From positions 28,710,832 to 28,774,831 of the forward strand of contig OZ316892.1 of assembly GCA_973895155.1 (NCBI GenBank): a DNA stretch of 64,000 bases. Direction: 5' to 3'. The translations under genes were made by a program, and so were the position numbers. This document shows, in pieces, positions 1 to 64,000 of this stretch. The notes beneath the pieces were generated by a model. The model ran no database searches and was not told the origin of the DNA. It saw nothing but the letters and a program-made list of their open reading frames with translations. Within the stretch, counting starts at the first letter, position 1; every line of letters starts with the position of its first letter. The stretch is from Marsupella aquatica. Taxonomy: Eukaryota > Plantae > Marchantiophyta.

Positions 1-989
1 GTTATGGGTACAATGTGCTTTCCTCCCCTATGGTGGAAAGTGATATTAATGGTGTAACAACCATGTTATATGTATACAATGTGTATAAATGCTTGTAAAC
101 TCAACATGTGTATAGGTAGGTAATGTGTAAAGGCATAATATTCACATTTGTAAAATGAGAGTGTAAGCTTGTGATTTAGGTTTATGTTAAGGATTACACA
201 TATATCTTAAAGTGATTTAAAAGCTTTGAAAAAGATGCTTTAAGTGATCTGATTCTTTTGTAAGTAAAAATGCTCTTTATAATGAGTTGCAAGTATGGGG
301 GTTTTGCACTTATCAAGTTTCTCGAAAAGCCTGGTCCAAATTTTGCCGTTTTGGGCTTGTGCATCGATTCTCCCCCTTGTGCATGCCTTCGCGGCTGCAT
401 CGGTGATCACTGTGTTGTCTTCTCATGAGGTTTCCATCCCTCAAATTTCCTTCAGTCCTTTTCACCCTCTGGTTGTTGAGCCCTAATTCAACGTTCGTTC
501 TCTATAGGGTGTGGTGCCTTTTCAGATCTCACCTTGATTGAAATTTTGTTGATTGTGCTCTGCCTCTATTCAATCAGGTCTCTTTGATTGGATTGAGTGA
601 CTCCAACCCAAGCTTTATCCTTGTTTCTCTATGGACTTTGCGCCTCGCTTTGCGTTGCAGTGTTTCTTCTCCTCCTTCCATAAATCATGCTGCGTACTTT
701 CAATCTTGCATTTCAGAATCAATTCCTCTAAAGCTTTAATGATCCCACAAGGGTCAATCCAGGGGTTTGACTCTTTGTCTGATCAGCTTCTCCTTCTGAT
801 TTTGTTTCTTCTAATTTCTTGGGAGTTAGTTTCTCAGAGAGGATCTCCATCAATTTCCAACACCAGGTTGACATAGACTCTCAAATGAAGGTTTCCTTGA
901 AGGGATTTTGTCTTGGGATTCCCTCAAGTGTCTAATTTTTGTCACTTGTCGAATCCCTAAAAAAAGTTCAAGTGCTCAGCTTTCGAGAG

Positions 990-1190
990 TCGTGCTGATA
1001 ACGTGTTAAGAGAGAATGAATCAGACACTGATTAGGGGTCACGATTCTGCTTTATATATATGTGTGTACATGTATGGTTAAGGTATAACCATGGTATAGT
1101 GACTCTAGTCTAGGGCTAGATGACTCATAACATTTATTTCATATTCCTAATTTTACATGTATTTCCTTTTAGATAAATAGGCTTTTAACA
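990..1190 (-). mobile_element. Putative copia-type LTR (1004-1190) with adjacent primer-binding site (990-1003)
   Basis: Segment bounded by tgttaa...ttaaca. On the minus strand it is followed by cgttatcagcacga, which resembles the internal (half-tRNA-Met) PBS of Bianca-like copia elements. No clear gag ORF to the left. Confidence 0.45.
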
Positions 1191-1682
1191 TGTAATGATT
1201 GAGTACCTCTATTAAATATACTTGTGTACCAAAATGTCTTGGTGTACTTAACTTTTACCCCTTCTGTCTCCCCTTATAATTATTATTGTCCCTCATAATT
1301 ATTATCACCTACGTACCCTAAGGTACTATTTGCTTTGGTGGACACTTAGTTTTAGCTGATCAAAGGCTAGAATTAAACCTAAGATAAATCCAATGGTCAG
1401 GCTTTGTTCCCACCAAATTTGAGTTTTGAGTTTGTAAAGGGACGACTAACTACTTTTGGCGGGCTCTTTATTATAGTTGTAGATTAGCCCCAAGTGAAAC
1501 CATGGAATGGAACCCCTAGTTTTTTTTCGCTTGTATGTGTATAAGGTTATGAGGCTTTAGCACAGGGTGAAACTTTAGCCCGGGTGAAGCCAGGGAACCC
1601 TAGGCAAGGCCAAGGATCATGAAATTTTAATGAGAAATAGATTAAAATGCAAGTGGCACACTACTTTTCTGACTTTACACGG

Positions 1683-2103
1683 CTCTGCAACTCATCCCCA
1701 TTGGCGGATAATCGAATACTTTGAAAGTTATACTTTCTAAAAATTCACCGAGGCTTACGCTGCTCTGTCACTCATCCCCATTTGGGAATAATGGAATACT
1801 TTGTAAAAATTCACGCAGGCGCTTTACTCTCTGTAACTCATCCCCACTTGGGGATAACGGCTGTAAGCTTTACACTGTAACATCCCCACTTGGGGATAAT
1901 GGCTGTAAGCTTTACTCTCTGTACTCATCCCCACTTGGGGATAATGGCTGTAAGCTTTACTTCTCTGTAACTCATCCCCAAGTCGCTGTTCTGTCACTCA
2001 TCTCCATTTGGGGATAATGGAATACTTAGTAAAAATTCACGCAGGCGCTTTACTCTCTGTAACATGGTTGTAAGCTTTACTATCTGTAACTCATCCTCAC
2101 TTG
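1683..2103. repeat. Degenerate ~40-bp tandem repeat with palindromic core tccccacttgggga
   Basis: Repeated ctcatccccacttgggg(g)ataatggctgtaagctttactctctgtaa units read directly. Confidence 0.85.
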
Positions 2104-2155
2104 CGGACTAAACCCTTCCTAAGTTTCAGCTCACGACACAAACAATCGTTCATAA

Positions 2156-2672
2156 ACGGCATTGTCTGTTGTGACGTTGCTTGCCCGCGTTGTTTGACAA
2201 ATGACAGTGGCAAGACTTTCCTCACATGTCTCGATTACAAGGGGAGCGAGGGAAACCAGGTGCTTACCATGCAGATTAGGATGAGGTAAGTGGCACAGCA
2301 TCCACCAGATAGGGAAGGGCATCAATTCATGGACGAGCGCTGAGCCCAATCTTTGAAGAGAAAAAATCACAGTATGTGGCTGCAATGCTCGTCGAAATCC
2401 CCAGTTTTCACTATTGAATGGTGCATACACGGCATTGCCTGTTCTGACGTTGCTTGACAAATGACAGTGGCAAGTCTTTTTTCACATGTCTCTATTACAA
2501 TGTGAGCGAGGGAACCAGGAGATTACCATACATATTAGGTAAGTGGCACAGCATCCACCAGATAAGGGTATCAATTCACGGACGAGTGCTGAGCCCAATC
2601 TTTGAGCTGGAATAATCTTAGTATGTGGCCACAATGCACGTCGAAATCCCCAGTTTCACAATTGAATGGCAT
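2156..2672. repeat. ~270-bp direct duplication
   Basis: acggcattg...tgacaaatgacagtggcaag...gaaatccccagttt occurs at ~2156 and again at ~2429. Confidence 0.8.
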
Positions 2673-2909
2673 CAGTGTGCAGTCTCAGCACATCCTGACA
2701 TTGCCCAAGTTGGAGGTGAGCGGAAGTCATGTTGCTATGCAGGGTAGCCAGCACATCAACCCCAGCGACATACAAGCGGCTGCAAGAACGTTATTCAGAA
2801 AGAGCGACCAATGAATTCAATAAGGGACATTGTTGACTGACAAGCATCCATTCCTCTACATATATATTGTCGACAATCATTGATCCTCCCAAACTCGACC
2901 TAGGAATAC

Positions 2910-3141
2910 GACGAAGCAAGGAGAAGCAAGGAGAAGCAAGGAGAAGCAAATCTCGATCGATCCGACCGTTTCGATCACAGGGCTCAGGTTATCCCTGACT
3001 GCATGACTAAGGTAGTTTGCTAGTGCTGGGGGACCGATCGACGAAGCAAGGCGAAGCAAGGTGAAGCAAGGATCGATCGATCCCACCGTTTCACAGGGCT
3101 CAGGTTATCGCTGACTGCATGACTAAGGTAGTTTGCAAGTG
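2910..3141. repeat. ~130-bp direct duplication with gaagcaag micro-repeats
   Basis: Two copies of cgaagcaag...gatcgatcc...acagggctcaggttatc.ctgactgcatgactaaggtagtttgc. Confidence 0.8.
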
Positions 3142-3660
3142 CCTGGAACGTTCATATGAGCAAAACCAATCGATTCTTCAAGAAGATGACTTGGCCTAGA
3201 TGACATGAACGGACAGTCTCTTGTCCGTCAACGACGCAATCAAGTTCCCAGCACACCGGACACAGAATATCAGTAAGGAACATCCACTGCGGACAGGCTT
3301 TGTTTGCTCACCCTTGCACGGGAGCAAACTACATGTCCTAGGGAGTTCACAGAATTTCTTGTTGCACGCTGAAAGATGCCTTCGAGTGCAAAACCAACCT
3401 CTAGAGCTGAATACGCACGCACTGTAAACTACTGTGCACACGTTTCCCGCTTCCTATCAGTTCTATCGAGTTCAGGATGGAGCAATTGACGAACGTCACG
3501 TGAATCACAACAGAACCAACATTGCGAACAGAACTGTGAACGTTGCAGAGTCCCGATCTCCCACAAATTGCCAGGAAAGATTATAGAATGGAAAGGTTAC
3601 CATAGGTATAAGCAAACTCGATGGCAACTCATCATTTTCCCAGACTTTTTTTTTCTCGCC

Positions 3661-4590
3661 TTATTCTCTAGGTCTCTTCTTCTTCGTCAATCGTTTGCAA
3701 TGTTGGCATTTGCTAGCCTGCGGTATTGGCCACTGCCCCCATCCCCATTGATGTGCAGTCTTGCCCTTTCGAACATTCAAGGTGTCAACCCCTTTGAAAT
3801 ATGGTTCTAGGTCATGGTATGTAAAACCCGGATCCCCTGACTTCCAGTATACATGTCGAATGGACACGTCGTCTTCCCCTTCTTCTTCGAATTCTTTATT
3901 CAGCTCTTTCACAATCGGAAACATCTCCTTCATCTTCGCCTGCGTCTTGGGGTCACTCCCATCCAAGGCACCTCCATTATGAAGTAGAATCTCAACATAG
4001 TTACCGTACATAAAGTGGCGAAGCTGCATAAGATCACCCAGATTCTCGGTCAGCTCCCCCTTGTCGATGTTGTACTTCATATATCGAGAGTGTTCCAGAT
4101 CGATTGAAACCGAAATGCTTAGAACCAGATATGCGATATTAGTTGGTGTTGCGGCGAAGGGATCAAACAAAAACTCACCGAGCAAATGTAAGGGGACCTC
4201 AAACTTGTTCATCCCGTAATACACCTTTCGCGCTCCTCTCACAATCTTTTGACCAGCAGCATCGTCGCCCATGTACGATACCTGCCTCAGTACGTTCCCT
4301 ACAGCAAGCTTAGGATTCAAGTAATGATAGGACTTGCTGTAATTGTGAACTTGAACAGTTTCGTTTCTTAACACGAGATGCTGCTTATAAACCTCGACAC
4401 GTTCCTCCCGTGACAGCTGTACAAATTGGGCTGGGGTCAAGCCCTTGAGCATCTGTCGAACGTCAATATTTTCCTCGGCTTGATCTGCTTCGAGTTGTCC
4501 CAGCAGTACAAGACCAAAAGTTGCTTGGCAGGCTTCCAACCCTTTCAGCGGAGCTTCTCTATTGGAATTCATGGCTGACATCGCTTTCAC
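3661..4590 (-). CDS. Hypothetical protein (~306-309 aa); an upstream exon is possible
   Basis: Uninterrupted 930-bp ORF with globular composition and first ATG at 4581. A diverged partial copy lies near 7050-7250. Confidence 0.55.
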   Translation of the reverse strand: MKAMSAMNSNREAPLKGLEACQATFGLVLLGQLEADQAEENIDVRQMLKGLTPAQFVQLSREERVEVYKQHLVLRNETVQVHNYSKSYHYLNPKLAVGNVLRQVSYMGDDAAGQKIVRGARKVYYGMNKFEVPLHLLGEFLFDPFAATPTNIAYLVLSISVSIDLEHSRYMKYNIDKGELTENLGDLMQLRHFMYGNYVEILLHNGGALDGSDPKTQAKMKEMFPIVKELNKEFEEEGEDDVSIRHVYWKSGDPGFTYHDLEPYFKGVDTLNVRKGKTAHQWGWGQWPIPQASKCQHCKRLTKKKRPRE

Positions 4591-4907
4591 AGTGCCTGAA
4601 CTGCTTGGATTGCAAGCTCCCTAGCTCTAGCTAAGGTGAGGAGAGCTTGGATGGAATGAATACGACAAGTCTACAAGAAGCACCGAAGGCAGCGAAATTT
4701 CAGAACCTACGCTCCCCAGTAAGGGTGAAAGCATTGTGACAAGTCCGATAATGCTCTTCCTTTCGGCTACGTAGATTAACAAGTGCACCGACGCAGGAAT
4801 CACAGAACCTGCGCACCAGTAAGGTTGAATGCATTCTGACAAGAAAAGGAATTTCTTTTCGGCTGCGTAGCCGATTCAATAAAGGCACCCACGATTGAAT
4901 GAATTAC

Positions 4908-5586
4908 CCCGGTTTGACCTTGCCCGTCAAACTGGCCAAAAATCGTCGGCAAATCGGCAACCCGGCACCCGGGTTCGGGAGCAGTCCGGGCCGGGACAAG
5001 TTCGGGAGACATTCGGGCCGAGTTCGGGCGAGGTTTGGGGGAGGTCGGGGGAGTTCGGGGGAGTTCAGGCGAGGGGGAGTTCGGGTTCGGGGGAGTCTGG
5101 GCCGGGTTCGGGGGAGTTTGGGCAAGGTTCGGGGGACCGGGAGTTCAGGGTAGGTCGGGGGAGTTCGGGGGAGGGTCGGGGGTGTTTCGGGGGAGTTTCA
5201 GGGGAGTTCGGGGGAGGGTCGGGGGAGTTTCGGGGGAGTTCGGGGGAGGGTCGGGGGAGTTCGGGGGAGTTCGGGAAGGGTCCGGGTTCGGGTCCGGGGG
5301 AGTCCGGGACTCTAAACCCCGCCCTCCTTCCCCCAGCCCTGACCCCAGACCCGGCCCCGGCTGGCTGCCACCCCGAACCGGGGTCCGGGGGAGTCCGGGT
5401 TCGGGTCTGGGGGAGTCCGGGAAGGGTCTGGGTGAGTTCGGGAGGAGTCCGGGAAGGGTCCGGGGGAGTCCGGGTGAGTTCGGGAGAATATTGTGGAATA
5501 TCCGTCAAATTGGTCATTTTCGAGCCGTCATTTGACAGTTTGACGTGCCCGGCAAGCCGTCAACTTGCCCGTCAAGTTAAACCGGG
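4908..5586. mobile_element. Non-autonomous DNA transposon (MITE, hAT-like 8-bp TSD) with G-rich interior
   Basis: Perfect 8-bp flanking duplication tgaattac (4900-4907, 5587-5594). TIR cccggtttgac / gttaaaccggg (10 of 11 match). Interior made of gggggagttc-like repeats. Confidence 0.8.
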
Positions 5587-7049
5587 TGAATTACAGAACA
5601 AACCGTCGATACGCAACAAATTGCTGTAGAGAGTATTTTCTACCCCTTCAAAGTATTTGGCAGTATTAATTACCTCGGGATCCGTTTCAGAAACAGATTC
5701 TCAACTGCGCTTTTACACTAGTGCTGGCGACACCGCGCAGGAGTAAATGAATAAATACTTTTATCAGTGCGCTCAGTGATACATATCATAGTCTTTCACT
5801 CTGAGCAGATGAGATGCAGAAATACTAACCAGTATGTATTTTTGAGTGATGAGTATGAGTAGTTTTGTGAGCATTCAATGATGAGTATTCTTGTACCTGC
5901 GGGTGTTATGGACCGAAGCCCGAAGGAATCCATAACACCTTACAGGAAATCCCCTTACAATTAAATCGCGCCGCGGTGTCATTAAGCACTACGGGTTCGT
6001 AAGATTTGGCAGTACTGCCCTCGGGATCCATTTTAGATCAAGGAGCTGCTCCACTTATTACTGCCCCGAACCAGGACAGGGAGTACCGGCCTCAACGCCG
6101 CGACGGCGCGACTATCACAACTCGAGGCAGTCTCCAGACCACTCTTAAATAGTTTAATCGGCCATCGTTGTCAGCTTGCAACCATTCCCAATCAAAATTC
6201 AATAAAGTACGAGCTCCTTCACTTGCAGGACCTATTCGATCAACAGCAAAGTTCATTCTAGTTTGCCTGTCTAGAAACAATAATAGCTAGTGGTCTCGCT
6301 CCGACATCAAAATCGAAGCTCCTCTCACAGACCACTCCAACTTGGTGTGCTTTTGGGGTGAAGAACTGTCCGTCCCATGATGCTTGCTGCTCAATCCCGT
6401 GTCATCCCGCCCAGTCTTTCTTGGTAAACCCTTCGTTCAGAATCGATTCTTGGAGAGTCGCTCAATACAGAGTCTAGTGCTCCACTCTTCTGCTCGGATC
6501 GATCAATCAACACATCGTGCCAGCCCGCGTGCAAGATAGACTCAATGAAAAGTTCCTTTCAAACAATTACTATCTGACTCCCATATATAAATTCACAGTG
6601 TTCTTCATAAGCCATTTCTTCAAGACGAGTTTCGGTCTAGGAAATTTAGAGGAGTCCTGTAGATCAATCAAGCAGGTTTATTATGGTGATGATATATAGT
6701 TGGAGCAATGAAAAGTTCCATACGATGAGATAGCTATTTCCCATATATTCAAAGTTGTTCTTCATGTGCCATTATTCATAACAAAAGTTTCGGTCGACAT
6801 TGAGAGTACTGTAGATCGATCGAGCAGGTTAGTAATCGTGATGACTAGTTGATAATAATCACGCGTGCATGGTGATGGAAGAGGAGAGGGGTTGGGTTTC
6901 ACCTGCGGCTGCGACGGAAGTCTTGCTCCCCCGAAAGGATAGGATACAAGTAAGGGAGGGGACACTTTCCAAAGGCATTGAAGTCAGCCCCTGCTAGAGT
7001 TTCCGCCAGATTTTGTAACAAAATTGAGATTTCTGCACAAAGCTGCAAT

Positions 7050-7250
7050 CACTACATGTCCTGATAGAGTTTACAGACGTTCTTGTTTCGCGATGAAAGA
7101 CGCCTTCGAGTGCAAAATCACCCTCTTATGCTGAATGCGCACGTACTGTAAACTATCGTGCACAAATTAGAATCTCAATATAGTCAGCGTCCTTCAACTT
7201 GAGAAGCAGCCTAAGCTGCCTAAGATCACGCACAGTCTCGGTCCCCTGCT
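7050..7250 (-). pseudogene. Diverged, internally deleted remnant of the 3661-4590 locus
   Basis: 7050-7165 aligns by eye to 3328-3440 (actacatgtcc...cttcgagtgcaaaa...tactgtaaact...gtgcaca). 7168-7243 aligns to 3985-4052 (tagaatctcaa.atagt...aagctgc.taagatcac). Confidence 0.65.
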
Positions 7251-8789
7251 GTTCTCCCCTGTCCATGCTCTGGTCACTGCTATGTCCATGCTCCGGTCAC
7301 TGCTGTCTTCAAACCAGTCCATGCTGCTGTAATTGCTATCTTCAACCTCGTCGAGTAGGCTGATCTTGGCTTGAAATGATCTAGTCTGGTATCACAAAAA
7401 TTCATTCAAAGTTGAGAGAAACTGCTCCACTCCCACATGACAATCCGTTACTTCTCGACTGGGTTTACACTCCCAAATCATTTAGCTTCCCTCTTCAATT
7501 TATGAATGCCCGCTCATTGCCACACGGAGGCACAGAGGTATGCTCATTATGAACACAAACAGAATCCAACTTCAGCCGCAGGTGAAGTATTCACATTGCA
7601 ATCACATATTTGACAATCCATACCGTCGAATCTCGTGGAGGAATTTACGAGCATCCGTTTTCATGAACTGCGAAATCACGAAAACAAGGAGAAACCAGGC
7701 AACAATCACATGCGATCAGACGGGACCCTCTGACAATTCAGTCGCTATGGTTTATAAGACGCTAGGTCAATTCACAAAGAATACAAATCTCAGCTACAAT
7801 ATGTGAGTGGAATGATCGGACCATTCACCCCTTCTTTAAATGTGTCCTTAACACTGCAAGAGACCTACGTAAGAATACCAAGTTGTTGTCCCATTCGCGT
7901 GAATGATCTGGTAGCACTAATCATCCGATCTATGTGTTATAGGAATTGCAAAACGGCTTCACATAAATACATAAAAGTTCCCATCCGTCCAAGAGAAACG
8001 AAACGGACGATTATATGGTCAATTTTCCAAGTCTATTCTCCACGATCATAGTTAACCTCGGGGCAAGATCCAAGTATAAAAACTTTGATTCTCGAAGAGC
8101 ACTGCTTGACAGTACATGATTGAATCCCCTCCATGAGAGAAGAGATAATCAAACCCCATCTCAAACTCACTTTGATGTCTACTTGTGTGGAGTATGAGGA
8201 ACACCCCGTATGATCAATAGTGAGGAGACTCGATATTTCCCAAGTGAGCAAGTTCTCCAGGTGCTAACAGACGTACGAAGCTGCCCCAGAGAGCAATCCA
8301 CCTTGACGCAATAGATAGCCTGTTCGAGTTACCCAACCTGATCGTCAGCGCTCTCAAGGTGGGCATCAGTAATCAGGCACCTTTTGAGGCAGTGGACGAT
8401 TATCAAATTAAGGCCCACACAGAAATTAGATCTTGTTTTGTACCTTAAACAAAACACCACTTGGCAAAGCATGAAGCCAGCAGTGGGGAAAAGGGCGCTG
8501 CAACTGATTGGTCACACTGAGATCAAATCAAGGAATCAGAGAACTGGAAAAAGAAGTGACTAGGGAACAGGAGTCCATCCCGCCTATCTAAACTAAACAA
8601 ATGTGATGTTGATAGCAGGGCAAGTCCCAATCTAAACTGGGAGTCAGCTGATGGAAAAAAAGAAGCATCAAGTGACTCCTGATGGAAAAAAAGAAGCATC
8701 AAGTGACTCCTGACAGAACTGGTGGCAGCCCCTAAATGAGTGAGACTTACCTCTGAGTGAGACAATCCTGAGTAATCTAGGGTTTTCCG

Positions 8790-8973
8790 TGGAATGGTTT
8801 TTCTTTTATATAATTTTAACCGTGAAAGCCCCACGGAAAGGGGAAACAAGCAGCCCACAAAAGGAACACAGAGGGGAAACGCAACCAATACCCCTCCAGG
8901 GGCCAGAGACCCACAACCAAACACCCCCAAAACTCCAAGACTCACAGCCGGGCCACAGCGGCCGGGCCCTAAG
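8790..8973 (-). mobile_element. 5'-truncated non-LTR retroelement 3' end flanked by candidate TSD
   Basis: GT-rich UTR ending tatataaaagaaaaa on the minus strand, flanked by gagtaatctagg(g/a)tttt at ~8770 and ~8974. The tail resembles those of the CRE-like elements at 13.7 and 30.1 kb. Confidence 0.5.
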
Positions 8974-9277
8974 GAGTAATCTAGGATTTTGAAAGGCAAG
9001 GCACCAAACCTTCCAGCCCTTCACCGTTTTTTGCTTTAAAAACCAAAAGTAAACCCATCCAAGAGAGTATAGATGTTCTACTTTGGACTATGCTCCACTT
9101 TAGGGTAGCCCACAAGGGGGAAGGACACCCAGGGATTCAACACGGACCCAGATCAGGAGGGAAACAGGGTTGAACCAGGGCCACAAAGCGACCTAGCCAG
9201 GGGCTGAGGAGAAACCAGGACTCCCACCACTACACCCCACCCAAACATACACACACATACCCTCCACAGTCACCTCT

Positions 9278-9360
9278 TGCGTGTGGAAGGAGGATTGACC
9301 CTCGGACCTCTCGATTCTAGGCTCATGCCTTGGCCAACTGACCAAAGCCAGCTGGTTTCA
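9278..9360 (-). mobile_element. tRNA-derived SINE-like head
   Basis: Minus strand ggctttggtcagttggccaaggcatgagcctagaatcgagaggtccgagggtcaatcc has A-box- and B-box-like motifs at tRNA-like spacing but no intact cloverleaf. Confidence 0.45.
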
Positions 9361-10218
9361 CTGTCCCGGATTTTGATATATGAATAAGATAACATATTTC
9401 CCTGTAGAATGAAGGAAAGGAAGCGACAAAGAAGGACATGCAGGTGAGTGAGCAGGGCACACTTCCTGACTAGCAGATTATGTGAGGATTTGAGATGACC
9501 TGTTTGACAACAATTCAGGAGTTGTAATGGACACATTTTAAGACATGGCAGATGCAAGACAGACCTAAGATTGGTTCAGCTTGTCACAGCTAGAAAGACT
9601 CTAGCCAAAGAATACCATGATATTCAAGTGGACTGGATCCCCAATCTGTCTTTTAGCAAATTAATCTAGCACCACTAAACCTCACAAGTTGCCCCGACAT
9701 CTTGTGAAGTCAATGAAATGAATGCTTTTGGTTTGGTGAAAAAACCTCACAAGTGCCCCAACATCTTGTAAAGTCAATGGGGTGAAAGCATAGTACGGTA
9801 AAATTGCAGATAATTAATAGGGTTGCGGTCCACTGGAAAATTGTTTGAATCTGGGCTCAGCTCTTTGTCCTCTGGACGTGTGGTCTGCCTCTAAGATGGA
9901 ATCCGGATTTTGAAGTTGACCCATGTGTGAGATGCAATCCTAGCCATTCATATGTGAGAACAGGCCACACTTCACTTTATATGAAGTTGGGAGTACAATC
10001 AAGCAAAACCATTTTCAAATCTAGTCATTTGTCGGTGGGATCCTTCTTTGTTGATGCATGCATGCTTTTCTGTCAAAAACTTGAACCACCTCTTAAGGTG
10101 GTCTAAAATACTGGAGCAAACTGCAGCTTCTTTTCAGGGAATTGCATTTATTATTCCAGCCTGGCACTTTTTGGCTCAGGTATGTTAACTTTTGTGTGTA
10201 GAAGTGGTAATCAACTTT

Positions 10219-10455
10219 GAGGGATTTGCTTTTCTGATCAAACCCCAAAATGAAATGTGTTACTTGGGTAGGACCCCTGAGTGATCCAGACCGTTGATTG
10301 ACCTTGAATCAATGTACCCAAAACTTCAGGGGTTTATTTGGTAGAACCCCAGAGTGATCCAGACCACTAATTGACCTTGAATCAATGTACCCAAAACTTC
10401 AGGGGTCCTATCAAGTAACACAATTTGTTTTGGGGTCTGATCAAACAAATCACTC
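10219..10455. mobile_element. Mutator-like MITE (237 bp)
   Basis: 10-bp TSD aatcaacttt (10209-10218, 10456-10465). Imperfect TIRs of ~55-60 bp start gag(g/t)gatttg. Two internal direct repeats. Confidence 0.85.
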
Positions 10456-10603
10456 AATCAACTTTGCTTTAGATGGAGAGACACTGAAGTGCCCCCACCT
10501 TCTTGTAAAGCCCCCCTAAAGTGAAAATGAGACTTTGAAGTTGACTTACCGCACCATCAGCTATGCAGCTGGGTGACTGAGGTCAGCGTCAGAAGCTATA
10601 GTA

Positions 10604-10972
10604 GGGCGTCTCACATATAGGGAGAGTGAGTAAATTTCTGGTCCCGGGAGTATCAGCACCTGGGCCTGCGGACAGGACTGGTCAGGCGGTGCCCATCACA
10701 CCCAGGAATTTTAACCAAAACCCCTGCCCGACCACAATGAGAATACCAACAAAGAAAAGACCTAAAACCAGGAGTTATAGGCCATTGGCATTTGCACCCG
10801 CGACCCGACTCATAATTCACTATCCCAAAAAAATTTGGCCCACATCAACCCTGTCACGGTGCGTCCGGTGCGTCTCGGGCCACTCGTGTATGCAACTTTT
10901 TTTTCATATGTGCATCCGGTGCGTCTCGGGCCACCCATGTATGTAACTTTTTTTTTCATATGTGAAACGCCC
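10604..10972. mobile_element. MITE with gggcgt(c/t)tcacatat TIRs, TA-flanked
   Basis: ta|gggcgtctcacatat ... atatgtgaaacgccc|ta, a 15-bp TIR with one mismatch. Confidence 0.75.
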
Positions 10973-11052
10973 TAGTGCTGACTGGAGAGACTCTTCTTCT
11001 CAAACATAAATGAGTTTGGGTCAAGGATAGGCTATGTCCTGTCAGTGAGCCA

Positions 11053-11203
11053 AAAACCCACAACCCGAGTATGGCCCAGACTATAACCACCAACCAGTGT
11101 AGATGCTGCGAAGACGTCGGACCTCTCAGATTGTAACCCGAGTATGGCCCAGACTAAAACCACCAACCGGTGTAGATGCTGCGAAGACGTCGAACCTCTC
11201 AGA
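11053..11203. repeat. ~75-bp tandem duplication
   Basis: aacccgagtatggcccagacta...gaagacgtcg.acctctcaga occurs twice. Confidence 0.85.
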
Positions 11204-11951
11204 AGATGAGGTGATGGGTTGGTTGGTTGGTGGTTGTGATCCTCTTTGATATTGTATCTTGGCAAACGGTTTTGACGGTATTATTGTCTTGATCTCTGCT
11301 CAAAATTTCACCTGCTTTGCTCTTCCGTATACACCTTTTTGAGCCGAACGATCGGTCATTTGGAAACTGTCACATACACCTTTTTGAGCCGAACGATCGG
11401 TCATTGGGAAACTGTCACAGTCATCTGTATTTCGAGGCTCAATAGTGTTTGGACGTGCGTGTGAAGCTGCTTGCGCGTACTGAATCCATAAGAAGGTTTT
11501 CTTGGCTTCGGCGGCTGTTCGACCGAGAATGGTCCTCTGTGGTAGGAAAATGGGGTCATGGAGGTCCAGGAACAGGCTACTGGTCCTAGATTTACTTTTA
11601 ACACCGCGACTTATTAGGCAAATGCAACGATGCTGCATCTGCTCTGCACCCGGTGGCTTCTAGACCAAGAATGGTCCATTATCGTATGAAACATTGGGTC
11701 ATGGAGGTCAAGGAACAGACTACATCTACTTTAATTAACAACGCGACTTATCAAGCAAATGCAAGGATGCTGCAGCTGCTGGGCCCCCAGTGGACAAACT
11801 ACTCTGGCCGGTCCCCACCAGGATTGTGGTCAAAATTTGTATAAGATGGCTGTAATTTGCCCTGATCCATCTCTAACACAAATGCCAACACAGCTCAATA
11901 GTAGAAGTCTCGGTCAACTTCACTCCCGTATTGTTCAGTTGGGTTCCCACC

Positions 11952-13142
11952 ATGTTTTTTTCACGCTATGTCTCTTTTTACTTCATCTCCACGTCTTTTG
12001 CATTATTCTCGGCAGCAGCGAATGCCGGTCAATTGCTGCTGCCGAAGCCAAATGGCACTTACGAAGTCGGTGTAGGTACCATGGAATTGATCGACGAGAG
12101 CAGATTCCAGACGTTTGCACCCACTGTTCAGCACCGCACTTTCATGGTATCCTTGTTCTATCCTGTCAGCTCACACAAATCAACCAAGCCAGTCAACTAT
12201 ATGCCACCTGAAACAGCTGCTTTCGAAGATGGCTATCAGCAATCCTACTACGGCCTAGTAACCCCGAACGGCACCTTCGAAAAACTTGCTCTTCAATTGG
12301 CTGGCAAAAGCCATCAGACCCAAGGTACACTTGACTTCCCCATCGTCCTGTTCTCGCCTGCTCAAGGCACCTCCCGCCTGTTCTACAGTGTCATTGCGCA
12401 GACGATTGCAAGCTCGGGTTACATCGTCATTACCATCGACGCACCTTACGACGTCGACATTGTCGAATATCCAGATGGCTCAGTAATTCTCGCCAATCCT
12501 ACAGTCGCCGCCAACCCCACACAAGCCGACGTCGACCTTGCGGTCTCTGTTCGCGCACAAGACGCAAGCTTCGTCCTCGACCAACTCTCTAACGCATCCG
12601 TCATCTCACAGCTGATACCTGGCTCCTCACAAGGCATCAATGTCAGCAAGGTAGCCATGTTCGGACACTCATTTGGCGGCGCGGCAACTGCATCTGCCAT
12701 GCTCAACGACAGCCGTATTGCTGGCGGAGTGGCCATGGATGGTTCTCTCTTTGGCCCCGTCGTCCAGAAGGGCCTTGACAGACCATTCATGTTCATGGCG
12801 CACACCAATCATACGCGTACTAACGACAGCAGCATGGGAGACCCAAGCAACTCATGGTTCGACATTTGGCCCAATCTGCGTGGGTGGAAGCTCGACATCA
12901 TACTCGCAAACTCGGGCCACTACACGTTCTCCGACTATCCCATCGTCTTGGAGACTCTTCGGATTGTTCCCAATGCGACAGCAGCTGCTACCCTGCAGGT
13001 AACAGATCTCAATGGCTCGCGAGCACTGAAGATAGTCACGACATACGTTACTGCGTTTCTGAACATGGTGTTGAAGTGCGAACCGTCATCTCTGCTTCAA
13101 GGTCCTACAGCCGCGTTTCCAGAGGTGACATTCGAACGTTAG
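11952..13142 (+). CDS. Secreted alpha/beta hydrolase, PAF-acetylhydrolase (PAF-AH_p_II-like) family, fungal type
   Basis: Intronless 396-aa ORF with a signal-peptide-like N-terminus. Motifs: LPKPNGTYEVG, MVSLFYP, PIVLFSP, nucleophile GHSFGG, acid MDG, His in GHYTFSD. Confidence 0.85.
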   Translation: MFFSRYVSFYFISTSFALFSAAANAGQLLLPKPNGTYEVGVGTMELIDESRFQTFAPTVQHRTFMVSLFYPVSSHKSTKPVNYMPPETAAFEDGYQQSYYGLVTPNGTFEKLALQLAGKSHQTQGTLDFPIVLFSPAQGTSRLFYSVIAQTIASSGYIVITIDAPYDVDIVEYPDGSVILANPTVAANPTQADVDLAVSVRAQDASFVLDQLSNASVISQLIPGSSQGINVSKVAMFGHSFGGAATASAMLNDSRIAGGVAMDGSLFGPVVQKGLDRPFMFMAHTNHTRTNDSSMGDPSNSWFDIWPNLRGWKLDIILANSGHYTFSDYPIVLETLRIVPNATAAATLQVTDLNGSRALKIVTTYVTAFLNMVLKCEPSSLLQGPTAAFPEVTFER

Positions 13143-13680
13143 GAAGATGAGGGTATAGAAGAGAGGGGTGTTTGATGGGATAAAGGCTGCAGCAATGTGC
13201 AGTGGGATGATGCCAGTAGAACATCCAGCGATAGGCAAAAGTGGAGGAGTAGCTTGAAGTCAATCAACTCATAGCAAGCCACAAGTAATATTCGCACGGC
13301 AAAGGTTCATCAGACTCTCCGCGGCATTCCATTATCTGTAAAATGTTCTCCCATAGCACAACCTGAATTTGGTACCAGGAATTGCAGAGGAGCTGGATCC
13401 GAAGTATCAGTTTGCAGGAGAAGATGGTTACTTGTTTAAGCGAAATAGTTTGTGACCAATTTCGCTTTTCCAATTTACGGAAGCATCGGTCAAAACTACT
13501 TCAACAAAGCATGGTATTATTGTCAGATGGGGTTCACAAATGAAAATTTTGCACAAAGATGGCTGCTTTCCACTAACCACAAGTGCGAAGCTGAGCTACT
13601 AGAGAGTAAGCAGCGAAGGAACCAGTCAGAAAAAAACAAAAATAAATTCTGGAGCCTTTCTTTATACAAGCGACTATTTT

Positions 13681-14538
13681 ATATATATATATCAAACTGC
13701 CAAAAAACAGAAGGTGCCGAACCGAGAGACATGATCCCACAGGCAAAAGACCCAATCAAGGGGGGAAACCACCAAGGGGCCAAGAAAAGCAAACCCAAAG
13801 ACATGAACCCAAACGCCTACCTATCAGCAAACTGGAGAGCCTGGTAAAGCTCCGGTGTGAACTGCATGGGGGGGTCAAGCAAAGGAATCCTACTAGCGGC
13901 CCTAAGACCAACAGTCTCCCCCCTACGAAGAATAGTGAACGCCTGTGCCCGCTGAAGCGCAACAGACACCCTCTGTCTAAAGAATGCAGTGATGACCGAC
14001 ACAGGGGGATAGGGCCTCCGCTCGACGTACTGAACTGCGCAAGAGCGAAGAAAACGGTCAAAGGATGGGTGTAGCGCCCCAAAGACCTCCACGGCAAACG
14101 GGTAGAAGAGGTCCCCGGGGTACCGCACAGCATAGGCCTCCTCCTTCAGCCGAGCTGCCCTCGCGGCGGCATGGCCAGGTATATGAGCCGCCGAAGCCAC
14201 ATTGGCCCCACTAGTCGGATCAGCAACAACGACATCCCCAAGGGCACGAACACCAGCGCGAGAGAATACCAAATCTGCACGACGGCGATCAGAAACCCCA
14301 TCCCGTGGAGGTAACACATGTCTCTGCTCCATCATGACATGGTAACCAGAATCACGGGCAATGGCCGCCACCACGTCCCGAATGTCGTCGTGTGTCGCAG
14401 TCCTCTCACTACCATGACCGCACCTGAGAATGTGAATGCCTTGCCCATCAAGGGGCGCACCACAGACGCAAGTGGGCTGACCCAAGAGGCAAGGGTGAGG
14501 AAGACCCAACCGAAGGCGCGTGGATGTGGTAAAAATAA
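13681..14538 (-). mobile_element. 5'-truncated CRE-like non-LTR retrotransposon (zinc knuckle + restriction-like endonuclease part)
   Basis: ORF 13817-14509 has CxC...H...C, HDDIRD, RRADLV, DVVV, K...Y, PFAVEVFG. It is followed by a GT-rich 3' UTR and a (TA)n tail. Candidate TSD actatttt (13673-13680, 14539-14546). Confidence 0.85.
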
Positions 14539-15044
14539 ACTATTTTGGTCCACGCTTCTTTCAACTTGATGAAGGTTCTCTCAATTATGTTGGGTAACAG
14601 AAGGGGTCTTGCTCTTATAGAAACTATCATTTTTGCTTAGTCCAGGAGAGCGCATGAACCCCCTGAAATGTATGATAACTGAAACAAGGTAATAAATGTG
14701 CTCCCTCGTGGTCTTGGCTGCCGCAGTCACCGTCACCACAACCAACGAGACTCTCACTTCTGGTAACGAGATTGGTATCTCCATATATATTTGTCTGCAT
14801 ACCTGGAGAATGGTCACTTTGTTGGCATTGTACTTAGTTAGAAACGAGAAATTTTGACCATGTAAGTACAGTACTTATTTCAAAAATACCATTACTTCAT
14901 GGACCCCATAAGATAGTCGTTATAATGGACATCCAGGCAGCCTCTGTCCTCTATCTCCGGTCACGACCAATCTTTTCAAATTTTGAAATCGTGACTGAAG
15001 TGTAGGACCTGACTACCCTCAGTAAGGCACAACCAATATTCTTA

Positions 15045-16227
15045 TCTTACTACTATATTACTCTATCCCGCCAAAAGTGGATGTCATCTATTTACAAAAT
15101 CACTTTTGGAGGGAAAATTCCATGACCCTTGGAATTATAAGCCCTTTTATCCTAGCCTTTCATTTGTCAAAAACAATATCTCTAACCCAAGCAAACAAGA
15201 CAAAGTATTTTGGTATGCACAAAGATTCTCTAAGAAGGGGGCATCATGGCATGCGACTCTATGTGAATGTCATGTGTTGCCATTGGAATGGGGGCACTTG
15301 GGACACCATTATGAGGGGATAGGGACTAGGAGACATAAAGGTCAAAGTAGGGAGGGGAATTAACGAGACACCCATGGGTGAATGAACAGTATCATACCCT
15401 CCCATAAGTACAAGATAGGGGATAAGACAAAGTGGAGCAAAGGGAGGTGAAAATAAAGACAATAGTAAGGCAATAAGGCAATAAGAGGAGAAAAGGAGGA
15501 GAAAGGGGACACCCTTTCCTTTCATTGGGGTTTTTTTTAGGGGGGAGAAGGGAGAGGCAGCCCAAGAGAAAGGGGGGAGAGGAGGCAATTGAGGAGGGGG
15601 GTTGTCACCCTCCACCTAGAGTTGTGTAAATGTGTCTGCTTCTTCTGTTATCCTCACCTATCTTCTTTATCACTTTTGTAACAATATGTTTTTGACATCT
15701 TTTCTCCTCCATCAACATCTTTTCCTAACCTCAACATAGTTTTCTTGCCTTTACATCTTCTAATCATCTCAACATCTTTTCTCCCCTCTACTTCTTTTGC
15801 ACTCCTCAACATCATTTTGTCTCCTCAACATGTTTTCTCACCTCAACATTTTATCTTTTTTTCATCTCGTCATCTTTTTCTCACTTTGACATCTTTTTCT
15901 TGTCTTAACATCTTTTATCTCATATTGACATCTTTATCTCATCATGACATATTTTTCTCTCTTCGACATCTTTTCTCACCTCTACTTCTTTTATCTCATC
16001 TTGCCATCTTTTTCTCACCTTGACATTTTTATTTCATCACATAATCTTTTTTCGGTCTCTTGACATCTTTTTCTCATCTTAACATCTTTATTCACCTGGA
16101 CTTCTTTTTCCTCACTTCAACATTTTTTTTCACTTCAAAATCTTTTTTTCACTTCAAAATCTTTTTTTCACTTCAAAATCTTTCTTCACCTTGACATCTT
16201 TTGCGCAATGCACACGCATGGGGCTAG
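15045..16227 (+). mobile_element. Non-autonomous Helitron-like element
   Basis: A|TCTTACTACTATATTA 5' end and ...gcgcaatgcacacgcatggggCTAG|T 3' end. Internal array of acatctttt-type short repeats at 15690-16200. Confidence 0.6.
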
Positions 16228-17307
16228 TCATTTTAGATTACCCTAGAAAATTGTCTCATAATTCAAGGGCGTATACACATTTTTTTATGTAAAGCATAGG
16301 ACCGAGGTTCTTCCGAAGTGCGTTCAACTACTGTTGCCTTCAATGGCGCATTGTGACCTCGTGATAGGCAAAACTCAATTTCTGAAGCTTATCAAGTGCT
16401 CGTCTAGCTGATTTCCTTGTATATCGTTCGAAGTGCTCGTTATTTCTTTTATGAGGTTAGCTTCATTTTCTCGACAACGGTTTTTGTGTCACATCTGTTT
16501 TTAGTCAAGACTAGCTTTCGCTTGAATCTTGACACACTATTCATGCAGGCGGGTTGTTACAGTCCATATGTAGCTACAGGAGTGCTGTTGTGTGTCTCGA
16601 TGCCTATCTATTGATATTTCCAATATAATCAATCTTGGAACAAGACTTTAAAATTTTGCATTCCCAGAGTCTTACCATCTGAATGAATATCGGGCTCTCG
16701 CCGGTTAAGATCGTATGAACTTTGATCAGGCAGAAAAAGCTTTCGATTTGTATCCGGTACAAGTGTCTCAATGAATATATATTTAGATGGTCGAACTCAA
16801 CTGAAAACCCTGAAATGTTTAGAATGCAAACACCTCTCTCGTTGCTAGGCTGCACATTAACTTGATGATTAACCTGAAACGCAGATTAATATTTGCATGT
16901 GATGCTTCACACTGAAATTAGAAAATGACGGTCACTTTCAACTAGTCTTCCTGAAAATGCACCAAATGCGTAACTGGACTGTCTCCCTTTAAACTTGCTG
17001 CCACGAGAATTGTCTATTGTCCTAGTAGAAAGGATTTCTCATGGGACTAGTGATTCTCGTCCAATGCAACTTATTCACTAACAATTTCAACAGGCATTCG
17101 ACTCAACCTTGGGCTCAGGTGTCTATTTCTATGCGAGCGATCACAAAGTGTACATAGAAATTAAATTAGATTCGAGTTTTGTTCTATTTTGATTTAGTAA
17201 CTGTCGGTGTGTTATTCTTTACCAGTAGTAGCAGTGCCTCAAATCCAACAGTTATATCTATCAGAATGGAAGGTATTCTGATCGGAAGCAGACAAACTTA
17301 ATATAGC

Positions 17308-17509
17308 TACACGGATGGATAAGACACTAATTATGTACCGTCATTTTGTATGTTTGGAGTTCCTTTCTTGTTGATTCTTAGAGTTGCATCCGAAATGGGA
17401 TACACGTTACACGGATGGATAAGACACTAATTATGTACCGTCATTTTGTATGTTTGGAGTTCCTTTCTTGTTGATTCTTAGAGTTGCATCCGAAATGGGA
17501 TACACGTTA
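17308..17509. repeat. Perfect 100-bp tandem duplication
   Basis: 17308-17407 is identical to 17408-17507. Confidence 0.95.
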
Positions 17510-19750
17510 TCCCAGTTGGGATTCAACTCAGAGTTTTAGACGTTTGGAGTTTAGGCTCTAGGGTGCGATCGATTTGAAGCTACATACTAACGATCGTTAC
17601 CTAGAACAATCGTCGTCTACACACTACTCTCACAAATCGTTTGCTCCAGTAGTCAAATTGAATAGAAGGAGCTGAATCAACTGCTTATGTAAATAGAGGG
17701 GGTTTGAGTTATTAAACTCGATCGATTGAAGTAAATCCCCACAGATTTCAATTGGAGCTCCAATCAGTACAAAATGGCAACAATGGAATTGAACAAAATA
17801 TACCGTGCTAAGGAGAATTCCTTACTGATGCACAAGTATAATTCGAAAATTCTACCAAGGCAGTTTCTGATCTCTATGTCTACATTCGCTCCGCTGGCCT
17901 CACACTAGAACTCTACAACTCTCGTAAAGAGCGATACGGCCATTGAAAAGAGTTTCGAATTGTGTAAAACTTTCATCTACAGTACTGAAAGAATAACTAC
18001 TCACCACCGAAGCCTCCACGCTTCCCACTTAGAACTCCAGAAGCGCCTATCCATATCTTAACGGGGCAACCTTCTATGGTTCTCTCGCAAATATGGTACA
18101 ATCATCACATTTTTACTACTAGTAGCTGGATTCCAACGTACTCCAAATTCCCATATTTTGTTTCGAAAGACATTCTGGCAGCTGCCACAGCACTTGAATT
18201 CTCTAAGATTTTATGCCATTCGTACTAAAAAAATTGAGAGGCATCTAGCCAGTTAAATTTTACCTTGTAGAGACATTCAGATCGTCTTCCGTAACGAAAT
18301 GTATATTATTCACATGCAGTCTATGTACACCCCTGAGTCACGAAGGCCTTCTTTCATGCGTCTCACTCGAAAATGTAAAACTCGGATCCTCTAAAATTAT
18401 TGCAAGCTGTCAAAATTTAGGGTTAAACCCTATGGGCCAAGAGAGTACAACCATGGAATCAAATTCCAGGGCACCCACCAGGTGTACAATACAAGGTTCA
18501 GCTTTTGGCCATGTGCCATGCAATTCTCGTCTTCAAGCTAAAGTTAGCTAGAAGCTGTTGAAAATCAAAGCAAATTTCATGCAAATAGAGAAGAGCTTCC
18601 GCCAACGCAAATCAATAGGTTTAGCGAAGCTCCTGCAGGCTGTTGTCTATGAGATGCTCCTTCTTGTCCCGTTAATCTCTGCAATGTGTGTAGAGCTGCT
18701 GATCATCCGGTCCAATTTTTTGAACCAAACGACCTGGAGCAGTATTCACTCATTGTAACACGTGCATACTCTGCTGTTGAAGAGCTTTCATTGTATGCTC
18801 TGAGTGGACGTCAATCTCATCAAATCCAGCTTTTCTAAGCTCAGCGCAAAATTGTGTCAGTAGTAATAAAGCATATCCTTCCCATAGCTTCATAGGAAAG
18901 CGTAAATCAGGAAAAAGGTAGGGTTTGACATGAGCTCTTCTATCCCAGCGAAGAGAAATCTTCTAGATAGGTACTACACCCTCCGTAGAAAGCCGATGCT
19001 GCCATTAGTTTTGGACCCTGATGCGGTGAAGCTCATGTCAACATAAATGTAGGAGTTCAGCAGGAGCTTGGATGCTTGAGAGGTGCTTTCTGAATTTGAG
19101 ACCTCCATGAACTGTTTTGAACGCTTGGATGCCACACTACACCCAACAAATTCTTCCTCGAAAGCTGAGCACTTGCTGGACGAATGCTCATTGAAGCTGT
19201 GAGACCATCTGCACCTGAGAAGTCTGCAGAGGTCGTCATCCTAACCGCCGATAGGAACAACGGCTGTCTGTATTTCTCACACTTCTCACTCTTCCAGCGA
19301 CCATAACATGTCCCAGCAAACATATGGAAAGCCACCCAGCCCACGCGTTCTTCCAGGATTCCTTGTGCGAAGCTGTGACCAGCACAGGATACCAAAATTT
19401 TTGAACCTACACGACAGGAGCAGGAAATTCTCTAGTGAGTCAGTCATCATTGAAAGATGGTAAAGGTTCAAACGTACGTTCACAAACGACGAGTCCAAAA
19501 TTCCTATGAATACCACACAACATTGGATTGTAAAATAGTACATCTCATATAGGAGTTGTAACGTATGGCAGTGAGTGATAGAGTCCATCCTGTTTCTATA
19601 ATGCAAAACACTCCAAAAGATACTGCAAAGCTTTGCATTCAAACTGCGTATGTCTGATGCCGGGTTACCTGCTTCAATGATAGAAACAACGAGCTCTCTG
19701 CTTCCTTTGAAAACTCCAGGAGAAGCTACACAAGGCTGAATTGATTTCAA

Positions 19751-21500
19751 TTATACGGGCTTCCAAAACGGCAGAACTTTCTTCTGCTTGTTGGCGCAAT
19801 CAACAAACCGAGAACCAGCCAGCATTTTAAAAGGAGGAACAAGGAGGTTATCCTTGTTTTTGTAATACTCTTCACCATTGACCGCAGTGACTGGAGCTGG
19901 ATACTTGAGAGAAAGTTGCTGTTTATTGTTCAAAATGGTCACGTACAGAAAGTCCCGGCACACCTCTTTAATGAGGTCCCTCATTTCTATGTTGTCTGTC
20001 CATTTCCTTGGAATTGCAGCTTCTCCATATAATGCCCCTACCAGATTTCCTGTGATGGCACCTGTGCTATCTGAATCTCCACCGTGATTCACTGAGTAGC
20101 GGAGTGCCTGCTCCACATCTTTATCCTTTTGGGTAATAAGAGCACAGTAAAGGGAAAATCCCAAAGCTTCTTCAGCGACAACACCTCGTCCCAAGCTTTC
20201 TAAGTGTCTCAAAACAACCTTTTGCTTGAGGAGTTCTGCTTCGGTTGTAGGCTCTGTCTCCTCAAACTCTTGCAAGAACTCCAAGGCCAGCTTCTTGGCT
20301 TCAACCATCTTGTAAAGAGTCTCTTCATGATTCGGCTCGTTCTCCAGAAGTTCTATCGTTTGGTTTATGGCGTGGACGAGCATATCACCTGTAAATTACA
20401 CTTCATACGCTTTAACTTGAGCGTTTTTGGTTCACCGAAAAGACAATTGACTACCTAGAAAATGATTAGAAAAGTTAAAAGGTCTGGACGTACCTGACAG
20501 AATTCTTGAGATTATAGCTGCTAGACAACCAGAAGCGAGCCATCCCGAAGGATGAGTATGGGTAATGGCGGCAGCCAAGCAACCCAATTTGAAGGCGAGC
20601 TCTGCCCTTTCATTATGTGAAAAGAAGGAAAATGCACTATGCACAAATAGCCCGCATGGGGCAACTCGCTTTATCCCACCGCAACCTGAAACTCAATGAT
20701 GTCTGTTGTGAGTTGAAGCAGAAAATTGCGGGACGGTGAGTGACCAATTGACGTTTTGATTTCCTATTTAATGAGTAGGCAGGCTAAGCAATAACGATGA
20801 TACCTTTGCTCTGGTTAATCTCATTGTAGGTGGTGCCAATAGCTCCACTCTTTAAACTCTTTCTGCACGTCTGTCCTGGACCTCTTCTGTGCTGTAATCC
20901 TTCTTCATTCACTAGCATTCCCTTGTCCTTCACCTCATGGAACAGAGGGCTTTGGGACTCTTCGCTCTGTGTGGCCAACCACCTCAAGTATGATTGATGA
21001 AGGCCAGGGAGAGCATCTTCCGCTTGAAATGTACTCAGATCTGTGTTCCATGAGAGAAGTGACAGGATGGTTGACAGCAATCCTTCCGCAGTGAACAATG
21101 TCATCTGAGTGTCGTCTGTGAATGTGGCCTTCCCGTCCACTGTGATGATAAGCTCTCTTGTTCCTGCATGGAGACCAATATTTGGAACTTTGTGAGCACA
21201 GGACAGGCCGGACGCTGAGCTTGCTTGCAATACCCTTGAAGCACGGAGAAGGAAAGAAATGTGGTTGATGAGCAAGTGGTTAATCTGTTACATCCATTCA
21301 CGGAGAGAAATGTGAAAACCGGTGAGAAACATGCACTTGCAAAAGAGGAAGCCAGAAAGAGCTGTCCCACCTAACGGACCATACTCTTGAAAAATCTGGT
21401 CCAAGTCTAGAAGCTCGACCGGCTCTCCCAAAGCATCTCCACAAGCTCCGGCTAGCAAGCACCCCGCAAATCGGTCCTCTAAAGTAAATTCGTTAGCCAT
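19751..21500 (-). CDS. ADP-ribosylglycohydrolase (ARH/DraG family), 4 exons: 21500-21371, 21163-20804, 20685-20494, 20388-19751 (439 aa)
   Basis: Motifs [70 protein letters not shown] introns give a 1320-nt in-frame CDS. Confidence 0.9.
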
Positions 21501-22741
21501 GGTAACTGCAACAACAACAAAATAGCTCTTATCGTCATCTACGTGGATACTAGCAGAAGGGTGCACCTGTTATGAAGTATACCCTGTCATTGCATCAAAC
21601 ACATTAATTGAGTAAAGCCTTCCACTGTTACGAAGGTGACGAAGAAAACACTTAGAAATGCCCCTTTGATGTGACCAGCGTAAAGTTTACTTTGGAGCCA
21701 TTCAGTGAACCGGAAAAGTTCGTACCCTCATCGTCCCTATCGTCACATTTCACACGAGCTCTCTTAAGAGAGTCAGAGCGGAAGAACTATACCTGCTTCA
21801 CACGCCCGCCCGTCCACAGGAACTCTTCCACCGCAATTCGCTGACAATTAATTGATTGCGAGAACACTTGAATTTCAAGCCGATTGTGGAAAATCAACCC
21901 GCTATGCAGCCAGCCAACGAGCCAAAATATCCGAACGAGGGATGAAACGGTCTCGCGAGACAAGACAGAACGATTGCCGGCAGCAACAACACCGAATCGA
22001 GCAGTCTATCAATCAATCACTGGTTACACCGTTGAACAGAGCGCGAATAGGCGAGAAGCTGTGAAGACCAGAGAAAGGATCGTAATGGAGCGGACAAATG
22101 AGCCGGGCGGGGCATCGAAGACCAAAAAAAACAAGAGAAGAAACGGAAAGAGCGGCGAAGCACAGGAAGAAACAGGAGCGGAGCAAAGAAGAAGAGAACC
22201 AGAGCTCACTCCGCCGAACAAATCGGCAGGAGGCGAGAAGCTGAGATCACTCGCGAAACTTTGATCGTCGACCTGCCGCAATTCATCTGAGCCCCAACAG
22301 GAGCGCAAATTCAACGGCGAGGTATCGAAGAACCAAACAAAAAAAAAAACCACACGAGAAGAGCAGAGCTCACTCCGCCGAGCACAGCGCCAAGATGCGA
22401 CAAGCTCAGAAGCCGAGAAAAGGGGTCCTCATGAAACCAGACCGGCCGCGATTCATCTTCTCGACATTAACGGAGCAGAAACTCTACTCGAGGCGCGTAA
22501 CAGACAATTGAAAGCGAAGGACGGAGCGAAGAGCACTAGAAACAGGAGAGCAGAGGAGGAGATGAGAGGACGACACGGATTCCTTTTAAACACTTGTGAC
22601 AGTCATCGACGCACAAGAAGAAGACGGCACTAGAGTCTTCGTCACCTTAATCTTAATTTTTAAAGGTTTTTTTTTCTTTTCCTCAGGGTGGCGAATGTTA
22701 CCGTGTATGAAGATGCTAGGAATATTCATTAAGACCCTTAC

Positions 22742-23529
22742 ATCTCCCTGGATTTAAGAGTCACCGTCAGATTCTGGGTAGGGCCAATGTCACCTAGTGA
22801 ACAAGAGAAATGCTAATAATAACATTACTTATCTAATTTTCCTAGATTAATTTCTAACCCTTTGATCTCCCCAGATTAAAGATCACCCTCCGATGCTGAA
22901 TAAGGGGTCTGTGGGTGGGTGGGTGGGAAACTAGCTAATGACAACAGTTAGATCTCCCTTGATTTAAGAGTCACAGTCAGATTTTGGGTAGGGCCAATGT
23001 CACCTAGTGAAAAAGAGAAATGCTAATAATAACATTACTTATCTAATTTTCCTAGATTAATTTCTGACCCCTTGATCTCCCCAGATTAAAGATCACCCTC
23101 TGATGCTGAATAAGGGGTCTGTGGGTGGGTGGGTGGGTGGGAAACTAGCTAATGACAACAGTTAGATCTCCCTGGATTTAAGAGTCACAGTAGGATTTTG
23201 GGTAGGGCCAATGTCACCTAGTGAAAAAGAGAAATGCTAATAACATTTCTTATCTAATTTTCCTAGATTAATTTCTGACCCTTTGATCTCCCCAGATTAA
23301 AGATTGCCCTCCAATGCTGAATAAGGGGTCTGTGGGTGGATGGGAAACTGGCTAATGACAACAGTTAGATCTCCCTGGATTTAAGTATCACCGTCAGATT
23401 TTGGGTAGGGCCAATGTCACCTAGTGAAAAAGAGAAATGCTAATAACATTACTTAGCAAATTTTCCTAGATTAATTTCTCACCCTTTGATCTCCCCAGAT
23501 TAAAGATCACCCTCCGATGCTGAATAAGG
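22742..23529. repeat. ~210-bp tandem repeat, ~3.8 copies
   Basis: Units start at 22742, 22952, 23166 and 23369 (atctccc.ggatttaagagtcac). A related fragment lies near 48250. Confidence 0.9.
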
Positions 23530-23849
23530 ACTCTAGATCAAAAACGTGCTATTGGTGCCGACAGCAATGCTCACAAAAGAAAGCTTTGTTACACATTTTG
23601 GACCAGCACATGAATCCACTCTCAGATATCATTGTTTGAACAGCGTGTGTCTTCCGTGGCATCACAATACTAAACTCACCTGCAGGGAGAACATGCTCTC
23701 AAGGGCAAAGAAATGTATTATCAATTGCTTTTGGCCACACAATGTGTTTTGCTCACCAATTACATTCATAAATAGCACAATTCTAGCAACTTATTTGTAG
23801 CAAGATCACTAATTGTTGTAGATATCAACTGAAATAGAAGCTCCTGGAC

Positions 23850-25093
23850 ATTATGTTGGTGTACCAAACCAAAATTGGTGAATCTGTTTAAAGCTCAGTA
23901 CCACACAAAACAAATTGTTCACATAGGTCAGAGCAAGTTGTTTCCTCCCAAATATCTCAAGGTTCTGACTGCATAACCCTTTGCTTTGAAAAAAACCAAT
24001 CTCAGCACCATTTTTGCACCAAGTGGCTCCCACTAAAATCTCATCATATAAAGCCACTACAGCATATGGTTGAAATTCACCAGAGTCACTAACAAGAAAC
24101 TAATTTGAGTGCAGATATGTCCATGAGTCGTTATGAGAGTTATGGACATAAATCTCATGGTGCGTAGTCATATAGAATTTCCCATCCAACATAAATATTG
24201 TTCCCAAATTCTGCTTCCCAAAAGGATATACCATTCTCCTTCGCCCCTGATTGGATGACAACACTCATGAAACAAAGCTTAGTCTGGATCCTTTGGTGTT
24301 CCAATGACACTTTCATAATTCGGATCAACCCCACTATACAAAAGAATCTCCTCTCCTAACACACCAACTTCAAAAAATCCCCAAAAGTCCTGGCGCTTTG
24401 TCCTGGGCATTACTGGAGACCAAGAATTCTCTTTGGGATCATACACCTCAGATTGAGAGATTGTACGAGACAACCCAAAACCCTCAAATGCATAAATTTT
24501 CCCTCCATGACACCGCACGTGCGCTAAATCTAACCTGGCTTGTAGCATACTAGCACATTTTTTCCATTTCCTCTTCCCCACAAGATCAATTGCATATACT
24601 TCCTTCTGGTAAGTCCCTCCCAAGACACAGATTTTACCCTCCAATGAAACGAATTGGCCGTGCAAAGGGACTCCTCTCTCAAGTTGTGGGATGGGAGGAA
24701 GTTCATAACAATGATCATTGCACGTGGAATAGAGAGCCATTCTCAATTTTTCAGCAAAAAAAACCTAAAGCCACATTTTTCAGCAAAGTAGTCATGGGTG
24801 TGACTATGAGGCCCGCTATGAGCAACAAGGGTCTCTGTTGTCTTGAAGCAAATTCTCGCATTAAAGACACGACGACTCTGAATTGCATGTCTCCAAGCAC
24901 GACTGAATGTTGACAGGATGCATAGGGCGCTCCATCGCAACTTTTTACTGATGTGGTCCGCAGTAATCTTGTTAGGGATGTCGGGGAGAAGCTGGTCATC
25001 CTGTTCTTCTGATGTTGGAAGTCTCTCACTGCTCTCTCAACCTTCAGCCATTACATTTGGTCCTCCGAAGGATTCCACCTTGTTGTTGCTCAT
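23850..25093 (-). pseudogene. F-box/kelch-repeat gene with in-frame stops and a frameshift
   Basis: F-box-like LLPDIPNKITADHI...SRAWRHAI. Kelch motifs GKICVLGG, WKKCASM, GKIYAFEG, SEVYDPKENSW. TGA near the 5' end, a frame change near the A-run at ~24756, and a stop at 24279. Confidence 0.8.
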
Positions 25094-25611
25094 TTCACTG
25101 TATGCCAATGATAAAGGATGGTAGAGATTCGGAATATCTGTGTTAGAAAATCACCTAAATTTGAAAGTAAATTGCTTTAATTGTTACAAGCAGTGAACCC
25201 CATTCACAATAGGGTACTGCATTAAACTGAGGACACATGCAATAGGGAAACCGAAACCCTTTCGTGATTTTCCAACGAACTGCTGTCTCTCTTCCACTCA
25301 GATGCTATTGATGTTGCCGCTCTGACTGCCCTCTCAACCCACTTGATGAGATTGTCCGGTTGTTCTCTCCCATTCGCCAACAGTTCCTTTGAGGTCCGGA
25401 TGTACAGTGAGAACTACTCCATATCCAGATTCAATCAGCTCAAGCTGAGGAAATACTCTAAATGGGAAATCTGTGAAGTTCCTACTACACATTTTCCATA
25501 GATTGCCTCTCTCAAACTTGTCAAACGCAGGCGGCAAACGAAGAGATGGGAAAAGAAGAAGAAAAAAGCAGTCGAAGCGAAACTCAATTGACACTACAAT
25601 TGACTCATCCC

Positions 25612-25912
25612 AACAAGAATCAAACTGGGCTTCTAGGGATCTATCCACTTCCTGTACTCATAAGGAGAGTATTGTAACAAGAATCAAACAGGGCTTCTAA
25701 GAATCTATCCACTTCCTATTCTCATAAGAAGAGTAATGTAACAAGAATCAAACTGGGGTTGTAAGAATCTATCCACTTGCTGTACTCATAAGAAGAGTAG
25801 GGCTTCTAAGAATCTATCCACTTCCTTTATTCATAAGAAAAGTACTGTAACGAGAAGCAAACAGGGCTTCGAAGAATCTATCCATTTCCTGTACTCATAA
25901 GAAGAGTACTGT
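25612..25912. repeat. 64-bp tandem repeat, ~5 copies
   Basis: aacaagaatcaaac.gggcttctaagaatctatccacttcctgtactcataagaagagta units. Confidence 0.9.
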
Positions 25913-26038
25913 GACAGACAAGACCCCGCTTTAAATCTCCCAAGTTAATGCTCCCCAATGCTGTTGCCGGGTCTGGCCTGATAGACTTTTTGCCATGGCA
26001 TTGGGTTTATGTTGTGGCACACTTCACTTTTTGTTGCT

Positions 26039-26463
26039 TGCCCATGAAGTAATGGAAGCTGAAGAAATTGTACCACTGTCTTGCAATGTGAAGGGTGAAC
26101 TTAAGAGTGTTTACAAACCTATAAACAAATTTGAACCTAAAAGTTTCATTGTTGGATGAGACTTAAATTATTTTGTGAAAGAAGGCTGGGGTTTTAAGAC
26201 AAGTTGTTTTTACCAAGTTTTCTAACATTCTAAAAATATTCCATTTTTTCTTAATTCTGATGTGTTGACTTCGAGCCTTCAAAACGTTTGCACATGATAG
26301 AAGCCCCCATATAGTGAGACACTGTCCCAACAAGGATGGCAATTATTTCTCCTGCAATGAAATTTTGAAGTTCAAATTTGTTTATCAGTTTGTAAACACT
26401 CTTAAGTTCACCCTTCACATTGCAAGTGGTACAATTTCTTAATCTTCCATTAATGCATGGGCA
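26039..26463. mobile_element. Foldback/MITE-like element with ~100-bp inverted repeats
   Basis: tgcccatg...ttgcaatgtgaagggtgaacttaagagtgtttacaaac...aaatttgaac is mirrored at 26370-26463. No clear TSD. Confidence 0.7.
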
Positions 26464-27627
26464 TACATTCGCAAAGGTCTATTGCCACCCATCATTTCTT
26501 TAGTTTGGAGTTTTGCATTTGCCCTATTCTTTTCAGTCTTGTGGATGTACTCTCTCAAAGGAATTTTCTGGTAGCCCAAGTGGCAACAGCTCATTCTTGT
26601 CAGTAAGGACTAGGACATTATGGAACCACCTTTCAGGAACCCCCACCCAAGCTCCACTTTTTGGTGAGCAGAAGTTCTGTTTTTTGGTGAGCAGAAGTTC
26701 TAGTTGATTAAAAACTGTGATGCTCCCATGGACCCAGCCTCTGAACTATGCAATCCCAGTGGACCATGACACCTTTGCCCTTGCTCTCCAAGTTACACTA
26801 CAGAAGGCCATCTAAAAGCGCCATGGGTTAGGATGGTACTCCCAGCTGACTCCCACTTAAGGGTTGCCAGGTCTTTATGCTCAAAGTTTGCATTTTCATG
26901 GACAAAGAAAAATTGCTTTAGAGTAAAATATTTGTTATACAGTTCAGACTAAGTAGAGGTTATGTATATAGCATCTCTTAATGCACATGGCCCAATCCAT
27001 GTCTAGCCAGGGCAAGGCCCACTGGTTGAATCGTTTCCATCTTGAATGGGTATAAGGTTAAATAACTCGTAACTACTTTCACAATAAAGATATTTCAATT
27101 AACAATACTGCCATTACTTTTAGTGTATTTTCAAACCTGCCATGGTTTTAATTGCATATGGACAACATGTTCACTAAGGTAACCATATACAAAAAACGCT
27201 CACAAATTTGTACATACCAAAAAAATGACATTATTGTCAATTGGAATATCTTTAATGGCAATGTAGTCAAAAGCTGTAAAGTTAAATATAATAGGTGAAA
27301 GTGGTTTTATTTTTTTGGTCTTGAACAGAAATGGGGAGGAAATACAATTAGACGCCCCCCATCCCAATGTGACAGTTTTTTTGTAGGGAACCCAGACCAG
27401 GGTGAGCCCCAACGGATCCAACAGGGACCCGCACCAGGAAGGATGAGTGTGTTTCTCATGGCCACATGTGTCTAGTAAAGTACCAAATTAAGCCTGAGGG
27501 CAGGCTCTTGGGCGAGGGGAGGCTTTTGAGTGCTTGGAGCCCAGCCCAGATATTTCTTATTTAAAATATGTTGGTAGCTGAGATCAAGTGGAAGGGCATT
27601 CACAGATCTCTCTAGGGTTTTCAGACA

Positions 27628-29485
27628 TCCTAAACTATAATACACAGTTGCGCCACTTTTTAGAGTGGTCGTCCTTCAAATTTGCAGGGCACAAAAATAA
27701 AAAAATGTGGTCCAAAGGTAAATAATAAAGCCAAAGTGTGAATTGAGTTTAGTGTGACACAAAAAGTTGCAAAATTGTCCACGACAAGCCAAATAATCAT
27801 AGGAGACACCCCCAAAAAAGTGAAAAACTTTAATTAACACAATGCATGAGAATCAATGCACAAGGATTAAGGAGGATACTCCCTCCATGATCCATAAGTA
27901 TTGTACATACTCACATCCAAGTAAGTATTCTACATATTCAATATTGTGCGCAAGATAGTTTTGTATAATAGTGATAAGAGGAGTTTAATTGTTAATAATA
28001 TTTTAGTCACTTGATCAATAAAAAATTGTTCTCCAATATTTGTGGTGATTTTTAGAGCCATTTGCAATGTCATTTTCAATGCCAAAAAACAAAAGTAATA
28101 AGGCCCAAAGACATAGTGAAAAGCATGGCATGGGCGTTGATGGCAAGGTGTCGGGCGAGGGCACACTGGCAATGTAAGGCAGCCCCTCGAAGGGCTCCAG
28201 TTGCGCATGGGTGGGGAGGGGGGGGGGGCGAGTGGAGTGATGATGAAATGGGGAAAAGGGGAAGGTTAAGGTTTAAAAGGAACATAAGAGAAAAAAGGTT
28301 AAAAGGGGGGGGACACCTCTCATTTTGTTATACTTTGTGGTTGTCATAGCCAATGTTTTGTGCAATGACGTCGTTTATTCAAAGAATTTTTTTGTGCAAG
28401 GAGAAAAAAGAAAAAAGAAAAATGGAACTTTTGTGGCTGCCATAGCCAATATTTTGCACAATGATATCTTTCACTCAACAAAAGATTTTGTGCACTAATA
28501 CATTTTAACAATTTTTTTTTAACGATATCTTTTCCACGACCTATTTCTCAACAACATCTTTTATGCAACGCACAAGGATTGAAAGGATAGCAATAGAATG
28601 GTCATCTTTGTTAAACCCTAAAACCCTAAACCTGAAACCGATAATACAATGGTGCGCCAATGTATAGAGTGGTCGCCATTCAAATGCAAGGGCATTTTGG
28701 ATAAAAAAACAAAACAAAGAAAAAGACTAGCTCCTTCTCTCCTTGACTTTTTATTTCATAATATCTTTCACATAATGACAACTTGGGTGAAAAGACACAT
28801 TTTTTCTTATAACATCGTTTACTTCACAATATCTTTGGCAAAACGACATTGACACATCTTTCACATAATGGTATCTTTGGCAAAATGATTTTTTTTCTTA
28901 ACGCCATCTTTTAACTTCATGACATCTTTCACATAACAACATCTTGGGCGACACGACATCTTTTTTCTTAACGACATCTTTTGTGCAACACACGGGTATT
29001 TTCCCTCAACAATGTCTTGGCCGACACGACATCTTTTCCCTCAATGACGTCTTTGCCAACATGACATATTTACCCTCAATGACGTCTTTGCTGACACAAC
29101 ATCTTTTTTCTCAACAACATATTTTTTCTCAATGACATCTTGGCTAACATGACAGCTTTTTTCTCAACGACTTCTTGGCCAAGATGACATATTGTTTTTC
29201 AACGACCTCTTGGCCGACACGACATCTTTTTTCTCAACGACTTCTTTTCTCTCAACGACCTCTTGATGACATCTTGGCCGACGTGATATTGTGTTTCTCA
29301 ACGACTTCTTGGCCGAGATGACATGTTTTTTTTTCAACGACCTCTTGGCCGACACAACATCTTTTCTCTCAATGACCTCTTGGCCGACACGACATCTTTT
29401 CTCTCAATGACCTCTTGGCCAATACGACATCTTTTTTTCTCAAACGACATGACTTCTTTTGTGCAACGCACGGGTATTGAGCTAG
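27628..29485 (+). mobile_element. Non-autonomous Helitron-like element with internal short-repeat array (5' end uncertain)
   Basis: Canonical-looking 3' end gtgcaacgcacgggtattgagCTAG|T, with degenerate internal copies of that end at ~28563 and ~28983. acgacatcttttt repeats at 28760-29460. Candidate 5' end A|TCCTAAACTATAAT. Confidence 0.6.
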
Positions 29486-30094
29486 TCTATCCTGAATATT
29501 ATGCTAATAACCTCACTGGAAAATACAGAAGCATTTTCTCTTTTCATACAAACTCCACCTCAAGTGGCTTGAGCCTTGCTGTCCTCCTCCTTCCCTTCGT
29601 TTCCCTGCTCCCTTAGCTTTGACCTTTCACAGGGTTTGTTGCTGGATTTCCAAGATTATAATCTATGATGATGCCTATTTCAGTTTTGGTGCGGAGGAAA
29701 ATAATCCGGTGCATAGTCAAAACCTTCCCACCAGTGCACGCCAAACCACCCTACCATTTTAAGGTTTAGTGGAGTGAAAAGGTGTGCAGTCGCCTAGGCC
29801 GAGACCTACCTCAAGAGCAAACTTTACTAACTGGTCCACTCGTTTAAAAGCAACGTGCAAATTTGCGCCTGATGATCTGCAGCAAGGGGTTTATGGTGGT
29901 CAGTGCAAGGGCCTTACCTGGCCCGCTTGTTGAGTGTAGGAGTGTGGGGATGGTATAGGAACAAGGGGGAGTGTGGCTGGCCAGTTTGCAATACAGGGGA
30001 GCGATGGTAGGCCATGTTGGAAGACCCTGTTTGGCTACAGTTCTCTAAGCCCCACATCTTACTAGTAATTCACCATGGAAAAAAATATACACAC

Positions 30095-32690
30095 TTTTTA
30101 TATACAAAGGGACCAAACAGAGTACAAATGAACAAACAAAAGAGGGCCCAAGTGGACAAAACCAATCGAAAAAGAAGTGAGCAAAAGGGAACCACTAAAC
30201 ACCAAGAAAGAGGAACTAAAAGTAAGAAATGAACAATAGGGAACCCCTAAAAACCAAGAAAGAGAGAGAGACTAAAACTAACCCAAGCGGACCGAGGTCC
30301 TCATCATTCCTACCGATTGTGGCAAAAAGCTAATGGTCCACATCAAGAGTCAAAACTAGATCGGCAAGTGGGATTGGAACATCCTCAAGGGGAGCTAGCC
30401 GCTGCGGAGGCACACTAGCACCCACTGTAAGAGATCGACGATAGATGGCCCGAGCTTGAGCACGCTGTAAGGTGACTGAAATGCGTTGGCGAAAGTGCGT
30501 GGTCAAAATAGAAAGCGGGGGTCCGGTGGGACCCATTCGGCCATGAACATCCCGGGCAGCTTGCCGAAGAAGCCCATCAAACTGAGGATGAAGACGCCCA
30601 AATAGCTCCACAGCAAGGGGGAGGAAGCTGTCGGATGAAGCTCGTGCAGCATATTTGGCCTCCTTCGTTGTTGCCGCACGTGACGCTGCTGCCCCTGCCG
30701 TAGTTGCCGCTGTCCCAATGATGTCTTGGCGCAATGGGTTTGCCACCACAACATCTGCCAAAGTACGTTGACCCTCACGGACCATGGTAAGATCCACCCG
30801 TAACCGCTGTGATGGAGGACCAGGTAACTCGAGTACCACCTCCGGCCGCACGCATACCAAAGAGCCAGAGAGAACCTGAGCAGTCACATCTCGCACAACG
30901 TCGTGAACAATAATGGTTTCACCTCCCAAACTGCACCGAAGAAGATGGACACCTGTGGCATCACAAGGCTTCCCACAAGTGCAAGAAGGAGGTAAACCTG
31001 CAAGAAGTGGGTGGGGCAGCCCCAGACGAAGACACATGGCTGTGGAGAACTCCGTTGAAGACATCCGCAAATGAGGAATGACTGGATTGGCCTGAAGCCA
31101 TCCACCTGCGCCCTTCCCTCCGGAAGAAAGAATCCGAGCTCGGTCCGTGTCAGGTGCCTCGGAGAGGATGCTGGAAAGGGTGAAAGTGTGCATACGCCCA
31201 GCGAGGTCTGCCTGAAGACGAACGGGATCCAAGGATAAAAACTCCTGGAAAGAAGGTAACGCGGCGCGAACGGGATCTGGTAATGAGGACCGCGCTGCGC
31301 GCAAATGAACCTGAAACGGGAGGGAACCCTCCTCTACCTCCATGAGAGATGAAAGTAAAAAAGAGCGATCCTCAATAAGAAAACGATCGGCCAACAACGA
31401 GAAGGCGGCCGCCCATGCACCCAAAAAGGCCAAAGGTGCAAGGCTCTCAATGGAAGTAAGCCCAAAACCACCCTGCGAAATAGGAAGACTGAGTTGTCGA
31501 TGAAGCCACGGAGATGAGAGCAACGTACCCGGACCTAAAAGAGAGGCCAGGGTCTGACGAATGGAGACATCAAATGCTCGAAGGTGGAGACAAAGATCCT
31601 CGGTAGGGGGATGCGTCCTAGCCAGATAAGACGCACGAGGGTGGATGCACCTCAACAACATCCCAAATGCTGCCTGAGAATCTGCTAACTTAGGGAGCAT
31701 AGGAGTATGGGCTAAGGCAGCCTGTATAGAGTCAGCGATGAAAGATGAGCAAAAGGAGGCGGTACCGACTGGGGAGCCAAGGACCCGAAGACCATCGGCT
31801 GGACGTAAGAACCCTGGGGGAAGCACAAGATCAGAGGGTAACCCAGCTGGACTCCATGCACGACTCTTCACAGGCTGAACTCGTAAACCGAGGCCCATCA
31901 AATGGGTGGAAAGAGTGGCGAGGGCAGAAGTAACCGCGGCAGCAGGACCAATGATGTGGGTGTCATCTGAAAGGGAGGGGAAGATACACTGGGGGTGGGC
32001 CATGGCAGCTTCCCGTAAAGCTGTAAAATGGGCAATGGCAAAAAGAGGCCCACCCAAAGGGTCACCCTGACGTGTACCTTCTGCAGAGGAAATAGTGGTA
32101 TACACACCTGTAGAGGAGTGATGACTATAGAAGAGTGGGGCCTCGAGTCCATAAAAACAACGGACAAAGGGGATCAGGGACTGGATGTCTGGATCCGCCG
32201 CCCTCAAAGCACGAAAAATGGCTGCCCGAGAAACCGTATTAAAAGCGTTAGAGACATCAACCTGGAGGACAACCCAATCAGGGTGGAGGTCCAATGTAGC
32301 TCGAATACCCGCAATAACCGTCTCACAACCGCCAGGAACGCCAACTGCAAACTGATGTGGAGAGAGATGATCCGATAGTGCAGAGCGAAACTGTGAGGAA
32401 AGTGTGCGAGACACAAGACGAAGAAAAACCTCCCCAATAGCAATTGGCCAAACACCCGGTGAAGACTTAGCCATGGCCAATAAACGAGAAGCACTCAAGA
32501 GCCGAGAGACGGGAGGAGGCAAACGACCGGCTGCAATACACTGGCAAAAGGAGAAGAAAACTGGAAAACCAAACTGAGGATCCTCAGGGGGGAATAAATC
32601 ACGAAAATGCTCAAAGACATAGCCGGAGGGGCCACCAGCAGAACAACGCGGGGCATGGAGGAAGGCATAGGTGAAGTGGTCCCTACTAAA
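30095..32690 (-). mobile_element. CRE-like non-LTR retrotransposon, 5'-truncated, RT + zinc knuckle + RLE in one open frame (30330-32759)
   Basis: SAGGPSG, WPIAIGE, HQFAVG, DVSNAFN, GTRQGDPLGG, LSDD, VLGSPVG, GGFGL, CTCG...HLLRC, RVDL, DVVV, PLAVELFG. GT-rich 3' UTR with tatataaaaa tail. Confidence 0.9.
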
Positions 32691-32751
32691 CCATGGAAAC
32701 CTACTTTTATGGCCTAGGTCTACAGTGACGCCTCTAGGCCTAAACTCTGCG

Positions 32752-32898
32752 GGCCTCACTTAATTTGGGGGTGCAGGGAATGGGGACAATTATAATACTA
32801 AGGAATCTTTTTCTTGCCAAGTTTATTTTGTTCTGCAGGCCTCACTTAATTTTGGGAGTGCAGGGAATAGTGACAATTATAATACTAAGGAATCTTTC
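32752..32898. repeat. ~85-bp tandem duplication
   Basis: ggcctcacttaattt.ggg.gtgcagggaat.g.gacaattataatactaaggaatcttt occurs twice. Confidence 0.8.
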
Positions 32899-33400
32899 GC
32901 TTGCCAGGTTTTTTTGTACTCAACCCTATATTTACGCTCAAAAGAACCTGTAGGGCTTGTAGACTCTTCCTGCCACTCTGTTTGGCAGACCTGTGGGAGC
33001 TCTCTTATGATTCGAAATCTAAAGGAAAGCTAAAAGAAAGTGTTATCATTCAAAATCTAAAAGGAAAAGCGAAACGGACGTGTGTTGTCAGACTGGGTTT
33101 TTTTTCCCTTAGACTGCTTATTATAACCATTATAACCAACCCCCTAAACTTTGTGTTCCTCAGACTAATCTTATCAACTCATTAGCTAATACAAGCTTTC
33201 AAGGGCTAGGGTCTAGAGTGAAGTCTCTAGAAAACTCCATATAAAGACAAAGCTGGGCTTGAAAATAAACACCAAATTGGGATCTCAACAAAACATGGGG
33301 ATAGGGCAAATATCAAGGGGAATTTTCTAATTTTTTTGCAAGATATATACCATAGACTTCTTCGTTTTTCCAATAATATTTTTTGGAATTATCGCTATTA

Positions 33401-33853
33401 GGGCGTCTCAAAACTCGGTCATTCGGATTTGTGATATATCCCATAACTCAAGTTATGGGATCCAGTTATAGAATTTAAAAAATTGGGGGGGGGGGGGGGA
33501 GATAACATTGACCTGTCCCATAAGGCAAGAGTTACGGCCTCACCTGTCTCATAGCATATATCACTTGTTCCTCAATTTTTGATCAGCAGCCGCCTCAAAT
33601 GCAACAGCAATCACCACGTCAGGAGCAAATCCTACATGCTTTCAGTCGCAGCTTTCCGGAGTTCCGGAGTCTTAAATTTCCAGATTTTTGCCTAAAGTTG
33701 CGGGAAAGTTACGGGTTAAGTGTTGAGTCCACGGGCTTTCCTTGTGGTAGCTGAAGATAAACTCCTATAACGTGTAGGGGAGTGGAGTTCCCGTAATAAT
33801 TGAGTTATGGGAGTACCTTGTCTTCCTTGTCTTGTTAAGACCAAGTAACGCCC
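33401..33853. mobile_element. Probable MITE related to 10604-10972
   Basis: ta|gggcgtctca ... gtaacgccc|ta termini and internal gagttatggga repeats. Confidence 0.45.
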
Positions 33854-34488
33854 TATTTAATCAAGCTAGTGATCATAATTGAGTTATGGAAGTACCTTAT
33901 CTTGTTAAGGTCAATAATTGAGTTATGGGAGTACTTTATCTTGTTAAGGCCAAGCTAAGCACTATTTAATGAAGCTAGTGATAGCCAACCCCTTTGTGTA
34001 GATGCTCCACTGTAAGAGTGATTTTCGGTATAAAGCTTTGGGCGGACGTCTCGTTGTTACTGGTGCTTATTCGAGCGAAAACTTCAGCGTTTGACGCAGA
34101 CGAAGACTCAGTTGACGACTATGGCGTTCGATCATACAGAGCTGGTGGACCTCCTTGTGTAGAACAAGACGAAGAACGTGAGTTTGACGACGTTGTTGTG
34201 GACTGAGGACTCGAGGAGTGTCCTCACTTTCCTCGCCCGCCGGAGCAGAGAAGGCAGTTGACGCTGTAGGAGCTGTAGCGGCCCCCTTTGCGACCACGTT
34301 TTCAGCCCAAGTGCTCGAGAACTGCGCAGGAGGCTGAAGTGGGATGCAAAATTGTGAAACTATGGAACTGAGATGCGGCAGGGTGCTGCGGGGCCACTTC
34401 TGTTAGTGATGCGGAGCATGATAGTTTCTTTGGTTGGAAATTTAGAATCGGTCGCACCCATTCACGGAAGAGTTGAGAAATTGGCTCC

Positions 34489-35442
34489 ATGAAAGTGGTC
34501 GAAGTGAATTGGCGGCAGTTTCAAGAAGAGCACCGCGGCACTGCTCGGGCGTTAGGCAACATGAACCGCTCGTTCAACTCGTTCAAGAGGTCTCCAGCTC
34601 TCGTTTGCTCGGTCGGTGCGTTTGTAATCGTCTATGCGGTTTACGGACTGCTTCTCCTTCCGAATAATTCAAATCGTGGTGTCCGCAACGTCTCCAAGAC
34701 GAGGATTGCCGCCGTGCCCGCTCCAACTAGTAGTGTTCCCACCGTTACTGTGAGGTATACTCAGGAGGAGCTAGAGAGAGTGATGATGTCTCACGAGGCA
34801 CGTCGAGCTGTGGAGCCCCGGGATCTCGTGAATAGGCTTAGGGAAATCGGTTGGGGAATCATAAACAAAAATAATTCTGTGCCGGAAAAAGATGATTCCG
34901 TGCATGCCGAGCCGGATATTAATGGAGATCTTGGCGAGTCTCGGGATGGTGTGCAATCTAATGGGGGGATTCCTGAACAAGGGAAGTCGGGTCAGAAGGA
35001 GGAAAGGGCAAAACCAAAGATTCAGCTGGACGGAGGGAAACTAGTCCTCAAGGGACCGGAGATAGAGGATGGTATCATTCCAGGGAGGCCAATCCCACCT
35101 GAATGTAATGCGGAGCCGCACACAGACTACGATGGTGTAGCTGTGAGGTGGGGTTTGACATTTTCCCAAGAGAGTGCTGCGGATTGCTGTCAAGCATGTA
35201 TCGACCAGGCTAGAAGTGCACGGGAAGGAGAGTTGCGGTGCAATGTCTGGGTTTACTGCCCAGCTGAAGAGGGCTGCTATTCACCTGATATCTATGAGCA
35301 CAAGGAATCCGAATGTTGGCTCAAACAGAGTGAACAACCAAGAACCAATTTCAAAGGACGTTACTCCCCTGCCTATAGAGAGGAGCACCCAAAGTGTACA
35401 GAGGTGGTAGCCTGGGCTTCAGGTGTGATCTATCTAGTTTAA
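34489..35442 (+). CDS. Conserved plant type-II membrane protein with C-terminal PAN/Apple-like cysteine-rich domain
   Basis: N-terminal TM segment (ALVCSVGAFVIVYAVYGLLLL) and CNAEPHTDYDGVAVRWG...DCCQAC...CNVWVYC...ECWLKQ...WASGV. Intronless, 317 aa. Confidence 0.85.
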   Translation: MKVVEVNWRQFQEEHRGTARALGNMNRSFNSFKRSPALVCSVGAFVIVYAVYGLLLLPNNSNRGVRNVSKTRIAAVPAPTSSVPTVTVRYTQEELERVMMSHEARRAVEPRDLVNRLREIGWGIINKNNSVPEKDDSVHAEPDINGDLGESRDGVQSNGGIPEQGKSGQKEERAKPKIQLDGGKLVLKGPEIEDGIIPGRPIPPECNAEPHTDYDGVAVRWGLTFSQESAADCCQACIDQARSAREGELRCNVWVYCPAEEGCYSPDIYEHKESECWLKQSEQPRTNFKGRYSPAYREEHPKCTEVVAWASGVIYLV

Positions 35443-38400
35443 CTGGAGTGCCTTTCTAGGAGTTCGGGCAAGGTGCGAAACTGAGTTTGAATGCTGTCGA
35501 AGATGGTCCTTGGCCACTTAATTCTTGCTCAACATATGTGGTTTCCACATAGAGGAGATCCCTATTGCCACTGGTATTATAAGCTGAGGGTTCTGCTCGC
35601 TAAACTTCTTGTAGAGTATAGCGTAAATTCCTAGAAGAAATATGGCGGAAGGGAACGCTGGAAGGCTACATTGTACACACCATCCGCACCAACAATTTGT
35701 TCCAAGGCAGCAATATCTCCGTTAAGCAGTCTTTCAATGCTGAGGGGCACTAGCGAGATTTTTAGTAGGTTCTCACAGTCGACGAAATTGAGATTATACT
35801 ATTTGCAAGTGGTAATCCATTTCGTTTAGACTCAGAGCAGTCCATCTGCACGTCCCTGAATTTGGGACCAAGTAAGCAGATGAGGTTTAATGTCTAACGC
35901 GAAATCCCTTTCCATTCTTTCCGGTAGTAGTTTTTTTCAGGATTAGTTGTCGAAGGGAGGAAAGTGTTGTCTGGTAAGCTCCTTTCGGTGCTCTCATAAC
36001 ATAGACTTGACTGGTCGGAGCTTATTTTGCAGGCTTACAATTCATATGAAATTGCAACACAGTAGTACTTGTGATTTCACCTTTGAGTTTCAATGGATAG
36101 ATCAGATCTCTCAAAATATTTCTTAGTTAATAAGTTGCTGCAGATTTCTGTCCATGAAAATGTTTGGACATTCTGTGATGGTAGGTTTCCATTTAGGGAA
36201 GGGAAGAAACCAAATCCAATGGAGCAAAAACCTTGTCACCATATTATCTTTTTGAATAGCATCAGTCTCATCAGCTGCTGTAATTTTGTGTATGAACATT
36301 TGTGGACATTCTGTAGTGGTATTTTAAAAGGGTTGGATAAAGAAACAAGGACTTTGAAGCAGATCATCATCTGCTCCCTTCTCTGAGAAAGTTGGCGAGT
36401 GGATTGTGGCCTGGCTTGCAGGCGTTGTAGACAGCCGTCCTGGCCCAATTTGGCTATCCAGATGGGAGTGTGGAAGTCATTGGTAAATTCTTGTCGTCTT
36501 TTCTATGAATCTCTACCCTTTTGGAATTTAATGAAGATTAGGATGCCTAGAAAAGTGGGCCCGATCCAGACACGTTTGAATCACAGCAACACGATCAGCT
36601 AAACGGGAGGAGGGTTGTCTAATTGTCGCCTTCTTGAGTAGCATGATCCCACACAGAAGTGACAATAAAAGCAACGATGCTGTGCTCAACCAACTATGCT
36701 AGAATCTGGTCTGTTTGGGGTTTATTGTGGCTGCTTGGGTTTGTTGCGGTACTTCATTAACCACAATAAAATGTTACAGATGGCTCTAGTGGCATATGTG
36801 CTGCCCCCAACCACGAGACCACCCAAACCTCTTCTCTCCGGATTACAGCAAAGTTTTCTTATCATCCACCTGAATGAGTGAAAACCCTCACATGAGCAGC
36901 TCGTACTGGTCTGATTTATGCAGCCCAAACCAATATAGCCTTCTGTGTATTGGTGCCAAAAAGGAACCGCTCTACTTCCAAAAAGTTTGAGGATCTGCCA
37001 ACGAGAAGTTTGGTGTTCAGAGTGGAAACCGTGGAACCATCTCAAAATCCACTCACCTAGTTTTGAACGTGTCTACGAGCGACAGTAATAGTAAGAAACG
37101 GGACTCTCCGTTGGTATGTAAGTAGTGCTGCCATTCAAGAACCCAAAGACCTACAATTCTACACCAGACTCGCTCATTGTCACAAGCGCATCCTGAAGCG
37201 CTATGTAAGAGTTGCTGACATTCAGGACTTTTGTGCAATTCTACACTGTTTCTTTCGCAAATTGAATATAACTTTGACCTGATGCAAGTGCAGAAGGTTC
37301 CAGAGTAAAACGGCCAAAGGAGAATCGTTGGCCCACAGCAATCCAGAATCTTTACTGGAGACTTCAGATTGTCACACCAAAGGTAAATCTTCAAGTGCGT
37401 TGACAGTAGGACACATCGGAAGATCCGATCCTCTCCATACCTGTGCTGCTTGCTGTACAGATGCCAAGGGCAGGTCGTTCGGTGGGGCATCTCTTACTTG
37501 GGAGGAAAGAAACTGAAGTAGGCAGCAGATATTCATGCTCATAGGATCAATTGGCCCACTAACAGAGGAAAGATCTAGGATCGAGCTCCCTGCCAGAATT
37601 TGCAAATTTCAACTCGAATGCTCAATCAGACTCGGCAGGACTAATTGGGCAAGCTAAAATGAGATGTACATACGGGCAGATCCCACATCAAACTTCGAAT
37701 GAGCTGATGGAGATTACAGCAACACAAAAGTCTATCGAGCTTGTGTGATTGTCTCGATCAAATTTGCTCTAACAATGCCCATGGAAAAAGCAGCAAGGGG
37801 ATAAGAGCCAAGAACACAGTCATGCATAGTATGCCAGGGCCCGCTGTACATGTCAATGGTTAGCTGGGGGCCTACTCCACTGATGCCACAGGACAACTAA
37901 AAACCCAAACAGAGACCCAAAGCGAACTATCTCAAGCTTCTTATCGGCGAACTGCTGTGCAATTAATCAAATGGATTGCCCTTCGGGAAAGGAAAATACA
38001 GGAGAAACAAGAACAGTAATAACAGCAATGAGTTATAAGATCAGTTGGGATCCCAACATGCTTGCTGTGTGACTGAAAAAGCTCTATGACTCTAAATGTC
38101 ATCCAAGCTCAAATGCGTACATCCTGATACTCCCACATAAGCGTACAAATCCTACCCAAGATGAAGGCTAATTTGATGGAGATCCCGACCAAGCTGGATA
38201 ACTCAAGAGCACCGAAGCTAGTCAACATATCTCATCTTTACAATGCAATCGGTACACTGAATGTTAAAAGTAATTGGACTTGAGCACTAGAGAAATGCCT
38301 ATGGATGAGCAGAACTCTGAAGACATCATTATTTTCGAAAAGAATGGGGTTTTCCCTTGTTTTCTTCCCTTCATGGAGCCTTCTACCTTTGGGATCCTTA

Positions 38401-39342
38401 CTTCTGGTTTGGTTTCTCTATGGCAGTGTGTCACTCGTGGTTTGGTATTTTACAATGTGACAAATAGACCGTTGAGGTTAATTCAATAAGTAATTTCCCC
38501 AAAGTTTTTGGGTATACTCTTAAAGACATCATTATTGTGGAAAAAGAATGGGTTTTTGCGTTGTTTCTTCCCTTTATGAAGTCTTCTGCCTTTGGGATCC
38601 TGATTCTCCTCGTTTGGTTTTAATATAGCAGTGTGATATTAGTGGTTTGGTTTTTTTGTTCGTCAACAATGTGATACATGTACTTGGAAACTGAAGCCAG
38701 GAGGGACCACCATGTTGGACACTATGCTCCAGTGGACCACATGTTGGTGGTCATGTGGTCCATGGAGTGTGGGACCCATAACTTGATAATTATGACTTCC
38801 AAAATATTTTTTAGTTGTGCACTGACAAGGCAAATAGAGAAGGAGGAGATGGAAAAAAACACCCAGCCAAATATGTCTTATTAACACATGAAAACTAATC
38901 TAATGATAATTACCCCTCCACGTTTTATGATGAAAAACTCAACCAAAATAGCCAAAAATTCAGTGGCACTTTGATGTAAGTGTAGTTTATACACTCCTCT
39001 AGCATATCCCCAGATTTTAAAATTATTTGAATATGTGAATATCAAGTTATTACAATCAAACTTAAATTTTGAGAAATGTGGTCCATGGGAGCTTCAAATT
39101 CTATAAACTTGCGAGGGTAATTTCCCAAATGTTATTGGGTAAACTTAACCAGGGTCAGTCTCTAAGAAATTGGTCACAGTTTTCCAGGCTCAAATTTTTC
39201 GACCAACCGTCAACGGCGCCGTTAGGTGTCCAAACCACCGTTGCTCACTTCCTGTCGTTCATACCTATCGAGGAGAGCTTTTCAATGGCGAAACAAATCT
39301 TCAAATCTACATTGTGAGCAGAGAGAGTCGAAGAGGAGCAAA

Positions 39343-42300
39343 ATGGCGAGGCTGGTGCGGAGGCCCCTTGCTATGGACCTCGTTCTATCGTCACGAAAGC
39401 CTTTGGGACACCATCTCTTCACTCGGACCATGGCCACAGACAGCAGCAGCGCAGCGGCAACATCGGCAACATCGGCAACATCTACGAAATCAGAGGTTTC
39501 GGCTTCGAAGCAGCTCAGCGGAAGCAGCATCAAGGGAACATTAGGCCGACGCTTCTACAAGAACGCGCTCGTCAAGCCCGTCCCCGTCCCCGGCGCCGAT
39601 CAGCATCAGGATCAGCACAAGGAGGGCGGATCTTTCGAGATTTCGTTGGATCATCGAGTGCTGCGGACTCCTGCGAAGCAACCGCTCCGATTCTCCAATC
39701 CCGCACTGGCCCATGCGATCGCAGCCGAATGGGAGTGGCAGGTGACTCGAAATCTGTGACCGGTAACCCTTGGATGAATGCGAATGAGAGGCAACTCAGT
39801 TTTCTTGCGGTTTTAGGGTTGGTGGTGTTCAAAGATTGTATTTTTCCTCTATGAAGAATTTGTTAGCTTATTTCATTAATGATACGATGGAATCTCTTGA
39901 AGAGTATAGACGTTGGTGTGATATGCATGGAATGTGATTGAGAAGGATTCCACCTTTTTGAGTTTTAGGGTTTGGGATCGTCAGTTTACCCTTGTTTCTC
40001 TCTATGCGAAGCTTCACATAGTGCAATCCTATGATGGTATGGTGGAATATTGTACACTGTGTGGCTGTTGGCCGTCGTAGTCAGGGTAGAGTGCGATTGG
40101 AAATGACTTCAGATTTGGGGATTTTAGGGTGTAGGATGTTTAGTTCACCTATTTTTCTTTTTTTGACTGAAGTTTTTGGCAGTGGTAAAATGGAATTTCT
40201 TGAATTTTATGAACAAGTTGATGAAACTGAAAGACTATTTGGTTACTGGCCTTAAAACCCTTGGATTATATTGGGTTTGTTTGCGTTGTCCGTTCAAGAT
40301 ACCATTTATCGAGTTACTGAATTCTGACCTATATGTCAGGACAGTAGTGGAGTTCGTTCCTATACAATGCCACTAATGAAGCTGGCCTCAATATCGATCG
40401 ACCAAGTACCAAATGATAAAGAGAGAATCATCGCAACCCTGCTGAAATATTGTCACACGGACGCTTTGTGCTGCCGGGCGTCCCCAGAGAGTGTACTATA
40501 TGGTATTTACTCACCCCATAACTGCTTTTCATTACCTGACAAGTGACAGAGGTTGGACTTAGAAGTCTATTTTAAAGCGTATCACATGTTCTGGGCTTCA
40601 GGAGAAATGTGATCTTGTCGTTTAGTCGGCCTCTCGGGTGTGGCAATTTTCTCCACTGGAACACCGAGTCCGAGGACTCCGGTAGTGAATTCATCTGAGG
40701 AAAGAAGATAAGATGGGAACCAAGTAGGAGATTAAAGGGTGGTCTATCAAATACAAACTGGAAGTAGTGAGCCAAGATCATCCTAGAAAATCCATACTTA
40801 TCTCCTGCATGACCTAGTTTCGTGGACGCGTATTCTGTTTTAGTTCATCTGGCTATGAAGAAGAAAAGGCCGGTCTTACTGTTGCCCGGGCTCTTGAATG
40901 CCTCAAGAGCTGCAAGAAGGCGGCACAGTGCTGCATACCATCGAAAAAGGTTATCTGAGCCAACATTTCTTCTCACTTCGATATGAAGCCTGAGGAGCGA
41001 ATTATCGCAACCGTGCTGAAATATTGTCGCACCGACTCTCTGTTTGTTTTATGGTATTCTCTCACCCAATGGGTGCTTTTCACTACCTGACAAGTGATAG
41101 AATATGACTTAGAAGTCTATTTTAAAGGCTAGTACATGTCCTGGGCGTCTGGAGTGGGAGAAATGCGATCTTATTGATTATTCAGCCTCTCGGTCTGTCA
41201 TTTAACTCCACTGGAACACCGAGTCAGAGGAATTCCGTAGTGACTTCATGCGAGAAAAGAACATAAAATGGGAACCAAGTAGGAGCGTAAAGTGTGGTCT
41301 ATCAAATACGAACTGGAAGTAGCAAGCCCTTATTGTTTATAGTGCGTGTCCTTATGGGGAGAATGGGAGTCTTCTAACTTTTCTTCTGTTGGTAAACGCT
41401 AATTGAAGAACGAAATATTACCTGCCTAATTTGGGTTAGCCACCAAACAAGATTTTCCTGTTCTGGATGCAACTTTCCAGGCTTACAGTCTGTAGCTCAA
41501 TTGGTTTCAGGCATCTTGAATAGGAGGATCCTGATAGGCGGAAACCCAATGGTACTAAGCGAGCGTATATCGAAGCTTACAAGTCTGGTTTTCCAAGAAA
41601 ATCCATGCTTACCACCGTCGTAACTTAGTTTCGTGAACGCGTTTTCTGTTTTAGTTCATCTGGCTATGAAGACAAAAAAGGCCGAGTCTGACTGTTGCCC
41701 GGGCTCTTGAGGTGCCTCAAGAGCTGCCAGAAGGCGGCACAGTGCTGCATTCCTCGAAAAAGGTTATCTGAGCCAACCTTTTTTCTCACTTAGATGTGAA
41801 GCCTGAACTTGTTCTCTTCTAGGTTTAATGTAACTCAATGTCTAACGAAAAGCTGCTCTCGAGGTACTGAAATTATAGGAAATGCTAACATAGTCTGCCG
41901 TGTGGGCTGTCAGACAAACAGGCCAGGCACTGGGATCCTCTCCTTGACTGGGTGGAGGCAGAGATAGGAGCCAGACCAATTGTCTCTTCCAGTATTTTTG
42001 GACCAACTCAGCCACAGGAGTTTGTCAGGAGTCTGGAAAATTGTCTTCGGGGTTTGAATCACTGGCAACTGGCTGCAATAGACTCCTTGTCAGGCTCCGC
42101 ACGCTCCATTGTGGTAGCCTTGGCAATAGCTCGCAACAAGCTGAACATTGAGCAAGCTATCGAGGTCATTCGCGTGGAGGAGAATCACCAGGTTTGTTCA
42201 CCTTTCCAACGTTGAATTTTTCAAGTTTCTCAGGGCTCTCGTCAACCGACTTAGAATTACACGCCTGTAACTGGAACTTCTCTGGGATACAGAGACCGCG

Positions 42301-42472
42301 GAAAGTGATGAACGAACGTTTTCTATCCATGGATTGAATAGTGAATCTCATGAGTATGGACCATTTTCTGCAGGTTGAAGACTGGGGGTACGTAGAAGGT
42401 GGCCATGACATCGACGAGGCAGACATCCGTGTCAGGATTGCTGCAGCGTCAGTTTTCTTAAGGCTTTTGTAG
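39343..42472 (+). CDS. ATP12: Mitochondrial ATP synthase F1 assembly factor 2; exons 39343-39741, 40340-40502, 41914-42191, 42374-42472 (312 aa)
   Basis: Transit-peptide-like N-terminus, RRFYK, LDHRVLRTP, AIAAEWEWQ, TMPLMKL, WDPLLDW, RVEENHQVEDWGYVEGGHDID. GT-AG joins are in frame (939 nt). Confidence 0.93.
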
Positions 42473-43173
42473 ATAGAAAGTAGATATTATAATTTGCAAG
42501 CACTGGCGGTAACGATGAGCACTCAAAAAGAAGAGGCGGCCACACCTTGCTGCTGAGAATTTTTTTCTAGTCTTGAACAATTTTGCATTAGTACTTGGGG
42601 CCTTCAAAAGAGTTTACTCGCTACCTGTTTATGCCTGGAAACCCGCGCACTCACGTAGATCTATGGTATCGAACCACGCGAAGAATATTGTCAGAAATCT
42701 ATTTTAAATATTGAAATGTGATTCTTAGACATAGGTAAGGGCAAAATTCAACCGTTAATATCTATTGACAATGTATATCTTCTGGGTCGATTCATGGAAA
42801 TGTATTAAGCAGACCAATGTCCTATGTCTATGACAATGTTCTGAGAAATTGATCCAATGTCTTTTTCACTTGTTATTGAACTTTCTGTTAACAATATTTG
42901 AATTCAGTTTGTGATTCAACGCAGTGGTGACGTAAGAACAACTGGAGTAGTCTTACACGGACGTCTGATTCTCCCAGAATAGAACTCGAATCAGAATTGG
43001 AAAAGCAGTATCTACTACTGAAGAGTTTGAAGCTTGAACCCCAAAGCCCACACTGTTACCTGCTGAAAAAATTCTACCGGATAGAAAACCTGTTTCTATA
43101 ATAGTAAAGGTGGTTCATGCTCGAGGAAAGAAATCTCGTAGAACTTGAGCTCCACATCCATCACTTGAGCAAA

Positions 43174-43186
43174 GACACGTATAAAA
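43174..43186 (+). promoter_or_regulatory. ABRE-like motif (GACACGT = reverse complement of ACGTGTC) abutting TATAAAA upstream of the LEA gene
   Basis: Motif match only. Its position ~390 bp upstream of a LEA ATG is consistent with ABA regulation. Confidence 0.35.
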
Positions 43187-43569
43187 AGGACCAAGCATCA
43201 TCGTGGCAGGTGGCAGCCCTCTGTGGTATGCTTTGCGGAAAAGGTGAACGCAACTGTCTTGGGAACCTTCGTTCTCAGATTAGTCTTGTTATTTAGGCAA
43301 CCATTGGGAAGGTTTAAGGGAAGATTTAAGCAATGACGCTTTTGGGACTGACAGCTCGAGCATATTACACTAATTAAGGAAAGGTTGCTGCAACTGCTGC
43401 CAGTTCCATTGTGCTCTCAATCTATACATTGGTGGCTTGATCCAATTTGATGCAGACCGACTACCAACGACGGACTTCTTGATCATTTCGACGAACCCCA
43501 GGAGCGAGATTTTGTGGAGAATTGCTGGGTCAGTTTTCCGTTTCGCAGGAAATTGCTCAATTGAAGAAG

Positions 43570-45878
43570 ATGCAGACCGTGAAGAACGCAGCGGCGACCG
43601 CGAAGGCGAAGGTGGAGAACGCATCCGCCAAAACTGACGAGAAGAAGGCCGACGCCAAGATTGCAGTCGACGAGAAGGTATGCTCGCATATACAGTGAAA
43701 TTCGTTGTCATACAGTGGAATTCATTGTCAATGTCTGGTCTTAGACGAACCGCTCTTTTAAATTTCTAATATGAGAGGAGAAGAGCTGGACAAAGCAGCT
43801 CCTTCAAAAATGAGAATTATGACTGAGGGACAACGAAGCTTACTAGAAGATCAACTTGAGAGACGTGAAATGAATACTGCAATCGATTTCAGCAAATTTG
43901 CCTTCCTTGAGCTCGTCACAACTTCGGAAAAGCTGGTATTGAGAGGAAACTTGACAGAGCACATGTTAGCGCTAGCTACTCTCGTGCAGTTTCTCCAGAA
44001 ATTTCGTTTGTTCGTATAAATTTAAACAGCTCCTCGAATTGTAATTGGTTGCCTGACTAGGTAGACAACTGACCCTTGCTGTTGGCAACGCTCCCCTGCA
44101 ACATCCGGGGTACCCACCGCCATGCCTGCGGGCTAAAGAAGCAGTATCCCAGTTGAAAGCAATATTTGTAGTGATATCATCCGCTCTCATTTCTTGTAGA
44201 CGCTATGCAATCGTGAGGAGAAAGCTGAAAGTTACAAGTGACCTTCAGCACAACCGTAGGAAATTTTTTTGTGATCAAGATTCGTCCTGCATGTCGTCTG
44301 TTGAAACTATTTAGCTTTGAGAGCCTCGAGAATCAGTCGAATTCGGTCGCAGTTCAATTGATGGATACAGACGGTGGAGCTGGATCCTGAGCACATAATG
44401 TTAATGTGAAAGAATGGTATACTGAAGGTGAAGATGGTTTCGTCGATGATACTGTGGAGAGAGCCACGGCGCTGGTAATGCAGAAGTAGTTCTTTCTTTC
44501 TGGGGGTGACGATTTTGCTCTACTTGGCGATCGTCTTAGTGACCGCCGTCCCTACAGCCACAACTAGATGGATTGCGCCGATAGATTCTGACAATTCAGT
44601 ATTGTACAAATGTAGATTGAGGTTGGTCTTTAATCAAAAGACATTGTGAAAGACAGATAACCTGCATGTGAGTTAGATCTGTCGAAGGTATAGTGAAGAT
44701 AGGCCATGACGGTAGTTTGTGGAGTAGCCCATAGATTGGATGATTTATTACAAATAGTAAAGATGGAGTTCGATCTCGAAAGACAATTGTGACAAAGAAA
44801 GCTTACTGAGGGTAAAGTTAGTCGAAGATGGACCATAACGATGGTAATACATAATAGTAGATTGATTCCGACTATACTTTCTTGTTCAATTTGCAACGAT
44901 GCTCAACGTGCAGTGGAGCACTTCGCAAAGGAAAAAAACTTCGATATCTTTCTGACATTATGTCGTCCAGAATCAAAAAGGTGCTCACCTTTTGTGACAC
45001 TTCTGCCAAAAACGTAACTTCGGTCCTCTTTGTGACCGAAATACAGACATTGGCTCATCTTTGTGAGATCGAAAAACCAAAATCGTTCTCATATTATAAC
45101 ATGTCGCCCAAAACGGAAATTCGCTCTTCTTTGTCATCGAAATACAGATGTTATCTCATCTTTGTGAGATCAAGATACGGGTCCTCTTTGTGACCGAATT
45201 ACAGACCACTCATCTTTGTGAGATTGAAGAACGGAAATTCGCTCCTCTCTGTCATCGAAACACAGACATTGGCTCATCTATGTGATCTATGTGAGATCGA
45301 AAAACGGGAATTCTCCTCTTTGTAACGGAAATGCAAACATTGGCTCACATTTGTGCGATCGAGAAACGGGGAATTCTTTCCTCTTTGTCACTGAAACACA
45401 AACATCGGCTCATCTGTGTGAGATCGAGAAACATCAATTCGCTCCTTTTGAGACCCAAATACAGACATTGGCTCATCTTTGTGAGACCCAGAAACCGAAA
45501 TCCGCTCAATTTCTGTGAGACCTAAAGACCGAAAACCGGAATTTTTTTCTCATTTTTTTTGTGGGGATTGATCCTGTACGCGTGCAGGTGGAGAAGATGA
45601 AGGCGCATGGCGACGAGAGCTCGAAGGCGGAGGCGGAGCAGCGGAGGAGAGAAAAGGAAGAGGAGGTTGGAAGGAGGGCAGTGAAGCAGGAGCAGCAGAA
45701 CGAGGCCGAGAAGGAGAGGGCCACGGACCCCCACCCTGGCCCCATCGGCGACCGGCCCACTCCGGCCGACCTTGATATGGCCGAGGAGAACCCGTCCAAC
45801 CCTCGCATGCCGGCCGGCGGCTCGGCCGGCCCCGCCATCCCGAACTACCTCGGCCCCTTTGGTGGTTCCGTCGCGTAG
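43570..45878 (+). CDS. Late embryogenesis abundant protein, LEA_1 (group 4) family; exons 43570-43677 and 45588-45878 (132 aa)
   Basis: MQTVKNAAATAKAKVENASAKTDEKK...DEK|VEKMKAH...KAEAEQRRREKEEE with a phase-0 GT-AG join, matching the LEA_1 N-terminal pattern and typical intron position. Confidence 0.75.
45022..45535. repeat. ~60-bp tandem repeat, ~8-9 degenerate copies, inside the LEA intron
   Basis: tcctctttgt...gaaatacagacattggctcatctttgtgagatcgaaaaac units. Confidence 0.88.
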
Positions 45879-46343
45879 CACCGTCTGACCCCCTTGGGCC
45901 AATTTTTACATGTAATTTTCTTCAGTTTTATAGGCCTTTTTTTGTTGTGTTTAGACAAATTTCATGTGTCTTAAATATATGGGTTTGCATTTAAGCCAAA
46001 GGTTGATGGTTTGGTATTGAAGTTTGTATAGAGACATTTAATTGATGGACCCCAAACCAGATTTTGCCCCCAAACTAATGCAATAACTCCATGAGGTTTT
46101 TGCATAGTTCCGTTGCATAAGCACCGTCTGACCCCTTGGGCAAATTTTACGTGTAATTTTCTTCAGTTTTATAGGCCTTTTTTGTTTTGTTTAGACAAAT
46201 TTCATGTGTCTTAAATATATGGGTTTGCATTTAAGCGAAAGGTTGATGTTTTGGTATTGAAGTTTGTATAGAGAGATTTAATTGATGGACTTCCAAACCA
46301 AAGTTTGTCCCGAAACTAATGCAATAAACCCCATGAGGTTTTG
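45877..46343. repeat. ~243-bp tandem duplication of LEA 3' flank
   Basis: agcaccgtctgacccc...ccatgaggtttt at 45877 and 46120. Confidence 0.88.
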
Positions 46344-47155
46344 AATTGTTGAGGTTTTGAATTGTTGATTTAAAGTCTGACAATGATCTAGATCACTCAA
46401 GGTTTCCCTCAAGTAACACTTCTCATTTTGATGGTCCATCAAGTAAATGTTGTGTATCCTGTTGATTTATTATGGTTAGGCTGCTGCACCTCCCTAAACT
46501 ACTCTGCTCCTTTAGTGGCATGCCGTAGAGAGGGGTCTGACCTTTGATGTTGTTTGCCTGGACTCCCTTGTGACATCAGTGGCATGTAATTGTTTAAATT
46601 ATGTTTATATGCTACTTTATATGTGTTTTACATGTGTTTAGCATGGTTTTTCAGTTTAGGCAAAGGTTGGGGTTTGAAGTGTGTCTTATTGATTGAATTA
46701 TCTTTTGGTGGATGCTGGCCGCCATCGCAAACTACCTTGGTCCCTCTATAGTAGAACTGTTGCATAGAACCATCTGATGCTTGACGTTGGTAACGGCTCC
46801 CTTGTGACGTTGGTGGCAAGCAGGGTTTCACATGTAAGTTTTGTATGTGTTACAGTTTAGTTTATATTTTTACACAAATTGGATGTTTCTTATAGGGGTT
46901 GTTGTCCCAGCGTTCATGGTTTGGTTTTGAAGTTATGTAGTACTACTGAATTATCTTCTGGCAGCTTGGCCACCGCACTATCTTATCTACCTTGGCTCCA
47001 AAACATCAGGCTACAAATGAAATACAGGAAATGCTTGTAGACAGTACTTTGGCAACTGATTCATCATGGGTGTATGACAAAGCTCCATTCGCTTTGTATA
47101 CATCATCTCTAATCTGCTGTAGCCACCACACTTTGTGCTTTCGTTTCCATATTTC

Positions 47156-47188
<33 letters not shown>

Positions 47189-47374
47189 CCCGCAAAGGAA
47201 CGTAAACACCTTACGGGATTCAAGATTTGGTTTTTGAAATGTGTGCTCGAGTGATTTGTCTTCCGAAAGCTCGGCCTCCCCTGCCATCCCCAAACACCTT
47301 GGCTCCTATAGTAAGGCCGAAGTACAAGCTTTGGACTTCCAGCGAAAAACCTGTGTGACTCTGACCAGAGCAAA

Positions 47375-47623
47375 AACCCAGATGTTTGAGATACCCTAGT
47401 GGCACCATGGGATAGAGCTAACTCTGGCCATCATTGCAAACCAAGATGTTTGAGGTACACTAGTGGCACCCTCGGATAGAACTAACTCTGGCCATCATAG
47501 AAAACCAAGATGTTGAGATACCCTAGTGGCACCCTCGGATATAATTAACTCTGGCCATCATGGAAAACCGAGATGTTTGAGGTACCTTAGTAGCACCATG
47601 GGATATAATTAACTCTGGTCATC
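47375..47623. repeat. ~62-63-bp tandem repeat, 4 copies
   Basis: aaacc.agatgtttgag.tac.ctagtggcacc..ggata...taactctggccatcat units. Confidence 0.9.
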
Positions 47624-47796
47624 ATCAGGTTGCGTGTTGACCCTTGGATGTGTTGGCAAGGTGAACTTTGGATTGGCAAGTGTGACGCAGAAATAATAGC
47701 ATCTTCGCTAGAAAGCCGGGAGAATCGGACAAGGAGTTCTCCTCTTCAATACTGCCAAATAACCTTTTTCTCAAGAGAAACAAAATTGTCAAAAGA

Positions 47797-47867
47797 TGCA
47801 CTGCCCGGGAATCGAACCCGGGTCTGTACCGTGGCAGGGTACTATTCTACCACTAGACCAGCAGTGC
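47797..47867 (-). tRNA. tRNA-Gly (GCC)
   Basis: GCACTGCTGGTCTAGTGGTAGAATAGTACCCTGCCACGGTACAGACCCGGGTTCGATTCCCGGGCAGTGCA forms a full cloverleaf with anticodon GCC and a downstream T-run. Confidence 0.97.
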
Positions 47868-48714
47868 TACTTGCACAGTTAATCTCACGTTACATTATTT
47901 AACCCTTTTTTAAAGGGTCACTGCCCCTTCTCTACCCCGTTGACCGCTCCCTCCTGGCCTTTGGTCGGGCTAAAGGAAAACTACAGTCATTTTAATAATC
48001 ACATAACATATCATACTCCTTTCTATGCACATCTGGCTTTCTATGCCCATATGTTATGGTGGGGCCATAGAGCCCATTTTTTTAATGTACACTGCTATAT
48101 TTAGATGTATGTAAATAGACATAGTGGTACCTTCCTGCCCAGAAATTTCAGTTGTAGATTGGAAGACCTTCATTGAGAAAATGGTGGGAAGATAATCGTG
48201 CCAAGAATGCAAACTTTATCTTATTTTCCTGGAGTAATGTCTGACACTTAGATCTCCCTTGATTTAGAAATAACCATCAGATTCTGGGTAATGGGTTCCA
48301 GGTGGGAAACTGCTGATTAAAACTATAAAGGCACCCACATTTTTGCAGGAAGTGGCAAAGACTTTTTTAGTGAGGTGAAATTTGGCCCAAAAATGGCTGT
48401 GCCTTTACCCCTTTAGGTCCTGTGTCTCGTCAAAAGTGGCAAAGACTTTTCAGTGAGGTGTAATTTTGCAAAACTTTCGTCAATGGAGAGAAGTTGGGTC
48501 AGGCACACTCAGGTGTGGTGTCTACCATTCCTAGATACCCATCCTACATGACAAGCATGGGCCCCAGTAAAGGTTGTGGAGTATTTATGCAGCCAGACGT
48601 TAATTCCAAGAGAAACAAACTTTTGGACGAGAGTTTCAACCGAAGCCCCTCCACTATTCATGGTAAGATCAACAGTGACGAGGTTTCTCTGGAAGCACAC
48701 GTTAATTCCAAGGG

Positions 48715-49392
48715 AACAGAGTTACACACAAGAGTTTCAATGGAAGCCCTCAACGATCTCCATGGCACATTGATTTCGAAGAAATCCAGTGGAAGTTCAT
48801 GAAACGATTTCACTTTTGTTCGAAGGGAAGCAGGATATGAGGACTGAAAGTCTAGTATCTCTTCAAGTCCATGAGAATGATCTGCAAAGGGCACAGGTTG
48901 TTTCCAGATGATGCCTTCTGGTCGTGGACTGATGGGGACGGTTTTTCTCTTCATGTTTCTACTGTATCGCTTCATGAATTTTCCATGCTTTTCTGATTGA
49001 GTGTTGTGCAATTCTCTCTCAGGTTTGGAGATTTGGTGGAGGTGTGGAGCTCCATTAAATGATAAACCCAGTGCACGAGACTTGCAAAGTAAGCGCCTAA
49101 CGAGCTCCATGGCACATTGATTTCGGAGAATTTCAGTGGAAGGCCATGAAACGATTTCGCGTTTATTCGAAGGGAAGCAGGCCATGAGGACCGAATGTGT
49201 AGTATCTCTTCAAGCCCATCAGAAGGTCTGCAATTGGAACAGGTTGTTCTAAGATGATCTCTTCTGGTGGTGGACAAATTAGGACGCCTTTTCTGTTCAT
49301 GGATTTTCCATCCTTTTCTTATTGAGTGCTGTGCGTTCATCTATCAGGTTTGGAGACTTGGTGACTTGGTGGAGGTGTGGAGCTCCATTCAA
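48715..49392. repeat. Degenerate ~360-bp tandem duplication
   Basis: ctccatggcacattgatttcg...catgaaacgatttc...tcgaagggaagcagg...ggtggaggtgtggagctccatt occurs twice. Confidence 0.75.
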
Positions 49393-49573
49393 TTGTATCG
49401 GCGATGAGTCCTGTGCAATGTTTACTTAATTGTCACGAGGAAATAGGAGTCGGAGAGGGACAGAGAGAGAGTGGACGGATTGGATTCTGTGTGATGAGTA
49501 CATAATTGTCACGAGGAAATAGGAGACACAGAGAGAGACACAGAGAGAGAGTAGGCGGATTGGACGAAAAGCA

Positions 49574-52500
49574 ATGCCGGATTACAACCCGAATCCGACG
49601 GGGGAGGGCCCGATGAGGAGGCCAGTGCGAGCTGCTCCGCGACGGCGCTACGGACCCGGAGGACTGCCCACCGAAGGCGTAGATCCCGCCCCGACAGTCC
49701 ATCCGGCAGCACCATGGATCGCCCTCCTCCTGATCGCTGCCTTTCTCGCGTTGCAGCTCTATCCGGCGACGCATTTCAGGCACCCTAAGGACCCCAGTCG
49801 GAGCTGGGTGGAGTTCAAGAGGACTGACACGGGGGAAATGGATCATCAGGCCACTTGGAGGGAGGCCCATCGGATATGGTTTGGCCGCGACCCTGGGGAT
49901 CGAGTGAATGTGCAGAAGGCTGTATCCGAGCAGGACGCCATAACCGAGGAGGTCATGGATTCATTTTTTATCAAGGACGTGCATGTCTTCCTCTCTACGG
50001 ACGAGCAGGACCTCCGGCCCTTGGCCGTTGTGATCAATTCGACCATCAGTAACGCCGCGTAAGTGTGGCTTTCAATTTTATCTCCCAAGGGGCTGGTTAT
50101 CATGCTTCTGTTGATTGACTTGAGCTTAAAGACATTGTTCACATGGTCATACCGTAATTTTCCAATTGAAAGAAAGTGAACCATGGGGTACTCCCGCAAG
50201 TCGGTCAACACTTTACACAAATAGTTACCAGAGACATTCGGTCTTTTGAAATACTAAACAGTTTTCGTCCTCTCTATGAATGAGTTAGTCTGTGAGTCAC
50301 CCAGTCACTCACCCAGTAATTTGTGTCCCTTTTCTTCCTTCCAGTGAATCTAATTTTTGTTCCTTTGAGAGCCATTTCGTGAATTTGATGGGGATTCTTG
50401 AAATCAGCGTTGTATTTTCCTGCCTGATTGATTTCGTTTGGATTTGTGGGCCTACTGCTGAGTTTGAGCACCCCATTGGATTGTCGGATTCTCCTGAAGT
50501 GGAGCCACACTCTCTCTGCTGCTGAATGGAGCTCACAATATGACTCTGTGTTTCTTGTTAGGACGGTTCCACCTTCATTGGACTTTCTGGTTCTCGTTTC
50601 GCCGTTTTACCTCCATTGCGCAACCCCTGCTGCGAAGTTTGTGATCAGGATTTGAATTTGAGTATGATGTTGTACGCTGAATTACATTTGAGATGCGTTC
50701 GAATGTGTGCTATAGTGCCTTTGGGGAGCTTATAAAGTCTTCGTTTTTGGTAGAATGCAGTCATCCGGACCGTATCAAATTTCATTTGGTTATTCCCGAA
50801 AGTGACAGCAAGATAGAGTTCTACAAGCTTATGTCGTTTTTCCCGGGAGTCTCTATCGAAATTATCAGGTACTTACTTTTCATAGCCTGACAGGCACTCG
50901 CCTCTCACAACAAGTAGTGCATTTGCCTCCCGACAAGTACTGTTGCATACACAAGATGTCTTTCACCGTTTGCTTGGCACAGGACTCCAACCTCAAAAGG
51001 AGCCTCGCCGAATGTACGTAGGATATTGGTTTAGTCGTTGGACAGCAGAAGAAGTTGTGAAGGCTCTTCGACATTATTTGATGGGCAGCCATCGGAAGGT
51101 GCAGGCGTTTAGCCGGCACGATGGTGGGAGATGGAACTGACCCCTATTTTCAACCTTTTTTAACTCTCCAGTCAAGGCATCGGCTTAGCGAAGATTAGGG
51201 AGCTCATCGGGTATCAAAAGGACAGCAAAGCTCGGAAGGAGCTCACAACCCCTTATAATTTTGTCCTATATTATCTTCCACAGCTGCTGAAAGACAGGGA
51301 CATTGACAAGTTCATCTATCTCGATACCGATGTTGTCGTCGAGGTATGCCACACAATTAAAGGACTATGGAACTGTCTTCTGGGTGCTTTGGATAATTGC
51401 TGCTGCTCAGAATTTGCATACGTCTGAATGCGTTAGCTGCCAGTTGGTGTAGCTGTGTGTTCGACATCTTGAAATTTCGAATAAATCTAGATGTAGACCT
51501 CCCTGAGCTCTCTATGATCTTGACTGATACTCCAGAGGTCTTCTGTTAAGCTGTTTTCCGTCTGGGCGCCGCTGCATGAATGTATGATTATTGCTCTTAC
51601 GACTCCTTTCGAAGAATAAATGAATGGATGGTCTGTTTGTAACGTAGACAGGATCCAATCACAGAAGACACTCGTAACTTGAAAATTCTTAGCAAATAAA
51701 GGTTAATTGTACGTAGTGCTTAATAGAGCACCACAATTTTGTATTTATTTGGGTTATTCTCTGGGTATGTTTGCCCTCCGTTCGCAATTTCATGCTCATT
51801 AACGTAGTCCCTTTGTTGTGCAGGGTGACATAGAGGAACTCTACCGCAGAAGCCTCGGAGGCTATCCGGTTGCGGCTGTGAAAGACTGTTCGCAGCGTTT
51901 TGAGATCTATTTTGATTTCAAGCAATTGAAGGAGATACACACAAGAGAAAATGGTTCAAAATCTTGGCTACCCACCAAGCTATTCGATGAACAAGAGTGT
52001 GTCTATAACAGAGGTGCTTTGTTGATAGATGTCAAGCAGTGGATCCGACAGAATGTAACTCAGACAATCGAATGGTGGATGAAAGAATTCAACAATACCG
52101 ACAAAGCTCTATACAAGTAAGTCCCAACTCCGAAGACGGGAAATCTGGCTGATACAGATTTTGTCAATCTAAATTTCCTTCAGCCACTTAGTAAATAAAC
52201 CACCTGGAGTACGGCACGGTGTCGAATCTGGAGCAGTATACAATTTGTTTAACATTATGGACAGTGCCATGCAAGAAACGCCGTAGAACCGTCCTTTTCA
52301 AAAGTTTTGTTTCAGTGATTATAGCCTTAGCACAACGAGTTTGGTTGGAGTTTGGATTTGTGAATGTCTAGATATCTAGATGGACCGTTGTGTAGTCTGG
52401 ACACCGATCAGATAGCGCTAAGTGTGGACTTCCTTGTTTCCTGATTTGCAGACATGGACTATCTCAGCCGCCCTTTCTGCTGTCATTATATAAGAATTAC

Positions 52501-52797
52501 AAGGAACTGGGACCCGAATGGAATGTTCGAGGGCTTGGACGGAATAAATTCAGTGAAAAAGAGATGGATTTCTTTGCTGAATCGTTTGGTCGGAGACCCC
52601 AGCTGACACCGTTTGTATCGATCGATAGTGACCATGCAAAGATTCTTCATTTCAGTGGGAAGTACAAGCCCTGGAAGATCGGTAGAGTTCGGCTCCCAGA
52701 TCAAGATGTGGTTTCGTTATGTGGAGAAGAAAGCAAGGAGTGTTACAAGCTTTGGTGGGAGTATCTCGATGGAAAAGCTGAAGCTGCATTTAAATGA
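49574..52797 (+). CDS. Glycosyltransferase family 8 (GAUT/GATL-related); exons 49574-50058, 50761-50868, 51172-51343, 51824-52116, 52452-52797 (467 aa)
   Basis: N-terminal TM, LAVVINSTISN, FIYLDTDVVVEGDIEEL (DxD), SQPPFLL, WNVRGLG, AKILHFSGKYKPW. GT-AG joins give 1404 nt in frame. Confidence 0.92.
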
Positions 52798-53172
52798 TTT
52801 TTTGTGCAAACATGAGATGCCTTATCCATGAAGCGGGGGCTTGGTGAAAGTCTGACACTGCCCAACACATTTAAGTATGCTTTTGGGGAACCAAGTAGGA
52901 AAAAAAGTAATTATAGTACCCGAAGGGAACTATGGAGGCATAAGGAGTGCAGTGACCTTAGTTTCAATGACACAAGCTTAGTAGTCTCCTCCGGTCACAA
53001 TTGTAGCAGGGAGCTGAATGCATAAAGTAAAAATAGTTTTCCATAGCGGAGCTTGTACAAATTTTGGCCTGAGAGCAATTGTTCAGAAATCCACGATGGT
53101 TTCATTCGAATTGTTCTTCAGAGGCAAAAGTCCAGCACAGATATCACTGATAAAGGCTGGTTTGAGAACTCA

Positions 53173-54759
53173 TTACTCAGATGAGAAAATGAGCCTACCT
53201 TTCTTTACGATTTCCATTTCTGTATACTTCTCCCAACCTATGAATGCATCCAACAAACCTGCTTCACTGACTTCAGAAATTTCAGGTTTGACGTCTTTAG
53301 GAGACAAGAAGAAAATCTCCAACACTTTTATCTTCATATGCTCACTCACTTGAGTCACTAGCTTGTGAAACTGCTCTATTTTGAACGAGTGTTTTGAAGC
53401 TGTCCGCAATTGGACGAATTGCAGCTTCCGTTCTGACTTGTTGATGAACACTGCATCGTAACCAGCTTCGTTCCACTTCTGAGGTTTCCACCATAGGGCA
53501 TCATCCGGAACACCTTGGATGTTGGAGGTGTCAACCAAATAGACTTCCGAGCTAGGCCATGTTTCTGGAACACTGTCTTTGACATGAACTGTGACACCTT
53601 CATGATGGATTTTGGCAAAAAAACGCATTTCAAATAACCAACCATCCATGGCAGGATTCCAGTGTTGTCTCAGACATTGTGAAAGGCGATCTACTAACTG
53701 TGGCCCCCATTTCAGTGCCACTTGGGTTGCAGCAAAACGGCTGACAATGGAATACCTTTTTCTGTCGGACCGGGAATTCTTGTAAGAACTAAACAGGCAG
53801 GCCGCAACGTCGCTTGAGCCCACGCCTCTGGTGTCGTCTATGTATGGCAGGACATCAGTAACACACTCGAGCACTGTGCAAATTGAGTTGGTCACCATCT
53901 GCGTGGAGAATTGGAACATATAGCGACATGAACCTCCTCCAAAATAAAATTTTGATTCCACCAATTCTTCACGAGAGATGCCCTCACCTGCTTCCGTTGC
54001 GTCCAAACTGAGTTTGACATTGTTGTAGAACTCATCGTCCTTCACTGCTTCTATATACTGTTCCTTCGTCCAGGACTCAAGGAAAAACGCTTGACAATTT
54101 AATCTTGCATTCACCACTTCGTTACTCTTACCACGCTTTGACATTGAGCATATGAAAACTAAACGGCGCTTTCCATAGTTTCCTTGAAGCCAGAATTTAC
54201 ATATATCTTCAACGTGGGTGTGCTGATTGTGGTCAGCTGTAAAACCATCAACAAAAACCACGTGCTGCTGGTCATCGTATACGGCATCTAGAAAGGTCAC
54301 TACACTCTCTGGGTCACGGCTGACAAGAGTCCGCTTGGCAGAGCCCTCAACCTGGACACACTCCAGCAGTCTCCCCTCGAGATGTATCCACGAAAATGCC
54401 CAGATGAGCCGGGGGAGGGTCCACGCAAACGCCAGAACTGTATTAGACTTCCCTATCCCTGGCGATCCCAGAATCCATCCTACTGTGTAGGGATTTTGCT
54501 TACCCCCTGCGGATACTAATCTCGGAGTGTAGAGCGCATTCTCAAGGAAACTGAAAAGCTGGTGAAATTGTTCGCGGCAAAACAGGGACTCACTTGCAAT
54601 ATCGAGACCAGAATCTTTGAGGTGTAACTTGGACAACTCAAAAAATTTGTTCTCTGGGTTGTAAGCTAGTTGGCCTGGTGCATGTAGTTCACATATCACC
54701 GGATCAATCCGTGTTCGTTTTTTTGGCATCTCCATCGTGCCCACCGGCAGCGTACCCAC
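53173..54759 (-). CDS. Crinkler (CRN)-like protein: P-loop NTPase plus restriction-endonuclease-like domain, no N-terminal header
   Basis: Walker A GSPGIGKS, Walker B VVFVDG, GGSCRYMF, then GWLFE...WWKPQKWNEAGYDAV...FVQL...H. Intronless, first ATG at 54735. Confidence 0.75.
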   Translation of the reverse strand: MGTLPVGTMEMPKKRTRIDPVICELHAPGQLAYNPENKFFELSKLHLKDSGLDIASESLFCREQFHQLFSFLENALYTPRLVSAGGKQNPYTVGWILGSPGIGKSNTVLAFAWTLPRLIWAFSWIHLEGRLLECVQVEGSAKRTLVSRDPESVVTFLDAVYDDQQHVVFVDGFTADHNQHTHVEDICKFWLQGNYGKRRLVFICSMSKRGKSNEVVNARLNCQAFFLESWTKEQYIEAVKDDEFYNNVKLSLDATEAGEGISREELVESKFYFGGGSCRYMFQFSTQMVTNSICTVLECVTDVLPYIDDTRGVGSSDVAACLFSSYKNSRSDRKRYSIVSRFAATQVALKWGPQLVDRLSQCLRQHWNPAMDGWLFEMRFFAKIHHEGVTVHVKDSVPETWPSSEVYLVDTSNIQGVPDDALWWKPQKWNEAGYDAVFINKSERKLQFVQLRTASKHSFKIEQFHKLVTQVSEHMKIKVLEIFFLSPKDVKPEISEVSEAGLLDAFIGWEKYTEMEIVKKGRLIFSSE

Positions 54760-54859
54760 TCGCCCAACAACGCCAAAGTATGTAACTAGCTTACGTCATG
54801 GTGACCACGGAGGCCGCCCTGCCAGAGGGCAGGTGAGTGGAAGCAGCCGGGTTGTGCTT

Positions 54860-57800
54860 GCAGGTCGAAGCTGCAAATTAGAAAGTAATCCTTTCTTTTG
54901 AAGAATAACCAAACCTTTTTCACTCATGTGACCCAAACGGAAGTGCCACAGCCGGGCCGTCTCCTCATGAGATAAGGTTACATTGGCTTCATCATAAATT
55001 ACACTGCCCTCCAAAATTTATAGATTGCTATGTCTCTTTCCCTTCAATACAACTTTAGTACCAGTTGATACCTGAAGGACACCATTAGCAGAACTCAATT
55101 GATGGCCATTTGCTTCTAAAACTCCAAGTGAAATGAGATTTTTCATCATGTTGGGAATATGTAGACCTCACATTTCTCAACGTTCTCACAGCACCATCAA
55201 ACATCTGAAATCTTACAGATCCAAGTCCAACAACTTGACATGGGATTCCATTTCCCATCAACACTGACCCATTGGAAACCGTGTAAGAACTAAAAAAATC
55301 TCTCATAGAGCAAATATGAAAAGTACATGCACTATCTAGAATCCAGTCATCACTACCTGGATTTGACACTACGTTGAGAGCATAACCTTGACATCATAAT
55401 ATGTCATCATTATCGAGTAAATCTACCTCATGCGAGCTCGATGCCGCGTTAGCAAATGCAGTAGGGACCTTTACTCGACAATCCCTTTTCATGTGGCCAG
55501 GCTTGCCACAATTCCAACATGCAAGAGGTTCCTCTCTTGCAATTTTCCTCTGGATTTAGATCTCCCCCGTGATGTAGATAAACCTGTTTTGTCCATTCGT
55601 GCGCTGCGCTGCTCTTCCCCTGTTCACATTGAGCGCAGTGCCAGAAGAAGATGCTCTCTGTGATTGACCCAGCTTCTTCTAAGCATCATCAGACAATAAA
55701 GAGCTCACCACCTCATTATACAAAATGGACTTCAGATCTCTATACAAGAGCACCTATTTCAAGCCCTGATATGACGGCGGTAAGGAGCTTAGCAAAAGCA
55801 AGGCCTTATCCTCATCTTCAACTCCTTTTCCCACGTCTGACAGATCCACCGCTAGACTGTCAAACTCATCCAGGTGATCATGCATGTTGCTCCCTTCCTT
55901 GAGCCTGAGGCTCATCAAGAGAGACTTCTTGTACAACCGGTCTCATGCATCTTCCCGGTAGTACGTACGTCTCTCTTAGAGCCTTGAATAGTGACGCACA
56001 ATCCGCATAATCATCCAGCTGCTTGATGATGTGCGGCTTGAGATATAGCATCACTGCGTTGACAACAATCACCTGCGTTCACACAAATCTCCTCCTCTCC
56101 ATCATACTACTCTCGCAAAGAAAGCAGATGAGCTAAGCCCATGGCCCGTAGAACACTCTTCACTTGCTTCTCCCACAACAAGTAATCAGTACGACCATCG
56201 TACTTCTCCACCTCAAACTTCACTCCTCCAAATCTAGTCATCTCCCTCTTCTTCCCAACTATCGACAACTCTGGTAGTAAGACACCTTCCTCCACTGCAC
56301 GCCGCACCGGTGATGGTACCGGTGTAACTAGTTCTTCCTCAAACGGTAGCAGCTCCTCCTCAGACTCTCCGTCTGACCGTCGTGATCCTGAAGCTCCACC
56401 AACGCCAATTCTTCCAGTATCCTCCGAGTCACTCATATGAAACAATCACGAAAAAACTTCTTTTTTCAAAACTTCTCACAAAACTCAAAACTCAACACCG
56501 CCGCGTAGCCCATGAAGCTAGGAGTCCAATACTGAAAGCCGAAGTCAAAATCAAAATTCGACGGAAAAGTTATTCAAATTTTGGTCAGGGTGGGTAAAAC
56601 CTTGGGAAACTCCCCTATTTTTCCCACCTCAGAGAATAACTGAAATACCCTATACAACCCATCGTCAGAACCGTGATGTGATCGGTGCGCCACGTTGCTA
56701 ACTCTAGTGGCAACGTCCTCACCGAAAAAGAACCAAAAAAGTTATCGTTCGGCGGAGAGAATCTTTGTCTGACGGCCAAAAAATAGCTCTCTGTTTTTTG
56801 GGAATATTCCCGCACAGTCCGACAGGTCTCACAGGGGACCGTTCCCCCTGTCGTGGCGGTTAAAACGGAGGGCGGCAGGTCCCGGCTCCAAGTAAAACAA
56901 GAAAGAAGGAAAAAGGTTAAAACCGGGCCCTAAATGGGTCCTTAGTGTCCCTTAAATCCTAAAAATACAAGGTATAAAAAAAGGCGCATCTGCGTCATAT
57001 AGGCGATGCGAGGCGGGCCAGGCACCGTCGAGGGTTGAGGAGGGGAAAATACAGGGAGAAATACGCCGGCAGGGCGCGAGCCGGTAGGGAGGGCGCGGGG
57101 GTTCGCGAGGGCAGGTTATCGGCTGCCAGCGGCAGTAGGCAGCACGATGGCGGAGGCGTATACGGGCTCGCTTAGGGTCCGGGGCGCGGGGCCCTGCGGG
57201 CTTGCAAAGGAAGTGTGCGTCGAAGGGCCGGCCGTCGCAAGGGCGTACATGGTGGTCGCGGGGGGGCGCGGGGAGGTAGTGTCGGGCAGCTGCCGGGCAG
57301 CAGCAATCGCGCCGGCCGGCGCTGCGCAGGGGCCTTGTAATACGGGGTGCAAGGAGGGGGGAAAACAAATACACAGGGGGAGGAGTCGGGCCCGAGGTAC
57401 GAGGTGTGTGTATACACCTCGTATACACACACAGGGACCAAACCCCCTTTAAACGCCAAAAATGACCCCCCCATGCAAGCAAAAATCAGTCACACACCTT
57501 AATTGCCGCTGATTTAAACGAGAAAAGTGAATGCCACCGACGGGAAATGTTGCCGAATTGCACTGGCACAGTCTGCAACTCCAGCAGAGTAAATTATTTC
57601 CGCCGCGTCGCCTTCACTCCGCGTCAAGTGCCAATCCCGGGCTCAAAACGACCGCCTCGTCGTGATCAAACCGTTGAGCCATGGCACTTCGCGTCTCTTC
57701 CAACCAGTCGGACGTCACGAAGGGAACCCGATTCAGATGAGAACAAGCTCTAGAGCTTGTGAAAAAACCTGAACGCCTCCTTCACTCGTCACGACGCACT

Positions 57801-58516
57801 CGGTAACAACTCGGCAACAATCCAACTACCAAAACGACCAGCTCGCGTCAACCTTCAACATGAGCTATAATGTGCGATCCCTCCCGCACCGCACAGCTCA
57901 CACTGTTAAAAACGCGAACTCTGGTCTCTCCCCCGAAATACCGTCGAACACGAATAAACCCTGAACGACGCAAACTTCGATTCCTCCGCACCACGGATAC
58001 CGATCAGCGAGTTCTAACCATTGTTAGAAAGCCCTCTCACTAACCTAGCCGCATAGCCACACACATTCAAGTTTCATGCGACGAAACTTCGAATGTGCCA
58101 CCGACAATGAATGCTGGAAAAAACCTATCACGAAAAAACCTCGTCACCTCCCAGGCATGCTCTGATACCACTTGTTGAGCATATCCGACATTCGTAACGG
58201 TAAGCCCATGAACCATCCAACGCACAAGAGTCGACACACAGAGATACGTGGTTCACCTCCACATGAGGCTACGTCCACGGGAACACAAAGGAGCTTTACT
58301 ACACTCTAGGTCGACCGGCCATACCAAGCATCCATAGCACAAGCTCTCCCTATCTCTCAACTAGCTCCGTAACAATGAGCCTAAGTTCCACCAGGGTCTG
58401 GCATCAGCCCCGGCTATATGCACAACAGCACTACTGCTAACATTAGCTAAGTCCTAACCCAAGTTAGACTAATTGTGGTTAGGTCATGAGTCACAAGACT
58501 AGAGCAATATCTAACA
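54860..58516 (-). mobile_element. Truncated, frameshifted Ty1/copia LTR retrotransposon (5' LTR 58173-58516, PBS 58159-58170, gag-protease-pre-integrase remnants)
   Basis: LTR tgttg...taaca and PBS tggtatcagagc (tRNA-iMet). gag KFEVEKYDGRTDYLLW and DEDKALLLLSSLP, protease WILDSACTFH, and LWHFRLGHMSEKGL. The element ends before the integrase core. Confidence 0.9.
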
Positions 58517-59593
58517 TACTTAGGGTTTATGTCACTTACGTGACCCATGCACTACTGACATGCACAGTTACCTTTTGATGGTAGTACTACACATGATCAA
58601 CTGACCACTTTGTTATCCAGATGCATAGTGTGTCTGATTAATTGTGTGGTAAGCCATCACACAAGAATGTTGTTGTATGGAGTGGAGGTCCACTAGGAGA
58701 GAATCTGAAATTTTGAGGCCATTGGGAGAGAATCTGAAATACATTTTGATCCATTGAGAGAGAATCTCCATCAAAAGAAAAAGTTTTGTCTGCAGGTTCA
58801 CTTAGTATATATAGCAAACTTTGGCCAAAGATCCTATTCCTCTCATTTTGCGGTGAACTTTGGCCAAAGACCATGTGATCCAACAAACTTTCACATCCTC
58901 TGGCCTCCTGTGATTTTGGAGTGAAGTTTGGCCAAAGAACATATTATATGATTTACTCTGGAATCAAGTGCCCTCCTCCCATTTTGTAAAGTGAACTTTG
59001 TCACAAAACCGTAAACTTGCGGTGGAGATTGTCAGAAATTTGGGCAAATGTCATATTTCTGGGGTGGAGATTTAGAGATTCAAGGAGAGAATGCAAACTC
59101 TCTACAGAAACTCGTTTCGTTTTGTAAAGTGGCCCAAAGCTGGTGTCCGTCGAAAGTAAAGACAGTTTCAGTCTGGAATCTCGAGCATGTAAGATGGAGT
59201 CCAAATTACAGCACCAAGTGGGAGCCACTCCAAAGTTTCGTTGTGAACGACCATCTAGCAGGAAACCGTGGCTACCATAGAAGCGGCTGCAGATCATGAC
59301 TGTCTCGTTCTCAACGCCGCTGCACTATATAAAGAAGCTCAGACATCGGCAACCTCAACGTACAATTCGATTCATTTTACTACCTGCAACTGTTCTCCAT
59401 CTTCTGCTTAATACGTGTTTCCAGTCTCAGAAGCCACATTATGTAGCGAAGACTTAGCAATTGCTTAGAAAAGTTTGAAAGGGATGAGCTAATTCAAAAG
59501 CCGCTCAGTGTAGACTGAGAGCTTGAGCTGTTTGAATTGGAGTAGACGAAGGTCTCAATCTCAATCAAGCTAGCTCGATCAGAGTGCCATCCG

Positions 59594-60081
59594 ATGGCAG
59601 CGGCGGTGGCATTAGCGCAACATGGAACCGATCGGGACACAGCTCAGAATGGGAAACTCGGATCCAAAGTTGAGAAGAGCCTGAAATTGAAGGAGACTCC
59701 AGTAGAGGCCTACGAGGACATGGCTAAGGTCCCGGACGAGTTTGTGGTCACCGACGACAAGAAAATTCCAAACAGGAATTGGGGTGATGATGACGAGTCG
59801 AAGCCTAAGTTCGGCTACCCAACTATTAACCTGGCACCTCTGTTGAGGTTCTTCGCCAATCAGCAACAACCCGGGGACGCAGAAGCCTCCGAGAAAATTA
59901 TCGAAGATATGGGAAAGGCTTGCGAGGAATGGGGGTTTTTCCAGGTTGGCTGGAGACATCTTCTGAACACTTGCATCCATCGCACGATCGTTGGTTACAA
60001 TTGCTGTGGACAGAGCTGATTTTAGGAAAAATATGTTGAGTCTGGGAACACACCATTTCATCCCACGTCATTTTTCTTGCC

Positions 60082-60124
<43 letters not shown>

Positions 60125-61442
60125 ATGAATGGAATATTGAATCATCAGAGTGTAATTGGATGACGAGTTCAGGCGGTGGACCATGGAATCACCCAGGAAC
60201 TCATTGACAACGTGATCAAGGTTTCAAACGAGTTTTTCCAGCTGCCGCTGGAAGAGAAAGAGAAGTATGCATTGAGGCCCGGTGAAACTGATGGCTATGG
60301 CAGACTAGACTTCAGCTTGGCCGGTAAGGGTCCTGCTCGGACTCGTCTCTGGAGTGATGTACTACGCCATGATATCAGACCTATCCCAACAGCCACTCGT
60401 GATCGAATACCTAAGAAGCCCGAAGCCTACAGGTACATGCACACGGCATTTCTTCGCTCCTTCGCACGTTAGTCCTTTATACACAGATCTAGATTAAAGA
60501 TGTGACATCGCGAATCACTCCCGGAATCACTCGGCTTGAGCTGAGGCCCTTCATCGTATATGTGGACACGGTTAGAAAGGCAATACAGGCCGCCGTCAGA
60601 TCGATCTTACTTGACTAGAGAAGCTTCAATTTGAGCTGTCCTCGAATTCTAACGGATGGAACAACGTGACTGTACAGGGGTTTGATAAAACTACACTCAA
60701 GGAATGGAGAAAATTCTGCAGGTTGTGTGGAAGGCACTTTCGGTGTATCTGGGTCTTGATCCGGACACCCTCTTCGACGCTCAAGGGGCTGAAGACGAGT
60801 CTCATTTGATTATCCGAGTCAACTACTATCCAAAGTGCGGCGAACCCGAGAAAGTTCTAGGCGTGGGTGGGCACAAGGATTTTGGCTCCCTGACGCTGCT
60901 GCTGCAAGACGACGTGGGAGGTCTGCAGGTACAAAAACGTGGCACGACAGGGTGGCTCGATGTGCCACCGCGAGCAGGAGCAAACAAAGGATCAATACTG
61001 GTCAATGTTGCCAATCAAGTGGAGGTATATGAAGCTTTAGCACACGCGACTGCAGTTTCGATGATTTGAGTGGTCGTCCAGATACATGAATTAATTCATG
61101 TTAGAAAGCAATTGGATAATCCCCTCAAATTCTTTCATTAGCCTATTTCAATGTGAGTGGTATTAATCTTGTTCCTTCTATCACAATGCAGATTATGAGT
61201 AATGGGAGATTACACAGTGTTCTGCACAGGGCGCTGGTAAATCGGAACAGCTCCCGTCTTTCCATTGCTGCTTTTGCCACTCCTGGACGTGCATTATCAA
61301 GCCACTAGACGCGGTGCTTGAGAGATATGGCGAAAAACCAAAATACACCTCTCTGGTGTATGGAACTTACGCACCTAACTTCGCCAAGGACGTCGGTGCA
61401 GGAGTTTCACCCCATGCCCGCTACGAAATCAACCGTGAATAG
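59594..61442 (+). pseudogene. 2-oxoglutarate/Fe(II) dioxygenase (DOXC class); exons ~59594-59944, 60173-60432, 60678-61024, 61192-61442; two apparent frameshifts
   Basis: PTINL, ACEEWGFFQAVDHGI, RVNYYPKC, HKD, GGLQV, SNGRLHSVLHRA, RLSIA. Exon 3 joins one base out of frame and exon 4 shifts frame near 61290. Confidence 0.8.
60084..60120. repeat. (CT)n microsatellite in intron
   Basis: Direct reading. Confidence 0.95.
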
Positions 61443-61693
61443 TTGCGAGTGCTATCGGTTTTAGGCCCAATTTTATGATGTCAAATTCTCAAATTTGACA
61501 ACTGTAGTCCGCAAAATCAACATACAGTAACTTCCAATGTCTGTTTAAGGCTGGAATTTTGTTGTAGATACCCGGAAATGGATATAATTATAGATACCAA
61601 GACTGGTCTCAGGGCAGGAATTGTCCATCCTTCCAAAATACTACTAGTTGAGGTATTGGTCTGTCCCGGATCAAATTGTTTTGGTAGTTCATC

Positions 61694-62932
61694 ACTATTG
61701 GCAATAAACAGAGGCGTTTCTGGCGGTAAAATCTGAGAAATTAACCAAGCGGCTTTACTCTCAATGATTTCATCTATTTTCCCCATCGTCTGGTCAATAG
61801 ATGTCCTAACTTGCGTTTCGGCATCACACCATTTGTTTCTATAGTCTGAAGAACCAGATAAATTTATCTCTTCTACTTTGATGTCTTCTACAGATATGCG
61901 TAAATGTGTTGTTCTCCCGTGCAAAGGATCAAGGTTTTGGTAACAGGGATCAATTACCCAGCGTCGCGATTGGGTTGCATCTATCCAGGTACGCAGTTCT
62001 TTACTAGTAGGCATTTCTCCCACCTGAATCACCATTTCGGGCGCTAACTGCTTTGCTAGTTGCTGATTTCGCAAAATCAGGTCATAAGTAGAAATTAAAT
62101 AGGGGTTGAGTTCGGCATAATTTCTGACTGGGGAAAGTCCCTCTGCTAGCACAGGCCATTTGAGAGTTTGGGAAAGGTGCGCGATCGCTCTACAATATTC
62201 TTGTGGTTGCTGTGGTTGGGCAACACCTGCAATGATCATGCCGCGATCGCATTCTTTCCATTGTTGGGGAATGGGGAGTAGGGAGTGGGGAGTTGGGAAT
62301 CCGGTAGTACTTGCTATTCCGGCAAAAAAGTCTTTTGGGTGAAACTGTGATTGCAAATGACTCAAGTCAGTTCCATCAGGAACAGGCGCTAAGGGATCGC
62401 GAAAGGGAATATTCAAATGTACTGGTCCGGTTGTCGGAGTTTGCGCTCTTTCCCAGCTATGAATTACCACTTGTCGCAGATAAGCTAGCATTCCCACATC
62501 GGCGGAGGGTAAGGCTAACTCTGTTTGCCAATTTGGGTAGTTTCCATATAATCTCAATTGATCTACAGTTTGCCCAGAGTGACAATCGCGCAATTCTGGC
62601 GGTCTATCGGTGGTTAATATCAACAGTGGTACCCGACTATATGAGGCTTCAATGACTGCTGAATAAAAATTTGCTCCGGCGGTACCAGAGGTGCAAAGAA
62701 CTACCACAGGACGCCCGGTTGCTTTGGCTTGTCCCAAGGCAAAAAAGGCGGCGGAACGTTCATCAAGAATGGAAATCGCTTCCAGATCAGGTGCTTGTTG
62801 AGCAAAGGCGATCGCTAACGGTGTAGAGCGCGATCCCGGACAAATGATGGCACAAGTCAACCCCAAACGCTTTAACGTCTCTGTTAAAATATAAGCCCAA
62901 AGTTGATTAATATTCCTATAAGCGATCGCCAT
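61694..62932 (-). pseudogene. menD: SEPHCHC synthase MenD, cyanobacterial, 3'-truncated at the junction
   Basis: ICPGSRSTPL, DERSAAFFALG, CTSGTAGANF, DRPPELRDCHSGQT, GPVHLNIPFRDPL. Homology stops at PLFIANS, where MenD normally continues MPVRD. Confidence 0.92.
62266..62297. repeat. STRR-like heptamer array within menD
   Basis: ggggaat/ggggagt/agggagt/ggggagt/tgggaat units, typical of heterocystous cyanobacteria. Confidence 0.7.
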
Positions 62933-62996
62933 CAAATCAAACATAGGTAGATGTACAATTCTACCAGAAAAAGACTTTGTTTCCTCTCAAACTTTT

Positions 62997-63365
62997 ATGG
63001 ACTGCATTTATTTAACGGGAATTCGGTGCTATGGTTACACTGGGTATCTGCAAGAAGAACAGGTACTAGGACAATGGTTTGAGGTGGATGTCAAGTTATG
63101 GTTGGATATCTCCACAGCGGCCAAGACCGACGCGATCGCCAACACTGTAGATTATCGCAGTGTTATTAGCTTGATACAACATCTAGTTAAAACATCTAAA
63201 TTTGCTTTAGTGGAGAAATTGGTAACAACGATCGCAGATTCTATTCTCCAAGAATGCGATCGTGTAACACAAGTCCAAGTCATTCTGAGCAAACCTGCCG
63301 CCCCTATCCCAGACTTTGGTGGCAAAATTAGCATTGAGCTGACTAAAAGTAAGTCTAATATCTAA
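62997..63365 (+). CDS. folB: Dihydroneopterin aldolase, cyanobacterial
   Basis: MDCIYLTGIRCYGYTG...EEQVLGQWFEVD...TVDY...FALVE...KPAAP; intact 122 aa. Confidence 0.95.
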   Translation: MDCIYLTGIRCYGYTGYLQEEQVLGQWFEVDVKLWLDISTAAKTDAIANTVDYRSVISLIQHLVKTSKFALVEKLVTTIADSILQECDRVTQVQVILSKPAAPIPDFGGKISIELTKSKSNI

Positions 63366-63536
63366 AGCACAAAATGTGTTTTTTATCAATATCTATAAGT
63401 TAGCAAACAGAGGGAGTTTAGGTAGAGCGTGGAAGTATAGCAGGGGACTCGATACTTATTCAGGTGATGTGGAAAAGCTAACGATTGACCTAACCCCCTA
63501 ATAGCATTTCACTTTAATAATCAGACAAATACGTTG

Positions 63537-63670
63537 GTAGGGGCTTGTCTTTGCCATGCCCCTACGAGAAATCTATATGTATCAGGATTTTCGTGAATTG
63601 GTATAACCCCCTTTCCAACACGGGAAGGGGAAAATTTAAAGTCTCTATCCTTAAAGGAAGTGAGGTTTTC
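63537..63670. repeat. Nostoc-type intergenic palindromic/dispersed repeats
   Basis: Hairpins gtaggggc...gcccctac (63537-63565) and cccctttcc...ggaagggg (~63608-63631). Confidence 0.5.
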
Positions 63671-64000
63671 AAGATACCGTGAAAACTCAGATAATGATTA
63701 ATATTTAGTAGTAATTGAACTCAGGGAGTTTATTAAAAACAAAACATCATATATTATTTTCTTAACTTAAATTAAAATATGATACTGTAATTGCATGGAT
63801 TTTTGTTGCGAATTAATTTTTACATAATTTGTACTATACTTGGTATTTATGCTTCTCTGAAGAAAAATCACCACATATTTCTAGAATCAGTTTTTGAGCG
63901 CTGGTAATTACATGGTAATTTTTACTTGATGTTAATGGCTTGCTATTAACTGCATGCACTAATCAGAACTAGCTTTAACAAGCACATAAATTGTCAGAGG

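Follow-up and report, generated by a model that had tools for sequence, protein, structure and literature searches.

A gapless join of liverwort and Nostoc DNA in a Marsupella aquatica contig, most likely not a real feature of the plant

Stretches of bacterial DNA contiguous with host DNA have been described from insects and nematodes, in the form of Wolbachia insertions (PMC10898089), and from bryophytes, as microbial gene transfers (PMC12513842, PMC11228847). Many microbial transfers were reported in a survey of bryophytes whose genomes came almost entirely from plants collected in the field, cyanobacterial donors being excluded (PMC12513842), and a moss genome was heavily filtered for contaminants before two transfers were accepted (PMC11228847). 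The squalene-hopene cyclase of ferns, an ancient gene present in some 40 of them and following the species tree, shows that a cyanobacterial gene can reside in a land-plant nuclear genome (PMC6786969). For Azolla, the same paper reports no Nostoc-to-host transfer and only an ancient, fern-wide cyanobacterial gene. Screening with FCS-GX, by contrast, treats terminal and internal inter-kingdom spans as contamination, and short spans are under-reported if the species is absent from the database (PMC10898089). In the literature that we covered, incompletely, on bryophyte gene transfer, Nostoc and contamination, no recent Nostoc insertion in a liverwort was found.

Here we analyse a window of 64,000 nucleotides from a Marsupella aquatica contig in which plant DNA passes into Nostoc DNA. 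To be accepted, an integrant has to be flanked by host genes at either end, shared by relatives or covered at even read depth; here bacterial DNA is likewise contiguous with host DNA, but the site is empty elsewhere and a single junction is visible. Unlike the fern cyclase, the Nostoc segment is modern, truncated and unshared. With inter-kingdom chimeric contamination of the FCS-GX TRIM/FIX class (PMC10898089), the locus has in common a prokaryotic span, nearly identical to DNA of a living organism, that is attached without a gap to a eukaryotic contig; it differs in its 4-bp microhomology and in that the chimera is deduced here and not read from the source reads. The segment shares gene order, divergent layout and spacer with the menD–folB locus of two Nostoc sp. 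MAGs, L008 (isolate P3068 bin 7) and L029 (P6620 bin 4), but belongs to a strain or species of its own (end branch 0.086), and its menD is cut after codon 415. We conclude that the sequence is as an initial annotation described it and that the join is most likely not a real plant feature; our favoured reading, to which we assign a probability of about 0.8, is a chimeric read or assembly misjoin with DNA of epiphytic Nostoc.

The join and the DNA on its two sides

The window contains no N, and hence no gap at the join between plant and Nostoc DNA (Table 1). When positions 59001–64000 were compared by blastn with 80 Nostocales loci, the alignments began at exactly 61694 in 79, the exception (L072) being a contig that ends earlier, and left of 61680 the whole window gave no match to these loci; from 61694 to its last position the sequence is Nostoc DNA, so that the window ends inside it. 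This comparison with Nostoc, which the initial annotation had proposed, bears out its placing of the change to cyanobacterial sequence about 250 bp past the dioxygenase, and of the cut in menD, after PLFIANS, at about 61693/61694. In two of the public sequencing runs described below (X1 and X4), the plant flank leading up to the join also occurs in a second version, set apart by 18 differences and 2 gaps.

The same annotation had seen neither an N gap nor a target-site duplication or transposon end at the join. That much stands, with no flanking direct or terminal inverted repeat ending there in a repeat search of 61300–62100, but plant and Nostoc sequence overlap by 4 bp, ACTA, which the annotation had missed. 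The chance of at least 4 shared bases at a blunt random join is 0.018 (about 2%), and of all the observations it is this microhomology that speaks most strongly against a chimera by simple ligation. Microhomology of such a kind is a trace left by microhomology-mediated repair; a polymerase template switch in library amplification leaves an equal mark. Two further candidate causes were rejected: transposon-mediated insertion, as the join has no target-site duplication or terminal inverted repeat (a duplication being assessable only with the far end), and a Hi-C ligation junction, as GATC, GANTC, CTNAG and TTAA, which we take as the Hi-C site list, are absent at the join on inspection of the sequence.

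Table 1. Features on both sides of the join and elsewhere in the window (X1, X3 and X4, public sequencing runs; L008, a Nostoc locus)
Feature	Position	Strand	Remarks
PAF-acetylhydrolase-like ORF	11955-13142	+	PF03403; intact, intronless, 395 residues
2-oxoglutarate/Fe(II) dioxygenase pseudogene copy	59594..61442	+	Pfam DIOX_N, 2OG-FeII_Oxy; exons about 59594-59944, 60173-60432, 60678-61024, 61192-61442
Plant downstream flank	61443..61693		Matched exactly by contigs of host runs X1, X3 and (to 61672) X4; no Nostoc match
Junction, 4-bp microhomology ACTA	61694..61697		Plant contigs match up to 61697, Nostoc contigs from 61694
Nostoc menD (SEPHCHC synthase)	61694..62938	-	PF02776, PF16582; codons 1-415 of about 585
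Five HIP1 octamers	62181, 62243, 62808, 62922, 63132 (span 62181..63139)		5 seen, 0.01 expected
STRR-like 7-bp tandem array	62265..62298		4.9 copies, in frame inside menD
Nostoc folB (dihydroneopterin aldolase)	62997..63365	+	PF02152; intact, 122 aa
Nostoc intergenic DNA	63366..64000		Colinear with the L008 spacer between folB and a response-regulator/GGDEF-type gene; runs past the window end

On the plant side, what had been described as an intron-containing plant dioxygenase does have four exons, but it is a frameshifted pseudogene copy, with one frameshift near 60688 and a second, judging from the reading frames, probably near 61290. The frameshifts are real and the copy is a pseudogene rather than the product of read error, because the same letters recur, identical and gap-free, in contigs of three host runs (X1–X3). 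The gene belongs to a multi-copy family, and paralog contigs in these runs are 90–95% alike.

Elsewhere in the plant part, a single-exon gene for a PAN-domain protein (34489–35442) is 69% identical to a protein of Calypogeia fissa, 45–46% to Riccia and about 43% to Sphagnum; by these best matches the host is a liverwort, and probably one of the leafy kind. A 540-aa open frame on the minus strand (53173–54795) has no Pfam match and is matched to crinkler/RHS-like eukaryotic clusters of the Atlas at scores of 0.98–0.99, and two ADP-ribosylglycohydrolase pieces (PF03747) lie in separate frames at 19751–21287 (minus strand; low CpG, with an observed/expected ratio of 0.51), a split or decayed gene. 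The stretches 56001–57068 and 57603–58670 are very high-copy repeats, probably of LTR type; their summed contig depth in X1 reaches about 709,000, whereas single-copy pieces have about 40. An 809-aa reverse-transcriptase frame (PF00078; 30330–32759, minus strand) and a shorter frame resembling its end (13817–14539, minus strand) are pieces of non-LTR retroelements.

Right of the join, Pfam domains confirm the two genes that had been named there, menD on the minus strand and folB. The relatives of this menD carry a median of 169 further residues (range 165–180), beginning MPVRDVE. When GTDB genomes were searched for the menD fragment (80 loci kept of 440 confirmed, nearly all Nostoc), protein identity to Nostoc reached 91%, and a metagenome scan gave no closer relative among 80 loci kept of 136. 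Nucleotide identity to L008 is 93.0% in menD and 96.2% in folB. Exact look-up of the folB, PAF-acetylhydrolase-like and PAN proteins gave no identical entry in the collection searched.

The sequence markers reported right of the join were also recovered. Matching coding stretches of 75 Nostoc loci hold 1–4 HIP1 octamers each; the plant part, where the initial annotation had noticed none, has one at 39715, inside an ATP12 exon, with 0.21 expected by chance. The 7-bp array, which we take to be STRR-like as had been proposed, is length-variable among Nostoc, and alignments to L008 and L065 break there. Beyond folB, positions 63688–64000 align at about 67–84% in most Nostocales loci; the label of the response-regulator/GGDEF-type gene in L008 comes from motifs in its ORF map, not from a domain scan. 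Nothing in the segment would be expected to work as a plant gene: some 169 residues are missing from menD, and the bacterial spacers of the genes are still in place.

Both halves continue separately in other samples

The five best-matching of 24 public runs, X1–X5, were compared with the window as contigs. X1 and X4 bear organism label A, X2 and X3 label B and X5 label C, with X1 and X3 coming from two studies (P1, P2); the contigs are built from short reads and drop rare variants, and the samples may not be the sequenced individual. In these samples, both halves of the window are separate, ordinary sequences with continuations of their own.

First, the plant half continues into other DNA. The plant part occurs in X1, X2 and X3, where numerous contigs agree with the window letter for letter. 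One contig each in X1 and X3 is exact to 61697 and then passes into a sequence that is identical in the two (30 letters compared) and is neither Nostoc nor that of the window; the X3 contig has 1079 bases, 787 of them past the matched part, and a 25-letter piece of the continuation has no match in 160 cyanobacterial loci with up to 3 mismatches allowed. Because other samples with the same plant DNA thus carry a different, non-Nostoc continuation, the join is likely not a gene transfer. This empty site is seen in two of the four host runs. Depth right of the join (61698–61958) is 0 in X1 and X4. X2, which was read only to about 57%, has zero cover at 61608–61874, and X4 diverges from the window sequence at 61672, which is 25 bases short of the join, and is silent on the join site. 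The plant flank near 61672 may vary in structure among individuals, as X4 and X1 share an organism label.

Second, the Nostoc half continues into a normal gene. X3 and X5 contain Nostoc contigs whose match starts at 61694 and which run on into normal menD, so that the gene is intact in two runs. At the join, the Nostoc strain in X3 is 89% alike with a depth of 2.1; in X5 the Nostoc depth is 3.6, and the cover given by this run is confined to the Nostoc part, the plant part having none. Other strains of Nostoc, at about 89–95% identity, are present in the host samples X3 and X4, so that Nostoc DNA is a common companion of this plant.

Third, none of the five runs has a contig bridging the join, and no joints occur in 4 of 4 runs examined there.

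In X1, the exact and the 18-difference copies of the flank both stop at 61697 and there is one continuation contig; the layout suggests that the plant continuation predates the duplication of the locus. Two paralog contigs in X1 stop exactly at 61697, their last difference lying 31 bases earlier, probably by coincidence. A break in a short-read graph was considered improbable as the cause of a misjoin, since a sequence that runs for 64 kb without a gap, across repeats of very high copy number, speaks for long reads. Over window positions 58490–61349, contigs of X1–X3 show that label A and label B both have long stretches identical to the window (1152 and 1202 bases, no difference), which suggests very close taxa or a shared subgenome.

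Relatedness and age of the Nostoc segment

The segment has about 90% nucleotide identity to Nostoc and is nested among Nostoc in a tree built on 534 codons of menD and folB, in which it is sister to L008 plus L029 (support 100/100). The set used for the tree and for dN/dS comprised 79 of 160 loci, those with full-length, in-frame menD and folB at more than 84% identity. These results agree with the earlier call of Nostoc chromosomal rather than plastid DNA, and on the same grounds a plastid-derived nuclear insertion (NUPT) was rejected; we know of no land-plant plastome with menD and folB.

The bacterial reading frames had been called undecayed, and the measurements concur. The dN/dS of the window to its 79 relatives has a median of 0.172 (range 0.133–0.224), against 0.160 among 2880 Nostoc pairs; folB is intact, and menD is cut at the join. 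The two genes carry 21 letters private to the window, more than in any of the 79 relatives, 13 of them at third positions and none a CG/CHG-type transition; decay was assessed by these counts and by pairwise dN/dS. The CpG observed/expected ratio of the segment is 0.84 against a median of 0.81, and no decay or amelioration of host type (relaxed selection, CG/CHG transitions, introns) was found in it.

The nearest Nostoc is a strain in X5, 99.2% identical: six of its records, which amount to 1562 bases, contain 13 differences; a seventh record (6 differences in 88) was left out of this figure as another strain. In view of this match, the long end branch of the window reflects an unsampled Nostoc lineage and not decay within the plant. 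The freedom from decay excludes an old transfer and is compatible both with contamination and with a brand-new insertion.

Origin of the join and what it would mean

We favour a chimera with epiphytic Nostoc DNA. Nostoc living on the sample would have had its DNA co-extracted with that of the liverwort; a chimeric long read might then have formed by ligation, or by a polymerase template switch at a short shared stretch, or the assembly might instead have been misjoined at the duplicated dioxygenase locus, and the product would have been built into the liverwort contig. Given the empty site in two host runs, the intact menD in two and the lack of any bridging contig in five, the odds shift clearly towards a chimera, which the initial annotation was justified in holding at least as likely as a transfer; its other reading, the transfer, can be upheld only for an insertion confined to the individual that was sequenced. 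Counted against the chimera are the microhomology, with its chance of 0.018, the fact that only two of the four host runs bear directly on the site, and a description of inter-kingdom chimeric sequences as 'expected to be rare' (PMC10898089). A further point against it is the rarity of chimeric reads in unamplified and ultra-low-input HiFi libraries, where chimeric alignments are put at no more than 0.81%, as against 69.3% with multiple displacement amplification (PMC11809032).

A second foreign-looking gene lies inside plant-type DNA about 50 kb from the join. The 120 best homologs of this PAF-acetylhydrolase-like frame are 51–85% identical to it; five of them are named to an organism, all ascomycetes (Lecanoromycetidae sp., Puttea, Cladonia, Vezdaea and Loxospora), which we take to be lichen-forming fungi. 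The frame breaks 6 of 195 near-invariant columns (median 3 and maximum 15 in the others). To judge from these homologs, it may have been transferred recently from a fungus or be another chimera, and so bears both ways on the Nostoc join; as the mark of a genome taking up microbial DNA, it may count against the chimera. One supplementary text file of PMC12513842 makes no mention of PF03403, Nostoc or menD, the paper's tables of horizontal gene transfer lying outside that search.

The fungal-type gene is one of the observations that would fit a transfer caught in the act, which we consider unlikely. In the sequenced clone, a haploid gametophyte, at least 2.3 kb of epiphytic Nostoc DNA would have been captured at a double-strand break through microhomology-mediated end joining, a private and very recent event in a genome that also holds a lichen-type fungal gene. 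Such an event would account for the microhomology and the gapless join, and an undecayed sequence 99.2% identical to a living Nostoc is what a brand-new insertion should look like. Many species-specific microbial gene transfers are moreover reported in bryophytes, in a survey that excluded cyanobacterial donors (PMC12513842). Yet the two host runs with cover at the site both lack the insertion, none of the five runs bridges the join, a 27-base junction motif had no exact match in metagenome contigs (a weak test, as plant genomes are absent there), and no Nostoc-to-host transfer was found in a search in Azolla, the most intimate plant–Nostoc symbiosis (PMC6786969). An established transfer, fixed or old, or a plastid-derived nuclear insertion contributing menD or folB function, is very improbable despite the precedent of ancient cyanobacterium-derived genes in land plants such as the fern cyclase (PMC6786969), because the empty site in X1 and X3, along with a junction missing from all five runs, refutes a fixed insertion, and because the segment is 99.2% identical to Nostoc from another organism's run, nests among modern Nostoc beside L008 and L029, and has a truncated menD with neither decay nor introns.

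Understood as an artefact, the chimera warns of symbiont DNA fused gaplessly into a plant contig of this liverwort assembly; short chimeras pass contig-level decontamination and can inflate counts of bryophyte gene transfer. Should source reads confirm the join, it would be a rare, base-resolved and still polymorphic Nostoc-to-plant nuclear insertion, bearing on the delivery of DNA to the host by plant–cyanobacterial associations, which a search in Azolla failed to detect (PMC6786969), and the liverwort would be picking up DNA from its lichen-like epiphytic microbes.
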